Assembly: GCF_036971445.1 (NCBI RefSeq)
Contig: NC_091476.1
Span: 93,124,001 to 93,188,000 of the forward strand
Source of the DNA: Narcine bancroftii
Taxonomy: Eukaryota
DNA: 64,000 nucleotides
Reading direction: 5' to 3'
In this document: positions 1 through 64,000 of the stretch, one piece after another
Layout: every line of letters starts with the position of its first letter
Numbering within the stretch: the stretch's first letter is position 1
The notes under the pieces: model-generated
The model's input: the letters and a program-made list of their open reading frames with translations, nothing else
Told to the model about the DNA's origin: nothing
The model's database searches: none
Program-made: the position numbers and the translations under genes

Positions 1-99
1 TGATGCATGACATCTTGCATTGCACCCAGCCCAACCATTTTGAATTACTGACCATGTGTTAACAAATGTTAAATTTATCATAATATATCACACAGGTGA

Positions 100-2950
100 C
101 AGTGGGGATGGGAGGGAGATTTAAAGTCAATCAGCTATTGAGGCCAATGCTCGCGTTACATCAGCTGCAAGAGGACACAGCTGAGAACTGCAAAGAGCTA
201 GCCCATTGGTGAAGGGTGATGAGCATGGAGATGGTGATGGTGATGTTCATCTGAAAACTTACATGCCAAATCTAGGGAGCATACAAATCCAACCTTGCAC
301 ATGCATTGAATGGAGCTTAGACCTGATTATTTTTCAAAGTGCACTCTCTTGTGGCCAATCCTACGCCAATGTTTACGTAACTAACTAGAGGTTTCAGTTT
401 CCTTTGCAGCACAGGCATACATTTCCTATCATGTCAAGACTGAATTCAAACTTCTGACTTCTTGGGATGAATGAGTGTTTTGTTTGATCTTGGTTAATCC
501 ATGAGTTTTAGCATCTCCTTTCAGTGTTTCATTTCTGCCCTTGGTAGTTTGCTGGACCTTGACCACTTCCCTGTTGTAGTCCATGTCTTGCTCCCAGAAC
601 TTGAACTGAATGTCAGTTAGATGGAATGCCTGCATCTTGTACAACTAGTTTTGCCAATGCTTCCCAATCTGCACAATGATTGGACAGAATGGCCATTTCT
701 GCCTTTATAGGTCCAAGTCTGGCGTCAGTTTGATTTTGCATGAAACTTGAAGAACACCATGATTGACACCTCCTAAATGCACAAGATGTGTTCATGAAAA
801 TCACTAAATTGCACACATAAAATGGCACATTCTCCAATCAGATGTACACTTGGAAGAACCTCTTGCAGTGAGGTGGCTAGAAAGCTGGTCAAAATAAAAA
901 CTGGTGGGATGAATGGCCAAAATGATAAATGCTTTCATTGGTGTCCTAGGCCTATTGCAGTAATCTTGCTCCTCACCAACCAAATAGGAATAAATCGAAT
1001 CCACACCCATTTCACTCATGACTATTATCACAACTGAAATATTTATACATACAGTATATCTCACAACACTGAATATACATTAAACACTCACAAAGCTATT
1101 CACCCATTGCATAGGATGACATCATATTCACTGGCACTCTCTCCCTGGAGATTTGTTTGTTTTTACAGTAACAGACTGGAGAAGGGTTACTTGGAGCAAA
1201 TGATTCATAGTAATCTTGGGCTAAGCCACTTCAGAGCTTGTGGACCTAATCTATTGTTATGAGCCCAGAGGACCCCAAAATCCAGCAGCAATAGATATTT
1301 ACCAAGACAAGTGATTGCTTCAACAAAAGTTGCTTTTAATTATCTTTAAACATGAAAACAGGATCACACTTTAACTTATCACTATTAACTAACTTAACCT
1401 AACAAGCCCCTTCTAATTCTAAGCACACATGTATGTAATGTGTGTGTTTGTGTAAGTTCAGAAAAGTTCTTTGATTTACAGACCAATCTCACTTCTCATT
1501 CCTCCATGTTTACTAGTTTCAGGCAATTCTTGTATTGTGCACACAATTTAACATTTATGAAGTTCACCAGTCTTTGGTGCTTGAAAGGTAAATGGTTACA
1601 GCTCAGGAAGGTTCTTGTCAGTTTTCAGAGAGAGATTTGTTGTTCCCTGGACACCCACAACTGATTCCTTTTAATCAGCCACTTCAGTGTTGTTTTGCCG
1701 AAGAAACATGGCCCATCAGGATTTTCCTGACGATAACCTCTTCCTTTCAGGTCACCACAGAGTCCCTTTTTTTTTTCTCTTATTTCAAGTGAAACAGTAT
1801 GCAGCCTCTCCTCTTGAATGAATCACAAGGGCTTTGACCAGCACTCACAACCCCTCTTCAAAATGGGGTTTTTCCATAATTTTGCCAGCTTGTCCTATTC
1901 CAGTCCCAGCTGTTGCTGCTGACTGTAAAACTGTAGAACTGATCTCTCTCTCAGAGAAAAGCCTGTTTGACTCCCTCTCTGCTTGCAAAAACCACATGAC
2001 TCTCTTAGAATGGCAAACAGCTCTCCCAGACAGCCTGTGGCTCCGAATCTACTCCTCCGAGTTCTTTCATCTGTTGCTTTTCAAAACAACAATCTGCTAG
2101 TGAAGTCCCTTGGGCACTCTTCAAAGTTTTGTAAAGGCTCTTGGAGCCGACCTGTCTGGCTTGAGCAGAGCTCCACTATTTTAAATGAGATCTGTTTTGA
2201 AGTGTTTGCATATGACCTACACTAAAAAAACTTATCCCAATTTATCTCCTTAAAACATACCTATAATCTGCCACACTAACTTCTTACTTTTAGCTTCTCT
2301 ACAAATTAGTACCTATTCTATCTTGATAATGTAAAGATGGATTAAATTGTCCCTGCCCTCCTTTTCCCTCCCACTTATCATTGAACAATGCCATCCTGTC
2401 TTTTTCATTTCCATATAGCAATACTTGCAACTTCCAATTCAGGTCTTGCTTCTTCATGGGCTTGAAGGAGCAAATTGGAGAAAGGATCTGCCCTAGATAA
2501 TTCACCAAATACACTTTTGCCAGGCCATGAATTAGTTCTCTGTGGTGCAAACACAGAGCTGCAGAATTGAGATGCACACTAAGACTGAGGAATCTATGGT
2601 GCCTCAAATCCCTAGTGTGTGAAAATACCTGGAATAATGATGCCCAAGATTTTGTACTGAACTGAACATCATCCTTTCTAACATTGTGAATATGCCCAGC
2701 TGCACATTAACAATTGTGGAACCAACCATAATGCTGAGAATGATAGCTAAGGACACACCTTCCATGGCAGCACAGGAGGAAACAACCCAACCAATAGAAG
2801 TTATGATTCCTGTCAGCATGTCAATGTATCTATGGTTGTCAGAATCTTGATGATGTCATATCACTCAGTGGCCTATTCTCCTGCTGCTTTCTGGGTTAGT
2901 GGAGGCTCCAATTCAGAGGAATGTCAGTGGTTCCATTTAATGTATCTGAA
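100..2950 (-). mobile_element. Very old, degraded CR1/L2-like LINE remnants, split by the solo LTR at 1255-2275; similar remnants continue at ~7000-7900
   Basis: Minus strand at 2640-2830 resembles a decayed RT 'PQGSVL..FADD' region. Many stops and frameshifts. Boundaries approximate. Confidence 0.3.
1255..2275 (-). mobile_element. Solo LTR (~1 kb)
   Basis: Ends tgttatga...ctgccaca (TG...CA). Flanks ctat/ctaa are a near-match 4-bp TSD. Non-coding. Orientation tentative. Confidence 0.6.
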
Positions 2951-2972
2951 AACAAGTGTCTTTGAACCCGAC

Positions 2973-3693
2973 ATGAACGACCCTTCGATCAACTTTATAG
3001 CCATCAAGCTTCCTGACTTCTGGGTTCAGGAGCTGGAGACCTGGTTCAGCCACGCAGAGTCTCAGTTTCACCTCAGCCAGATTTCATTGGATTCAACCAA
3101 GTTTTACCATGTGTTCGCAGCCCTGGACCAGGCCACCGCCAAACGAGTGCTGCACCTCGTTCAGCACCCACCCGCGGAAGATAAGTACGGGACCATTAAG
3201 CGGGTGCTCACCGGCTCCCTTGACCTCTCGGCGCCAGCGTGCCACCCGGATGCTGCTCCTCGATGCCTTGGGAGACAGAACTCTAATCGAGTTGATGGAG
3301 GAGATGCTCGCGCTCATAGGCAATCACACCAACTGCCCACTCTTTGAGCGCATTTTCCTCGACCATCTGCCTGATGACATCAAGCTGTTACTGTCTCAGG
3401 AGAGCTTCATCGACCCTAGGAAGGTCGCTTAAAAGGCTCAGGAGCTATAGCTCGAACGATTCCCGGAGGGCTCAGCAGTCCAGTAGGTTACGAGTCATGG
3501 GTATGACCATACCAAGCCTTCCTCTAGCGCTGCGGTGGAACACCCGGCCCCTTCAGGGGCCTCAAAGAGCATAATCAGAAGCAAGCCATCCATTTCAGCC
3601 CTCTGCTTCTTCCACCAGCGCTGGGGAGCCAAGGCTCAGAGGTGTCGGCAGCCCTGCTCATTCCAGGGAAATGAGCAGGCTGGCCGTTGTTAA
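2973..3693 (+). pseudogene. gag: Gypsy gag (disrupted)
   Basis: Begins MNDPSINFIAIKLPDFWVQELETWFSHAESQF. C-terminal CFFHQRWGAKAQRCRQPC (CHCC knuckle, 3604-3657). One frameshift near 3230 and internal stops. Confidence 0.85.
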
Positions 3694-6680
3694 TGGCTGC
3701 GGCGGCTGGCCAAGAACACAGCCTTCTCTTCCTGCGGGATTCAGTCTGCAGCCGATGCTTCCTCGTCGACACCGGGGCCCAGATCAGCGTCATCCCGGCC
3801 ACAGCCATCAAGTCCTGGAACTGGCCTCGAGGACCTCCCCTCCATGCAGTCAATTTGACGGAGATCCAAACCTATGGAGACAAGACCGTTCACTTCCAGA
3901 TCGGCCAGCGGAAGTTCTCGTGGAGGTTCACCGTTTTGTCCCTCTCAACCGCCATCCTGGGTGTCGACTTCCTCCTTGCCCACGGACTCCTGGTCAAGAT
4001 TCAAGGTAGGCAACTGGTAGTTGCCTGTACCTTCCAATCCGTTCACCTCAATGCCTCTTGCACAGAGCAGCTGCATATGGCCATGGTCAGCACGCCCAAG
4101 GACGAGTTTCATCATATTATGGATGGTTCCCATCCCTCCTCAAGCTGCAGTTCTCTACCACCTCACCATGCTTTGGGGTGTTTTATTACGTCCCCACCCA
4201 AGGCCCGCCGGTCAATGCCAAGGCACGCTGGCTCCTGCTGGATAGGCTCCAGATAGTGAAGGAAGAGTTCTTGCATCTGCAGGAGCTGGGGATCATTTGA
4301 TGCTCCGACATTCCTTGGGCTTCACCACTCCACCTGGTCCCGAAAGCCTCCGGCGGCTGTCGCCTCTGCGGAGATTATCGACAGCTTAATAACGCGACAG
4401 TACCTGACTGTTACCTGATCCCTCACATCCAGGACTTTACGGCCAACCTGCAAGGTGCGAGGGCATTCTCCAAGGTCAACCTGGTGTGCAGGTATCACCA
4501 AATTCCGATGCACCCCGAGGACATACCCAAAACGTCCATCATCACCCCCTTCGGCTTGTTCGAGTTCCTAAGCATGCCGTTCGGGCTCAAGAATGCCGCC
4601 CAGACCTTCCAGCGCCTCATGAACACAGGGGCAGGGATTTGAATTTCGTATTCATTTACCTGGGCGACATCCTTGTCACCAGCAGAGACTGGGCACAACA
4701 CAAGTTTCACCTGTGCACCCTCTTCTCCCGACTGGCCGACTTCGGCCAAACGATCAATCCGGCCAAATGCCAGTTCGGGAAAGAGTCCATGCAGTTCCTG
4801 GGCCATACCATCACGGCCGAAGGAGCTATACCTGCCGCTACGAAGGTCACTGGAGTCAGGGAGTTCCCACGCCCGGACAACCTCAAGGGGCAACAGGAGT
4901 TCGCGGGTACGGTCAGTTTCTATACCCGCTTCATTCCAGGCGCTGCGCGCATCATGCAGCCGTTCTTTGCCCTCATTGCGGCCAAAGACAAGACACTTGC
5001 CTGGACTCCAGAGGCCAGCAGGACATTCAAAGCCACGAAAGATGCCCTCGCAAAGGCTACCCTGCTCGACCACCCACGCACTGATCTACATATGGTGCTC
5101 TCCGTCGATGCCGCTGCCACAGCTGTCAACGCTGTCCTGGAGCATTGGGTGAACGGACAGTGAAAACCACTGGCATTCTTTAGCAGACTTCTTCGCCCGC
5201 CAGAGCGCAAGTATAGCGCTTTTGACCATGGGTTGCTGGGCATGTACCTGGCGGTGCACCATTTCTGCTATTTCTTGGAGGGGAGGCCTTTCACCATTTT
5301 TACCAACCACAAACCCCTAACTCAGGCGCTCGCTATAGCAAGAGATTCCTGGTCGTCCTGTCAACAGTGTCACCTTTCCTTCGTGTCGGAGTTCACCACC
5401 GACATTCAGCATAAGACGGGGAAAGACAACGTGGTCACCGACGCACTCTCATGACTGGCCAATTGTGTGCTGACACTCAGCCTCGTCTTCGACCGGCTCG
5501 CCTGGGACCAGAAGTCCGATGAGGAGACGCGGGCCTTCAGGACTGCCGTCACGGCCCTGCAGTTCTAGGACCTCCCGACTCCTCACGGGGAGGGCACCGT
5601 CCTGTGCAATGTCTCCATGGTCACCCCGCATCCAGTGGTTCCCCAGCAGTGGTGCAGGCAAGATCTTCCACCATATCCATGATCTTTCCCACCCTTCCAT
5701 CAGGTTCACGGTCCGTATGGTGGCAGAACGTTTCGTCTGGCATGGGCTTCGGAAGCAGATTGTGGACTGGGCCAAAACCTGCACCCATTGCCAGCTTTCC
5801 AAGGTACACAGGCACACCAGAGCACCTATACAAAATTTTGAACACGTCCGGGAACAGTTCAGCCACATACATGTGGACATCATCGGACACTTACCTGTTT
5901 CCCGAGGTAACCGTTACCTTTTTGCACCACTCGCTGGCCCGAGGCAATCATGATGCCAGATGCCTCCATGGATTCCTGCTCCCAAGTGCTTTTGAACGGT
6001 TGGGTTGCCCGAACCGGCGTCCCGAACCACCTCACCAGTGATCGGGGCACCCAGTTCAATTCTGCATTCTGGGCATAGCTCGCCAACAGGCTGGGGATCG
6101 AGCTACATCACACCACGGCCTATCATTCACAGGCTAATGGGCTAGTCGAGCGTTTGCATCGCCACCTTAAGTCGGCACTGATGGCCTGCCTCACCGACCC
6201 CGACTGGATGGACGAGCTGCTTTGGGTGCTCCTGGGCATCCGCTCGACACCCAAAGAAGACCTACAGGCGTTATCAGCCGAGCTGGTTTACGGTGCACCG
6301 CTAGCTCGTCATCATACCTCACAACCCCCAGCAGTTATCGCACGGTCTACTTCTTACCTGCCTTTGGGCCCAGTTGGACTCCTTCACACCCCCACCGCCG
6401 CCGCCCAGACACGGCCCACGTCCCCCAGCGAGCTGTATTCTGCAGAGTATGTTTTTATCAGGCAGGGCTCATCCACAGCACCTCTACAAAGACCATACGA
6501 AGGGCCGTACAAAGTCGTCCAGCTTTTGGGATCCACTTTCACACTGGACATCGGTGGTAAGAGGGAACTGTTTATGGTGGACAGGTTAAAGTCAGCCCAC
6601 CTCGACCTCACTGAGCCATTAGTTGTGGCCCAATCCAAGAAGCGAGGCCACCCAACAGAAAAAGACATTGGCGCCAGTTC
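3687..6680 (+). pseudogene. pol: Gypsy pol (protease, RT, RNase H, integrase), frameshifted
   Basis: PR FLVDTGAQISVIP. RT PWASPLHLVPK..GDYRQLN..MPFGLKNAAQTFQR..IYLGDILV (YLDD mutated). RH VDAAATAV, KYSAFD. IN HHCC (HDLSHP..CTHCQ), HVDIIG, SDRGTQF, and GPY motif LQRPYEGPYKV. Confidence 0.92.
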
Positions 6681-6699
6681 TGTGGGGGGGGGGGGGCTG

Positions 6700-6998
6700 T
6701 GTGGCGGAACGCCATTCAGCAAGCGAACCAGTCCCATTTGTCATGCATGTGGCGGGGCAGCTAGCTAAAATGGCGCAGTTGGGGGGTTTCCTCCCAACCT
6801 TGGCACTGGGCTCAGAAGCCCATGCTTGGCGACCCACATGATGCCCCAGTGACGTCGGGGCCCCCAGAACAGTTCTCAGCCAGGTCTGGGCTGAGAGTAT
6901 AAGACCAGCCAGGCAGCCTGCAATAAATCAGTTTTGCTCACTGAATTCAACCCGTCTGGTTGTGCGATTCTTCAGTTAGCAGTGTAGCCACCGCTACA
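6700..6998 (+). repeat. 3' LTR of the Gypsy element (299 bp)
   Basis: Terminal inverted repeat tgtggcgg...ccgctaca directly after the PPT. TATA-like gtataag ~6897, AATAAA at 6922. Confidence 0.9.
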
Positions 6999-9246
6999 GG
7001 ATGTAAAATCACACAGAAAGCTTATTTCTCACTGATTATGTGGTTTTGGATTTTAATGGCATTATAGAAAGATTGGCATATTGCATTATTTTCTTCAGGT
7101 TTTCATGAACTATGCAGAAGATCATTGATGGACAGTTGCTTATTAGGGAACAGTGGCAGTCAGTAGATTTGGACTTCTCTTTCTGCTTTATAATGAGATT
7201 TGTTCAGAAATGTCAGGAGATTGGCATTTATTACTCATTCCATATTCCTGATCCACTTCAGTACTTGCAGCGAGGGAACTGACACTGGTGTTTGGAAGCA
7301 TCTCCAGCATTTTGTAGTCGTTAAAGAACCCAAGTGATAGTCTCTGTTGATATAAGATTGGGGGTTCTCCCTGCAGTAGGAGGAAACTTTCATAGCTTGC
7401 GCCATCCAGGGGGGGATATAGCATATACTGCACAGATTGCACAAATGTGGGACTTGAGTGAAATGTTTGGTTGACAGACAGTAGACCAGTGGGAATCTTT
7501 GTGCTGAATGATTCGGAATGTCTTTGGAGATGTACCCAACATAGCAAATGGAGAATATATGCCAGTGTCTTTAGAAGTAACTACAATTCTGATTTGAGCC
7601 TTTGAGTTGGTGGAATGTATTTACAAGGTAAATATCATTCACTGCTCTGTCTAATGCCACAGTAATTAAGAAGCAGTTTCTGGTGATTTTCTAGTAAATG
7701 GTGATCCGCAAGATATTGCTGTTGAGGCAATGGGAAGGGTCCATACTGTTGTGCATTAACAGGAAATAACAAGACTTTTAACTGATGGAGTTGGTCATCG
7801 CATTTTGGTACATTGGTAACTTACCCATTGGCCCTCTAAATTGAAAAGATGTCAATGACTTGCTTCATTCAGCAATGAGTTGCATCTGATCTAATGGAGT
7901 AAACCCATCAAGTCAATCTCAAGCATATATCTCATGCCTTAACACCAAATGTTGATTTTCCACTTTTTACTCTTTATGTATTTCCTGTCCTTCCTATTTC
8001 TGGAAATTAGGCCAGGATTTTGCCCTCATGAGTGTGACGCAAAGCACTGGTTAATTACAATACGGCTCTGGTCAATTCAGTATGTTCAAGAAAATTGTTT
8101 ATGACACCTTTAGCAGCAAGGAAAAAGTACTCTTATGTTACTCAAGTAATATGGTTTTCGCATACCCTTCTGCTTTCCCTGGCAAAAGCAAATCTCAGAG
8201 TCAATAGGCTTTGACTCTGCTTGGCCATGACTAATGTTTGAAGGAAAAATCTGTCCAACCAATCCAGGAAACAGTTTTCAAGGGAAAAGAAACTGCTCTC
8301 ACATCCTTTATGCTGGCAAAAGCGAATATAAGCGTAGCTCCTGTGTTTATAATCTTTAGCACCACTCAAAATTCCATTTGAAAGTTCACTTGATCAATGC
8401 ATAAAACTTGTTTATCCATTGCAACTCCCAGTTCCATGACAAATATTTTCTGTCACATGACAGATCGCTGTAGCAATTTGCTTGAATGAAGCTGTTTATC
8501 ACATTCTTGTCACATTCATCATTGCCACACCGGTTGGTACTTAATGTTAGCTTTACATATCAAAGTTTTAATAAAATAAGTAGACATATATTATCACTTT
8601 TTAAACCAATCACAAGTTTCTTGCTGTCTTTGTTTTGCCACAAATTGTTAAACCTATGATGCTACAGCAGTTTGCCTTTGAAAGGAACTGCAGGATACCC
8701 CTAGCTGGTTCAGGCAGCTGAATCACATCTTGAGGAGTCTCTAAGGATCATCTCTCTGACTAGTATCGTGACAAAATCAGGGTAGCTCCAGACATTGTCT
8801 CATGATGAACACACCATGTGAGTTTCTGAATATTCTGAGCTTCTAATTATTTATAATTGGATACTGAATTTTAACATTTAACATCCTTTGGGCATTTTAT
8901 TTTGGATTATTACAATTTGCAATACATTCTTTTCTCTATGACACTGATTTTTTAGACATTCAAATTTACTAACCCTTGAACTATGGTATCTTATTCAGTA
9001 TCTCATTCATTGATCTTTTTTTTCTCTTCAAACTTTGATATTTTACTGTGAACACTCAAGTCCAGGCCACTGATGGATTATTACAAAGAGGAATAATCCT
9101 CACACTATCCCCTGAAGGTCATTACTGCTCACTTTCCTTCAGAATAAAAAACATCAGTTTACCACCATTGTATTCCTCTGGCCCTTTATTTCGGGTTGAT
9201 TTGCATGAGGTTTACTTTTGCTAGCAAGTCTATTGTTTGATATGTT

Positions 9247-9679
9247 TGTGATAGTACAGATCTATCACCAATGTATATAGTGTATATAGTTACAGTATCT
9301 AGACTGTGCTTACAGCGATTGGCTGAGAGCTAAGCCACACCTACTGTCTGGGCCTTAAAGGGTTGTGTCCCTCGCCAGGTCGGATCATTCCGGACTGGTC
9401 GGCCACCTGTGAAGAGCTCCTGTCTTTTGCTAATAAAATTGTAGAGCTCGTCGAAAGAACCAAAGACTTGTTGATCCAGACCAAGGCTTTTATTAGCAAA
9501 AGACAGGAGCTCTTCACGGGTGGCCGACCAGTCCGGAATGATCCGACCTGGCTAGGGACACAACCCTTTAAGGCCCAGACAGTAGGCGTGGCTTAGCTCT
9601 CAGCCAATCGCTGTAAGCACAGTCTAGATACTGTAACTATATACACTATATACATTGGTGATAGATCTGTACTATCACA
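9247..9679. mobile_element. Fold-back (palindromic) LTR element, copy 1
   Basis: Inverted 192-bp arms (9247-9438, 9488-9679) with 3 mismatches by eye and a 49-bp spacer. Full LTR on the minus strand at 9440-9679. TG...CA ends. Perfect TSD ATGTT. Confidence 0.93.
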
Positions 9680-9689
9680 ATGTTAGCAA

Positions 9690-10197
9690 ATGCCTGTTTA
9701 CAAGACTAGTTTTGGGTTTGTGAGAATGATCCTAGGGATGAGAAGGTTAATGTCTGAGGACCCTTTGATGGTTCTGGGTCTGTACTGGAGCTTAAGAATG
9801 AGGGTGTGAATCTCATTGAAACTCATTGAATATTATTGAATGGACTGGATAGAGTGGACTTGGGAGACGTTTCCTGTAGTAGGAAGGTTTTGAACTGGAG
9901 GGCACAAACCAAGAATAAAAGGATTTCTCTTTAGAACAGTGTTGATAAGAAATTTCCTCAGCCAAAGAATGGTGAATCTGTGGACTTTATTTCCACAGAA
10001 GACTGTGGAAGTCTAGTCATTGGGTATATATAAAGCAGAGGTTGATAGATTCTTGATTAGTGAGAGTGACACAGGTTGAGGGAGAAGGCTAGAGAATGGA
10101 GTTGAGAGGAAAAATATATCAGCCATATTCAAATGGCAGAGCAGACTTGATGGGCTGAATGACCTAATTCTGCTCCTACTTCATACGGTTTTATGGA
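9690..10197 (+). mobile_element. CR1 LINE 3' fragment
   Basis: Decayed GLYxLE..R.DLIE...RMVNLW RT C-terminus followed by a CR1 3' UTR. Confidence 0.8.
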
Positions 10198-10809
10198 AAC
10201 CCATATATACATCAACTATATTATACTCATCTATTCACCCCAGTGCTTCATCAAAGAACTCAGTCAGGACCCCTACATGTAGTCTGCTGTGAGGTCAATT
10301 GATAATGTTAATCCTTGTGCTCATAATGGCTTATCACATTAAAATGACTAACAACATTTCCATGAATTAATTGTAATTAAAATAAGTGGTGCAGAGAAAA
10401 GAGCAAACATAGCTTGGAGCAGACATACAGTCTGTTTTGTTCAGCATAAGGAATGTTGGTATTGTATATGTAGGAATGCTACAACATTATTTGCTGGCAC
10501 ACATGAAAATATGAACTTGGGCAAGTTCCCAACATCCTGGATTGTAATTAATTTCCCCAAAAATAGAAGATATGAACAGGCCTTAGAATGTTAACTCCCA
10601 AGAAAATAAACATTCAGGTCAATATGATGTACGCACAGTCTTTGGCAATGAATATGTGTGGGGAGTACACTTACAAAAGAACTTCCCAACTTAATTCTAC
10701 TTTCCAGAGCACTGTGCCTACAGCTCTACAGTTACACTTCTGGGTCCATATTATTTATGGTGAGACTCTGTCTCTGCCATCATCTTCAGCCATGAGAAGT
10801 TGAATGTAC

Positions 10810-11073
10810 TGAAGATATCTATGGAAAGGTACTGAAGAAGTTACTCAAGAAGCCTGCCAACATCATAAAGGACCCCCATTCCCTGGTCACCTCTTCTGAC
10901 TGCTACCTGTGGATAGAAGCAACAGAAACCTGAAAACCAGCATCTCCAGTTACATGAATTTTTTTTTCCCCCCAATGACTATCAGGTTCTTGAATCTCTT
11001 GATTACACTCATCAGGAACTGCTCCAACGCCACACAAAGACTGTCTGCACTATTGTAATGCCACTATTCTTCT
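10810..11073 (+). mobile_element. Rex-Babar/L2-like 3' fragment
   Basis: aacatcataaaggacccccatt..ctgctacct..atcaggttcttgaa resembles the Rex1-type ORF end (I.KDP.HP). Confidence 0.5.
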
Positions 11074-11085
11074 TCCACTATGATT

Positions 11086-11265
11086 CTTTCTTTGGCTTGG
11101 CTTTGTGCGGATGAAGATTTATGGAGGGGTAATGTCCACGTCTGCTGCAGGCTCGTTGGTGACTGACAAGTCCGATGCGGGACAGGCAGGCACGGTTGCA
11201 GCGGTTGCAAGGGAAAATTGGTGGGTTGGGGTTGGGTGTTGGGTTTTTCCTCACCTCACCCCACC
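11086..11265 (-). mobile_element. RTE LINE, extreme 3' end (5'-truncated)
   Basis: Matches the 3' end of the RTE at 48107-48265. 12-bp TSD tccactatgatt (11074-11085, 11266-11277). Confidence 0.88.
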
Positions 11266-12275
11266 TCCACTATGATTATTGTGAATATTTATTAACTACC
11301 TATCTTTTGTGTTTATTATCTATTTTTAAATCAATGGTGTACTATGGTGTTTTTTTCATGCTTTGCCTTTTTGGCTCTATCAATTTTGGGGCACTTCCTC
11401 CATTGTGTTGGTTGAAAAGCAAAGACATAGTTCAATCCAATCTTTGTTTATCTTTATTGAAAATATGGTTTTTTAAAATTTCAATCCTCGGAGAGAAAAG
11501 TAACCAAACCTGATTGCATGAGATACTACACTTAGCGTGAGGGTAAACCTCTAAAGTAGCAATCCAAATCATGCACTTACTCTGCTATTTGTGGCTTCGT
11601 GCATCTTATATTTATGCTAATCCAGAACCATCAATCATTCCTAAATATGTGTGGGCTCAAAAGATGGTGCTTCAGGAAATATGAGTCCGATTGACTTCAA
11701 TATTGTTGTCATCACTTGACATTATTGCGAAGGATGCTGCAATTTTGGGTTGTATGAATGATGCACAAAACCAATGAAAAAGGATTTGCTGATAATTTTC
11801 ATCCAAGAAATTTAAAGCATATCTATCATACCCCATATTATTGAAAACCACATTTTGTGGAGACATAATAATATTGCAAAAATTTATGATTTTGTTGGGC
11901 AATTTCCAATTATTCCACATCTTGGTATTCCAGATACTGTGAAAAATAAACACACATTATGATTTGTTTTCTTTTCAAACACAATTCCGTTTATGCATTC
12001 TTTCACTGATTATGCAGATCCCAAATCAAGAGAACAGCTTGAGGGCTATGACTCTGTTCAGTTGAATCTGTGACCCTGTTTCATCCATAAACAATGTAAA
12101 ACACAAGCAATTAAAGAAAGTGGATAGATATGGAAATGTCTATAAACAAGGGAGCTATTTGTCAGTGAATTGTATGTATTTTCCCTTTTGTGAAGATCTC
12201 CCAATTGTAATTTTCTGATATTTGTTTATTAAACTATGCTATAGCTTTGATGAAATGTTTAGACATTCCATTTAG

Positions 12276-12525
12276 GTCATCATGTTCAAGACAGTGAGAG
12301 TTGAGGTGAACTCCTGATGTATATATTTTTAAAAATGAAATGGATGGACAGTGAAATCACTGCTCAAAGCTGAGACTTATTCACAACATAGATCAAGAAG
12401 CAAGCCCAAATTCAGGAGTTTGATAAAAGTGGTGAAAGATGAGAACACCTCATAGCTGGACCCTAGAATCAGACAGAAAGATGTTTCTTCATTCCATTAT
12501 TATTTGAAGCTTGCAATAAAAATAG
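12276..12525 (+). pseudogene. Candidate decayed exon
   Basis: tttag acceptor and AG|gtaag donor. Best frame ...KDENTS*LDPRIRQKDVSSFHYYLKLAIKI still contains stops. Confidence 0.25.
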
Positions 12526-13401
12526 GTAAGGTTCTTTTATGTAAATAATAGTATCTATCATAATACTTGTTTTCTAATCGAAATGTTGTTTGTCAAGTTG
12601 AAATCTGCTGACTTACAGAATGATAACATTTATAGTGGAAGTTTCCAGTTCTAATTTCTAGTATAATGTTGAAGAAGCTGCAATAAAGTTGTTTATCTTT
12701 ATTGAAGGAAAATTGGATCATGACCTACAATAGCAAAACTGACAGTGCACTGATTAAGTCAATAATGGGAAAGGCCTGGAGAAGGAAGGTTGCCTGCACT
12801 CTTCTTGGTTGCATGTCGATGGCTGATATAAATGGAAAGGTTAAAAAGGAGAAGCAGTTATTATCTCAGAGCTCTTGCAATTTCCTTTCATTGGAGGGCA
12901 TTATAGTACTGTTTCCACATTATCTTAAACAATTGTACCTTTAATAGATGTACAAATGTTGCAAGCATTGATATATTTAAAATGGACAGAATAAATTTAC
13001 ATATGGACAGTATCTTAGAGAGTCCATCGATTATTGATACTGTTTGGACTTAATTAGTCTAAGCTTAAAACATTCTGTGAAATTTTATTGTGTGCTTTGT
13101 GCCCGAATCATCTTTGCACTTAATATGTACCAGAATTATACATGAGTGAAGTTGAAGATGGTGGGCTGAAATTGTATATGATTGAAGAATCGTGAGCCAG
13201 GGAGACTGACTGTACATATGCTCATGAATCTCAAATACCTTGCAGGCGTAATGAACTTCAGTCACTGTCCAATAACAGATGAGCAGTATATCCTATCTCA
13301 CTCATCCTTCATCAGGCTGGGAACCTCATTCACATGACCAGTACTCACTCCAATGGTTTATAGGATACAGGTGCTAACACGGAAATCTTGGTTCTTTTTC
13401 T

Positions 13402-14092
13402 ATTTTTTATAATTTTTTATTTTTCACTCTATGAACCATATCAATCAAAATATATACAAAAATTTCTCATTAAATTTACACAGTGGTCTTTTCTCCTCTT
13501 TTTTATTTCCCCTTTCCCTCCCTCCCCTCTACCCACCCCCCTCCAAATCCATAAATATTCAACATGTACAATAGAATAAAACCATAAAACAATATCTTCA
13601 CACAAAGGAAAATAAACAAGAAAAATGCATCATTTATTTATTACACACTGAATCTAGTCATTTTGTCTTCTTATCATTTTCATTCTCAGTTTAGGGGATG
13701 GAGGTCATGGGCAAGCTCTCTCTGATATGTTCCATGTACGGTTCCCAAATTTGTTCAAACATTGTGACCTAATTTTTGAAATTATATGTTATTTTTTCCA
13801 ATGGAATACATTTATTCATTTCCATGTACCATTGCTGTATACTCATGCTCTCTTCCATTTTCCAAGTTGACATTATACATTTTTTTGCTATCACTAAGGC
13901 TATCATAATGAATTTTTGCACTTAATCCAATTTGAGGCCTAATTCTCTACTTCTTATGTTACTTAAAAGAAATATCTCTGGTTTTTATGGTATGTTATTT
14001 TTGGTAATTTTATTTAGTATCTGATTTAATTCTTCCCAAAAAGTATTTACTTTTGTACATGCCCAAGTTGCATGAAATGTTGTTCCCATTTC
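13402..14092 (-). mobile_element. L1/Tx1-like LINE 3' end
   Basis: Minus-strand ORF2 C-terminus FHATWACTKV..FWEE..IALVIAKKCIMSTWK..W..EMNKCIPLEKITY..IWEPY. A-rich tail. 15-bp TSD cttggtt(c/a)tttttct. Confidence 0.85.
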
Positions 14093-14951
14093 CTTGGTTA
14101 TTTTTCTTGAGGTAGTTTCATACTCCTGGAATGCAGATGAGAAATTACACCATGTCAATTAAGTGGAAGGAATTGGGAGTGAGAAAAAAGTAAATAAAAT
14201 TTTTAAAACTTTAAATGCATTTCTGTCTTCATTTAATAGTTTGTCCAAGATACGCCTGTTGGTATTTTGGGCAAGCAATTATATTTTAATTTCACCACTT
14301 CAGGAATCCCAGACTTGGGAAACTTGGTAAAGGCTGGGGTCTCATTCAGCCAGAGACCTCTTGGCCTCCAGGAGGTATGAAAAATCTTAGTGGAGATGGA
14401 TTGCTAAGTAGGAGCAGTTGGGGGGGTGGGGGTGGAGGGGGAGTTACCTGCCAGTTCAACAGCTAGGAGATTACACCAGCCCCAGCAGTGCAGGAAGGAA
14501 CTGACTTTGTTAGGAACTTGGCAGTCAGTAGGAAATTGGCTCAGCAATGGCATGCCTTGCTGCCAAACTGGTCACCTTCCCATTGGAAATGAAAGTAAGT
14601 AGTGGCTATCACTCCCATTTGCTGCTCACTTCATAGACCGTCTATGTTCCATGGAACAGTCAAGAGCAGCTTGTGTGGCAAGTTGCTAATATGATACTTC
14701 TCTCTTGGCCATTTTGTTGCATTCCTCAAATTGCAGATATGTAATGTTATAATTATATTTGCATATCTCACAATTGAGGAATTAAGTATTTTTAATTAGT
14801 GAATTGATTTGTTACTATTTTGTTAAATTAGGCACTTTAGAAGTTACACCTTCACATCAATGCATAAGACTGATATGTATGAATATGTCTTTTTCTAGTT
14901 TTATTTTATTTAAGTAACAGAAAGGAACCTCATATTATTGGTTCTTTATAG

Positions 14952-14974
14952 AAAATCTGGAAAAGCAGGTGAAG
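14952..14974 (+). other. Candidate 23-nt micro-exon
   Basis: tctttatag|AAAATCTGGAAAAGCAGGTGAAG|gtaacc. Confidence 0.2.
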
Positions 14975-15406
14975 GTAACCGATAGGATCCATCCCACTAA
15001 CATCACTGTGATCTAATATTGCATCCCAAGCAAATCAAACAATAGGAGCAAAATTCCTGAGAGTAAATAGTCTCACTCCGCTTTCTTTCTGAGTCATATG
15101 TGCCTTGACACCCAATTTACATCTGCATCTATTAATTTTGAATAGGTTACCTCTCCTTCACCGAGTTATTAACATTTTATTGATGAAGAACATTTTCAAT
15201 GTTGAAATAATTAAGTTGTAAACGTTTTCAAGCACGACAGTCACTTGATTATTTTTATAAAAAGATTAACATTTTTCTAATTGGTGACAGTTTATGCAAG
15301 TAGAACACTTGAACAGGTGATTTCGTATTATTGATTTTAAAGTTTTAAATTAATTGTTAATTTTTTTCTATTTTTTCAGCTAAGCGGGATTTTCCTGCCA
15401 TAAAGA

Positions 15407-15684
15407 ACTGCTGGATGAACTCTGCAGGACAAGCAGGGAAATGGACAGTCGACCATTCAGGTCAAAACTTAAGTCTGAATCCATCCTCCTCCTCCTCTTT
15501 ACTATTTAATACCTGTCTTCCCTCTCCTTTCTCAGTCCTGAGGCAAAATGTCAACTGTCCATTTCCCTTCTTGGATGCTGCCAGACCTGCTGAGTTCCTC
15601 CAGCAATTATTTTTATACTCTCAATTCCAGCATCTTATGGGTCCATTTTCCTGCCTTATTTTTTGTTACTTCATTGTTATTAAA
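15407..15684. mobile_element. Penelope-derived inverted tail pair (mini-PLE) inserted in a candidate exon
   Basis: Antisense and sense copies of the ...gacctgctgagttcctccagc tail, flanked by duplicated CATAAAGA (15399-15406, 15685-15692). Confidence 0.7.
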
Positions 15685-15729
15685 CATAAAGAGCCTCAAG
15701 CCAAATTCCTTTGCGATTCAATTGGCTAA

Positions 15730-16283
15730 ATTGTACATTGTGCTTTGGGTCACCTTATCTAAGGAAGGATGTTCTTGCAATGGAGGGAGTGCAGAGGCGA
15801 TTCACCAGGCTGATACCTGGAATGGCAGGAATGACTTATGAGGAAAGATTGCGCAAATTGGGATTGTACTCGCTTGAGTTTAGAAGATTGAGAGGGGATC
15901 TCATAGAGACCTATAAAATTCTGGCAGGACTGGACAGAGTGGATGCAGATGGGATGTTTCCAATGATGGGAAAATCCAGAACCCGGGGCCATGGTTTGAG
16001 GATAATAGGCAAGCCATTTAGGACCGAGATGAGGAGAAATTTCTTGACCCAGAGGGTGGTGAATCTGTGGAATTCATTGCCACAGAGGGCAGTAGAGGCA
16101 GGTTCATTAAATCTATTTAAGAGGGAATTAGATCTATTTCTTCAGTATAAGGGTATTAAAGGTTACGGAGAGAAGGCGGGGACGGGGTACTGAACTTTAA
16201 GATCAGCCATGATCTCATTGAATGGCGGAGCAGGCTCGAAGGGTCGAATGACCTATTCCTGCTCCTATCTTCTATGTTTCTAT
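15730..16283 (+). mobile_element. Young CR1 LINE 3' end
   Basis: Open ORF2 C-terminus EGVQRRFTRLIPGM..YEERLRKLGLYSLEFRRLRGDLIETYKI..QRVVNLWNSLP, then 3' UTR and ttctatg tail. Confidence 0.95.
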
Positions 16284-16734
16284 GGATGGGTATAAATTGC
16301 ATCCTCTCTTGTTCTGATTAATTATGCTATATTTTAAATTTATGTTCAATAGAACTTTATTTGGTTAAAACAATTTTCTTTTTTGAAATCTGATTTTGTC
16401 AAGCAGGAATATTTGTTATGGAAGCACATTCCATTTCGTGGTTCAGTATCCTAGACCCATATATGCAATTTGGTTTAAACTTATACGACTCTTTCAACAC
16501 TTTTGCATACTCAATTGCTACTTTTTTATTTTCCATTTTTGCCAGATTATGATCTGTCTGAGTAAGATTAATTGGGAACTATTTTTCATGCATCACAATG
16601 AAGAACGAGACAGACTGCAAAATAATTTGAAAGGTCCTCCACAAATGAGCAAAACACGACCTTTGATGGAATGAATCTGGCCTGATTATGAATGCAGAGG
16701 CACATTCTGATATAAAAACAGATAGCATAGGAAA

Positions 16735-16920
16735 AATACAGTTACTACAGATGCTGGAACCTTGAGCAGGTCAGCAAGCATCCATAAAAAGAAATGGACA
16801 GACAACATTTTGGGTTGGTATCTGATCAGCCTCAAAAGTCCCAACCTGAAATGTTTATTGTCCATTTCCCTCCACCAATGCTGCCTGACCTGCTAAGTCT
16901 TTCAAGCTTCTCATTGTTTG
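16735..16920. mobile_element. Penelope-derived palindromic mini-element
   Basis: gcaggtcagcaagcat..aaatggacag..ttttgggttgg is inverted to cccaacctgaaatg..tgtccatttccc..atgctgcctgacctgc. Confidence 0.7.
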
Positions 16921-16976
16921 CATGAGATATAATGAAGTGTTGGAGTTAGTTCAAAGAAGATTTATTTCTTTTTCAG

Positions 16977-17667
16977 AGCTGATGGTGACTTATTTTCTGA
17001 AGCATGTCCAGGTACCAGCAGAATTGATTACAGCTCAGGAGAAGAGCTGGCATTTACTGAAGAAGAAAATATCAACTTTGAAGAAGTTACAGCAATAAGC
17101 CATGAAGAAAGTAGGAATAGAATTGAAGTCAGTGGTTTCCATTCAAGAGCAAAGGATGACACTGCAGAGATTAATATTTGTGCTGCAGAGCTTGGATCCC
17201 CAATGGGCAAAGAAAACATGAAGTTAGATGCAAACATCTGTAGAGCAGAACTGCTATCAGCTATGAGCGAACAAAATAAACCTGAGCAGGACATGGCCAC
17301 TGAGAAGGTTGGACATGATATCTATGGGATTGAATTGGACCAGAAAGATTTTGTAGAGGCAACATCTGGTAGCACTGCAAATGTTGACATCTGTGGCACT
17401 GAGCTGGGTTTTGTAGTAAAAAAGGATATGGGCCAAGGAGATCATGAAAGGAATGAGATTGATGTTAGTCCTCAAGGTGGTGATAAAGTCTCAGAAGAAT
17501 CTATGAATCAACATGAATTTAGTGGTGTGCTGAATGATAGTCAAGGTCAGGCAAATATAGATCAGGACTGCACAGATGTTACTACAGAGGCTGACATGAA
17601 AGTTATTGCCAATCCATCACCAGAAGAAATTCACAGTGCTGAGGAATGCAGCAATATGGTAGAATAA
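16977..17667 (+). CDS. Terminal coding exon of an unidentified host gene or pseudogene; acidic, low-complexity, ~229 aa
   Basis: Pyrimidine tract tttatttctttttcag acceptor. Frame open from 16978 (ADGDLFSEACPGTSRIDYSSGEELAFTEEE...) to TAA at 17667. AATAAA near 17663 and 17747. No TE motifs recognised. Confidence 0.65.
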
Positions 17668-17841
17668 ATATTCAAGCCCCATAGTCCATTAACTTTGAAA
17701 TATATTGGCTATCTTTGAGATAAACAGAAAATATTTAATAAGTATAATAAAAATCTCGATGGCTGTAGCATAGCGGATAGTACAGCTGCTGAACTTTCAC
17801 CCTCTGACTGCTTGGTTCCATCCCCCAAACCCCTCCACTGA

Positions 17842-18075
17842 GTGGCATGGTTGGCAAAGTGCTTAGCGCAACACCTTTAAAGAACCAGCGATTGAGACCG
17901 GACCAGGGTTCGAATCCAATGCTGTCTGTAAGGAATTTTCATGTTCTCCCTGGGTCTGTGTAAGTTTTCCCCGGGGGGCTTTGGTTTCCTCCACTGTTCA
18001 AAATGTACTGGGAGTGTAGATTAATCGGGTATAAATTTGGCTGCACAGACTCCTGGGCTGAAGTGGCCTGTTACT
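17842..18075 (+). mobile_element. tRNA-derived SINE (HE1/V-SINE-like)
   Basis: A-box-like tggcaaagtgcttagcg, B-box ggttcgaatcc (17907-17917), V-type core gttctccc..ggtttcctcc, CR1-like tail. Confidence 0.85.
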
Positions 18076-18379
18076 AAAAGAGCACCCCAAAGATGGTGCT
18101 GTTATGTAGTTGAAAGGCAGTAAGATCAGTAGGCAGTTGATGGACATGTGAGAGTAAATAGGTGAAAGGGAGAGACAGTTATTCTTTTGACAATGACATC
18201 CTTACAGCATCTCTCTGTGTATGAAACACAAATATGTGGAGGCATCTGGAGATATGCCATGGCATCCATCTGATTGACTGCTTGACCTTCCTTTCAAACC
18301 CTGCATATCTGATGCCATACCTTTCCAAATCTGGAACCTTCATCTCTTTCATTAAATAATCTTTACTCCCAAATCCCCT

Positions 18380-18735
18380 AATGATCCTCTACTGTCACTA
18401 ATAGAAGATGATGTGCGGGCTACCTTTAGGAGAGTGAATCCAAGGAAAGCATCTAGTACAAACAGAGTACCCAGCTGAATACTAAAAACCTGTGCTTACC
18501 AACTTGCAAATGTATTCGCAGATATCTTCAACATCTCACTCCTGCCAAATGTGGTATTCACATGTTTCAAATAGGGCTCAATCCTACCTGTGCCCACAGT
18601 GATGAAGTATTTAGAGAGGCTGGTGTTGAAGTATAAAAATATAAAAGCAGTGACATGAATCCATTCAAATTTGCCAACCACAGCATCAGATCTGTGCCAT
18701 CCCACTGGCACTACACAAAGTCCTGGAACATGATA
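18380..18735 (+). mobile_element. Rex-Babar LINE internal fragment
   Basis: F.RVNPRKA....LKTCAYQLANVFADIFNISL..TCFK; homologous to 54550-54920. Confidence 0.8.
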
Positions 18736-18742
18736 CATGTGG

Positions 18743-20292
18743 TAAAAACACAATGCTGGAGAAACTCCTCAAGTCAAGCAGTGTACATTATGTTGCAACG
18801 ATACATAACCATGTTTCGGGCTTGAGCCCTTCATTAAGGTATGGACAAAATGTGGACAGGTGCCCAAACAAAATAGGGCCAGGAGGAAGTCCACAGTCCT
18901 AGAAGCAGGAGTTAAAAGTTGGATAAAGGGTGGAGGGTGCACCAGCAAGCAGGGGAATGGGGGATGGCTCTGTGAATGAGAGAGAGCTGGAGGAAAGAAG
19001 ACAGGGAAAGGGAAGGGAGGGAGAACAGAGGGTAGGCTAGCAGAAACCTGAGAGTCAATGCCATCCAGTTGGAGAGTGCCCAGACAGAAAATCAAGCATC
19101 AAGCGTTGTTCCCTCAATTTACTGGTGGTCTTGGTGGGATAGTACATGAGGCCATGGATAGACATAGGATAGAGTAGGGTACAGAATTGAAGTGGTTGGC
19201 CACTGGGAGATCCCTGTCACTGATGCGGAGAGAGTAAAGGTGCTCAGTGAAGCAATCTAGTCTGTATCCAGTCTCTTCGATGTAGAGAAGGCCACAAATA
19301 GAGCACAGGATGCAGTAGATAATTCCTGTGGATACGCAACTGGTGTTGCTTCACTTGAAAGAACAGTTTGGGGCCCAGAATGGTGGTGAGGGAGGAGGTG
19401 TGGGAACATGTGCCATCTCCTGCATCTACAGGGGAATCTGCTGGGGGGGAGGGGGCGAGGGAGTCTTGGAGGGAGCAGTCCCTACAGAAGGTGGAGAGGG
19501 AAAGATATGTCTGGGGGGGTTCTGTTATAGGTGGCAGAAATTGCAGAGGCTAATGAAGTGGTGGGTAAAGACAAGAGGAATTCTGTATTTGGCAGCAGAA
19601 GGGACCAAGGCAGATGAGTTGGAAATGGAGGAGATGCAGGTAAGGTCGGAGTTGATGATGGTGGTGGGGAAGCCACGTTTTTGGAAGAACAAGAACATAT
19701 CAGATATTCTGGTCTGGAAGATCTCATCTTGGAAATAGATGTGGTGGAGATGGAGAAATTGTGAGAAGGGGGATAGAAGCCTTGCGGGGGACTGGATGGG
19801 AAGAAGTGCATTTGCGGTAGTTGTGTGAGTTGATGGGTTTATAAACTATGTCGGTGGAAGGCTTGTTACCCAAGATGGAGACAGAGATCAAAAAAGGAGA
19901 GTGTGTTTCCGGAGATGCACCAGGTGAGTTTGCAGTCAGGGTAGCAGCTGTCCATGAAGTTAACACATTTGACAAGCTCATGAGTGCATGAGGCAGTCCC
20001 AATGTAGTCATCAATATAGTGGAGGAAGAATTGAGGGGGAGTCCTGTGTAGGCTTGCATTATGGAATGCTCCACAAAGCCCACAAACAGTTAGGCACAGC
20101 TGGGATCCATGCAGGTACCCTTGGCTACTCCTTTGACTTGAAAGTGGGATGAGTCCAAGAAAAAGTTATTAAGAGTGAGAACAAGTTCTGCCAGGTGAAG
20201 AGGGTAATTGTGGAAGGTGACTGGTTAGGTCTCTTGTCAAGAAAAAAAAGAAAAGGAGAAATGAAGGGCTTTGAGATCTTCTGTATGGAAGA
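18743..20292 (-). mobile_element. Penelope-like element (Neptune type), 5'-truncated
   Basis: RT G.A.G..M.P..A.LFVGFVE and QFFLHYIDDYI. GIY-YIG IIYCILCSICGLLYIEETG. 3' tail with a hammerhead-like motif at 18813-18839. Confidence 0.9.
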
Positions 20293-20295
20293 TGG

Positions 20296-21260
20296 AGTCC
20301 TCGGGTTACAAACGTCCGATTTACAAAAGGCTAGTACTTACAAACTGACAAGCTGGCTGGAAGTTGAATGTTATCAACTTCCAGTTTGAGTATGGTTGAG
20401 TTAGCATCGTGAGAGACTATACTGTAAATACTCTCACAAGATGTTGCCATTACCCAGCATCGCGAGAGAGTAGCACACTGCATGTTGCAAGTGCGGGAGC
20501 AGATTTGAAATTGAAAAGTACGGATTTAAACATTGTGAATCTGTGTAACGGAGTTTTGAAAAGTGTGGGGTTTGACATAGTGCAGTTTGAAATTTCTGAC
20601 CCACAGTTTTACATTTGCAAAGTTTTATTGTTGTTGCTATTTAAACCACTTCATAATACTTTGCAAGACTCCAGTTTAAAATATTTGAAATGTAGGCACT
20701 AAGCTGTGGAATAGAGAGAGTTAAGTGGCTATGGTGAAAGTTATTGCTGTCCCCATTGTAATCAGACTCCCTGCACTATCCCACAGCATGCTGCCTTATT
20801 ACACTGATGGGAATCAGTTTTTTGGTCTCTGCTCCAATGTGGCAGGCCAGCAAGTTTGCAAACCACTGAACAATGCTAGTTCGTATGGAGGGGATCCGCT
20901 GGGTTTGAGTAGGGGAAGACCAGTGAATTTCTAAACCTCTGAACAACACATTAGGTTTAGGGTTAGGAGCAGACCAGCGAGTTTCCAAACCACTGAAAAA
21001 CACCAGTTTGTATGGAGGCAAAACCCCTGGGTTAGGGTTAGGAGTAAACGACATTAGACAAATAGATATTGTAGTGTATTTGGAAGTGTTTCTAAAGTGT
21101 TTTTCATGCATAGAAAGGTAAAATATATACTACGTATGCTATATACTAAGATAAACATATGACTGATACTAAATAAGAACCATATGTTCTTGTTCCGACT
21201 TAAATACAAATTTGAGTTAAAGACAGACCTAGGTAACGGAACTTGTTTTTAACCCAGGGT
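20296..21260. mobile_element. Degraded Tigger/pogo-like non-autonomous DNA transposon
   Basis: Ends agtcctcgggttacaaacgtccgatttac and gtccgacttaaatac-like..taacccaggg resemble Tigger TIRs and subterminal repeats. Confidence 0.4.
20847..21048 (+). repeat. Degenerate 3-copy minisatellite (~55-73 bp units) ending in GGTTAGGG-like motifs
   Basis: Units ccag(c/t)(a/g)a(g/a)ttt..aaacc(a/t)ctgaa..gggttagggttagg. Confidence 0.6.
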
Positions 21261-21528
21261 TATATTGCTGAATTTAGTGTTTCCAAAACTTTGTGCTGAT
21301 TTTAGGGTCAGCCAAAATCGTTTCACTGATCCAAGCAACTTAGTAATTCTTGAGAAAGATGGGCATGCAAAAAATTGTTTGATTTCTTATCCAAAATTAT
21401 AAATGGTGTAGAATAAACTGCAGATAAATCTATACCTTTTAAGGTGAAAATATGGAGCATGATGAAGTAAGACTGCATGCAAAGACTGCTTGGTATAACT
21501 TTACCCCCTCTCACCACTACCTTTCAAG

Positions 21529-21909
21529 AAGAGACATATAAAATTCTGGCAGGACTGGACAGAATGGATGCAGATGGGATGTTTCCAATGATGGGAAAAT
21601 CCAGAACCCGGGACCATGGTTTGAGGATAATAGGCAAACCATTTAGGACCGAGATGAGGAGGAATTTCTTGACCCAGAGGGTGGTGAATCTGTGGAATTC
21701 ATTGCCACAGAGGGCAGTGGAGGCAGGTTCATTAAATCTATTTAAGAGGAAATTAGATCTATTTCTTCAGTATAAGGGTATTAAAGGTTACGGAGAGAAG
21801 GCGGGGACGGGGTACTGAACTTTAAGATCAGCCATGATCTCGTTGAATGGCGGAGCAGGCTCGAAGGGTTGAATGACCTACTCCTGCTCCTATCTTCTGT
21901 GTTTCTATG
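21529..21909 (+). mobile_element. Young CR1 3' end, same subfamily as 15730-16283
   Basis: Near-identical ETYKILAGLDR..GIKGYGEKAGTGY* and 3' UTR. Confidence 0.95.
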
Positions 21910-22059
21910 TTAAGAGCCTTTGTGTTAAGATTGCTGAAGATTAAATTAATTCTGACGTCATTGTGGTATAAGGTATGGAAATAGGCTCTTATGTCTACTG
22001 AACCTCTGCTGATCACCAATTACCCATTAACTCTAATCTTAAACTGATCTCATATTCTT

Positions 22060-22260
22060 ATCCCCACATACCTGTCAATCTCCCACATGCTGTCACTATC
22101 CATATTTGGGGCAATTTGCTGTGGCCAATTAAACCTGCACATATTTGAGTTGTTGGAGGAAACCTGAGCACTAAGAAAAAGCCCATTACAGTCACCAAAA
22201 GAACATTCAAACTCTATACAGGTAGCACCAGATGTTACGTACGACTGAACTGAGTTGGGG
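22060..22260 (-). mobile_element. Degraded SINE
   Basis: ggggcaattt..gtggccaattaa..ggaggaaacctgagcac..aaactc core in antisense. Confidence 0.5.
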
Positions 22261-23839
22261 CAAGTGTGTGCGATGTTTCATCCCATTTTAGTTATTAACC
22301 CATTTCAAACCTGCTTATAAAGTGTGCATATTAAATTGTAGATACTTGATGCAAAATTTCGAGGAAGTAGAAGGAAACACCTATTGTGTGATATCATCCG
22401 CTTGTTAGAATTCCCAATGATTTTCTCAAGACGACAGCAACTCACCTTGCACCAAGCGTGCTCGATCTTAGTTTAAGAATTTTATTATATTAATTGCAGT
22501 GGAATTAGAAATTCTTCCTTTTAATACAACTATTTCAATTGCTTCTGTGTATGCATCCTGTCTGGACCATTAGAATAGGCTGAATATCATAGGTAGTTTG
22601 ATTTGAAAATAGTCCCAAATTTTATAACCCTTGTGAAATTGCATTCCTTACTTTGAGATAAATTCTTTGTGCATTTAATAGTACAACAGATTAAGCAAAT
22701 CATATTAAAAATAGACATTGAACATAAACACTATTTCAAATTTATAATAAGCAAGTGTGTTTAATTTAATTTTGAACTGTTTATCTGATTTTAAGATAAA
22801 TTATCAGATACACACCCAATTACAACAGTTATTCTTTATTCATTCAAGTTTCCATTGACTTTGGTATTAAATAGAGAAAGAAGCAATGAGGACAGTGTCC
22901 TATGTACAATTTGGTGTTTTACAAGTTATCTTATCAAGTCAATCCCGTTATGTTCAGAAGCCCTTTTCAGGAGTCACTATTAGTGAATGGATAATTTATG
23001 TAATTAAACCATTTTTAAAAATAAATGGTCTCCCCTATGCTTCTTCTAATTAAGACATTATAAATGTAATTGACAAGATGCTCAAAACAAACTGGTTATT
23101 GGAAGAAGCTGAATCCCTAATTTAAGTCTACTACATCGATTTTTGTCGTATTTAATAATGAATAACGCCAAACAGCAAGGAACCTGAATGAATAAATAAT
23201 TAATATGAATGCATATAGCTAATGAAAACAGCAGACCATATTGTAGATGGTTGAATATTTAATTAAGCAAAAATTTGGAGTGTCCAGGGCTCAGAGATTC
23301 AGAATAGATGAAGAATAATTTATGTAAAATTGCTGCTGTGTCCGACTGATTTCATTTTTGTTTTGTTTTGAATTATTTGCTGACATTATGATGCTAATGT
23401 GTTACTGAAAGTGTAATAAAGCACCTAATATATTGATTAAAAATTGAATGGTTGTAGTTAGCTTTAAATGATTTACATTTGCTCTATATATTTATGTGTC
23501 TCCACTCTTCATGCACCTGAATGCTATGTGAGGAACCAATTTTTTTCTTAGTTGAGCCCTATTTTAAGTTGTATCATAAGGCCAGCTGTAAAAAAAAACC
23601 TAATTCAAATTCAAAACTTCACAGGATAGATTTGCCTTGGATGAGTTTTTCAAAGTGACACCATAAACAAAACTTAACATAACTGAGACAGGAAGCCATG
23701 TGGAGCAATGAGCCAATTAACACTCTGTTCATGCAAAGAGGTTCAAATGCATCTTTGAAAAAGGGAAGACTGATGCAATCATGGGTGACTGAATATTTTT
23801 ATTAGCTAGAATGGTACTGCAATTAGCTCTTTCAGGGGT

Positions 23840-24823
23840 AAATACACAAAAATGGTGGACTTTTTTTTGGGCCTGAGCCCTTCATCTAGAGCATAGGCAG
23901 CCAGGCACCTGAATGAAGAGGCTGAGGGAAGATGGAAGAAAGAGCAGGGGAGGAGCCCAGGTCAATAACCATAATTGGACAGGAGAGAAAAGATAAAAAT
24001 TGATTGAGGGAGGGGGTGGCTCTGTTAATGCAGAGCTAGATGAAAGGAGACATAGGGATAGGGGAAGAGGAGAGACAGGGTGGAGGGATGGAGGAGGGGG
24101 GAGTGATTAGAAACTGGAGAAGTCAATGTTGAGGTTGGAGAGTGCCCAGAGAGAATATGATGTTCTTCATCCAATTTGCAGTTGGTCTCAGTCTAACAGT
24201 GCATGAGACCATGGATAGGCATGAAAGACAGGCATGGGAATGGGGTGGAGAATTAAAATGGGTTGCCCCAAGGAGATCCTTGCTATTGTGTGAAGATTCT
24301 CAATGAAGCCATCTCCTAGTCTCTCCGATGTAGAGGAGGGCACAACAGAAGTGCCACATCCAGTAGATGACTCCTGCATATTCATGTGAAATGCATATTG
24401 GAGCAACAACACCTCATGTTCCTTATGAGCACTCTCCAACCAGATGGCAATAACATTGACCTCCAGTTTCTGCCCCCTCCCCCCATTATTCCCTTTCTCC
24501 TATCCCTATGTCTTCTTTCCTCCAGTTCTGCACTCATAGAGACACCTACTTCTCCAATCAATACTCATCTTTTCTCTCCTCTTAACCATGTCCAATTTTG
24601 ATCTTTTGGCTCTCGGCCTGTGATTTTTTTTCCCATGCCCACTCTTCTCTCCCTCCAAAACTATTTCTATACAGGTGCCTGTCTGATTTTTGCTCATACC
24701 TTGATGAAGCGCTCAGGCCTGAAACATTGGTTAACGATCTTACCTCCTCTGGACACTGTGATCATCCAGCATTTTTATGTGTTTACTACAGTCACAGCAT
24801 CTGCTAACTTCCTTGTTTCACTC
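23840..24823. mobile_element. Penelope-like element: minus-strand 3' part joined head-to-head to a plus-strand 3' part
   Basis: Minus strand GIY-YIG GVIYW....ALLYIGETRR (24310-24375). Plus strand LEQQHLMFLMSTLQPDGNNID followed by a tail with a hammerhead-like motif (24701-24725). Confidence 0.85.
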
Positions 24824-25159
24824 CAGCTTTTTCAGGTAATTAATTTCATGTACGAACTGGTGAAAAAGGCCAGGTGCCTTGCAATGATAAATCAATTTTT
24901 TTTAGAATTGATATATTTATTGTCACATGTACCAAGATTGAGTGAAAAGCTTTGTTTTACCTGCTATCCAGGCAAATCAATGCATACTTAATTACAACAG
25001 GTAGTACAATGTAAACGAACTTATCGATTCACTAGGACACAGAGAGTTACACACAGGTCAGGAAAAAAAGATTAAAAAGGAGCATTTGCAGGGCTTTTCA
25101 CTTTAGCGGACTAATCAAATCGTGATTTATTAACATGAACCAAGAAAAATGAAGTATGC

Positions 25160-27590
25160 ACAAACGGGGCGGCCATTGTAGTGGTGCCATTGCGTAAGTG
25201 GCCCAATGTAGGAGTGGGGAGTTGAGGCTTTGGCAAGAAGACGCTGCGGCCAAAGAAGCGGGTAAGTATTTTCCTTTCATTAGTGCTGATTTGGTCTTGG
25301 TAGCTGGTACTACATTGCAGGAGTGATGGCTGATTTGGCAGTGGAATGCTCCTCCTGTAGGATGTGGGAATTTATGGAATGTGCTGTTTTCCCTGATGAT
25401 GACACCTGCAGGAAGGACAACCAATTTCATCTGAAAGTCCATATTAAGGAATTGGTGCTGGAGTTGGATGAAGTGAACAACATTTGGGAGGCTAAGCAAA
25501 TCATAGATAAAAACTTCTGAGGAGCTGGTTACACCCAGAGTGCAGGATTTAGCTGGTAGATAGGTGAACACTAAGAGAGATAAGGGGAGAAAGAAGTCAG
25601 TGCAAGGTCATCCTGCAGCCATTCCCCACTGTAGTTGCAGAATATTCTTAAAGAGGAGGGTGAGCGGCCAAATGTTGTGGTACATATGGAAACCAATGGC
25701 ATAGACAGAAATGGGTTAGAGAACCTGAAAGCAAGTTTAGGGAGTTAGGAAAGAGGTTGAAGAACAGGGCCTCCAATGTGGTTATCTTTGATTACTCTGG
25801 GTGCCACGAGCTAGGGAAGGTCAGAATATGAAGATAGTGCAGACAAATGAGTAGCTGAGGAGATGAAGCAGGATTTTAAGTTCTTGGATTATTAGAACCT
25901 TTTATGTGGAAAGAGTGACCTGCACAGGGGTTGGGGGGGTGGGGGGTGGGGGGGGGGGGAGGGTTGGGGCAGTTGCACCGGAATTAGATAGGAACCAATA
26001 TCTGAGCAGGGAGTTTGCTAATTGCTGTCTGGAGGGGGAGGGGTTTAAACTAAATTCGCAGGGGGTTGGGAACCAAATTGAAGAGGCAGAAGAAGAGGTG
26101 GTTGGCACACACATAGAGATAGCTGGTTGGGAGAATGTGCTGAAAGAAAGGCAGATAGGGCAAAATTGCAGCCATTGAGTCAAAAAATATAACACATAGA
26201 AAGCAAAAGGTTTTGTATTTAAATGCACGTAGCATGAAAAATAAAGTGGATGAGCTTGTAGTACAACTACAGATTCACAGTGGCCATCGCAGAGTCCTGG
26301 CAGAGTATGGATGTCATTGGGAGCTGAATGTCCATGGATACACAGTATATCAAAAGGATAAGCAGGTAAGCAGAGGGTGTTGTGTGGCTCTGTGGCTAAG
26401 GAATAACATGAAATCGTTAGGAAGAGGTGAAATAGATCAGAAGATGTAGAATCATTGTGAGTTGAGCTAAGAATTGCCAAGGATAAAAAGACATTGTTGG
26501 CTGCTATATAGAGACCTCCAAACAGGAATATGGACAACAAATTACAAAAGCAAATTGAAAAGGCGTGTGAGAAAGGCAAATGGGGGTTTTATCATGCAAG
26601 TAGATTTGGAAATACTGGTTTGGACTAGATCTCAAGAGAGAGAATTTGTTGAATGCCTACAAGATTGTTTTTTTAGAGCAGCTTGTTGATGAATCCACTC
26701 AGGGATCAGCTGTGCTGGATTGGGTGTTAAGCAATACACCAGAGATGATTAGAGGGCTTAGGGTAAACAAACCATTAGGGGGAAAGTGATCACAATATGA
26801 TTGAGTTCAATTTGATATTCAATAAGGAAAAACTGAAGTCAGATGTGTCAGCCCTTCAGTGGAGTAAAGGGAATTCCAGTGGCATGACAGAGGAACTGGC
26901 CAAAATAGACTGGAAGGGGGCATTAGTCGGGAGGATGGCAGAGCAGCATTGGATGCAGTTTCTGTGAGAAATGAGAAAGGTGCAGGATTGATACATACCA
27001 AAAAAAGAGAAAATATTTAAATGGAAAAAAATGCCACAACTCTGGCTGTCAAGGGAAGTCAAAACCAATATAAAAGCAAAAGAGGGAGCACACAAGGAAG
27101 CAGAAATGAGTGGGAAGTTAGAAGACTGGGAAGTTTTTAAAAAAAACTTACAGAAGGTGACTAAAAAAAACTCATAAGGAGGGAAAATATAAAGTATGTA
27201 AGTAGGCTACCAAACAATATCAAAGAGGATGCAAAAAGCTTCTTCAAGAATATAAAGAGTAAAAGAGAGGTGAGAGTAGATATTCTATAGGACCACCAGA
27301 AAATGATGCCAGAGAAATAATAATAGACATGGAGTTTGCAGAGGAACTAAGTGAGTATTTTGCATCAACCTTCACTGCAGAAGGTATTAACAATGTGCTG
27401 GATGTCAAATGGTATTAGTGAAAAGAAATGAATGTATTTACAACTTCAAGGGAGAAGGTGCTCTGAATGCTGAATGGTCTAAGGATAATTAAGTCTCTGG
27501 AATCAGATGGCTTGCACCCTTGGGTTCTGAAAGAAGTAGTGGTAGAAATTGTGGAGGCATTGATAATGATCTTTCAGGAATCAATACTTC
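25160..27590 (+). mobile_element. CR1 LINE 5' part: ORF1 (zinc finger, SGNH esterase) plus endonuclease and start of RT
   Basis: VECSSCRMWEF..DDDTCRK; VVVHMETNG; YLNARSMKNKVDEL; AVLDWVLSN..SDHN; DGLHPWVLKE. Confidence 0.9.
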
Positions 27591-29990
27591 CTTGATCTCA
27601 ACATCATCCATCGACCTCACCCTGATTAAGGTCTTTTTCTCTTGTGAATACTGATGCAAAGTATTCATTTAGGACCTTCCCAACCTCTTCCACCTCCAGG
27701 CACATGTTGCCTCATTTATCCTTAAGCGGTCCCACCTTCCTTCTCATCATTCTTCCGTTGTTCACATACACATAGGGGTCCTTGGGGTTTCCCTTTGAGC
27801 TCTCATAAATCCTTTCTTAAGTTCCTTCCTGCCTACGATATACTTCTTGTGAGACCTTCCTGTTTCCTACTTTCTAAATTTAATGTATATTTCCTTCTTT
27901 CTCTTAACAACCATGGTTACCTTTTCTTACCCTCTTATCGTTGTCCCAGTGCGACAAACCTATCCTGAACTCAGTGCAAGTGGTCTCTAAACTTTCTCCG
28001 CATTAGTTCTGTGCCTTCACCCTTGAACAGCTGTTTCCATTTTACTCTCACTAGTTCCTGCCTCTTCCATTCGTAATTAGCCCTTCCCCAATTAAGTACT
28101 TTCCCATTTTGGCTGCTTCTATCTTTGTCCATAGCTATGCTAAAAACCAGGTAGTTGTGATCACTTTCACCAACATGCTCCCCCACCAAGAGGTCTACCA
28201 TCTGACCAGGTTCATTAGCCAGTATTAGATCCAGTACGGTATCTCCTCTTGTTAGCTGGTCCACATAATGTATCAGGAATCATTCTTGAATACACTTGAC
28301 AATTCAGCCCCATCTATCCTTTGCAGTCAGAAAGTCCCAGGCAGTATTAGCGAAGTTGAAGTCTCCCATAAAACAACCCTGTAATTTCTGCACCATTCCA
28401 AATTCTGCCTCCTTATCTGTTCCTCAGTGTCCCAAGGGCTATTTGGGGGCCTGTAGACTACTCTCAGTAGAGTGATTGTTCACTTTCTATTTCTAACTTC
28501 CACCTACACTGACTCAGTAGACATTCCCTCTGCAGCATCCTCCCTTTCTATAACTGTGATACTATCCCTGATTAATACAGCAACTCCCCCCCCTCCCCCC
28601 CAACCCTGTCTCTTACCTCCCATCCTATTCCTTCACCTAAACCCCAGTACCTGCATTAGTCAATCCTGTCCTTCTACAGGCCAAGTCTCTGTAATGGCCA
28701 CAACATCATAGTTCCATATATTGATCCTTGCTCTGTTCCTTTATTCCCCATGCTCCTAGTGCATGACATCTCAAACTCTCTAACTGACTACATTTATGTT
28801 TCCTCCCCTGCCTACCATTCCTCACAAACTCAGAACACTGCATCTTGCTTTTCACCTTCTGCTCTAGTCTCTGCACTCTTATTCTTGTTCCCATTCCCCC
28901 TGCCAAACTAGTTTAAATCCTTCCCAACAGCTCTAGCAAATCTACCCTCCAGGATATTGGTCGCTCTCCAGTTCAGATGAAGCATGTCCTTTTTGCACGG
29001 ATCAGACCTTCCCTATAAGAGATCCCAATGATCCACAAATCTGAACCCCTGTCCCATGTACCAACTCTTCAGCCACAACTTCCTATTTCTACCCTCACTG
29101 GCACGTGGCACATGCAGTAATCCCAAGATTACCACCCTTGAGGTCCTGGTTTCAACTTCTTTCTTAACTCTCTATATTCCCTCCTCAGGACCTCATCTCT
29201 AATCTCATCTTTGTCATTGGTCCCCAAGTGAACCATGACATCTGGGTGCTCACCCTCCCACCTGAGAATGCTATGAACTTGATCAGAGACATCCTTGACA
29301 ATGGCACCTGGGGAAACCATACCATCTGGGAGCCTTGATTTCATTCATAGAACCTCCTATCTGTTCACCTAACCAACAAATCCCCAATCACCATAGCTCT
29401 CCTCTTCTCCCCCTTCCCTTCTGAGCCAAAGGGCCAGACTCTGTGACTTAACTTGTTCCTGGTAGATCATTCCCACCAACAATATCCAAAACAGTATGCT
29501 TATTATTGAGGGAAACAGCCACAGGAAGTACTGCACTGTCTGCCTACTTCCCTTCCCTCTCCTAACAGTCACCCAGCTACCTGCCCTCTGCTTCCCGAAT
29601 GATCTGGAGTTCAACCAGTTCCAGCTCCAGTTCCCTAACTAGAGTTGCAGCTGGATGTTCATTTTGCAGGTGTAGTTATCAGGGACAATTGTGCTGTCAC
29701 AGATTTCCCACATCCTGCATTCAAAGCATTCTGCTGCCTTAGCTGCCATCTCCATTACATTTTCTTTGTTTAAATGCAAAGATGTTACCTGAAAGAAGCT
29801 CGTCCTCAGCCTTTTCTCACCGAAGCCTTGCAAGCCAAAGCATCACTTGCCCTCTTAGCCACTCAAACGCTGCCCGCTCTGGACTGGTCACTCCGCTTCC
29901 CCTCCTTGTTACTGCCCACTCCCACCAATCACCTTTCTAATTAACACTTAAATTGTCTTCTGCTCCCTTTTTTAAAATTCACTTACCCAA
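27590..29990 (-). mobile_element. CR1 LINE 5' part (ORF1 and endonuclease)
   Basis: ECFECRMWE..PDNYTCK; WVTVRRGKG; PGA.VKDVSD..VMVHLGTND; TRGDTVLDLILANEPGQ..GESDHN. Confidence 0.9.
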
Positions 29991-30084
29991 AGCCTGGTCC
30001 CAACACTCTGTTCTCCCAAATTTTTCATTTCTCTTGCATTCACAGTCCCGAAACCATAGTTTCACAGTTTCTATTCACAGAGAG

Positions 30085-30900
30085 TAGGCCAAATGAAATA
30101 CAGTGTCGGAAAATGTACGATTATGCACTTTTGGAGAAGGAATAAATGGGCAGACTTTTTTTCCTAAATGGGGAGAAAATGGAAAATGTACAGATGCAAG
30201 AGGAGCTGGGAGTCTCCTGAAGTAAACTTGCAGGTTGATTTGGAGGTGAAGAAGACAAATTCAATGCTAGCATTAATTTCAAGAGCAATAGAATATAAGT
30301 GCAGGGATGTGATGTTGAGGTCTTTGGGCATTATGTGACCTCACGAAGTACTGTGAGCAGTTTTGGGCACCTCTTTGAAGAAAGGATACACTGATGTCAG
30401 ATCAGGTTCAGAGGAAGTTCATAAGGATGATTCCAAGAATGAAAGGGTTATCATCTGAGAAAAATTTGATGGCTTTTGGCTGTGCTCGTTGGAATTTAGG
30501 AAAATGAGGGGTGGATCTCAGTGAAACATTCCGAATATTGAAAGGCATGGACAGGGTAGATGCAGAACGGTTATTTCCTATGGTGGCAGAGTCTAGGACA
30601 CGAAGGTACAACTTCAAGATTAAAGGGCAACCACTTGGAATAGAGAGACAAATAATTTCTTTAGCCAGAGGGTGGTGAATCTGTGGAATTTGTTGCCACA
30701 GGCAGTTGTGCAAGCCATGTTATTAGGTATATTTAAGGCAGAGAGTAATAGGTTCTTGATTATCTGGGGCATCAAAAGATATGGGGGGGGCAAGGCCGGG
30801 CAGTGGAGCTGAGTGGGAAAATGGATCAGCCCATGATTGAATTGTGGGGCAGACCCAATGGGTTGACTAGCCTATTTCTGTTCCAGTGTCATATGGTCTT
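30085..30900 (+). mobile_element. CR1 LINE 3' part
   Basis: QMKYSVGKC.IMHF..QEELGV..VQRKFIRMIP..RVVNLWNLLP, then 3' UTR. Confidence 0.88.
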
Positions 30901-31679
30901 AATATTGAAACAAATGTGCAGGGAACAGTGTTACTGGAACAAAGTGCAGAATAGAGAGAAGTGTACATTTAAAAAGTCCAGGAGCATCATCTTATTAGAG
31001 GTCCATTCAAAAGTCTGAAAATAGTTGGAAAATATCTGTCAGTGAACAGAAGTTGATGAATAAAAAAGGGTTGTTAGTCAGGGAAAGCCAACATACATAA
31101 AATTACTGTGCACTCACTAAGGCGTGCTGGGATGGTACAGATGTTTTGGGCCACATGCCTGCTTTGGTTTTGGACCACACAACTACTTTGGCTGCAAATG
31201 AGGCCCGCCTGTTGAAATGGGAGGGTTCGTTGAGATGGAGCAGGCGAGCCTGTGAATTGGGTTTAGGAGTGGAACAAGCGAGTTGTACAGGTTTGGAATC
31301 AGAGGGAGTGAAGGAAAACTTACAGTGTTGGAGATGTCAGATTGTGAAATTATCAGGAATTATCATGAATCAGCAAAAAAAAATGAATGGAGAGCTTAAA
31401 GTAGAAGATAAGTGGGTATTGAATGACTAAGGGCTCATGGATGTGTTTAAGTAATTAGTTGTGTGTTTTCAGAGCTTGATGCTGTGGTTTTGAGATCATG
31501 TTTTCTAAATTCAAATGGATAAAAGACAAAGAAGAGTTCGCGACATGAGGATCACAGGAAATGCCTGATCAAAATGGTTGCCATGATACAAAATAGCAGG
31601 GTAATAGTGCAGTACTCAAACGTGTTGGAGGAATTCAGCAGGCCAATGCAGCATCTATGGAAGGCAACAGCCAGTCAAT

Positions 31680-31970
31680 AGCCGCTTTCAGGTGCTCGGA
31701 CGCAGATGATGCGCCGGCGGACGCGGCTGGGGGAGTGCAGCTGGGATGTTCAGTTGGCCCAAGAGAAGGCGCCTTTCTGTCACCTGAACGTGCCGGCTGC
31801 TTTCAGGTGCAACGGGCGATGCTCCGAGCCGGAGAATATAGCTACAGGAGGATGGTTAGGTAAGTGCTCCTCCTGGCCAGGTTCTCCACTTTCAGGTGGC
31901 TGCCCGACAGCCGCATTGGGGTAGAATAGGTGGCTTTACAGTCAGGTAGTCTGGCCACCTGAAAGCGGCT
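31680..31970. mobile_element. GC-rich MITE, Harbinger-like TIRs
   Basis: Perfect 15-bp TIR agccgctttcaggtg / cacctgaaagcggct, internal tttcaggtg repeats, inserted in a PLE tail. TSD not clean. Confidence 0.8.
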
Positions 31971-32221
31971 AGAGTTTCATTACTCAGTTTTTTTTACAGA
32001 CAAAAAACATTCACATCCAACTACAAAAATAAGTAATGCAATTGAATTTTCAGGCAATGGTTGCACATTTGGTGAATACCAGCAATTACACTTTGCTGGT
32101 ATAAACAGCAGCAGGATTCCTAGCAACATGAGAAAGAGCACATGCTAGAATCTGGAGCAGAAAGCAAACTGCTGGAGGAGCTCAGTAAGTCAGGGCAGCA
32201 TCTGTGAAGGGAAATGGGTTG

Positions 32222-32654
32222 TGTTAGGTCTGCTTTGTTCATGAATGAGTGAGACAAACACCAGGCTGAGTCGAAATCAGGGTTCTTTGTTCTTTATTAC
32301 CGGATTGTAACACTTGCGACTAACAAAGTTAGTCGGAGAATGCATTCTGCCGTTATCAGCAAAATGGTGATTTTTTATACCCTTGGATATGTGCTTAGAA
32401 CATCATCATATCATTACTTGTCCAATGACTAAAACTGTTGCTATCCTTTCCCTGCTAGCTTCCTGCCTCTCAATCCATCAATGTCTCTCTTATCTTGTAA
32501 GTACAAGGATGCATTTACATCTTGTTACAGCCCTGTACGTTCCCATCTCATGATGTTTTACCTAACAGGAGTACAAGGACACCTCCCCTTCTTGTTACTG
32601 CCCTGTACAGGGTAACTCCCTACACATTCCCATCTCATGATGTTTTACCTTACA
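32222..32654 (-). mobile_element. Solo LTR, ERV/Gypsy-like (433 bp)
   Basis: tgttagg...ccttaca ends, perfect 4-bp TSD GTTG. Minus-strand TATAAAAA ~32372 and AATAAA ~32293. Confidence 0.9.
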
Positions 32655-33087
32655 GTTGATACCCTTCGTCAGTCCTATTTTTAAAGAAGATTATTTTCAA
32701 GTTAATTATGGAGAAAAATAGGTGTGGGCCTTGAGTTGAGATTATAAATTGGAGAAAGGTCAATTTTGAGGAAATGAGAAAGGATCTAGATGGGATAAGT
32801 TGTTTCTGGGCAAGAATGTGTGAAGTAAGTGGAGGACCTTCAAAGGTGAAATTTTGAGAGGGCAGAGTTTGAATGCTCCTGTTAGGATTAAAGGCAAAGT
32901 TAGTATGCATAGTGAATCTTGGTTTTTGAGGGATATTAGGGATCTGGTTCAAAGGAAGAGAGAAGTATGCAGCAGGTATAGGCAACATGGAGAAAATGAG
33001 GTATTGAGGAGTATAATAATGCAAGAAAACCACAAGAAAGAAATCAGGAAGGCTAAAAGAAAACACGAGGTTGCTTTGGCAGGCAAT

Positions 33088-33787
33088 AAGCCATTTCAGA
33101 TAACCCAAAAGTTGGGATATAAAGGCGAAAAAACTCCGCCAATATGCATAATGACTTACCTTTCTGAATGAGCAGAGGTGGTCTCCGAGCCGCATATTCC
33201 AACCCCTATCCAAGAGGGATAATCTCCACAATGCAGCCCTCTGCTGATCAATCTGAATTGGCAGCTGCACTAGGCGGCTGTTTGGGAGTGGGCCAATGAT
33301 GCCGTCAGCCCGTGACCCATCTCCCCACTCACCCCTTTCCCTCCAAGTCAGGAGCAGCGGGGAGTCCTCAGGGCAGTCTGGGCAGCAGGAGCATTCTGGG
33401 TAGAGCGTGGCAGCGGGGACCGGCGGGGCAGCAGGGACCATCAGGAGGCAGCTGGTGTGGGCTGGGATTTCGGCCTTCGGGGCCATTCTCTGTGGCTCAC
33501 AATGCAGCAGAGCAATGATTGTCTTCCCTACCCATAATCCCCCATGCAGCTGGAACTGTTCTGGGAACCATAGAGCGGTTTCAACTGTGTGGGGGATTAT
33601 GGGTAGGGAAGATGGCCATGGCTCTGCCGTGTATTGGTGACGGGTGGCGCTATGGCACCAGTCGGCCCAACTACACTGGGATCTGGAGGGAACTATGAGG
33701 CGCTTCTCCTTTGAATGGGCTGCAGACCAGATTTTCAATCCACCCCGTAAGCCGGTCTCCAGGCAGAAGCCCGAACTGAAATGGCCC
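33088..33787. mobile_element. Non-autonomous PIF/Harbinger-like DNA transposon (700 bp)
   Basis: TIR aagccatttcag / ctgaaatggccc and 3-bp TSD AAT. Removing it restores CR1 ggcaatgtgaag. Confidence 0.85.
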
Positions 33788-35104
33788 AATGTGAAGGAAA
33801 TTCATTGGGGTTTCTACAGGTAAATTAAGAGCCAAAAAATAGTAAGGGACAAAATTGGTCCCCTTGAAGATCAGAGTGGTTGGCTATGTATGAAGCTAAA
33901 AGAGATGGGGAAGATCTTAAATTATTTTTTTTTGCATTCACTCAGGAAGTGGGCACAGAGTCAATGGGAAGAAAGGAAAACAAACAGTGAGTCATGAATC
34001 CTATACAGATTAAAGAAGAGGAAGTGCTTACTCTCTTAAAGCAAATAAGCATGGATAAAGCCCAAGGGCCTGACAAGATATTCCCTTAGACTTCAAGGGA
34101 GGTTAGTATAGGGGCTCTGCAGAAATATTTAAAATGTCCTTAACCACGGGTGTGGTGCCCAAAGGTTAGAGGGTAGCTCACATAGTTCTGTTGTTTGATA
34201 AAGGCTCCAAAATTAAATCTTGAAATTGGAGGGTAGTTAGCCTGACGTCAGTAGTAGGTAAATATGGGGTATGCAATTATTTGGATAGCTAGGGACTCAT
34301 TAGGGATAGTCAATATGGCTTTTTTGTATGGAACGCTGTATTTTAGAATATTCTGAGGAGGTTACTAGGAAAGTTGGTGAAGGAAAGGCTGTGAATGTTC
34401 TCTACATGGACTTTAGTAAGGCCTTTGACAAGGTCCTACATGGGAGGTTAGTGAGGAAAGTTCAGATGCTCGGTATTCATGGTGAAGTAGTGAACTGGAT
34501 TGACAATGGCTGGATGTGAGTGGTGGTGGATGATTGCTTCTCAGACTGGAGGCCTGTGACTGGTGGCAAGCCTCAGGGATCAGTTCTGGGACCATTGTTG
34601 TGTGTCATCTATATCAATGATCTAGATGATAATGTGGTAAATTGGATCAGAAAGTTTGCAGATGACATTAAGATTGGAGGTGTTGTGGATAGCCAAGGCT
34701 TTCAAAGCTTGCAGAGAGATCTGGACCAGCTGGAAAAAATGGCAGATGGGATTTAATGCAGACAAGTGTGAGGTGATGCATTTTGGAAGGACAAACCAAG
34801 AGTTAGTAGGATTGTAAAGAGATCTTTTGGCACATTGGCCTTCATAAATCAAATTATTCAGTTGGGATGTTATGATAAAGTTGTATATGATATTGGTGAG
34901 GCAAAATTTGGAATATTGTGTTCAAAATTGGTCACCTAACTACAGGAAAGATATCTGTAAGATAGCAAGAGTCCTGAGAAGATTTACTAGGATGTTGCCC
35001 AGATTTCAGGAGCTGAGTTACAGAGAAAGGTTAAATAGGTTAGGAATTTATTTCCTGGAGCGTAGAAGAATGTGGGGAGATTTGATAGAGGTATTTAAAA
35101 TTAT

Positions 35105-35375
35105 TTTAAATTTAAATTTTAAATTTTAAACTTACATATGCATACAGCACGGTAACAGGCCATTTCGGACCATGAGTCCGTACCACTAAATTTACACCCA
35201 ATTAACCTACACTCCCAGTACATTTCGAATGGTGGGAGGAATCCGGAGCCCCAGGAAAAACCCATGCAGATATGGAGAGAACATACAAAGTCCTACAGAC
35301 TGCTCAGGATTTGAACCCCAGTCCTGACCGCTTGCATTGTAAAGGCATTGCGCTAACTGCTACACCAGCGGTGCC
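35105..35375 (-). mobile_element. HE1/V-SINE-like SINE
   Basis: Minus-strand ggcaccgctggtgtagcagttagcgca..gggttcaaatcc, with an AT-rich tail. Confidence 0.85.
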
Positions 35376-36729
35376 AAGATTATGAGGAGGATAGACAGAG
35401 TAAATGCAGATAAGCTTTTTCCACTGAGGTAAGGTAAAATGCAAACCAGAGGACATGAATTAAGAATGAAAGTGAAAAGGTTTAGGAGAACATAGGGGGA
35501 ACTTCTTCACACAGAGAGTGGTGGGAGTGTGGAACGAACTGGCAGCTGAAGTGGTGAATGCAGGCTCAATTTAAGAAGAATTTGGACAGGTATATGGATG
35601 GGAGAGGTATGGAGGGAAGAGGCCAGTGGGATTTGGCAGTAAAATGGTTCGGCACTGATTAGAAGAGTCCTGGTTCTGTGCTGTAATGTCCTCTGGTTCT
35701 ATTAACATAATTTTCATTTTCTTATAGATATTTAAGAAAAATATGGACAAGTACATGAATAGGAGGGGTATGGACGAATAAGGTCCAGGTGTAAGTCAGC
35801 AGGATTAAACAGAATAATAGTTCAGCACAGACTGGATGGGCCAAAGGGCCTGTTTCTGTGCTTTAATATTCTATGGTTCTATGCCAGTTACAAAGCTGGT
35901 TGTAAAAGAGAGTATTTGAACATCACAGGGAGTGAGCAGGAGACTGCCTTCTGGAGAAAAAAATAGCTTAGATTTATTGGGCTGATGGCTTATTTGTCAT
36001 TTGAAACATGTGATTTTAGGACATTCTTAATGAGCAAGGCCACCTACGCTCATCAAACTTTGACTGGAGTTGTTACGTTTACCAGTCATAGTATCCAGCG
36101 TCTTATTGATTCTAGCTGTTTTTTTTAACAATAATACAGTTTACATTGACCTTTAACCTTCATATTTCTATAGTCCTGGCCACACCGTGATGAAGCAGAT
36201 TCTGCTCACCTGTGATGGCCGCCGCCTCTGAATAGGCTCTGACTAGGTTATTCAGACACACGCCCAACCCTCACACTAGCCCAAATGCTTTGTCGCAAGC
36301 CATTCATGTGAGATTGCTCCTTCCTTCTTGATGAGGTTAAGAAGAAAAGGAAATGTAATAATTATGCTTTCCTCTGATGATAATTATTCCTTATCCTTTG
36401 TATGAATTATACAAAATACATAGATGCAGGCTCTGAAAAAAGCTCCATTAAAACTCCAATAACTGCATCTATATAGAAGGTTGCTAATGTAATGTCTTAG
36501 GTCATATCATAGCATCTTTTAAATCCACCTGTGATGGCAATAGGTATGCCATCTCATCTTAAAGACAATACCTTCCGTGGAGCAGCACTGGATGAATACT
36601 GCTCAGAAGTGTCAACTTAAATTCTTTTATTCATTTCTCAAGAGAGGGACATGGCTTTGAGGCAAGAATATTGAACCGCAGTCAGATGTCAAGGACTGTG
36701 CTTAAATTTAACATAATTTTTTTTAACAA

Positions 36730-36952
36730 CACCATAGAAGCCAATTTCAGCCATTGAGATCCACACTGCTCAATTACACCTAATTAATGTGCAACCCAGT
36801 ATCTTTTGGAGGGTGGGAAGAAACCGGAACAGCCGGGGAAATCCCATGCAGGACACGGGGAGAACGTACAAACTCCTTGCAGACAGTGCTGGAATCGAAC
36901 CCGGGTCTCTGCACTGTAATAATGTCATGCTAAGCATTACTCTAACTGTGCC
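36730..36952 (-). mobile_element. HE1/V-SINE-like SINE
   Basis: Minus-strand B-box ccgggttcgattcc and core gtttgtacgttctccccgtg. Confidence 0.85.
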
Positions 36953-38327
36953 ACTTCAAGCACACTCCTGAAGGATCTGGGGACAAGAAAAAAAGTAGGT
37001 TTGAACGATGAGGTAGCAAATGATTCACTGACCCCTGATGACATTACAGGAGGTGGGCAGAAGATGGCGAAATGGAGCAGCTTCAATCAGATGAATGAAA
37101 CTCCCTGAGGTCTTTACTGCAATAATTAGGAAAACATTTCCACTTTGTTCCACCATATATCCTCATTGATCAATTTTCAAAAAGTTGGAAAGAAGAGACA
37201 TTCAATTGGCATTAGTCAATTTTTATACTATGTATTTTTCATGTATGCTGGGCAAATCTTGTGACCATAAATCAGCCACTCTGGGCCATAGCACATTTAA
37301 GGGGACCAGGGTCTGAAATCATAAAATATTTTAAAAATGTTTTATGTAGTTGGCAGGAGAGAAGCACAGAAGGAACCTTCTTTGTGACTTCTTTGCAGGG
37401 AAGGGGGCCTATAAACTTTGAACAGAGACAAAAATAGGTTGCGAATAGCTGGCATAAATGTTGAATTTTATGCACAAGCTTAAAAATAAAGATTGAGAGT
37501 GATAACCAATTTTTATGCTTGTATTTTTTGGTAATTAATTAAGCATTAATATCAAAAAGGCTGCTGGACAATTCCCCTTCATTATTGAAATGATATTTAG
37601 GGTTCTTAAATTTGGCACCTGTGATAATGAAACAACACCTTTCTAGTGGTTTGTCAGCTGTATTGTTTGCTTACGCTGTAATGTAAAGGTTTGACACACA
37701 ACCTACATCCATCGACACTAGTCACAGCTATATACTGGGTTAATTGTCCATTGTTTTGCTTACAATGTCACCTTGAATGTAGAGCAGGCTAAATGCCCCA
37801 CTTTCCAAGGTATTATCTAGGACAGTCACATGTGTTTTTTTTATATATGAAGACTGGAATTGTACCAGTGCAGAGCAAATAGGATACAATATTTTATTTT
37901 AGGAATGCATTGTACTACTGTTTGGAAATATTTTTTTTATCACAGAGCACCTTTATCGATGTCAGTGAATGCATACTGCTTCTACATTCATGTATTCATA
38001 TATAGCCAACAGCACTGTGTCCTTTGACCTGCTTTAGTTACTTGCTAAAGAAGCAGCCAAAAATAACATCATTAATCACTTGCACGAGGCAGAGGCTTGA
38101 CTGAGTTAACACAGCTTGTTATATAGAAATGGCATAATATCGCTGATATCAGTGTGCAGCCTATCTGGGCAGCAGGTGGAAAGTAATCATCTATTTTCCC
38201 CCCACTGCAAATAACAACATTTCCAGGTTAATTGCAGAACAATTTACATTGCCAGTGATGAAGCCATTTTGGAGAGCAGTTAAGAGTCAAGAGCAATGCT
38301 GTAGATCTAGAATCACATGTGTTGAGT

Positions 38328-39910
38328 TAAAAACACATAGAAATGATGGAGGAACTCAACCAGTTTCATAGCATCCACAGGAGGTAAAGATCTATTACTG
38401 ATGTTTCAGGCTTAAGCCTGTCTTCAAGGTATAAGCAAAGAACAGGAAGGGATCATAATAAAGACTGAAGACTGGCATGGGGTGGAGTCCAAACAATAAA
38501 AGGTGTTAATTGGATATGATAAAATGAGAGCTGAGAAATGATTCTGGCTCAGTGAAAGGAGACAGAAGGAAAAGGGAAAAAAGGGAGAGAGAAAGAGACA
38601 GAGCTGAGGGAGAGGAGACAGGGGTGAAAAGTTGGTGGTGGAGGGGGTTAATGGAAACCAGAGAAGTCGATGATAATGCCATCAGGTTGGAGGGTGTCCA
38701 GATTGAGGATGAGGTGTTGTCCCTCCAATTTGACGGTCGTCTCAATCTGGCAGTGCATGAGACCAGGTCAGCAAAGGAATGGGATTGGGAATTGAAATGC
38801 ATGGCCACTAGGAGATCCCCACTATTGTGCCAGACAAGGCTGTGGTGCTCAATAAAGCGATCTTCCAGTCTCTCCAATGTAGAGGAGACCACAATGGGAG
38901 CACCGGATGCAGTAGATGACCCCTGTAGATTCACAAGTGAAACATTACTTCACTTGGAAGGACTGTTCGGGGCCTGGAATGATGATGAGGGAGGATGTGT
39001 GGGTGCAAGTGGAGCGTCTCCTACGGTCACCGAGGTAGGTGCCAAGTGGACAATTGGTGAGGAGGGAGGAGTGGGCAAGGAAGTCACAGAGGAAGCAGTC
39101 CCTGCAGAAAGGGAGAGGGAAAGAGGGAAATACATTTCTAGTGGTGCAAAATTGGCAGAGTAGGATCTGATGGACACACAGGCTGGTGGGGTGGTAGGTG
39201 AGAACAAGGGAAATCCTGTCCTTGTTGCACATGGGGGCAGAGGGGGCTGGGAAGGATGTGGATGTAATGGATGAGGGCCAAGTTGATGGTGGTTGAGGGA
39301 AGGCCATGTTGCTTGAAGTAGGAGAACATCTCTGATGTTCTCAGAGTAGGTGCAACGGTGACAGGAATTGAGAGAAGGGACTGGAATACTTACAGGGATC
39401 AGGGTATGAAGAGTTGTAGTCAAGATAGCTGTGGGATTTGGTGGGTTTCTAAAAGATGTCTGTCGAGAGTTTGGCTCCCGAGATGGAGGAAAGGGAAAGT
39501 GCTGTTGGAGATGGACCAAATGAATTTTATATGGAAGTTGTCAGCAAAGTAGATGGTCAATGAGCTCATTGAGCACCAAAGTAGCAGAGGAAGAGTTGAG
39601 GGGCCTTGCCTGTGTAGGCTTGAGGCTTGTATCATGGATTACTCCACATAGCCAATAAAAAGGCAGGCATAGCTCGGGCCCCTGTGCATACCATTGGTGA
39701 CCCCTTTGACTTGGAGAAAGTGGGATGTCAAAGGATGTTATTGAGAGTGAGGACAAGTTCTGCTGGCTGGAGATGGGTGGTGATGGAGGGGGACTGGTTG
39801 GATCTGTGTCCAGAAAGAAACTAAGGGCTTTAAGGCTTTCAGTATGGGGGATGGAGATGAATAATGATTGGATGTCCATGGTAAATAGGAGGCAATTGAG
39901 ATCAGGGAAC
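38328..39910 (-). mobile_element. Penelope-like element, 5'-truncated
   Basis: RT LLFTMDIQSLFISIPH. GIY-YIG GVIYCIRCSHCGLLYIGETGR. Tail with a hammerhead-like motif at 38403-38429. Confidence 0.92.
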
Positions 39911-41109
39911 TCATTTTTTTCACATATATGCCTCATTAGATAATAGCAACAGCATTTCTTATCCTAAGGAATGGAGTGATCTAGCTGGATTTCTCTCATT
40001 TCACGCTCACCTTTCTGATAGCCATGCATTATTCGAGAAGCATTTAATTGACTGAATTTTAATTACCCCAGTCACTGTTGTGAGATAAATCATAAGGCCA
40101 GAAGTTAACTGCACCAAATTCTGTCCTATTCACAACTTTTTAGACAATACATTCCTGAATGTATCAGGCCCAAGATAACTCAGGAATGGGCCTGATAAAA
40201 TGCAAATAATATTCATGCTGAGCCATGATCATCAACTCCAGTTCTCTATTGCCTAGTTTGTGAAATTATCCCTTCATTTCAAATCTGTCAATTTCAATTG
40301 CCATTGAGATTGGTAATGCTGCTTGTCTCATCTTTGTTGCGACCCATGGAGCAAGGAGCTGTTGATGATCTGGGTGGATCTCATGACCACCATTATTCTG
40401 GGGATTATCACTATTAAAATATCTACAGGATCATGTCAGATGCTCGGTAAAACGTCTCACCTCAGTTACCAATGGTAACAGCTCCCAGTGCTGGTTTCTG
40501 GTGAACCATGAATGAAAAACTCTTTGAAACACATTTTGCTCCGATTGAACTTCTACCAATTTTCATGTGGCTCAATGCAAGCTGCAGATGATCACATTTG
40601 CAGTTCCACTTGTTAATTTAGATCCTCTCACTTCTTCAGTAGAACTTCTTTCTCAGTAGGTTCTCATTAGGATGACAGTTTTTCCCCTTCCCATCAAATT
40701 CTTTTCTATATGATGCTATATTCTACAGGACATTTGTGCTGCAATTGACTGGAAACCAGTTTATTAACGCTGTCATTTACAAAGGCTGTTGAAAGAGCAG
40801 AGCCCCGTGTATTTAGATGATTTAGAGAAACTGGGTCACGGAATTGAACGAACCATTTACACAAAGTTTCCATTTATCACTTAAAATATTCGTGAATGGC
40901 CAAACTAACCAAGGAACTAATCATGATATGTTCCATATAGACTTTCCTGATATTGCAGTCACTGATGAATTAATAGTTTTTTTTGCCATCTCAATATCTC
41001 TTCTCCTTCTGTTGACCTCTATTGACAAATTTTGATTATGTTAGTTGAAATCTGAACACAGAGAATCCTCAGGATATGGGAGCTAATGTTAGATTACCCT
41101 ACTTCTGTG

Positions 41110-41245
41110 CAAATAATGAGGCTCAGGCCTGAAACGCAGGTTATAAAGGCTATATCCGCTATATGCTATTTACGAAGGTTATACGTGTACCTGATATGGA
41201 CATTGTGAGACCTGCGGAGTTCCTCCTGCATTTTTGCGTTTTTAA
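41110..41245 (+). mobile_element. Penelope tail fragment
   Basis: gctcaggcctgaaacg...gacctgcggagttcctcctgcatttttg. Confidence 0.65.
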
Positions 41246-41532
41246 AACAATGAGAGGAATTCATAGAGAGAAATGGTCAGTCAGTATTTTGGATTGGGAT
41301 CCTTTTCAAGGATTTATTGTTTCACTCTGTCACCATATGCAGATTAAAATTAGCATGTCATGTGTGGAGTTGCGTGTAAGTTCAGTGATAAACCACGAGA
41401 CAGATGATGGGGAAGAGAAACCCATTGCTCTTCTCTCACTCACGCAAACGAGATTAATTGTGAATAAATCCACAGACTGGTGATATTCATCAAGGAAATA
41501 AGAAAGACTGTGGATGCTAGAGAATGGGAGTA

Positions 41533-41725
41533 ACACACAAAATGCTGGAGGAACTCAATAGGTCAGACAGCATCCATGGAAGGCAATAAATAGTCAATAC
41601 TTTGGGCTGTAACCCTTCATCAGGAGCCATTTCTGACATTGATTATCTATTGCCTTCCATGTTTGCTGCCTGACCTGCTGAGCTTCTAAAGCATTTGGTA
41701 TGTTGCTACAAATACTCCATCAGTT
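41533..41725. mobile_element. Penelope-derived palindromic mini-element
   Basis: aaatgctggaggaactca..ggtcag..catggaaggcaata is inverted to tattgccttccatg..ctgacctgctgag..gcattt. Minus-strand CTGATGA core at ~41616-41622. Confidence 0.75.
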
Positions 41726-42104
41726 TTTACTCGGTAGATTCGATCCATAGGACTTGATGATAAGCCATTACCAGCAATAGTTGACCCAAATCCATGATAC
41801 TTTCTATGGCAGTATCAAGGATACAAAGATGACATCAAGCAATGATGATGACAGATAAGTGTGGGAGTTCCACAGTGTTCCATTATTAGTTATTGCTTGA
41901 GTGCTCTGATGTTGAAAATAAAAATATTTAGTGTGGCTGTAGTGGATTTTCCAGGAACTGCCTTTGAAGCCACAATAAAAATCAAGTGTGGTGGAGGAAC
42001 ATTATCCATTCCTTGTCAGAACTCTATTCAAATTCATAAAAAGAATGGACAATTTGAACAGTGAAGTGACAAGGAACTGAACTGTCCTAAGGTCACCTCA
42101 TTGA

Positions 42105-42590
42105 GTTGTCTTGTCAGAATTGGGTTGAGAGGAATCATAGAAAGGTTAAAACAAGTCAGGATATTATTCCCTGGAGTGTCAAACAATGAGAGGAGATTTG
42201 ACAGAGATATTCGCAATTATGATGGGTAACTTTTTCCACTGAGCTTAGGAGAGATAAATACTAGAGGGCAAGGGTTAAGGGGAAAAGTTTAAAGGGAACT
42301 TTAAAAAAAAAATGAACTGGGGTTGTAAGTTAATTAAATGTAAATTGGATGGCACAGACTCATGGGCCAAAATGGCCTGTTAGTCTGCTGTATGTCTAAT
42401 TTTTTTTTAATTAGGAGGAGTAGAGAGTGATGAGAATGTGAATTGGCAAATGCAGGCTCAATTTTGACATCTAGGATGGGAGGGATATGGATGGATGTGG
42501 TCTGGGTGCAGGTCAGTGGGATTTGGCAGAATAATAGACTAGAATGGCTGAAGGGCCTGTTAGTGTGCCCTACTGTACTATGGTTCTAAT
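42105..42590 (+). mobile_element. CR1 3' fragment with nested SINE 3' half (~42315-42410)
   Basis: LFPLE..MRGDL; tail ctatggttct. Confidence 0.75.
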
Positions 42591-43923
42591 ATTTGAGAGA
42601 AAAGGTTCTGGCAGAATCTTATACTGAATGTTTGTAGCCTACTGGACCTTTTCTGGTTTTGATCTATACCTATTCAAAATGGATTGATGTGAAACCCATT
42701 TCTTCATTACCACTACTGCCTGTCGTGATCTGAGTGCTGAGATTTACATATGAATCTCATGATTTACCAGAAAAGCTCATTTCTGAAATGATCTGCAGTC
42801 TGATCTGTTTCTTCATAGTGGTAAGCTTCAAATAGATCGTCCGAAAGACCATTTGGAATATTTAAGCAAGATATGCAAACCTCAGCACTGAAAATCACTT
42901 TGCTCCATTTGTACTGAAGTACAGAACAATTCTGCATACAGCCACAGGGTATATAGATCTTCATGTTGAGCAGATCAAGAACAGAATTCAGAGCAAAAAA
43001 CAACTGCTAGAGGAATTCAGAGGTTTCAGGCAGCATCTGTGGAGGCAAAAAGATAGCCAATATTTTGGTCCTTCTTTGTTTGACCAAATTTGGTTTAGAA
43101 CAGAATAGAAGCAGTCAAGTGAAACTATCAACATAACACCAATCAGAAACAATACATTTTGGGTAAAAACAAGTTGTTTATGTTCTTAGCTCACCGAGCA
43201 AGTCAAACTTGCAGAGTTATGATACGCAAATCACATTTGAGGAGAGTGAAATCTAAGGAAAGTTGATTGAAATTGATGACAGATTCCACAGATTTCTTGT
43301 AAATCAAATAATCCTGACTGAAAATGAACCGTTTGAATAATAAAAAAAATGAAGATGCTGGAGATCTGAAATAAAAACTGAAAATATTCAGTGGGGAAAA
43401 AAATAGAATGGACATTTCAAGTTGAACACTGTTTGTCGAAGCAGGGGAAGAGAGAAACAAATTGTTTTCACAGAGAGAGTAACAAATCGGGCCATGGGAT
43501 AATGTCTGATGAGGTGAGACTGGTTATCGAATAACTGATTGGTACCTGAAGTGGGTCTGGGGAAACTTTCGGGAAGCATCAAATCCACGCAAGTCAAAAT
43601 TTGAAACAGAACACTTTCAGTTCAGATCGAGAAATAAAGAGCCTGCGTGCAACCCCAGAGTGGTATAGGGCTCAGGAAGACTTCCAAAACTGTTTATCAG
43701 TCTAGATTTATGGTTTTGCATTAATTACATATATTGATATTACCTGAATCAAATTTATGCTTTAAGCATTAAAAAGTCATATATGTACTTGTTTTTCTTC
43801 CTGTATCTGTATTATTGAATTAAAAAATATTGTTATTATTTTTAATTATTATTTAATATTATTGAAGTAGGGATTCTTGTCATGTGCCTGTGATGTATTA
43901 TAATTACAGGTAGTCTGGTAGTC

Positions 43924-44276
43924 CATTGGTTTTCAACCTTTTTCTTTCCACTCGCATCCCACTTTAAGCAATCCCCATGCCATCAGTGCTCTGTGATTAG
44001 TGAGGGATTGCTTAAGGTGGGGTGCGAGTGGGAAGGGAAGGTTGAGAACCACTGCTCTAGACCCTATTGTTACTGAAATATTTTGCTTGAGAAAAATAGT
44101 CATTGGCTCATTTTCTTTGGAGTTGTGAAACAGTGCACATAACGAGTCAATGAGGTGCGATTAAAACAATAGTTTTCAATCTTTTTCTTTCTACCCACAT
44201 CCCTTACAGAGCACATATGCCATAGGGAATACTTAAAGTGGTATGTGAGTGGAAAGAAAAAGGTTGAGAACCACTG
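43924..44276. mobile_element. hAT/Charlie-like MITE doublet (43924-44054 and 44167-44276)
   Basis: TIRs of the CAGTGGTTCTCAACC type (..ggttgagaaccactg). First unit is followed by ctctagac, a typical Charlie target site. Confidence 0.8.
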
Positions 44277-45749
44277 ATTAGACTTTTCCAACAGCTTAAG
44301 CTCCCAAAGTACAAAAATAAGAGGTCCTGCCTTGTAAAGTGAAGCATTATCTTTTCGGATATGAGCATGATGTTTCTCTACACATTCACAAAGACATATA
44401 AACATGGAAACAATGAGGCTTGACCTCTTTTGCTCAATTACCTATTTTATTACCTAGTGTCTTTCTGACTTTTCAGTATCAAGCTTCACCTCAAGGCGCA
44501 TAAAATTTGAACAAATTCACTCGGGGAAGTGAACTAACTGAAAAATTAACCAATAAATGGTTGGTGATAATGTGATGCTTTATTTTCAAGGCTGACTGAG
44601 AGAGGTTTCTAAAGAAAGTGAAGTATTGTCAGAAGTAATTCGTTCCTGACACTTCTGTCTGCCTCTTTGGGACCTTCACTCATTCATTTCCCTGAGCAGC
44701 TCATTGAGAACTCTGACTGCATTTAACCTCGAGTGAATTTGGATTCATTCAATAACAATATATCAAGATAAATTCTACAGTCAGTCCTGCACATCATACG
44801 AGTGATGACACATGGACATTTATTTCCATAATTTATTAAATGCATTGCTCTGCAATCAATTACACCCAATGGCAGGTAAACACTTTGTCTCTTATTATAG
44901 AGAAACTATATCAGATGATGTATTTTCATTACTTGCTTGTTATTACAATAGAGTCACTTTAAGTGGATGATTCATTTGTTCCAAATTCTCTACCAACATC
45001 TTGAGATTAATGGACAGATGAGGGAAAGCACAGATGAACAGGCTTCAGTTGTATTTTCCATGTTATTTTGCAGGAGTCACTGTAACCCAAACCTCTCTCA
45101 ACTATTTTATTACCTCTGGGTTGAACCTGAGATTCAGTACTGAATAGGGCTTAAACAAATTCTACTAAATAAACAATGACAGGATAGAAGTCATTGTCCT
45201 TGTTCCCCACCACTAAGTTACTAAATTCCATTCTCCTCAGTCACTCTCTGTGGAATGTGACTACTTCTAACTGTTCATCATAATGACTGAATTCCTCTTC
45301 CAAACTCATATCCTCTTGATGGTGAAAGAGCACATGTTTCTTAACTTAGTAATGATAATCACCCTTCCACAACTTGTGAACCTTGCTCAATTCCTTTGGA
45401 GTACTGATCTGCAAATCTCCCTTCCGTGCAATTATTACCAGCTAATCCTTATTTTAGTTCTTTAAATCACTTCTTTTCTTTTCCCCTTTTTCAATTGATC
45501 CCTAACATTTTCGGCAAGTTCCTCTCTCTACTAACTCCCACTCCACCCCACCCTGATCATCCCAGCAACTTCTCTGACATCTCCATTAATTTATCCACCA
45601 CTGCACAAACCTCCCCTAATTTCCCCCAGTTCTAACCCATCCATCAATTTTTCCCAACCTCCCTGCCAGCTTCCTCCTGAACCAATTAATAACCTGCCTC
45701 TCTGATTCCTTGTCCAACCCTTCCACAAGCTGTGTGTTTATTTATCTTG

Positions 45750-46278
45750 TTTTCAGTTCTGGTCTCCTTACTTGAGGAAGGATGCACTGGACTCGGGGGC
45801 AGTGCAGAGGAGGTTCACCAGATTGATTCCAGAGATGAGGAGAGATTGAGTCGTCTGGGATGGTACTCATAGAAATTTAGAAGAATGAGAGAGGATCTTA
45901 TAGAAACATACAAAATTATGAAAGGCATAGATAAGATAGAGGTAGGTAAGTTGTTTCATTGGTGGGGGAGATTAGAACCAGGGGACACTGCCTCAAGATT
46001 TAGGACAGAGATTAAGGAAGGACTGCTTTTCCCAGAGGGAGTTGAATCTGTGGAATTCGCTGCCCATTGAAGCAGTGGAGGCGACCTCAGTAAATATATT
46101 TAAGACAAGGTTGGATAGTTTTTTTTCTACATAGTAGGGGAATTAAGGGGTATGGGGAAAATGAAGGTAGGTGAAGATGAGCCTATTATCAGATCAGCCA
46201 TGATCTCATTGAATGGCAGTGCAGGCTTGACGGGCTGGGTGGCCAACCCCTGCTCCTATTTCTTATGTGATTATGTTA
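45750..46278 (+). mobile_element. CR1 3' fragment
   Basis: WSPYLRKD..VQRRFTRLIP..MREDLIETYKIMKG, then 3' UTR. Confidence 0.88.
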
Positions 46279-46467
46279 TTGCTCCATTCAAATTGATGAC
46301 TCATTGTTACTCTACTCTCTGCACTGTATTTTATTCTGCTCTAATTAGATATGGATAAGACTTGCTGAATAGCATGCAAAACACACGTTTTCACTGCACC
46401 TCTCTACGTGTGACAATAAATGTGAATTAAAACTTGTACCAACCTCTACTCTGACACCTTCACTTTT

Positions 46468-46950
46468 AGAACCATAGAAAATTACAGCACAGAAACAGGC
46501 CCCTTTGGACCTTTTAGTATGTGCCGAACCATTCTTTTTAACCCAGTCCTACTGACCTGCACCCAGTCCATAGCCTTACATACCTCTCCCATCCATGTAC
46601 CTGTCCAAATTCCTCTTAAATATTCAAAATGAGCCCATATTCACTTCCTCAGGTGGCAGCTCATTTCACACTCTCATCACTCTGTGTGAAAAAGTTCTTC
46701 TTCACATTCCCCCTAAATTTTCCCTTTTTACTCTTAGCCCTTTACCTTTGGTTTGCATCTCTCCTACCCTCAGTGGAAAAAAGCCTATCTATATTTACTC
46801 TGTCTATCCCCCTCATAATTGTAAATACATCTATCAAATCTCCCCTCATTCTTCTACGTTCCACAGAATAAAATTCTAACCTGTTTAACATTTCCCTGTA
46901 GCTCAGTTTCTGAAGTCCGGGCAAAATCATAATAAATTTTCTCTGAACTC
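46468..46950 (-). mobile_element. CR1 3' fragment
   Basis: LPGLQKLSYREMLNRL..ERRRMRGDLI; tail is the reverse complement of agaaccatagaa. Confidence 0.88.
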
Positions 46951-46974
46951 TTTTTTTTCCTGGATCTTTCTCGA

Positions 46975-47640
46975 TTTAGATTAGATTTCAGATTTATTGT
47001 CAAAATACATACAGTGCATGAGCTCACTTACAACCCTGTGATTCTTTTCCCTGTGGGCGAGGCAGAATTACCACTTATTTGTAGTGGAAAAACATTGTAC
47101 ACGACATACACATGTAAACAAATAATGCATGTAAACAAACTGATTCTAGAATACAGAAAATTTTTAAAAAATCAATAAAGTGCAGAAGTAAGAGCCCTTA
47201 AATGAGTCCCTGATGGAGTTTGTTGTTGAGGAGTCTGATGGTGGAGGGGTAGCAGCTCTTCCTGAACCTGGTGGTGCAAGTCTTGTGGCACTTAAGCCTC
47301 TTTCCTGATGGCAGCAGTGAAAACAAAGCGAGTGCTGGGTGTTGTGGATCTTTGATGATCTAGATATTCTCAATAGTGGAGAGGGTTTTGCCTAGGCTGG
47401 GTCCTCTACCATTTGGAGACCTTTTATGCTCAGGGGTATTGGTGTCTCCATAACAAACTGATGCAGCCGGTCAGCACACTTTCCTTAACACATCTGTCAA
47501 AATTTGCTAGGGTTTCTGGTGTCATACCAAACCTTCAAAAACTCCTGAGGTAATAGAGGTGTTGATGTGCTTTCTTCATGGTGCCATTAGTTGGGTTCAG
47601 GAAAGATTCTCCGAGATAGTGACTCCCGAGAACTAAAATT
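46975..47640 (-). mobile_element. Rex-Babar LINE 3' fragment
   Basis: Reverse-complement homologue of 55390-56295. Confidence 0.85.
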
Positions 47641-48106
47641 TAGTTACTCCAGTAACTTACCCTGACCCCTACCTTTCCAATTCTTGACCAACCCTTCCCA
47701 ATTGCAGCCTGATCCATCTCCTTCTGTTGCAGGACGAGCTCCCCAATACCACATATCCAAGTCCTCTACTGAAGCTGTGAAGGCATGCTGGATCGGTGAA
47801 GCAATTTGAAACTCACTGTCTGATGAGATGATGAGGTTACTTTCGCAATATTTAAGAAATATTTGAACAAGCACTTGATTTGCCAAGGCATTGAAAGGCA
47901 TGGACTAAGTACAATCCTAGTAAATGGGAATTGTATTGGTAGGCACTTGATGGACAAATAACCCTTTATGTCCAATTTGACCATCAAATGCATGAGCACA
48001 GTTTCTGTGCTGTGTGACACTATGCCTCTATGACATTGACAACATGTGAAAGTGATAGGGAAAATTTAAAAAAAATGATTAATAAGACACACAATTCCAC
48101 ATTTTA

Positions 48107-49150
48107 CTCTTTCGCTTGGCTTCGTGGACGAAGATTAATGGAGGGGTAATGTCCACGTCAGCTGCAGGCTCATTTTTGGCTGAAAAGTCCGATGCGGGAC
48201 AGGCAGACACAGTTGCAGCAGTTGCAAGGGAAAATTGGTTGGTTGGGGTTGGGTTTTCCCTCCTTTGTCTTTTGTCAGTGAGGTGGGCTCTGTGGTCTTC
48301 TTCAAAGGAGGTTGCTGCCCGCCGAACTGTGAGGGGCCAAGATGCGTGGTTTGAGGTGATATCAGCCCACTGGCAGTGGTCAATGTGGCAGGCACCAAGA
48401 GATTTCTTTAGGCAGTCCTTGTACCTCTTCTTTGGTGTACCTCTGTCTCGGTGGCTAGTGGAGAGCTCGCCATATAACATGATCTTGGGAAGGCGATGGT
48501 CCTCCATTCTGGAGACGTGACCTACCCAGCGCAGTTGGATCTTCAGCAGCGTGGATTTGATGTTGTTGGCCTCTGCCATCTCGAGTATATCGATGTTGGT
48601 GATGAAGTCGCTCCAATGAATGTTGAGGATGGAGCGGAGACAATGCTGGTGAAAGCATTCTAGGAGCCGTAGGTGATGCCGGTAGAGGACCCATGATTCG
48701 GAGCTGAACAGGAGTGTGGGTATGACAACGGCTCTGTATTCGCTAATCTTTGTGAGGTTTTTCAGTTGGTTGTTTTTCCAGACTCTTTTGTGTAGTCTTC
48801 AAAAGGCGCTATTTGCCTTGGCAAGTCTGTTGTCTATCTCATTGTCGATCCTTGCATCCGATGAAATGGTGCAGCCAAGATAGGTAAACTGGTTGACCGT
48901 TTTGAGTTTTGTGTGCCCGATGGAAATGTGGGGGGGCTGGTAGTCATGGTGGGGAGCTGGCTGATGGAGGACCTCAGTTTTCTTCAGGCTGACTTCCAGG
49001 CCAAACATTTTGGCAGTTTCCGCAAAATAGGACGTCAAGCGCTGAAGAGCTGGCTCTGAATGGGCAACTAAAGTGATCGTCTGCAAAGAGTAGTTCACGG
49101 ACAAGTTGCTCTTGTGTCTTGGTGTGAACTTGCAGGCGCCTCAGATTGAA
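48107..49150 (-). mobile_element. RTE-clade LINE, 3' ~1 kb (AviRTE-like by recall)
   Basis: ELLFADD..ALVAHSE..FGLEVSLKKTEV..FTYLGC..RLAKANSAF; QLRWVGHVSRMEDHRLPK..YGEL..KRYKDCLK; tail cttcgtccacgaagccaag. Confidence 0.92.
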
Positions 49151-49304
49151 GCACAGAAGGAATGATGAACCTTTATGAAACACTGGTCTGGCTTTTGCTG
49201 GAGTATTGTTTTGAAATGCAGTCACCTCATTCGCGGGAGGACGTGACTACGTCACTGAGGATCCAGGAAAGGTTTATGGTTACAGAGTTGAGAATGGTTT
49301 CAAA

Positions 49305-49757
49305 AGGCCATTTCATGCCAGGTCTCCACCTGGAACCACTCTGTGTTTCCCAGAACAGTTCCAGTTGCATGGGAGATTACGGGTAGGTTAGACGGCCATC
49401 ATCATCTGCCACGTTTTGAGCCGCAGAGAGCGGCCCCGAAGGCCGAAGCAGCCCGGTGAGGCTGTCACAGCCTGCACTGGCTGCCCCCTGTTGGCTCCCA
49501 CTGCCCTGCCGGCTCCTGCTCGCCGACCCAGCCTTGAGGTATGAGCAGGGAGATGGGTTGCAGGCTGACGGTGTTATCAGCCTGCCCCTAACCAATCGCT
49601 TGCTACAGCTGTACATTCAAGCCAGCAGCTACTCCGATTATCCTTCCCCGAGAAGGGTTGGACTCGGCGTCTTGCATTCAGAAAGGTAAGTCTCTAGGCG
49701 TAAGGGTGGAGAACCTCCACGTTTACAGTCGGGCATTTTCCTTGCTTGAAAGGGCCT
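49305..49757. mobile_element. Non-autonomous Harbinger-like element, same family as 33088-33787 in opposite orientation, inserted in a CR1 3' remnant (~49160-50068)
   Basis: TIR aggccatttca / tgaaagggcct, TSD AAA. Shared internal blocks such as ttcccagaacagttccag.tgcatgg and cattcagaaaggtaagtc. Confidence 0.85.
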
Positions 49758-50068
49758 AAAGATGTACATTAAATGATGACGGGGCTGGACAGACTGGACA
49801 ATGGGACACTTTTCCCTTTGCTGGAGCCCTGTTAAAATATGAAGTGGAAGAGAATTAAGAGTAACATGAGGTAAAATGCTTTATTTCACAACATCTTGGA
49901 ATGCATTGCCTGCAAATGTGATGGAGACAGGTTCCTTTATGCTCTTCAGTTGAATAAATGTACGATGAAGAAAAAATGTATTCGGTGGTGTATACATGGA
50001 TTCATTTTGGTAGAGTGCTGGCATAGACATGATGGGCAAAATGGCCTCCTCTTTTTGCTATATCTATT

Positions 50069-50475
50069 TGTGATGGTACAGGTTCTATCACCAATGTGTA
50101 TATGTACAGATCGTAGTGTAGGATGACTGTGATTGGTTGAGAGCGTAGCCACGCCTACTGGCAGGTCTTAAAGGATTGCTTCTAGCCAGACTAGGTCATT
50201 CTGGACTGGTCGACCTACTTGTGATATGCTCCAGTCTTTTAGTTAATAAAAGCCTTGGTCTGGATTAACAAGTCTTTGGTTCTTTCGACATGCTCACAAT
50301 TTTATTAACTAAAAGACTGGAGCATATCACATGACGAGTCCAGAATAACCTGGTCTGGCTAGTAGCAACCCTTTAAGTCCTGCCAGTTGGCGTGGATATG
50401 CTCTCAGCCAATCGCAGTCATCCTACACTACAATCTGTACATATACACATTGATGATAGAATCTGTACTATCACA
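50069..50475. mobile_element. Fold-back (palindromic) LTR element, copy 2
   Basis: Full LTR at 50069-50298, one A, then inverted U3-R at 50300-50475. TG...CA ends. TSD ctatt/ctact. Confidence 0.9.
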
Positions 50476-51219
50476 CTACTTTATGGTTTCCCCGCAATTT
50501 TTGAGCAAATCATGTGTTGGACTATTGCAAACTGACAATTCAGCATGACCAGACAAACCCCAGTGAATTTATACACACATACTATTTTAATTTGCTCCCT
50601 CAAGTGTGCTGTTTATCTGTGTAGTTTACATAAAATTCCTCAGAGGTGCTGGAGCACAGAGGCTGATCATGTTATATGGCACTGGACCGGTCCTGTCTCA
50701 GCTTCTCATTAGTGCCACATTCTCACCTTCAGATTTCACCCACTGCAAATTAAATTTCTTTCCTCCATGAATCACAGGAGATCTTTGTCCAAGAAATAGC
50801 AACTTGATCAGCTGTGAATGAATGAGTGAAATTGCAAGGAGGCCTGCACAAGTAAATTGAGGAGCTTCAGATATTTGTTGCAAACCTCAAGGCCTGATCT
50901 TATTTCATACACCATGAATGTTGCTTTTAATTAAATAAAGCAGCATTCAAAGAAGTGTGCAGCATCTTCCAACTTGAACAAGGAATTTTAACCCAAGTTA
51001 TTGTTGTCTGTCATTCTTTCAGTGAACTTTTAATTAATTATGGGGAAAGAATCCTTTGGGAACAGAAGAATCAAAAAAAATTCTCTCTTAATAAAACGAG
51101 ATTACCTCTCTTTGCCTTTTAATTCCCTTTGTTAAATATTAAAATCTGAGGTGAACTGTGAACACCATTTTGCCGACTGTCACTATTTTTCATCAATCTT
51201 GGCAGATTAAATATGGAGT

Positions 51220-51220
<1 letters not shown>

Positions 51221-51256
<36 letters not shown>
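51221..51256. repeat. (GT)18 microsatellite
   Basis: Read directly from the sequence. Confidence 0.97.
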
Positions 51257-51257
<1 letters not shown>

Positions 51258-51504
51258 TATAAGAGGGTTGGGAGAGGGGGTAGTGGGAGATGGAACCATT
51301 TCACTTCTGAGAGAAGGCAGGCCTTGATTGAAGTTTTCAGTTAAATCAGGGCTGGCAACTTTTTCAGCTGCTTGAGCCTTCTCCACAAAATTAAAATTAG
51401 CCTTGAGTGCTTGCCCAGATAATTTCTTGGAAGCCGTACCTTGTCCACTTCTCAGTTCAGTGCTGGAATAGGCAGTATTTTTTCTCTCCCCAGCCTCGGT
51501 CTCA

Positions 51505-51751
51505 ATTAAATTAAAGACATATGGCATGGTAACAGGCCCTTTTGGGCCATGACTCCGTGCCACTCAATTTAAACCCAATTAACCTAAACCCAAAGTACGC
51601 TTTGAATGGTGGGAGGAAACTGGAGCCCCCAGTAAAAGGCACAAAGACACGGGTGGGGGGTGGGGGTGTTGTACAAACTTTATGGACAGCACAGAATTCA
51701 GTCCCTATCGCTGGCATTGTAAAGATATTGCACTAACTGCTTTGCCAACCG
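51505..51751 (-). mobile_element. HE1/V-SINE-like SINE
   Basis: Minus-strand cggttggcaaagcagttagtgcaat head and ggcctgttaccatgc tail. Confidence 0.8.
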
Positions 51752-52289
51752 TTAAATGAATTGATCACAGGCTTTTGTAGTCTTTCTTGGCATAGCGAAG
51801 AACCTCCCCGAATATGGCCTCTGCAGCATAAGAAAATTGCTTTCCGTAAGCGTCTGCTTTGGAGATTCAAATCATTCCATCAATGGTTATTCTCACTCAT
51901 TCACAGCTGGTCAAAGTGCAATTGGAATTCTCATCCTGCTGCACTCTCTAGAGTAGAGGTCTCTTCCCGAGCCAGATAATGACTTTTTTTCTCCTGAAAT
52001 ATAGACCTATATTTCCCTGCTTCTTTCTCTCATCAGTTTATCAGTTAAAAATCTCAAAAAAATGTCCATTATGAGCTACTTCAATTTAAAGATATGCAGC
52101 TCACAAAAATGCTGGAGAGACTCAACAGGCCATGCAGCAGCTATGGAAAGCTGAAGACAGTTTTAAATTTTGGCCTGAGCCCTTCTTCTGCTGTGTTCAA
52201 TAAAAGATGGACATTAATTACTCATGAATGATATTACGGCTTTTATTCCCCACTTGGTTTTCATGCTGAAATATTTATAAGTGTCATCA

Positions 52290-52458
52290 TGCTCCAAAGT
52301 GCAAGCATGCTGACGGACATGCTGACCCTGGCTGCCGGGCAGAGCCAACTGCGCAGCCGCCGCCCCGCTCCATAAACGGTGCTGACCCTCGCGCATGCAC
52401 TGATGGGAAGAGGCCTACGCACCCCAGTGGACACAGCCGACCCCTGCAACCGCAACAG
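52290..52458 (+). promoter_or_regulatory. CpG-rich patch, candidate promoter or first exon
   Basis: Local CpG cluster, NRF1-like cgcgcatgca (~52390), GC box ccgccccg, strong donor CAG|gtaagg at 52458. Confidence 0.3.
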
Positions 52459-54029
52459 GTAAGGTCCGAGCCGCCTATGGCTCTTACACTGGCCCCTAAT
52501 TATTATAATGAGATGTCTCTAATAATAATAATAACTACACAACTTTAATCCATTATATAACAATTAACTACATAACATTTGAAACATTACATAGGTCTTC
52601 TTTCTTCATCTATCACCACCCTGGAGTCTGTTTATGCACAAAGTACAAAACACAAAATCCAACAAAATAAAGTCAGTTTTGTGCTCATTACAGTTTCTCT
52701 GTGTTCTGCAGAAGCCTTGAGTTACAAACGTCCACCAGTAAACCTCAGATCTTCCTCAGCCAGAACAGACACAGCTTTCTGCTTAAATTTAACGAGGTAC
52801 GTCTTCAGCATGTCATTTGGATTTCTCCCTTTTTACAGCATTTCGCTACTCATATGAATTTTTAGCACCAGATTTGGAACATTTATCTGATTCTCTGGAT
52901 TTCAATGAACAAGTCTTAACCTTCCCTGTGACCGGTTTGCTAGTCTTTTTCTTTCATTCCCATAGTTGGCCATAGATAAGGTAAAATTCGAATGACATTA
53001 GTTTTTTCAAACTCATCAACTGCCACAGCATTTTTTGAAGCCTCCTGTAAAGAATTTGACTGGTTCCACTTAGGGCTCCTACAGATTTCTTTAACTAGAA
53101 TTGTGGCCTTTACAAATTAGAAGTTTTGAATCCCTTTTCTGGCCATTACTCAGGCCAATGAATGTGGATTGCAAACTGCAAAGCAACTCCACATTTCTAT
53201 GATGGCTGCCCCCTTTGATAACTGTCCAAAATGTTTTTATTTTCCAAGAAATGGTTTTACCAACTTGTCTGTAGGACACACTGCTATAAGATTAGAAGAT
53301 CCAGATCCCTTTCTGGCCAATACTCGAGGCAGATGGATGTGGATTACAAACTTCCCCAAGCCTGAGAGATTTCCAAGGTGGCCACCATATAATTTTTCAA
53401 TATCACTCCAAACACAGAGGGATTATTTTCTATCTTCCATCCTTCTATTTTCTGTTCCAACAATAATTCTTTATTAATAAAATACCATAGTTTCTGTTCA
53501 CTTAATTTCTTCCGACTTAGTACAACAATTTCTGTGACAATTTCTGCTGATTTATTACAGCAATTTCTGTTGATTTAATGTAGTGACTTGCTTCCTATTA
53601 ACTTATGCAGTTGCTTGGAGCCTAAGTTAGGGGTTTGTCTGCAATGTTCTTTCAGAATCATGAAGTATTATTTGAACATCATTTAGTTCTCGTTAACTTT
53701 TATATGAATGTTTTGTTGTTAAGAATCTACTACCCAGGATATCAGAAAAAAAGATTACAAGTTTTGTGTGTTAACAATAAAGGATTTAAAGACCACTGAA
53801 CCTGTACTGGAAATGATTGAAAACGTGACACAGACAAATCCCCTAACTTGGTCTCCAAGCAGTTACATAAGTAAATAGGAAGGAAGTTGCTACATTAAGT
53901 CAACAGAAATGAAATGAACAGAAACTATACCTTTATATTCTCCCCAAATTCCCAACAATCCCTCCCGCCATTCCCTGCCTCAAATTCTGCCGCTCTCTTC
54001 CACACTACCAGAGTTTAGTGACCGGCTGA

Positions 54030-54180
54030 CCTCCCAGCCTCTTTAGGACGGAGGAGAACACTGGAGCACCTAAAGAAAATCCATGCAATCACAGGGAGAA
54101 AGTGCAAATTCCATGCAGTACCCAAGGACAGGACCTAAACCCAAGGTCTTTATCGCAGAGCTAAAGCAATGTGGATCATT
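54030..54180 (-). mobile_element. Degraded SINE
   Basis: ggagcacc..aaatccatgcaatcacagggagaaagtgcaaa core in antisense. Confidence 0.55.
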
Positions 54181-54399
54181 ACATCCCATGAGTGAAAGAG
54201 ATGGTGCAATGACGTAAGGAGTGAGGTAGATAATATCTCGGAAGCATAGATAGGATAGATAGTCAGATTTTTTTTTCCCCATAGAATAAGGTTTAGGCAA
54301 GACGAAGGAATTCTAAAAGGTATTTGAGAAGAATTTAAAAAAAAACAGAATTTTGTTGATATCTGGTAATTCTTGCCAGAGGAGGTAGCAAAATCAAAT

Positions 54400-56295
54400 A
54401 TAACCTGGTACAAAACCGAATTCAATGCAGTAGGAGATGGGAAAACTTCACTCCCAGACCACAGGAACAAAAAAGAACCACCACTGCACACCCCATGTCC
54501 CCTGATGATCCTCTCCTGTCCATATCCAGAGATGACACACGGGCTGCCTTCAGGAGAGTGAATCTGAGGAACACATCCAATCTGGACAGAGAACTCAGCT
54601 GAGTATTAAAAGCCTGTGCTGACTAACTTATCAATGCATTCAGGGATATCTTCAGCATCTCACTCCAGCAGGGCATGGTACCCATCTATTTCAAACAGGC
54701 GTCAATCATACTGGTGCCCAAGAAGACTGTGGTAACCTGCCTAAATGATTATCAGCCAGTGGCACTCACATCAACAGTGATGAAGTGTTTTGAAAGGCTG
54801 GTGTTGAAGCATATAAGCTGCTGCCTGAGCGACATCATAGATCCATTCCAATTCACCTATCATAGCCACAAGTCTACAGCAGATGTCATCTCAATGGCTC
54901 TGCACAAAGCCCTGGAACACCTGAACAGCAACAATGCTTTTTATTGACTAGAGTTTGGCATTTAACACCATCATCCCCTCAAAACTGATCAGTAAACTCC
55001 TAGGACTCAACTGTGTAACAGGATTCTGAATTTCCTCACCTCCACACCTCAATCAGTGAAGATTGGTAAGAACATCTCCACAATCTCCATCAGTACCAGA
55101 GCACCACAGGGCTGCTTTCTGAGCCCCCTTCTCTACTCGCTTTACACCTATGACTTTGTGGCTTGGTATGACATCAATAGCATCTACAAATTTGCTGAAA
55201 ATACCATTGTAATGGGTTGTATAAAATGTGGTGATGGATCAGCATACAGGAGGGAGAATGAAAACTTGGGCGAATGGTGCAGCAACAATAACCTTCCATT
55301 TAGTGTTACCAAAACCAAAGATCTGATTGTTGACTTCAGGAAGGAAAAACCAGAGGTGTATGATCCAGTGATCATTGAAGAATCGGAACAAATTTAAGTT
55401 CTTGGTGTCACTATCTTGGAGGATCTTTCCTGAACCTGACACATTAATGGCATTATGAAGAAAGCACGTCAGCTCCTCTACATTTTCAGGAGTTTGCAGA
55501 GGTTTGGCATGACACCAGAGACCCTGTCAAATTTTCTACAGATGTGTTGGAAATGCTTGACCGGCTGCATCACTGTCTGGTGGGGGCACCAATAGTCCCG
55601 AGCGTAAAGACCTGCAGAAGGTAGCAGACACAGCCCAGGACATCAGAGATAAAACCCTCCCCACCACTGAGAACATCCATGAGGAACGCTGCCATCGGAG
55701 GGCTGCTCTGCTATCGCTACTGCCATCAGGAGAGAGGTACAAGGTGCCACAAGACTCGCACCATCTGATTCAGCTGCAACCCCTCCACCATCAGACTCCA
55801 ACAATATACTCAATCAGGGACTCATTCAAGGGCTCTTATTTGTGCACTTTATTGTTTTTTCCCTCTCTGTATTACACAATTTGTTGACATTAATTTATTT
55901 GTTTACATGTGCACACTATGTACATTTTTGTTTACACTACAAATAAGTGGCAATTCTGCCATGCCTGCATCAAAAAAGAATCTCAGGGTTGTATGTGAAC
56001 TCATGTATGTGGAGGGGGAGGATGTGGACATGTCCTTGGGCCTGCACAAAGGAGCTTTTAGGTGGAGTGCAGTGTGCGCAGCACTGGGCCCACCCTTTAC
56101 ACCCATGGTTCGTGTGCCGTGGCCAAGGAAGCTGGGACGTGGCAGCGAGGTCCTTGGGTCGTAGCTTTTATATCAGAGTGGCCTTCTCCTATGCAGGTTT
56201 CTTACCCGGGCTGGAGGGGCCTGCCTCCCCTCCTAGGTCGGACCATACCTGGTCGCAAGTGAACTCATGTATGTACTCTGACAATAAATCAGAAA
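54400..56295 (+). mobile_element. Rex-Babar LINE, 3' ~1.9 kb
   Basis: FKQASIILVPKK..LNDYQPVALTSTVMKCFERLV; APQGCFLSPLLYSLYT..KFA; KTKDLIVDFRK; 3' UTR ending gacaataaa. Confidence 0.92.
56011..56258 (-). mobile_element. 248-bp non-autonomous retroposon, probably RTE-related
   Basis: Perfect 16-bp TSD gtgaactcatgtatgt. Minus strand carries aaacctgcataggagaaggccactctga, similar to RTE 5'-UTR motifs. Confidence 0.75.
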
Positions 56296-57610
56296 TCTCA
56301 CATCTGAATTGACAAGGCAGAGGATACAGACTTAATTTGGGAAAATGGAATTCATGTGGATGGCAAAATGATTGGCATAGTCATGGTGGGCTGAAGGGCC
56401 AATTTCTGTATCATTCCATGATTGTGTGACTATAGATGTGTTTACAGATTCGACGGCTACTAGCTGTGGCATTGTGCAGTTCATAATGTATGGTACTGGT
56501 GTTATATTTTCTGTGTGTTTCATTGTGTACACTCTTTTCATGTAAATTGCACCCAAATGTTATTTTGAGTAAATTGCACTATTATTAAGGTGTCCTAATT
56601 TTCCTTTACCCTCATGCAGTGATGAATGCATAAATTTGACAATTTGCTGTCTAAACCTAAGCTTTGGGATATGCAAACTTCACGCAGCAGAGTGATTTTT
56701 AGGAAATCATTAGAATGACTCATGCTGCAATTTATATGTGTTTATTAAAGAATCATTAACTTTTAATGAGCATATCGATTATTGCAGATGTGAGTAATCA
56801 CTGAGCTAGTTATGCTGATCCTCTTTGCTGTTATCAACATAATTCTGTCTGGAACATGAGCCCCTCAGTCAGGTGATTAAAGGAACAGCTTTTGCTGCAT
56901 TTCCATTTTTGAATTTATTCTTGCTCTACAATGTTCCCTCAAGAATGTTGAGACTAGGAACATCAAGTTCCCAGTGACAATCAATATGATCTAGTGGTTG
57001 TCTTGACGCAAAGATCAACTGGAAGAGAACAAAAAGACGGCGTGAATGGAGCTCGGAATTTTCCCCCTGATAATTAAGGCTTAGTGATGAAGCTCGTGAT
57101 TTTTTTTTTCTCTTCTTAATACATGTTGCTGATGTGGATTTCATCTGTTTTCTCCTTTTAAGAAACATCTCAGTAAAATTGTGAGGGAAAGAATCTCCAA
57201 GGATTTTAGAGCGATTGCCAAAGATGTATTAGGAGAATTAGTAATTGCAGGCAACCAAGCACAGACCTCAGTTGTGTCAAATCATGCAAATGCCTTGAAT
57301 GAAGCAACATCTCCTCAAGACGGCGAGAAAAATGCCACATCACTGAACACGTTTTATTTTCTAATTTATACTTTTTAGATGTGGCAGCGGAAGATTTATG
57401 CATCGTATGCCATCACAATCTCCTTAAAAGTGCAGTGAATTTTTGTTTCTATTTAAAGGTTGTCGTAATACAATATTTGCATAGCTCAAGCACGGAAACC
57501 TCAGTTAAAATGAAGGATCGACTATCTTATTATTTCCATTTCTTTAACTCTGACTAGGATCTGAATTGTTTTGCTACTCACCTGCTCCTCCCTTTTCTCT
57601 CAGTAATTAT

Positions 57611-57662
57611 ATTTCATAAAACTAGGTAAATTGTAAATTTCATAAAACTAGGTAAATTGTAA
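57611..57662. repeat. Perfect 26-bp tandem duplication
   Basis: atttcataaaactaggtaaattgtaa occurs twice in tandem. Confidence 0.95.
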
Positions 57663-58595
57663 ATCAACTGCCATTTCCAGAGTGTGTCTAGGGTATGTTG
57701 AGGGCTGAAGACACATATTAGCACACACTGTGAGTGTTTTCCCATTAATTTAATGTAGATATAACTACCAATAGCACCTGATATCTACCAATTGAAAGCA
57801 GCTACACAGTCCTGGATTCACATTGACCCATTATTCTCCACAAATATTTAATTAAAGGATCAAGATACCTGTGGTAACCAAATGCTAATTTTAATTGCAT
57901 GAGAGCCCAGATGATTTTTAATCATTGCTTTGAAGTTCACAGCGACAGTCAGGTTCTCTTTTTAAATGAGAATTGCCCTGCAAAAAGTGAAGTTAGTCCT
58001 GGCATGACAAATATTTTCCTTCAAAATTTTGCATTCTAGACTCACAATATAGAAGTAGAATAAGCAAAACAAAACATGAGTCATCTAAGATCCTCAAATA
58101 CCAATGAAAAGAAGATGAAGTAAACTGGTTTCATGTAATCACACTTGTACCTGTACCTTCTTTTACAAATTGCCAGCCAATAAATCCCACTCCCTTGTCC
58201 TTTAAACATATCTCTCCAGTTTATTTTCCTCTTCAGATATGGATAAATTAAACTTTGAAAGTCCCTATTGAATCTACTTGCATTTTCTTGAGGTCAATGT
58301 CTTAATATTCCAGCATATTTTTATAATACATCCCCCGCTAATGGAAATAATCTCATGTTTATTTTATGCAAATTCTTCCTGAATCTCAACATCTGTGAAT
58401 TTCAACTTAACTATCTCTGCTTTAAGGACAAATTAACAACTTTGTTTTCCTCATCATTCCATTAATTCAAGTCCATTAAAAAAATCCAGGTAATCTCCCT
58501 GTTTACTGACTTGGTCTTTGAGTGCAAACAGCTTTTGTATTTTCTATTCTTTCCACCAACCAATGTGCTGCCATCAGCAAGAGCAAATATAATTG

Positions 58596-59385
58596 AGGCC
58601 TTTGCCAAGGTCCCACATGGGAGGTTAGTCAGGAAAGTTTATACGCTAGGTATTCCTGGTGAAGTGGTGAACTGGATTCAGTAATGGCTGGGCGGGAGAG
58701 TCGTGGTTGATGAATGCCGCTCAGACTGGAGCCTGTGACTAGTGGTGTGCCTCAAGGATCAGTGCTGGGACCATTGCTGTTTTTCATCTATAACAATGAT
58801 CTGGATGATAATATGGGAAATTGGATCAGCAAGTTTACAGATTGGAGGTGTTGTGGACAGCGAAGAAGGTTTTCAAAAATTGCAGAGGGATCTGGACCAG
58901 CTGGAAAAATGGGTTGAAATATGGCAAATGGAATTTAATGCAGACAAGTGTGATGTGTTACATTTTGGAAGGACAAAACAAGAAAGGACCTACATTATAA
59001 ATGGCAGGGCACTAAAGAGAGCGATAGAACAGAGAGATCTGGGAATACTGATAACGAATTCCGTGAAAGTGGTATAGGTGGATAGGGTTATACAGAGATC
59101 TTTTGACATATGGCCTTCATAAATCAAAGTTTTGAGTATAGGAGTTGGGATTTAATGTTAAAGTTGTACAAGACATTGGAAAGCCCAAATTTGGAGTATT
59201 GTGTGCAGTTTTGGTCACCTAACTATAGAAAAAGATATCAATGAGATAGAAAAGTGCAGAGAATCTTTACTAGGATGTTGCCCGAACTTCAGGAACTGAG
59301 TTACAGGGAAAGTTAAATAGGTTAGGACTTTTTTCCCTGGAGCTTAGAAGAATGAGGAGAGATTTGATGGACCTATTTAAAATTA
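58596..59385 (+). mobile_element. CR1 RT fragment
   Basis: AFAKVPHGRL; [16 protein letters not shown]; WQMEFNADKC; YCVQFWSP. Confidence 0.92.
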
Positions 59386-59561
59386 TAACCATATAACAAC
59401 ACAGAAGCAGGCAAGTTTGGCCTTTCTAGTCTATGCCAAACACCTTCTCACTCCTAGTTCCATTGATCCTCACCCATCCCATAACCTTCCATACCTGTCT
59501 CATCCATATACCTATCCAACTTTTCCTTAAATCGAGGCCGCATCTACCACTTTGGCTGGAA

Positions 59562-59727
59562 GCTATAAGCTTATAGGCATCTCTTACATGCTGTTGGTCC
59601 GATTCCAAGGCAGTACTGAGGGAGGGGATTGGGCAGTACCACCTTGATTCGGAATCCTGAGGGAGAGGAGTTGCAGTATCAGGGTGGGCCAGCCAGTACG
59701 ATGCATGTATTACAGTGTTCCACCACA
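59562..59727 (-). mobile_element. Truncated LTR (U3-like part) at the CR1 deletion breakpoint
   Basis: Minus strand starts tgtggtggaacac. Non-CR1 sequence. No AATAAA or U5 present. Confidence 0.5.
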
Positions 59728-59943
59728 TTCTCTTTAAAATAGCCAGTACTACCTCTTCATTAATCTGTGTATTTTCCATGAACTCACTACCAGATTTCCT
59801 TACTTCACCTGACTCTATTTCCATAGGGAATACTGAAGAAAAAAAGTCATTTAAAATTTCCCCCATCTCTTCTGACTTCTCACAAAGCCTACCCCTCTGA
59901 TCCTCAAGGGGCCCAATTTATCCCTCACTGTTCTTTCACTTTT

Positions 59944-60117
59944 CTTCTACTTTCTTTGGCTTGGCTTCGCGGACGAAGATTTATGGAGGGGGTAAATGTC
60001 CACGTCAGCTGCAGGCTCGTTTGTGGCTGACAAGTCCGATCCGGGACAGGCAGACACGGTTGCAGGGGAAAATTGGTTGGTTGGGGTTGGGTGTTGGGTT
60101 TTTCCTCCTTTGCCTCA
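59944..60117 (-). mobile_element. RTE LINE extreme 3' end
   Basis: Same sequence as 11086-11252 and 48107-48265. 11-bp TSD ctttcactttt. Confidence 0.9.
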
Positions 60118-62712
60118 CTTTCACTTTTAATGTACCTGTAAAACTCTTTTAATTTTTTTTTTACCTTGCCTGCCAAAGCAGCCTCATATTTCCTTTTAGC
60201 CTTTCTAATTTCTTTCTTAAGATTTTTTTTGCACTCTATATTCCATATTTATTCCGTGCTGTCTATAACCATTGTATACATCCCTCTTCCTCCAAACCAA
60301 ATTCCAAATATCCCTTGAAAACCAAGGCACCCTATATTTTCTAACCTTTCCTTTAATCCTCACAGGGACAGACTGACTCTGTACTCTCAGAATTTCCCCT
60401 GTAAATATCCTCCATTTATCTGTTGCATCCTTCCCAGAAAATAAATGATCCCAATCCACACCTTCTAAACCCTTTTGCATCTCCTCAAAATTAGTCTTGT
60501 TCCAATCAAGAATCTCAACTGTAGGCCCAGCCCTATCCTTCTTCATAATTAACATATAGTATTATAATCACTAGACCCAAAGTGTTACCCAACATAAATC
60601 TCTGTCACCTGACCCATCATGTTCCCTAATACGAGATCCAATACAGACCCCTCTCTCTATGTATTGATTTAGAAAACTTTCCTGAACACATTTGACAAAC
60701 TCCAATCCATCCAGCTCTTTTATGGTTTGGGCATCCCAGAAAGTTCTAGAATCACCAACTTGTGTTTACTACACATATATGCTATCTCCTTACAAATGTG
60801 CTCCTCTAATTCCCTCTGTCCATTAGGGAGTCTATAATACACCCTCATTAGTGTTTTCATTCCTTTCCCATTCCTAACCAAATAGCCTCACTGAATGAGC
60901 CCTCCAATCTATCCTGCCTTAACACCACTGTAATGTTTTCTCTAACAAACAATGCGACTCCTCTACCTTTTATCCCCCTTGTCCTATCATGCCTAAAGCA
61001 ACCGAATTCTGGAGCATTCAACTGCCAATCATGCCCCTCCTGCAATCAAGTTTCACTGATGGCTATAATATCATATTTCCATGTGTCAATCTATGCTCTA
61101 AGCTCATCCATCTTACTCACCCTGCTCCTCGCGTTGAAATATATACATTTAAGAGCATGTCCCCTACAATTGCTCCTTTGATTACCACCTACTAATCCCT
61201 TTTCTTCATTAATTTTAACAATCTGATTCCTCTCTCCCTTCAAATAGAGTTGTCCTTCTACTCTAATCTCCAAACTCTCATTCTGATTTCCATCCCCCTG
61301 CCAAACTAGTTTAAACCCTCCCCAGCAGATCTAGCAAACCTGCCTGCCAGGATATTGATCCCCCTCCAATTCAGGTGCAGTCCATCCCTTTTGTACAAGT
61401 CAGACCTTCCCCAGAAGAGATTCCAATGATCTGCAAATCTGAACCCCTGCCCCTGGACCAACTCTTTAGCCACACATTCATCTGCCACATCTTCCTATTT
61501 TCTCTGGTGCATGACACAGGCAGCAATCCTGAGATTACCACCTTCCCTAACTCCCTATAGTCTTCCTTCAGGACCTCTCCCCACTTCTATCTATATCATT
61601 GGTCCCCACATAGACCACAACATCTGGCTGCTCACCCTCTCCCTCCAGAATACTGTGCACTCAATCAGACATCCCTGACCCTGGCACCCGGGAGGCAACA
61701 TACCATCCAGGAAACCTCCAATCCATTTGTTTAACCAACAAATCCCCAATCATTATCTCTCTCCTCTTCTCCCCAACTTCCTTTCTGAGCTGCGGGGGCC
61801 AGCCTCTGCACCGGAGACATGACCACCTCAACTTGTAGGTCCCCATCAACAGTATCCAAAATGGTATACCTGTTGTTGATGGGAACAGCCACAGGGGTTC
61901 ACTGCACTGTCTGCATCTTCTCCTTCCCTCTCCTGACAGTCACCCAGCTACTTGTCTCCTGAATTATAGGGGTGACTGTCTCCCTGACACTCCTGTCTGC
62001 CACTACCTCTACCTCTCTCAAGATTTGCATTTCATCTAACTCCTGCTCCAGTTCTCCAACTCAAGTTGTAAGGAGCTGCAGCTGGATGCACCTTCTGTAA
62101 ATGTAGTCATCAGGGACAAATACACTGTCCCAGATTACCCACTGTCCTAGCTGATTATGTTACCTAACTTTAATTAAAGGATTAAACTGCCTTACCTCTC
62201 TTGTAGCAAACAAGCTAGCTTTTTCTCAGCCTTTACCAGCCAAAGCCTCAAAACTCCACTCTTACATTAAGCCACTCCAAGTTGGTCACTCCTTTAGCTA
62301 CCCCTCCTTTTATTGGTCCCTGCCACCCAATTAACACAAAACTCACTCCCAAAAATTAACTCTTAATTGTCTTAACTCTTAGGTCTCGGTGCCCTTTTTA
62401 AACCCTCCAAATCACTGGCACTCACCACTTCTGACTTGACTGTGAATGAAATGAGGGGGACAGACAGAGAAAATGTAGATAGACTTTTTCCACTGAGGGT
62501 AGGTGAGATACAAATCAGAGGATATGGGTTAAGAGTGAAAGGAAACTTCTTCACACAGAGAGCAAGCTATCAGCTGAGATGATTAATGTGGGCTTAAATT
62601 TAATATTTCTTTTTCTTTTTAAAATATTTTTATTGATTTTAATAAATAACTTATACAAACAAAAAGGGTACAATTCAATTACATAGTATGGATAGTTTGT
62701 ATTGGGAAAAAT

Positions 62713-63345
62713 TGTGGCTGTCATGTGACAGCACTGCCCTTACCTAGTTGGAGGACACATCAGCTGCCAATCAAGGTTTGGTTCTGCCCCATCCACTGGT
62801 GCACACCTTGTTTTTGGCTCCATGTAAATTACTTGGATTGGACTCTCCAACCTGCCTTTACTTGGCCTTGGGCCATTAGCTGTTGTAATTGGATTAACTC
62901 TCCTGGCACTGAGCCATTGGGTCTGGAACCTCCAACACTATAAAGGTGCCATGTGCTCTTTGTTCTTTCTCTTTGCTAGCTTGGGACCACCCTAATTCAC
63001 TCTAGGGTGCTGGAGAAACTGTTGGTAAGATGTGCACTGTTAAAAGGGTTGGGAACATTTAATTAGTGTCACTTGCCTGCACTGAGTCAAGGGGTGGTGG
63101 GGCATTGTAGAGATTTTTTCCTTGATCATTGTATGCATGTGTATATTTTGTTCCATTGCTTTTTTTCCCCCATGTTCATTATTAATTATCTGCTATTTCT
63201 TTTCCATGGCTGCAGTAAAGTGTGTGTGTGTTGCATCATTTACCATTTCCCATACTTGCCTTCTGTAAATAAAATGCTTCCCCATCAAAACTGTTCAGAG
63301 CCCTTGCCATTGAGACCTTCCAAACCTGTTTCCTCACTCATAACA
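62713..63345 (+). mobile_element. Solo LTR, 5' boundary uncertain, inside an L1-like tail nested in a CR1 3' fragment
   Basis: CCAAT boxes, TATAAA ~62939, AATAAA ~63268, ends cataaca. Confidence 0.6.
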
Positions 63346-63548
63346 TAATTACATAAAATAGATATTCTGTATATCACTAACATACACAAATTGTAAATCA
63401 TGTCCATAATTCATATTCTAAATAGTTATATTTTTTAGAAAAAAACTCTTATAATATTTAAAAATTTGGACCGGTCAGTGGGACTAGGAAAAAAAATGGT
63501 TCTGCACAGACTAGAAAGGCTGAAGTGGCCTATTTCTGTGCTGTGATG

Positions 63549-63691
63549 TCCTCTGATTTGTATCTCACCTACCCTCAGTGGAAAAAGTTTATGTTTACTC
63601 TGTCCCCCTCATTTTATTCACAGTCAAGTCAGAGGTGGTGAGTGCCATTGATTTGGAGGGTTTAAAAAGGGCACCGAGGGCTAAGAGTTAA
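63549..63691 (-). repeat. Inverted duplicate of 62372-62522
   Basis: Reverse-complement match over ~145 bp, including the same chimeric junction. Confidence 0.85.
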
Positions 63692-64000
63692 TGTAATGTT
63701 CTATGGTTCTATTTAAAGAGATAGGACCTATTCTTTCCCAGTTAAAGTGAAGGGTCTTCAATGTAAAATATTCATTCTGGTTCTCTTTCCACAGATATTG
63801 CTTGACCTGCTGAATGTTTCCAGCTTTGTTTGTTTTCAATTGGGATACATTCGACAATTGACTATCCCTGACAGCCCTTTCTGGTTTAACCAAGATCTGA
63901 AATGCACGAATCACACTGTTTGCAAGGTCTTTGCTCGTGGCTAAAACTGAACAAGATTAGCCTGTCAACTGTAAGTTATTCAAAACTGATTTTTAAGTTA

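Follow-up and report, generated by a model that had tools for sequence, protein, structure and literature searches.

Recurrent fold-back LTR palindromes in a ray genome are probable insertion by-products of a Gypsy retrotransposon with a self-complementary primer-binding site

The window, by which we mean the whole 64-kb stretch of Narcine bancroftii DNA analysed here, contains a complete fold-back insertion of 433 bp (E1, 9247..9679, minus strand; TGTGATAG...CTATCACA), assigned to subfamily A of family 1 and organised as U3-R-U5-A-rc(R1)-rc(U3), where rc denotes the reverse complement. The initial annotation had described a palindrome with 192-bp arms, three mismatches and a 49-bp spacer, and our measurements agree: the arms pair over 192 nt, stop pairing at 193 and differ at positions 93, 127 and 162. 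A repeat finder gave arms of 203 nt, 11 nt of which are weakly palindromic flank, and the DNA fold of E1 has a z value of -43 against 100 shuffles. The perfect 5-bp target site duplication (TSD) previously reported, ATGTT, is present at 9242..9246 and 9680..9684 (plus strand). The order of parts was also as annotated, with a complete 240-bp TG...CA LTR on the minus strand (9440..9679; LTR position n is window position 9680-n), a single A (9439) and then the reverse complement of the same unit from position 192 to 1. This second arm (9247..9438, plus strand) corresponds to LTR 1-192 and provides a second U3 end, and the unpaired 49-nt spacer (9439..9487, minus strand) consists of LTR 193-240 plus the A, which is the base separating the LTR from the primer-binding site (PBS) in the parent element. 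Positions 1-255 of the parent match window 9679-9425; the last 14 nt (9425..9438, minus strand) are identical to the parent PBS but continue as reverse-complemented U3, not as 5' UTR. The segment R1 (LTR 179-192, ending in AATAAAA; 9488..9501, minus strand) is complementary to that PBS. Motif calls within the LTR gave a CCAAT box (ATTGG on the LTR strand, LTR 72-76; 9604..9608, plus strand) and TTAAA (LTR 109-113; 9567..9571, minus strand), about 30 nt before TCATTCC (9535..9541, minus strand). We take TTAAA to be a TATA-like box and TCATTCC to be an initiator match, with the predicted +1 at the A of LTR 141 (window 9539).

The initial annotation had made the palindrome depend on read support, and this was obtained for both outer junctions, which are bridged by short-read contigs in two samples of one organism. 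The contigs of sample X1 cover 8300-9271 and 9656-10046 with zero differences, those of sample X5 cover 8300-9324 and 9656-10060, and U3 faces inwards at each junction. However, the inner junction was spanned by none of the 32 contig pieces listed (there are 19193 further pieces). As to an empty site in a relative, a further run (X11) reaches the left flank up to 9241 and is without most of E1, and a joint across E1 was not among the pieces listed.

A second fold-back, which goes beyond the initial annotation and derives from another, related family (family 2), lies 41 kb from E1. This older insertion (E2, 50069..50475, plus strand) comprises a 230-bp LTR, an A and an inverted arm reaching to LTR 183. 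Its LTR is identical to that of E1 in 193 of 247 aligned columns, and its flanks, CTATT and CTACT, form a TSD matching at four of five positions. No tRNA gene was found in the 64-kb window. Other features of the window are a decayed, unrelated Gypsy-type element (2751-5163; DUF7041, protease, RT and RNase H on the plus strand), a pair of 93-nt terminal inverted repeats (95%) with a TTAA start around a CR1-like fragment (62372-63691), possibly a piggyBac-type non-autonomous element, and further short inverted-repeat elements that are MITE-like or paired SINE/LINE ends (43924-44276, 23981-24580, 41529-41707 and 33507-33627). A 380-bp direct repeat (97%; 15905-16284 and 21530-21909, 5625 bp apart) matches a LINE 3' end.

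The LTR of E1 is about 97% identical to both LTRs of a full-length gag-pol element (L039). The parent is a Gypsy element of ~4.9 kb (4.8-4.9 kb) with the order LTR-A-PBS-gag-pol-PPT-LTR and 5-bp TSDs. Direct TG...CA LTRs surround gag-pol in L029 (TSD CAGGT), L036 (GAGGC), L039 (CCCCC/CCCCA) and L038 (TSD unclean), and direct LTRs with a TSD do so in L190, L193 and L194 of family 2. The pol order is PR-RT-RH-IN (Pfam on the L039 ORFs), and the polypurine tract (PPT) AAGAAGGGGTGAA precedes the 3' LTRs in both families. An LTR 26-mer had 4961 exact matches in the 3.33-Gb genome, and 30 loci taken in chromosome order yielded 27 full LTRs (14 solo LTRs with a perfect TSD, four 3' LTRs, three 5' LTRs and six others). 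The genome search proposed in the initial annotation, with classification of loci and tabulation of junctions and TSDs, returned direct LTRs, solo LTRs and recurrent fold-backs. It had been noted that the 240-bp unit would be simply that of a long-TIR DNA transposon if it never occurred as a direct or solo LTR; this reading was ruled out, because the unit flanks gag-pol as direct LTRs (L029, L036, L038 and L039) and forms TSD-bearing solo LTRs (14 of 27).

No chromodomain was found at the integrase C-terminus, Pfam giving rve alone in two integrase ORFs, and the chromodomain family was absent from all 120 protein relatives among the matches listed. The nearest named proteins among these matches were from N. 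bancroftii (98%) and then Hypanus sabinus (77%), and the named relatives listed were from rays, a cnidarian, a shrimp and a nematode. Members of the CFG1/Gulliver/Hydra2-1 group of the Mag lineage have short LTRs, a length of ~4.8 kb, a single gag-pol and a YLDN motif, and are widespread in marine animals. The parent is a candidate for this group; no named Mag-lineage reference was among the protein matches listed. In L039 (321-3116), the zinc knuckle of gag is separated from the protease by a long tandem repeat rich in Ala and Thr. Two derived arrangements of the LTR were also observed: a TRIM-like unit in L031 (1627-2204), with two direct LTRs around 98 bp that include a partial PBS and PPT (TSD AGGTG), and an array of about ten 172-bp tandem units (LTR 65-240) in L032 (1419-3378), which arose from one LTR at a TACA microhomology and is a nascent satellite.

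Behind its 5' LTR, the parent has a single A, the reverse complement of LTR 179-192 (the 14-nt PBS) and then the 5' UTR; a TGG-type tRNA PBS is absent at this position in both family 1 and family 2. The PBS of family 2 differs, being 15 nt long and the complement of its own LTR 169-183; PBS and LTR target have changed together, which we count as support for self-priming. The fold-back junction lies where it does because it is the LTR-A-PBS of the parent running on as rc(U3), and its position, which the initial annotation did not account for, is explained by the self-complementary PBS. Compared with shuffled sequences, the leader RNA shows no excess of folding stability (z = -0.07), and its predicted structure includes the R1:PBS helix. 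We infer that the parent is a self-priming, non-chromodomain Gypsy retrotransposon.

Relatives of this element were retrieved from metagenomes with an alignment query (80 loci); single-protein scans of metagenome and viral contigs gave zero matches. Sixteen 5' LTRs were bounded by hand among these loci, and L203, L213, L217, L233, L258, L268, L270 and L273, which carry direct repeats and not sense TG...CA LTR pairs, were left out of the PBS test. A self-complement of 11-19 nt was found behind the CA in 14 of the 16 bounded relatives, 13 of them after one spacer base, with shuffles giving a mean of ~7 and maxima of 9-12. By family, about 10 of 11 related metagenome families were positive and one was negative; L247 and L254 (one family, with a truncated 3' LTR) had no self-complementary PBS in this test. 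A TGG-type PBS next to the LTR was absent in all 16. An AATAAA/ATTAAA-like motif coincides with the PBS target, or overlaps it, in both families and six of the 14 positive relatives. Fold-backs were seen at none of the 80 metagenome loci, a count that is uninformative given that the loci are short.

The exact family-1 fold-back junction occurs 141 times in the genome, versus 804 normal LTR-PBS-UTR junctions (patterns of 26 and 24 nt, respectively; the normal count can include a few fold-backs), and that of family 2 accounts for at least 183 of 1082 LTR-PBS junctions (patterns of 27 and 18 nt, so that this is a lower bound). We classified 90 loci holding 94 of the 100 family-1 matches listed; two further listed matches (L003 and L007) are both complete, four were outside the classification and 41 of the 141 were beyond those listed. 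Complete palindromes were found at 18 of the 90 loci, with a TSD of 5/5 in 16, 4/5 in one and none in L052, the scan for TSDs having tolerated small shifts of the ends. A full arm with a broken LTR side was present at 35 loci (5/5 TSD around the whole unit in 16 of 29 closed), a single LTR with a 26-bp inverted insert at 13 (nine with a 5/5 TSD), to which class two of the 35 also belong, a short arm at 23 (5/5 TSD in four of 17 closed) and a 3' LTR carrying the arm at one. The clean palindrome on which the initial annotation was based represents only about a fifth of the products sharing the junction. In family 2, for which the sample consisted of 30 of the 183 junction loci and of top matches picked by likeness, three of the 30 junction loci were complete and a fourth nearly so; the TSDs were weaker, 16 chosen copies giving 5/5 in six and 4/5 in five at the true ends. 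Other units with U3 at both ends and a TSD of 4/5 or 5/5 are L063, L070, L145, L149 and L187.

In the LTRs with an insert (15 loci of family 1, including L049, L060, L131, L142 and L154, together with L290, L295, L307 and L310 of family 2), the poly(A) signal is immediately followed by the same 26 bp, copied in inverted orientation from the U5 end and attached through an AAAG microhomology. Most have a TSD, they occur in several U3 subfamilies and they do not form a clade (AU p = 0.0003); the same template switch therefore recurs. Chimeric units with the fold-back junction have multiplied as dispersed copies or tandem arrays, with periods of 332, 278 and ~6670 bp (L178, L179, L180 and L181; L200 and L300-L304; L106-L111), and some aberrant products may therefore be re-mobilised or amplified. 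In L117 of family 2, a complete fold-back directly adjoins coding sequence for RNase H-integrase; the far end is outside the locus, and the whole is a candidate U3-bounded unit with integrase.

The phylogeny of 22 complete fold-back LTRs and 77 normal LTRs (81 of 96 branches open) shows the fold-backs scattered among normal LTRs, on both sides of an LTR subfamily split with a support of 99. These 22 correspond to the 24 found minus two abutting the PPT; L052 and L158 were removed by filters. The fold-back state needs 21 changes for 22 rows, versus 20.1 with shuffled labels, and a single fold-back clade was rejected (AU p = 0.0008). The fold-backs therefore arose separately, many times. The claim that a U3-U3 palindrome was integrated, as distinct from a solo LTR, a TRIM or a MITE, is borne out by copies with 5-bp TSDs that recur in two families without forming a clade. 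In 13 of the 22, at most one of the 77 normal LTRs resembles the arm more closely than does the LTR to which the arm is joined, and in five fold-backs arm and LTR share variants present in 0-3 of the 77. Arms from different subfamilies were observed in three of 22 (L004, L005 and L177), versus none of eight normal LTR pairs. The two arms therefore mostly have one source and sometimes come from two molecules, and the mixed arms could also result from later gene conversion, all 13 diagnostic sites falling within LTR 15-55. Arm divergence (median 4/192, range 1-19 substitutions) is no greater than the 5'-3' LTR divergence of full elements (2-10 of ~192, eight pairs), suggesting that the fold-backs formed during the active period of the family.

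As to the fossil INTERMEDIATES, 13 of the 23 short arms end within LTR 135-149, with a mode at 141 (four arms). Under a uniform null, this clustering has p = 1e-8, or p = 1e-7 for 11 of 19 distinct junctions, the window 135-149 having been chosen post hoc. This mode coincides with the A of TCATTCC and lies ~38 nt upstream of where the paired segment, LTR 179-192, begins. The ends of short arms near the predicted start suggest a self-primer of ~52 nt (LTR 141-192), for which LTR 141 would be both the transcription start and the 5' end, and the end of R1 the predicted 3' end. Most arms ending near 141 resume in sense-strand internal sequence, and in L069, L139, L172 and L173 such short arms end in a normal 3' LTR with a TSD; this pattern would be the expected residue of mispriming by plus-strand strong-stop DNA with a copied ~52-nt primer. 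Similar spacing is found in family 2 (initiator at 130, end at 183) and in the metagenome relative L269 (52 nt). Family 2 barely replicates the hotspot: one lineage stops at 132, close to the initiator at 130, and the ends of four other short arms are at 38, 43, 47 and 144. The initiator sits, by eye, in the loop of an imperfect DNA hairpin, and a break or a stall in this loop might look like a 5' end. On the LTR side, 40 of 50 breaks (15 insert-LTRs included) are located within LTR 182-226, inside the unpaired loop or at its margin, and seven are at 192-193; the opening of hairpin-capped ends and their joining to other cDNA would be expected to leave such breaks.

We consider it probable that the fold-backs are dead-end reverse-transcription by-products of a self-priming Gypsy element, inserted by its own integrase. 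The RNA would start at about LTR 141, with nt 179-192 pairing with the PBS. RNase H would cut at 192/193, giving a ~52-nt self-primer that stays attached, as does the shorter primer of Tf1, which is reportedly not removed. Plus-strand strong-stop DNA (U3-R-U5-A) would then copy into the attached primer and so acquire a 3' end able to pair with 14 to 52 nt of its own R; a copy that overshot 14 nt could not prime at the normal acceptor. The 3' end would anneal to R, either within the same strand as a hairpin or on a sister plus strand, and extension through U3 would carry it to the PPT-defined U3 end. The two U3 ends used by integrase would belong either to one duplex built from two such strands or to a pair of hairpins sharing an intasome. 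Resolution of the centre by host repair would give the clean palindrome, and a hairpin loop opened and joined to another cDNA would give the chimeric forms. Both outer ends of the fold-backs are exact U3 ends with a 5-bp TSD, which supports this scheme, whereas the lack of a TSD in L052 and the weaker TSDs of family 2 (6/16 perfect) count against it. In Tf1, PBS DNA is retained in single-stranded form at the 3' end of about 50% of the cDNA (PMC11042837), and abortive self-annealing products are known for HIV-1 minus strong-stop DNA (PMC4668388).

The same integrase product could arise without self-priming, if the minus strand were started by another primer and the PBS/R1 complement served to mask the poly(A) signal at the 5' end; the inverted repeat of 14 nt would then be enough by itself for plus strong-stop DNA to snap back or switch template. 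The AATAAA/ATTAAA-like motif at the PBS target in both families and six of 14 positive relatives, the unremarkable leader fold and the weak replication of the 141 hotspot in family 2 all agree with this explanation. We nevertheless consider it unlikely, given the absence of a TGG-type PBS in either family and in 16/16 bounded relatives and a junction fixed at 192/A/240; moreover, arm stops at ~141 that resume in sense internal sequence fit a 52-nt primer and not a 14-nt repeat. Rearrangement after insertion, in which an element breaks behind the PBS, the end folds onto R1 and the rest is deleted, would draw on the 14-bp inverted repeat with a 49-nt spacer held by every 5' LTR-PBS and on the repair-like joints of many chimeric forms. 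However, nothing in this scheme would make synthesis end at the U3 TG and reconnect exactly at the far TSD, as happened in 16 of 18 complete copies, and arm divergence (median 4/192) does not exceed that of LTR pairs (2-10 of ~192, eight pairs), so that this route appears improbable.

We give very little credence to a MITE, that is, a single fold-back origin amplified by a Ginger-like or integrase-like transposase, and regard it as largely refuted. The TGT...ACA ends and long inverted repeats do resemble Ginger (TIRs of 40-270 bp; PMC2836005) and a few derived chimeric units have spread as lineages or tandem arrays (L178-L181 and L300-L304). However, monophyly is rejected, the fold-backs are present in two LTR subfamilies and two families, their 5-bp TSD is unspecific like that of the parent and not the 4-bp CCGG of Ginger1, and complete copies are rare beside 4961 exact LTR 26-mers. 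Equally remote is a double or nested insertion of two opposed LTRs, or an assembly artefact. Inverted tandem LTR elements with the target motif in the junction are known (PMC5932611), but a target duplicate is missing from the fold-back junction, whose invariant sequence equals the parent PBS, and the second copy lacks LTR 193-240. Chimeric reads can make palindromes and the inner junction is in no listed contig; against this, the arms differ by 1-19 substitutions, unique flanks with a TSD occur at many loci, and both outer junctions are present in short-read contigs of two samples.

The fold-backs are thus a real, recurrent and mechanistically interpretable class of by-products of LTR-retrotransposon insertion, with a predictable form (LTR-A-inverted U3, 5-bp TSD) that annotation tools would label as a MITE. 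They look like DNA transposons yet are by-products, a fossil record of replication in a ray genome: intermediates of reverse transcription that usually escape observation are preserved in the aberrant copies, and the genome by itself points to the likely start site, to the site of primer cleavage and to the integration of two molecules. Self-priming would also be extended to a chromodomain-less lineage, across marine animals. The long LTR hairpins may be small-RNA triggers against the family and are candidate fragile sites, and the U3-bounded units offer a concrete way for Gypsy elements to become Ginger DNA transposons, a 'reverse evolution' that has been proposed. Taken together, these observations could be read more broadly, although we hold this wider view only tentatively and at somewhat below even chances: a metazoan-wide non-chromovirus Gypsy lineage would self-prime with a ~52-nt leader that is never removed, about one-sixth of LTR-PBS junctions would be snap-backs, and integrase would routinely pair the ends of two molecules in vivo, hairpin-capped ends included. 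The U3...U3 units, some with pol fragments, would then be raw material for TIR-bounded Ginger-like transposons, and would probably be mislabelled as non-autonomous DNA transposons in repeat libraries. No description of the fold-back class was found in the literature searched, which held few subscription papers and did not include Repbase, Dfam or GyDB, and a prior mention is possible; nor did the portions of the literature consulted describe self-priming in a Mag-type lineage.

Among known systems, the Tf1/sushi chromoviruses (Tf1, Tf2, Tj1, Maggy, Skippy, Cft-1 and sushi-ichi) likewise have a PBS directly behind the 5' LTR that is complementary to the LTR and not to a tRNA (PMC6317226, bioRxiv 2022.12.06.519325 and PMC11042837). 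However, in our element no chromodomain was found, one unpaired base precedes the PBS and the target ends at the poly(A) signal. Furthermore, the self-primer of Tf1 is the RNA 5' end itself, whereas the primer here seems to be ~52 nt long with only its last 14-15 nt paired. Integrated U3-U3 palindromes were not described for Tf1/sushi in the portions of the literature consulted. Like solo LTRs and TRIMs, the fold-backs are non-coding and LTR-derived, with TG...CA and a 5-bp TSD, but they are inverted, have no U5 end, PPT or internal domain and cannot be recopied by the normal route; unlike solo LTRs, they are made before or at integration and not by LTR-LTR recombination. Long TIRs and TGT...ACA ends are shared with Ginger1/Ginger2 (TDD) and MITEs, for which PMC2836005 gives TSDs of CCGG/CCGT (Ginger1), 4 bp (metazoan Ginger2) and 5 bp (protist TDD-4/5). 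However, the fold-backs themselves have no transposase, their arms are retrotransposon U3 and the matching partner found for their ends is an LTR element. Membership of the MITE/Ginger group fails on the lack of a clade and the unspecific 5-bp TSD, and membership of Tf1/sushi on the lack of a chromodomain. They differ from the inverted tandem produced by double insertion (PMC5932611) in having no target duplicate in the junction and not two complete ends. A parallel in the way such products may form is the snap-back of HIV-1, in which strong-stop DNA pairs with itself or with a sister strand and is elongated into an abortive product; there, this concerns the minus strand, in vitro, and is suppressed by NC (PMC4668388), whereas in our element it would be the plus strand that snaps back, creating an integrable end that is preserved in a germline genome.
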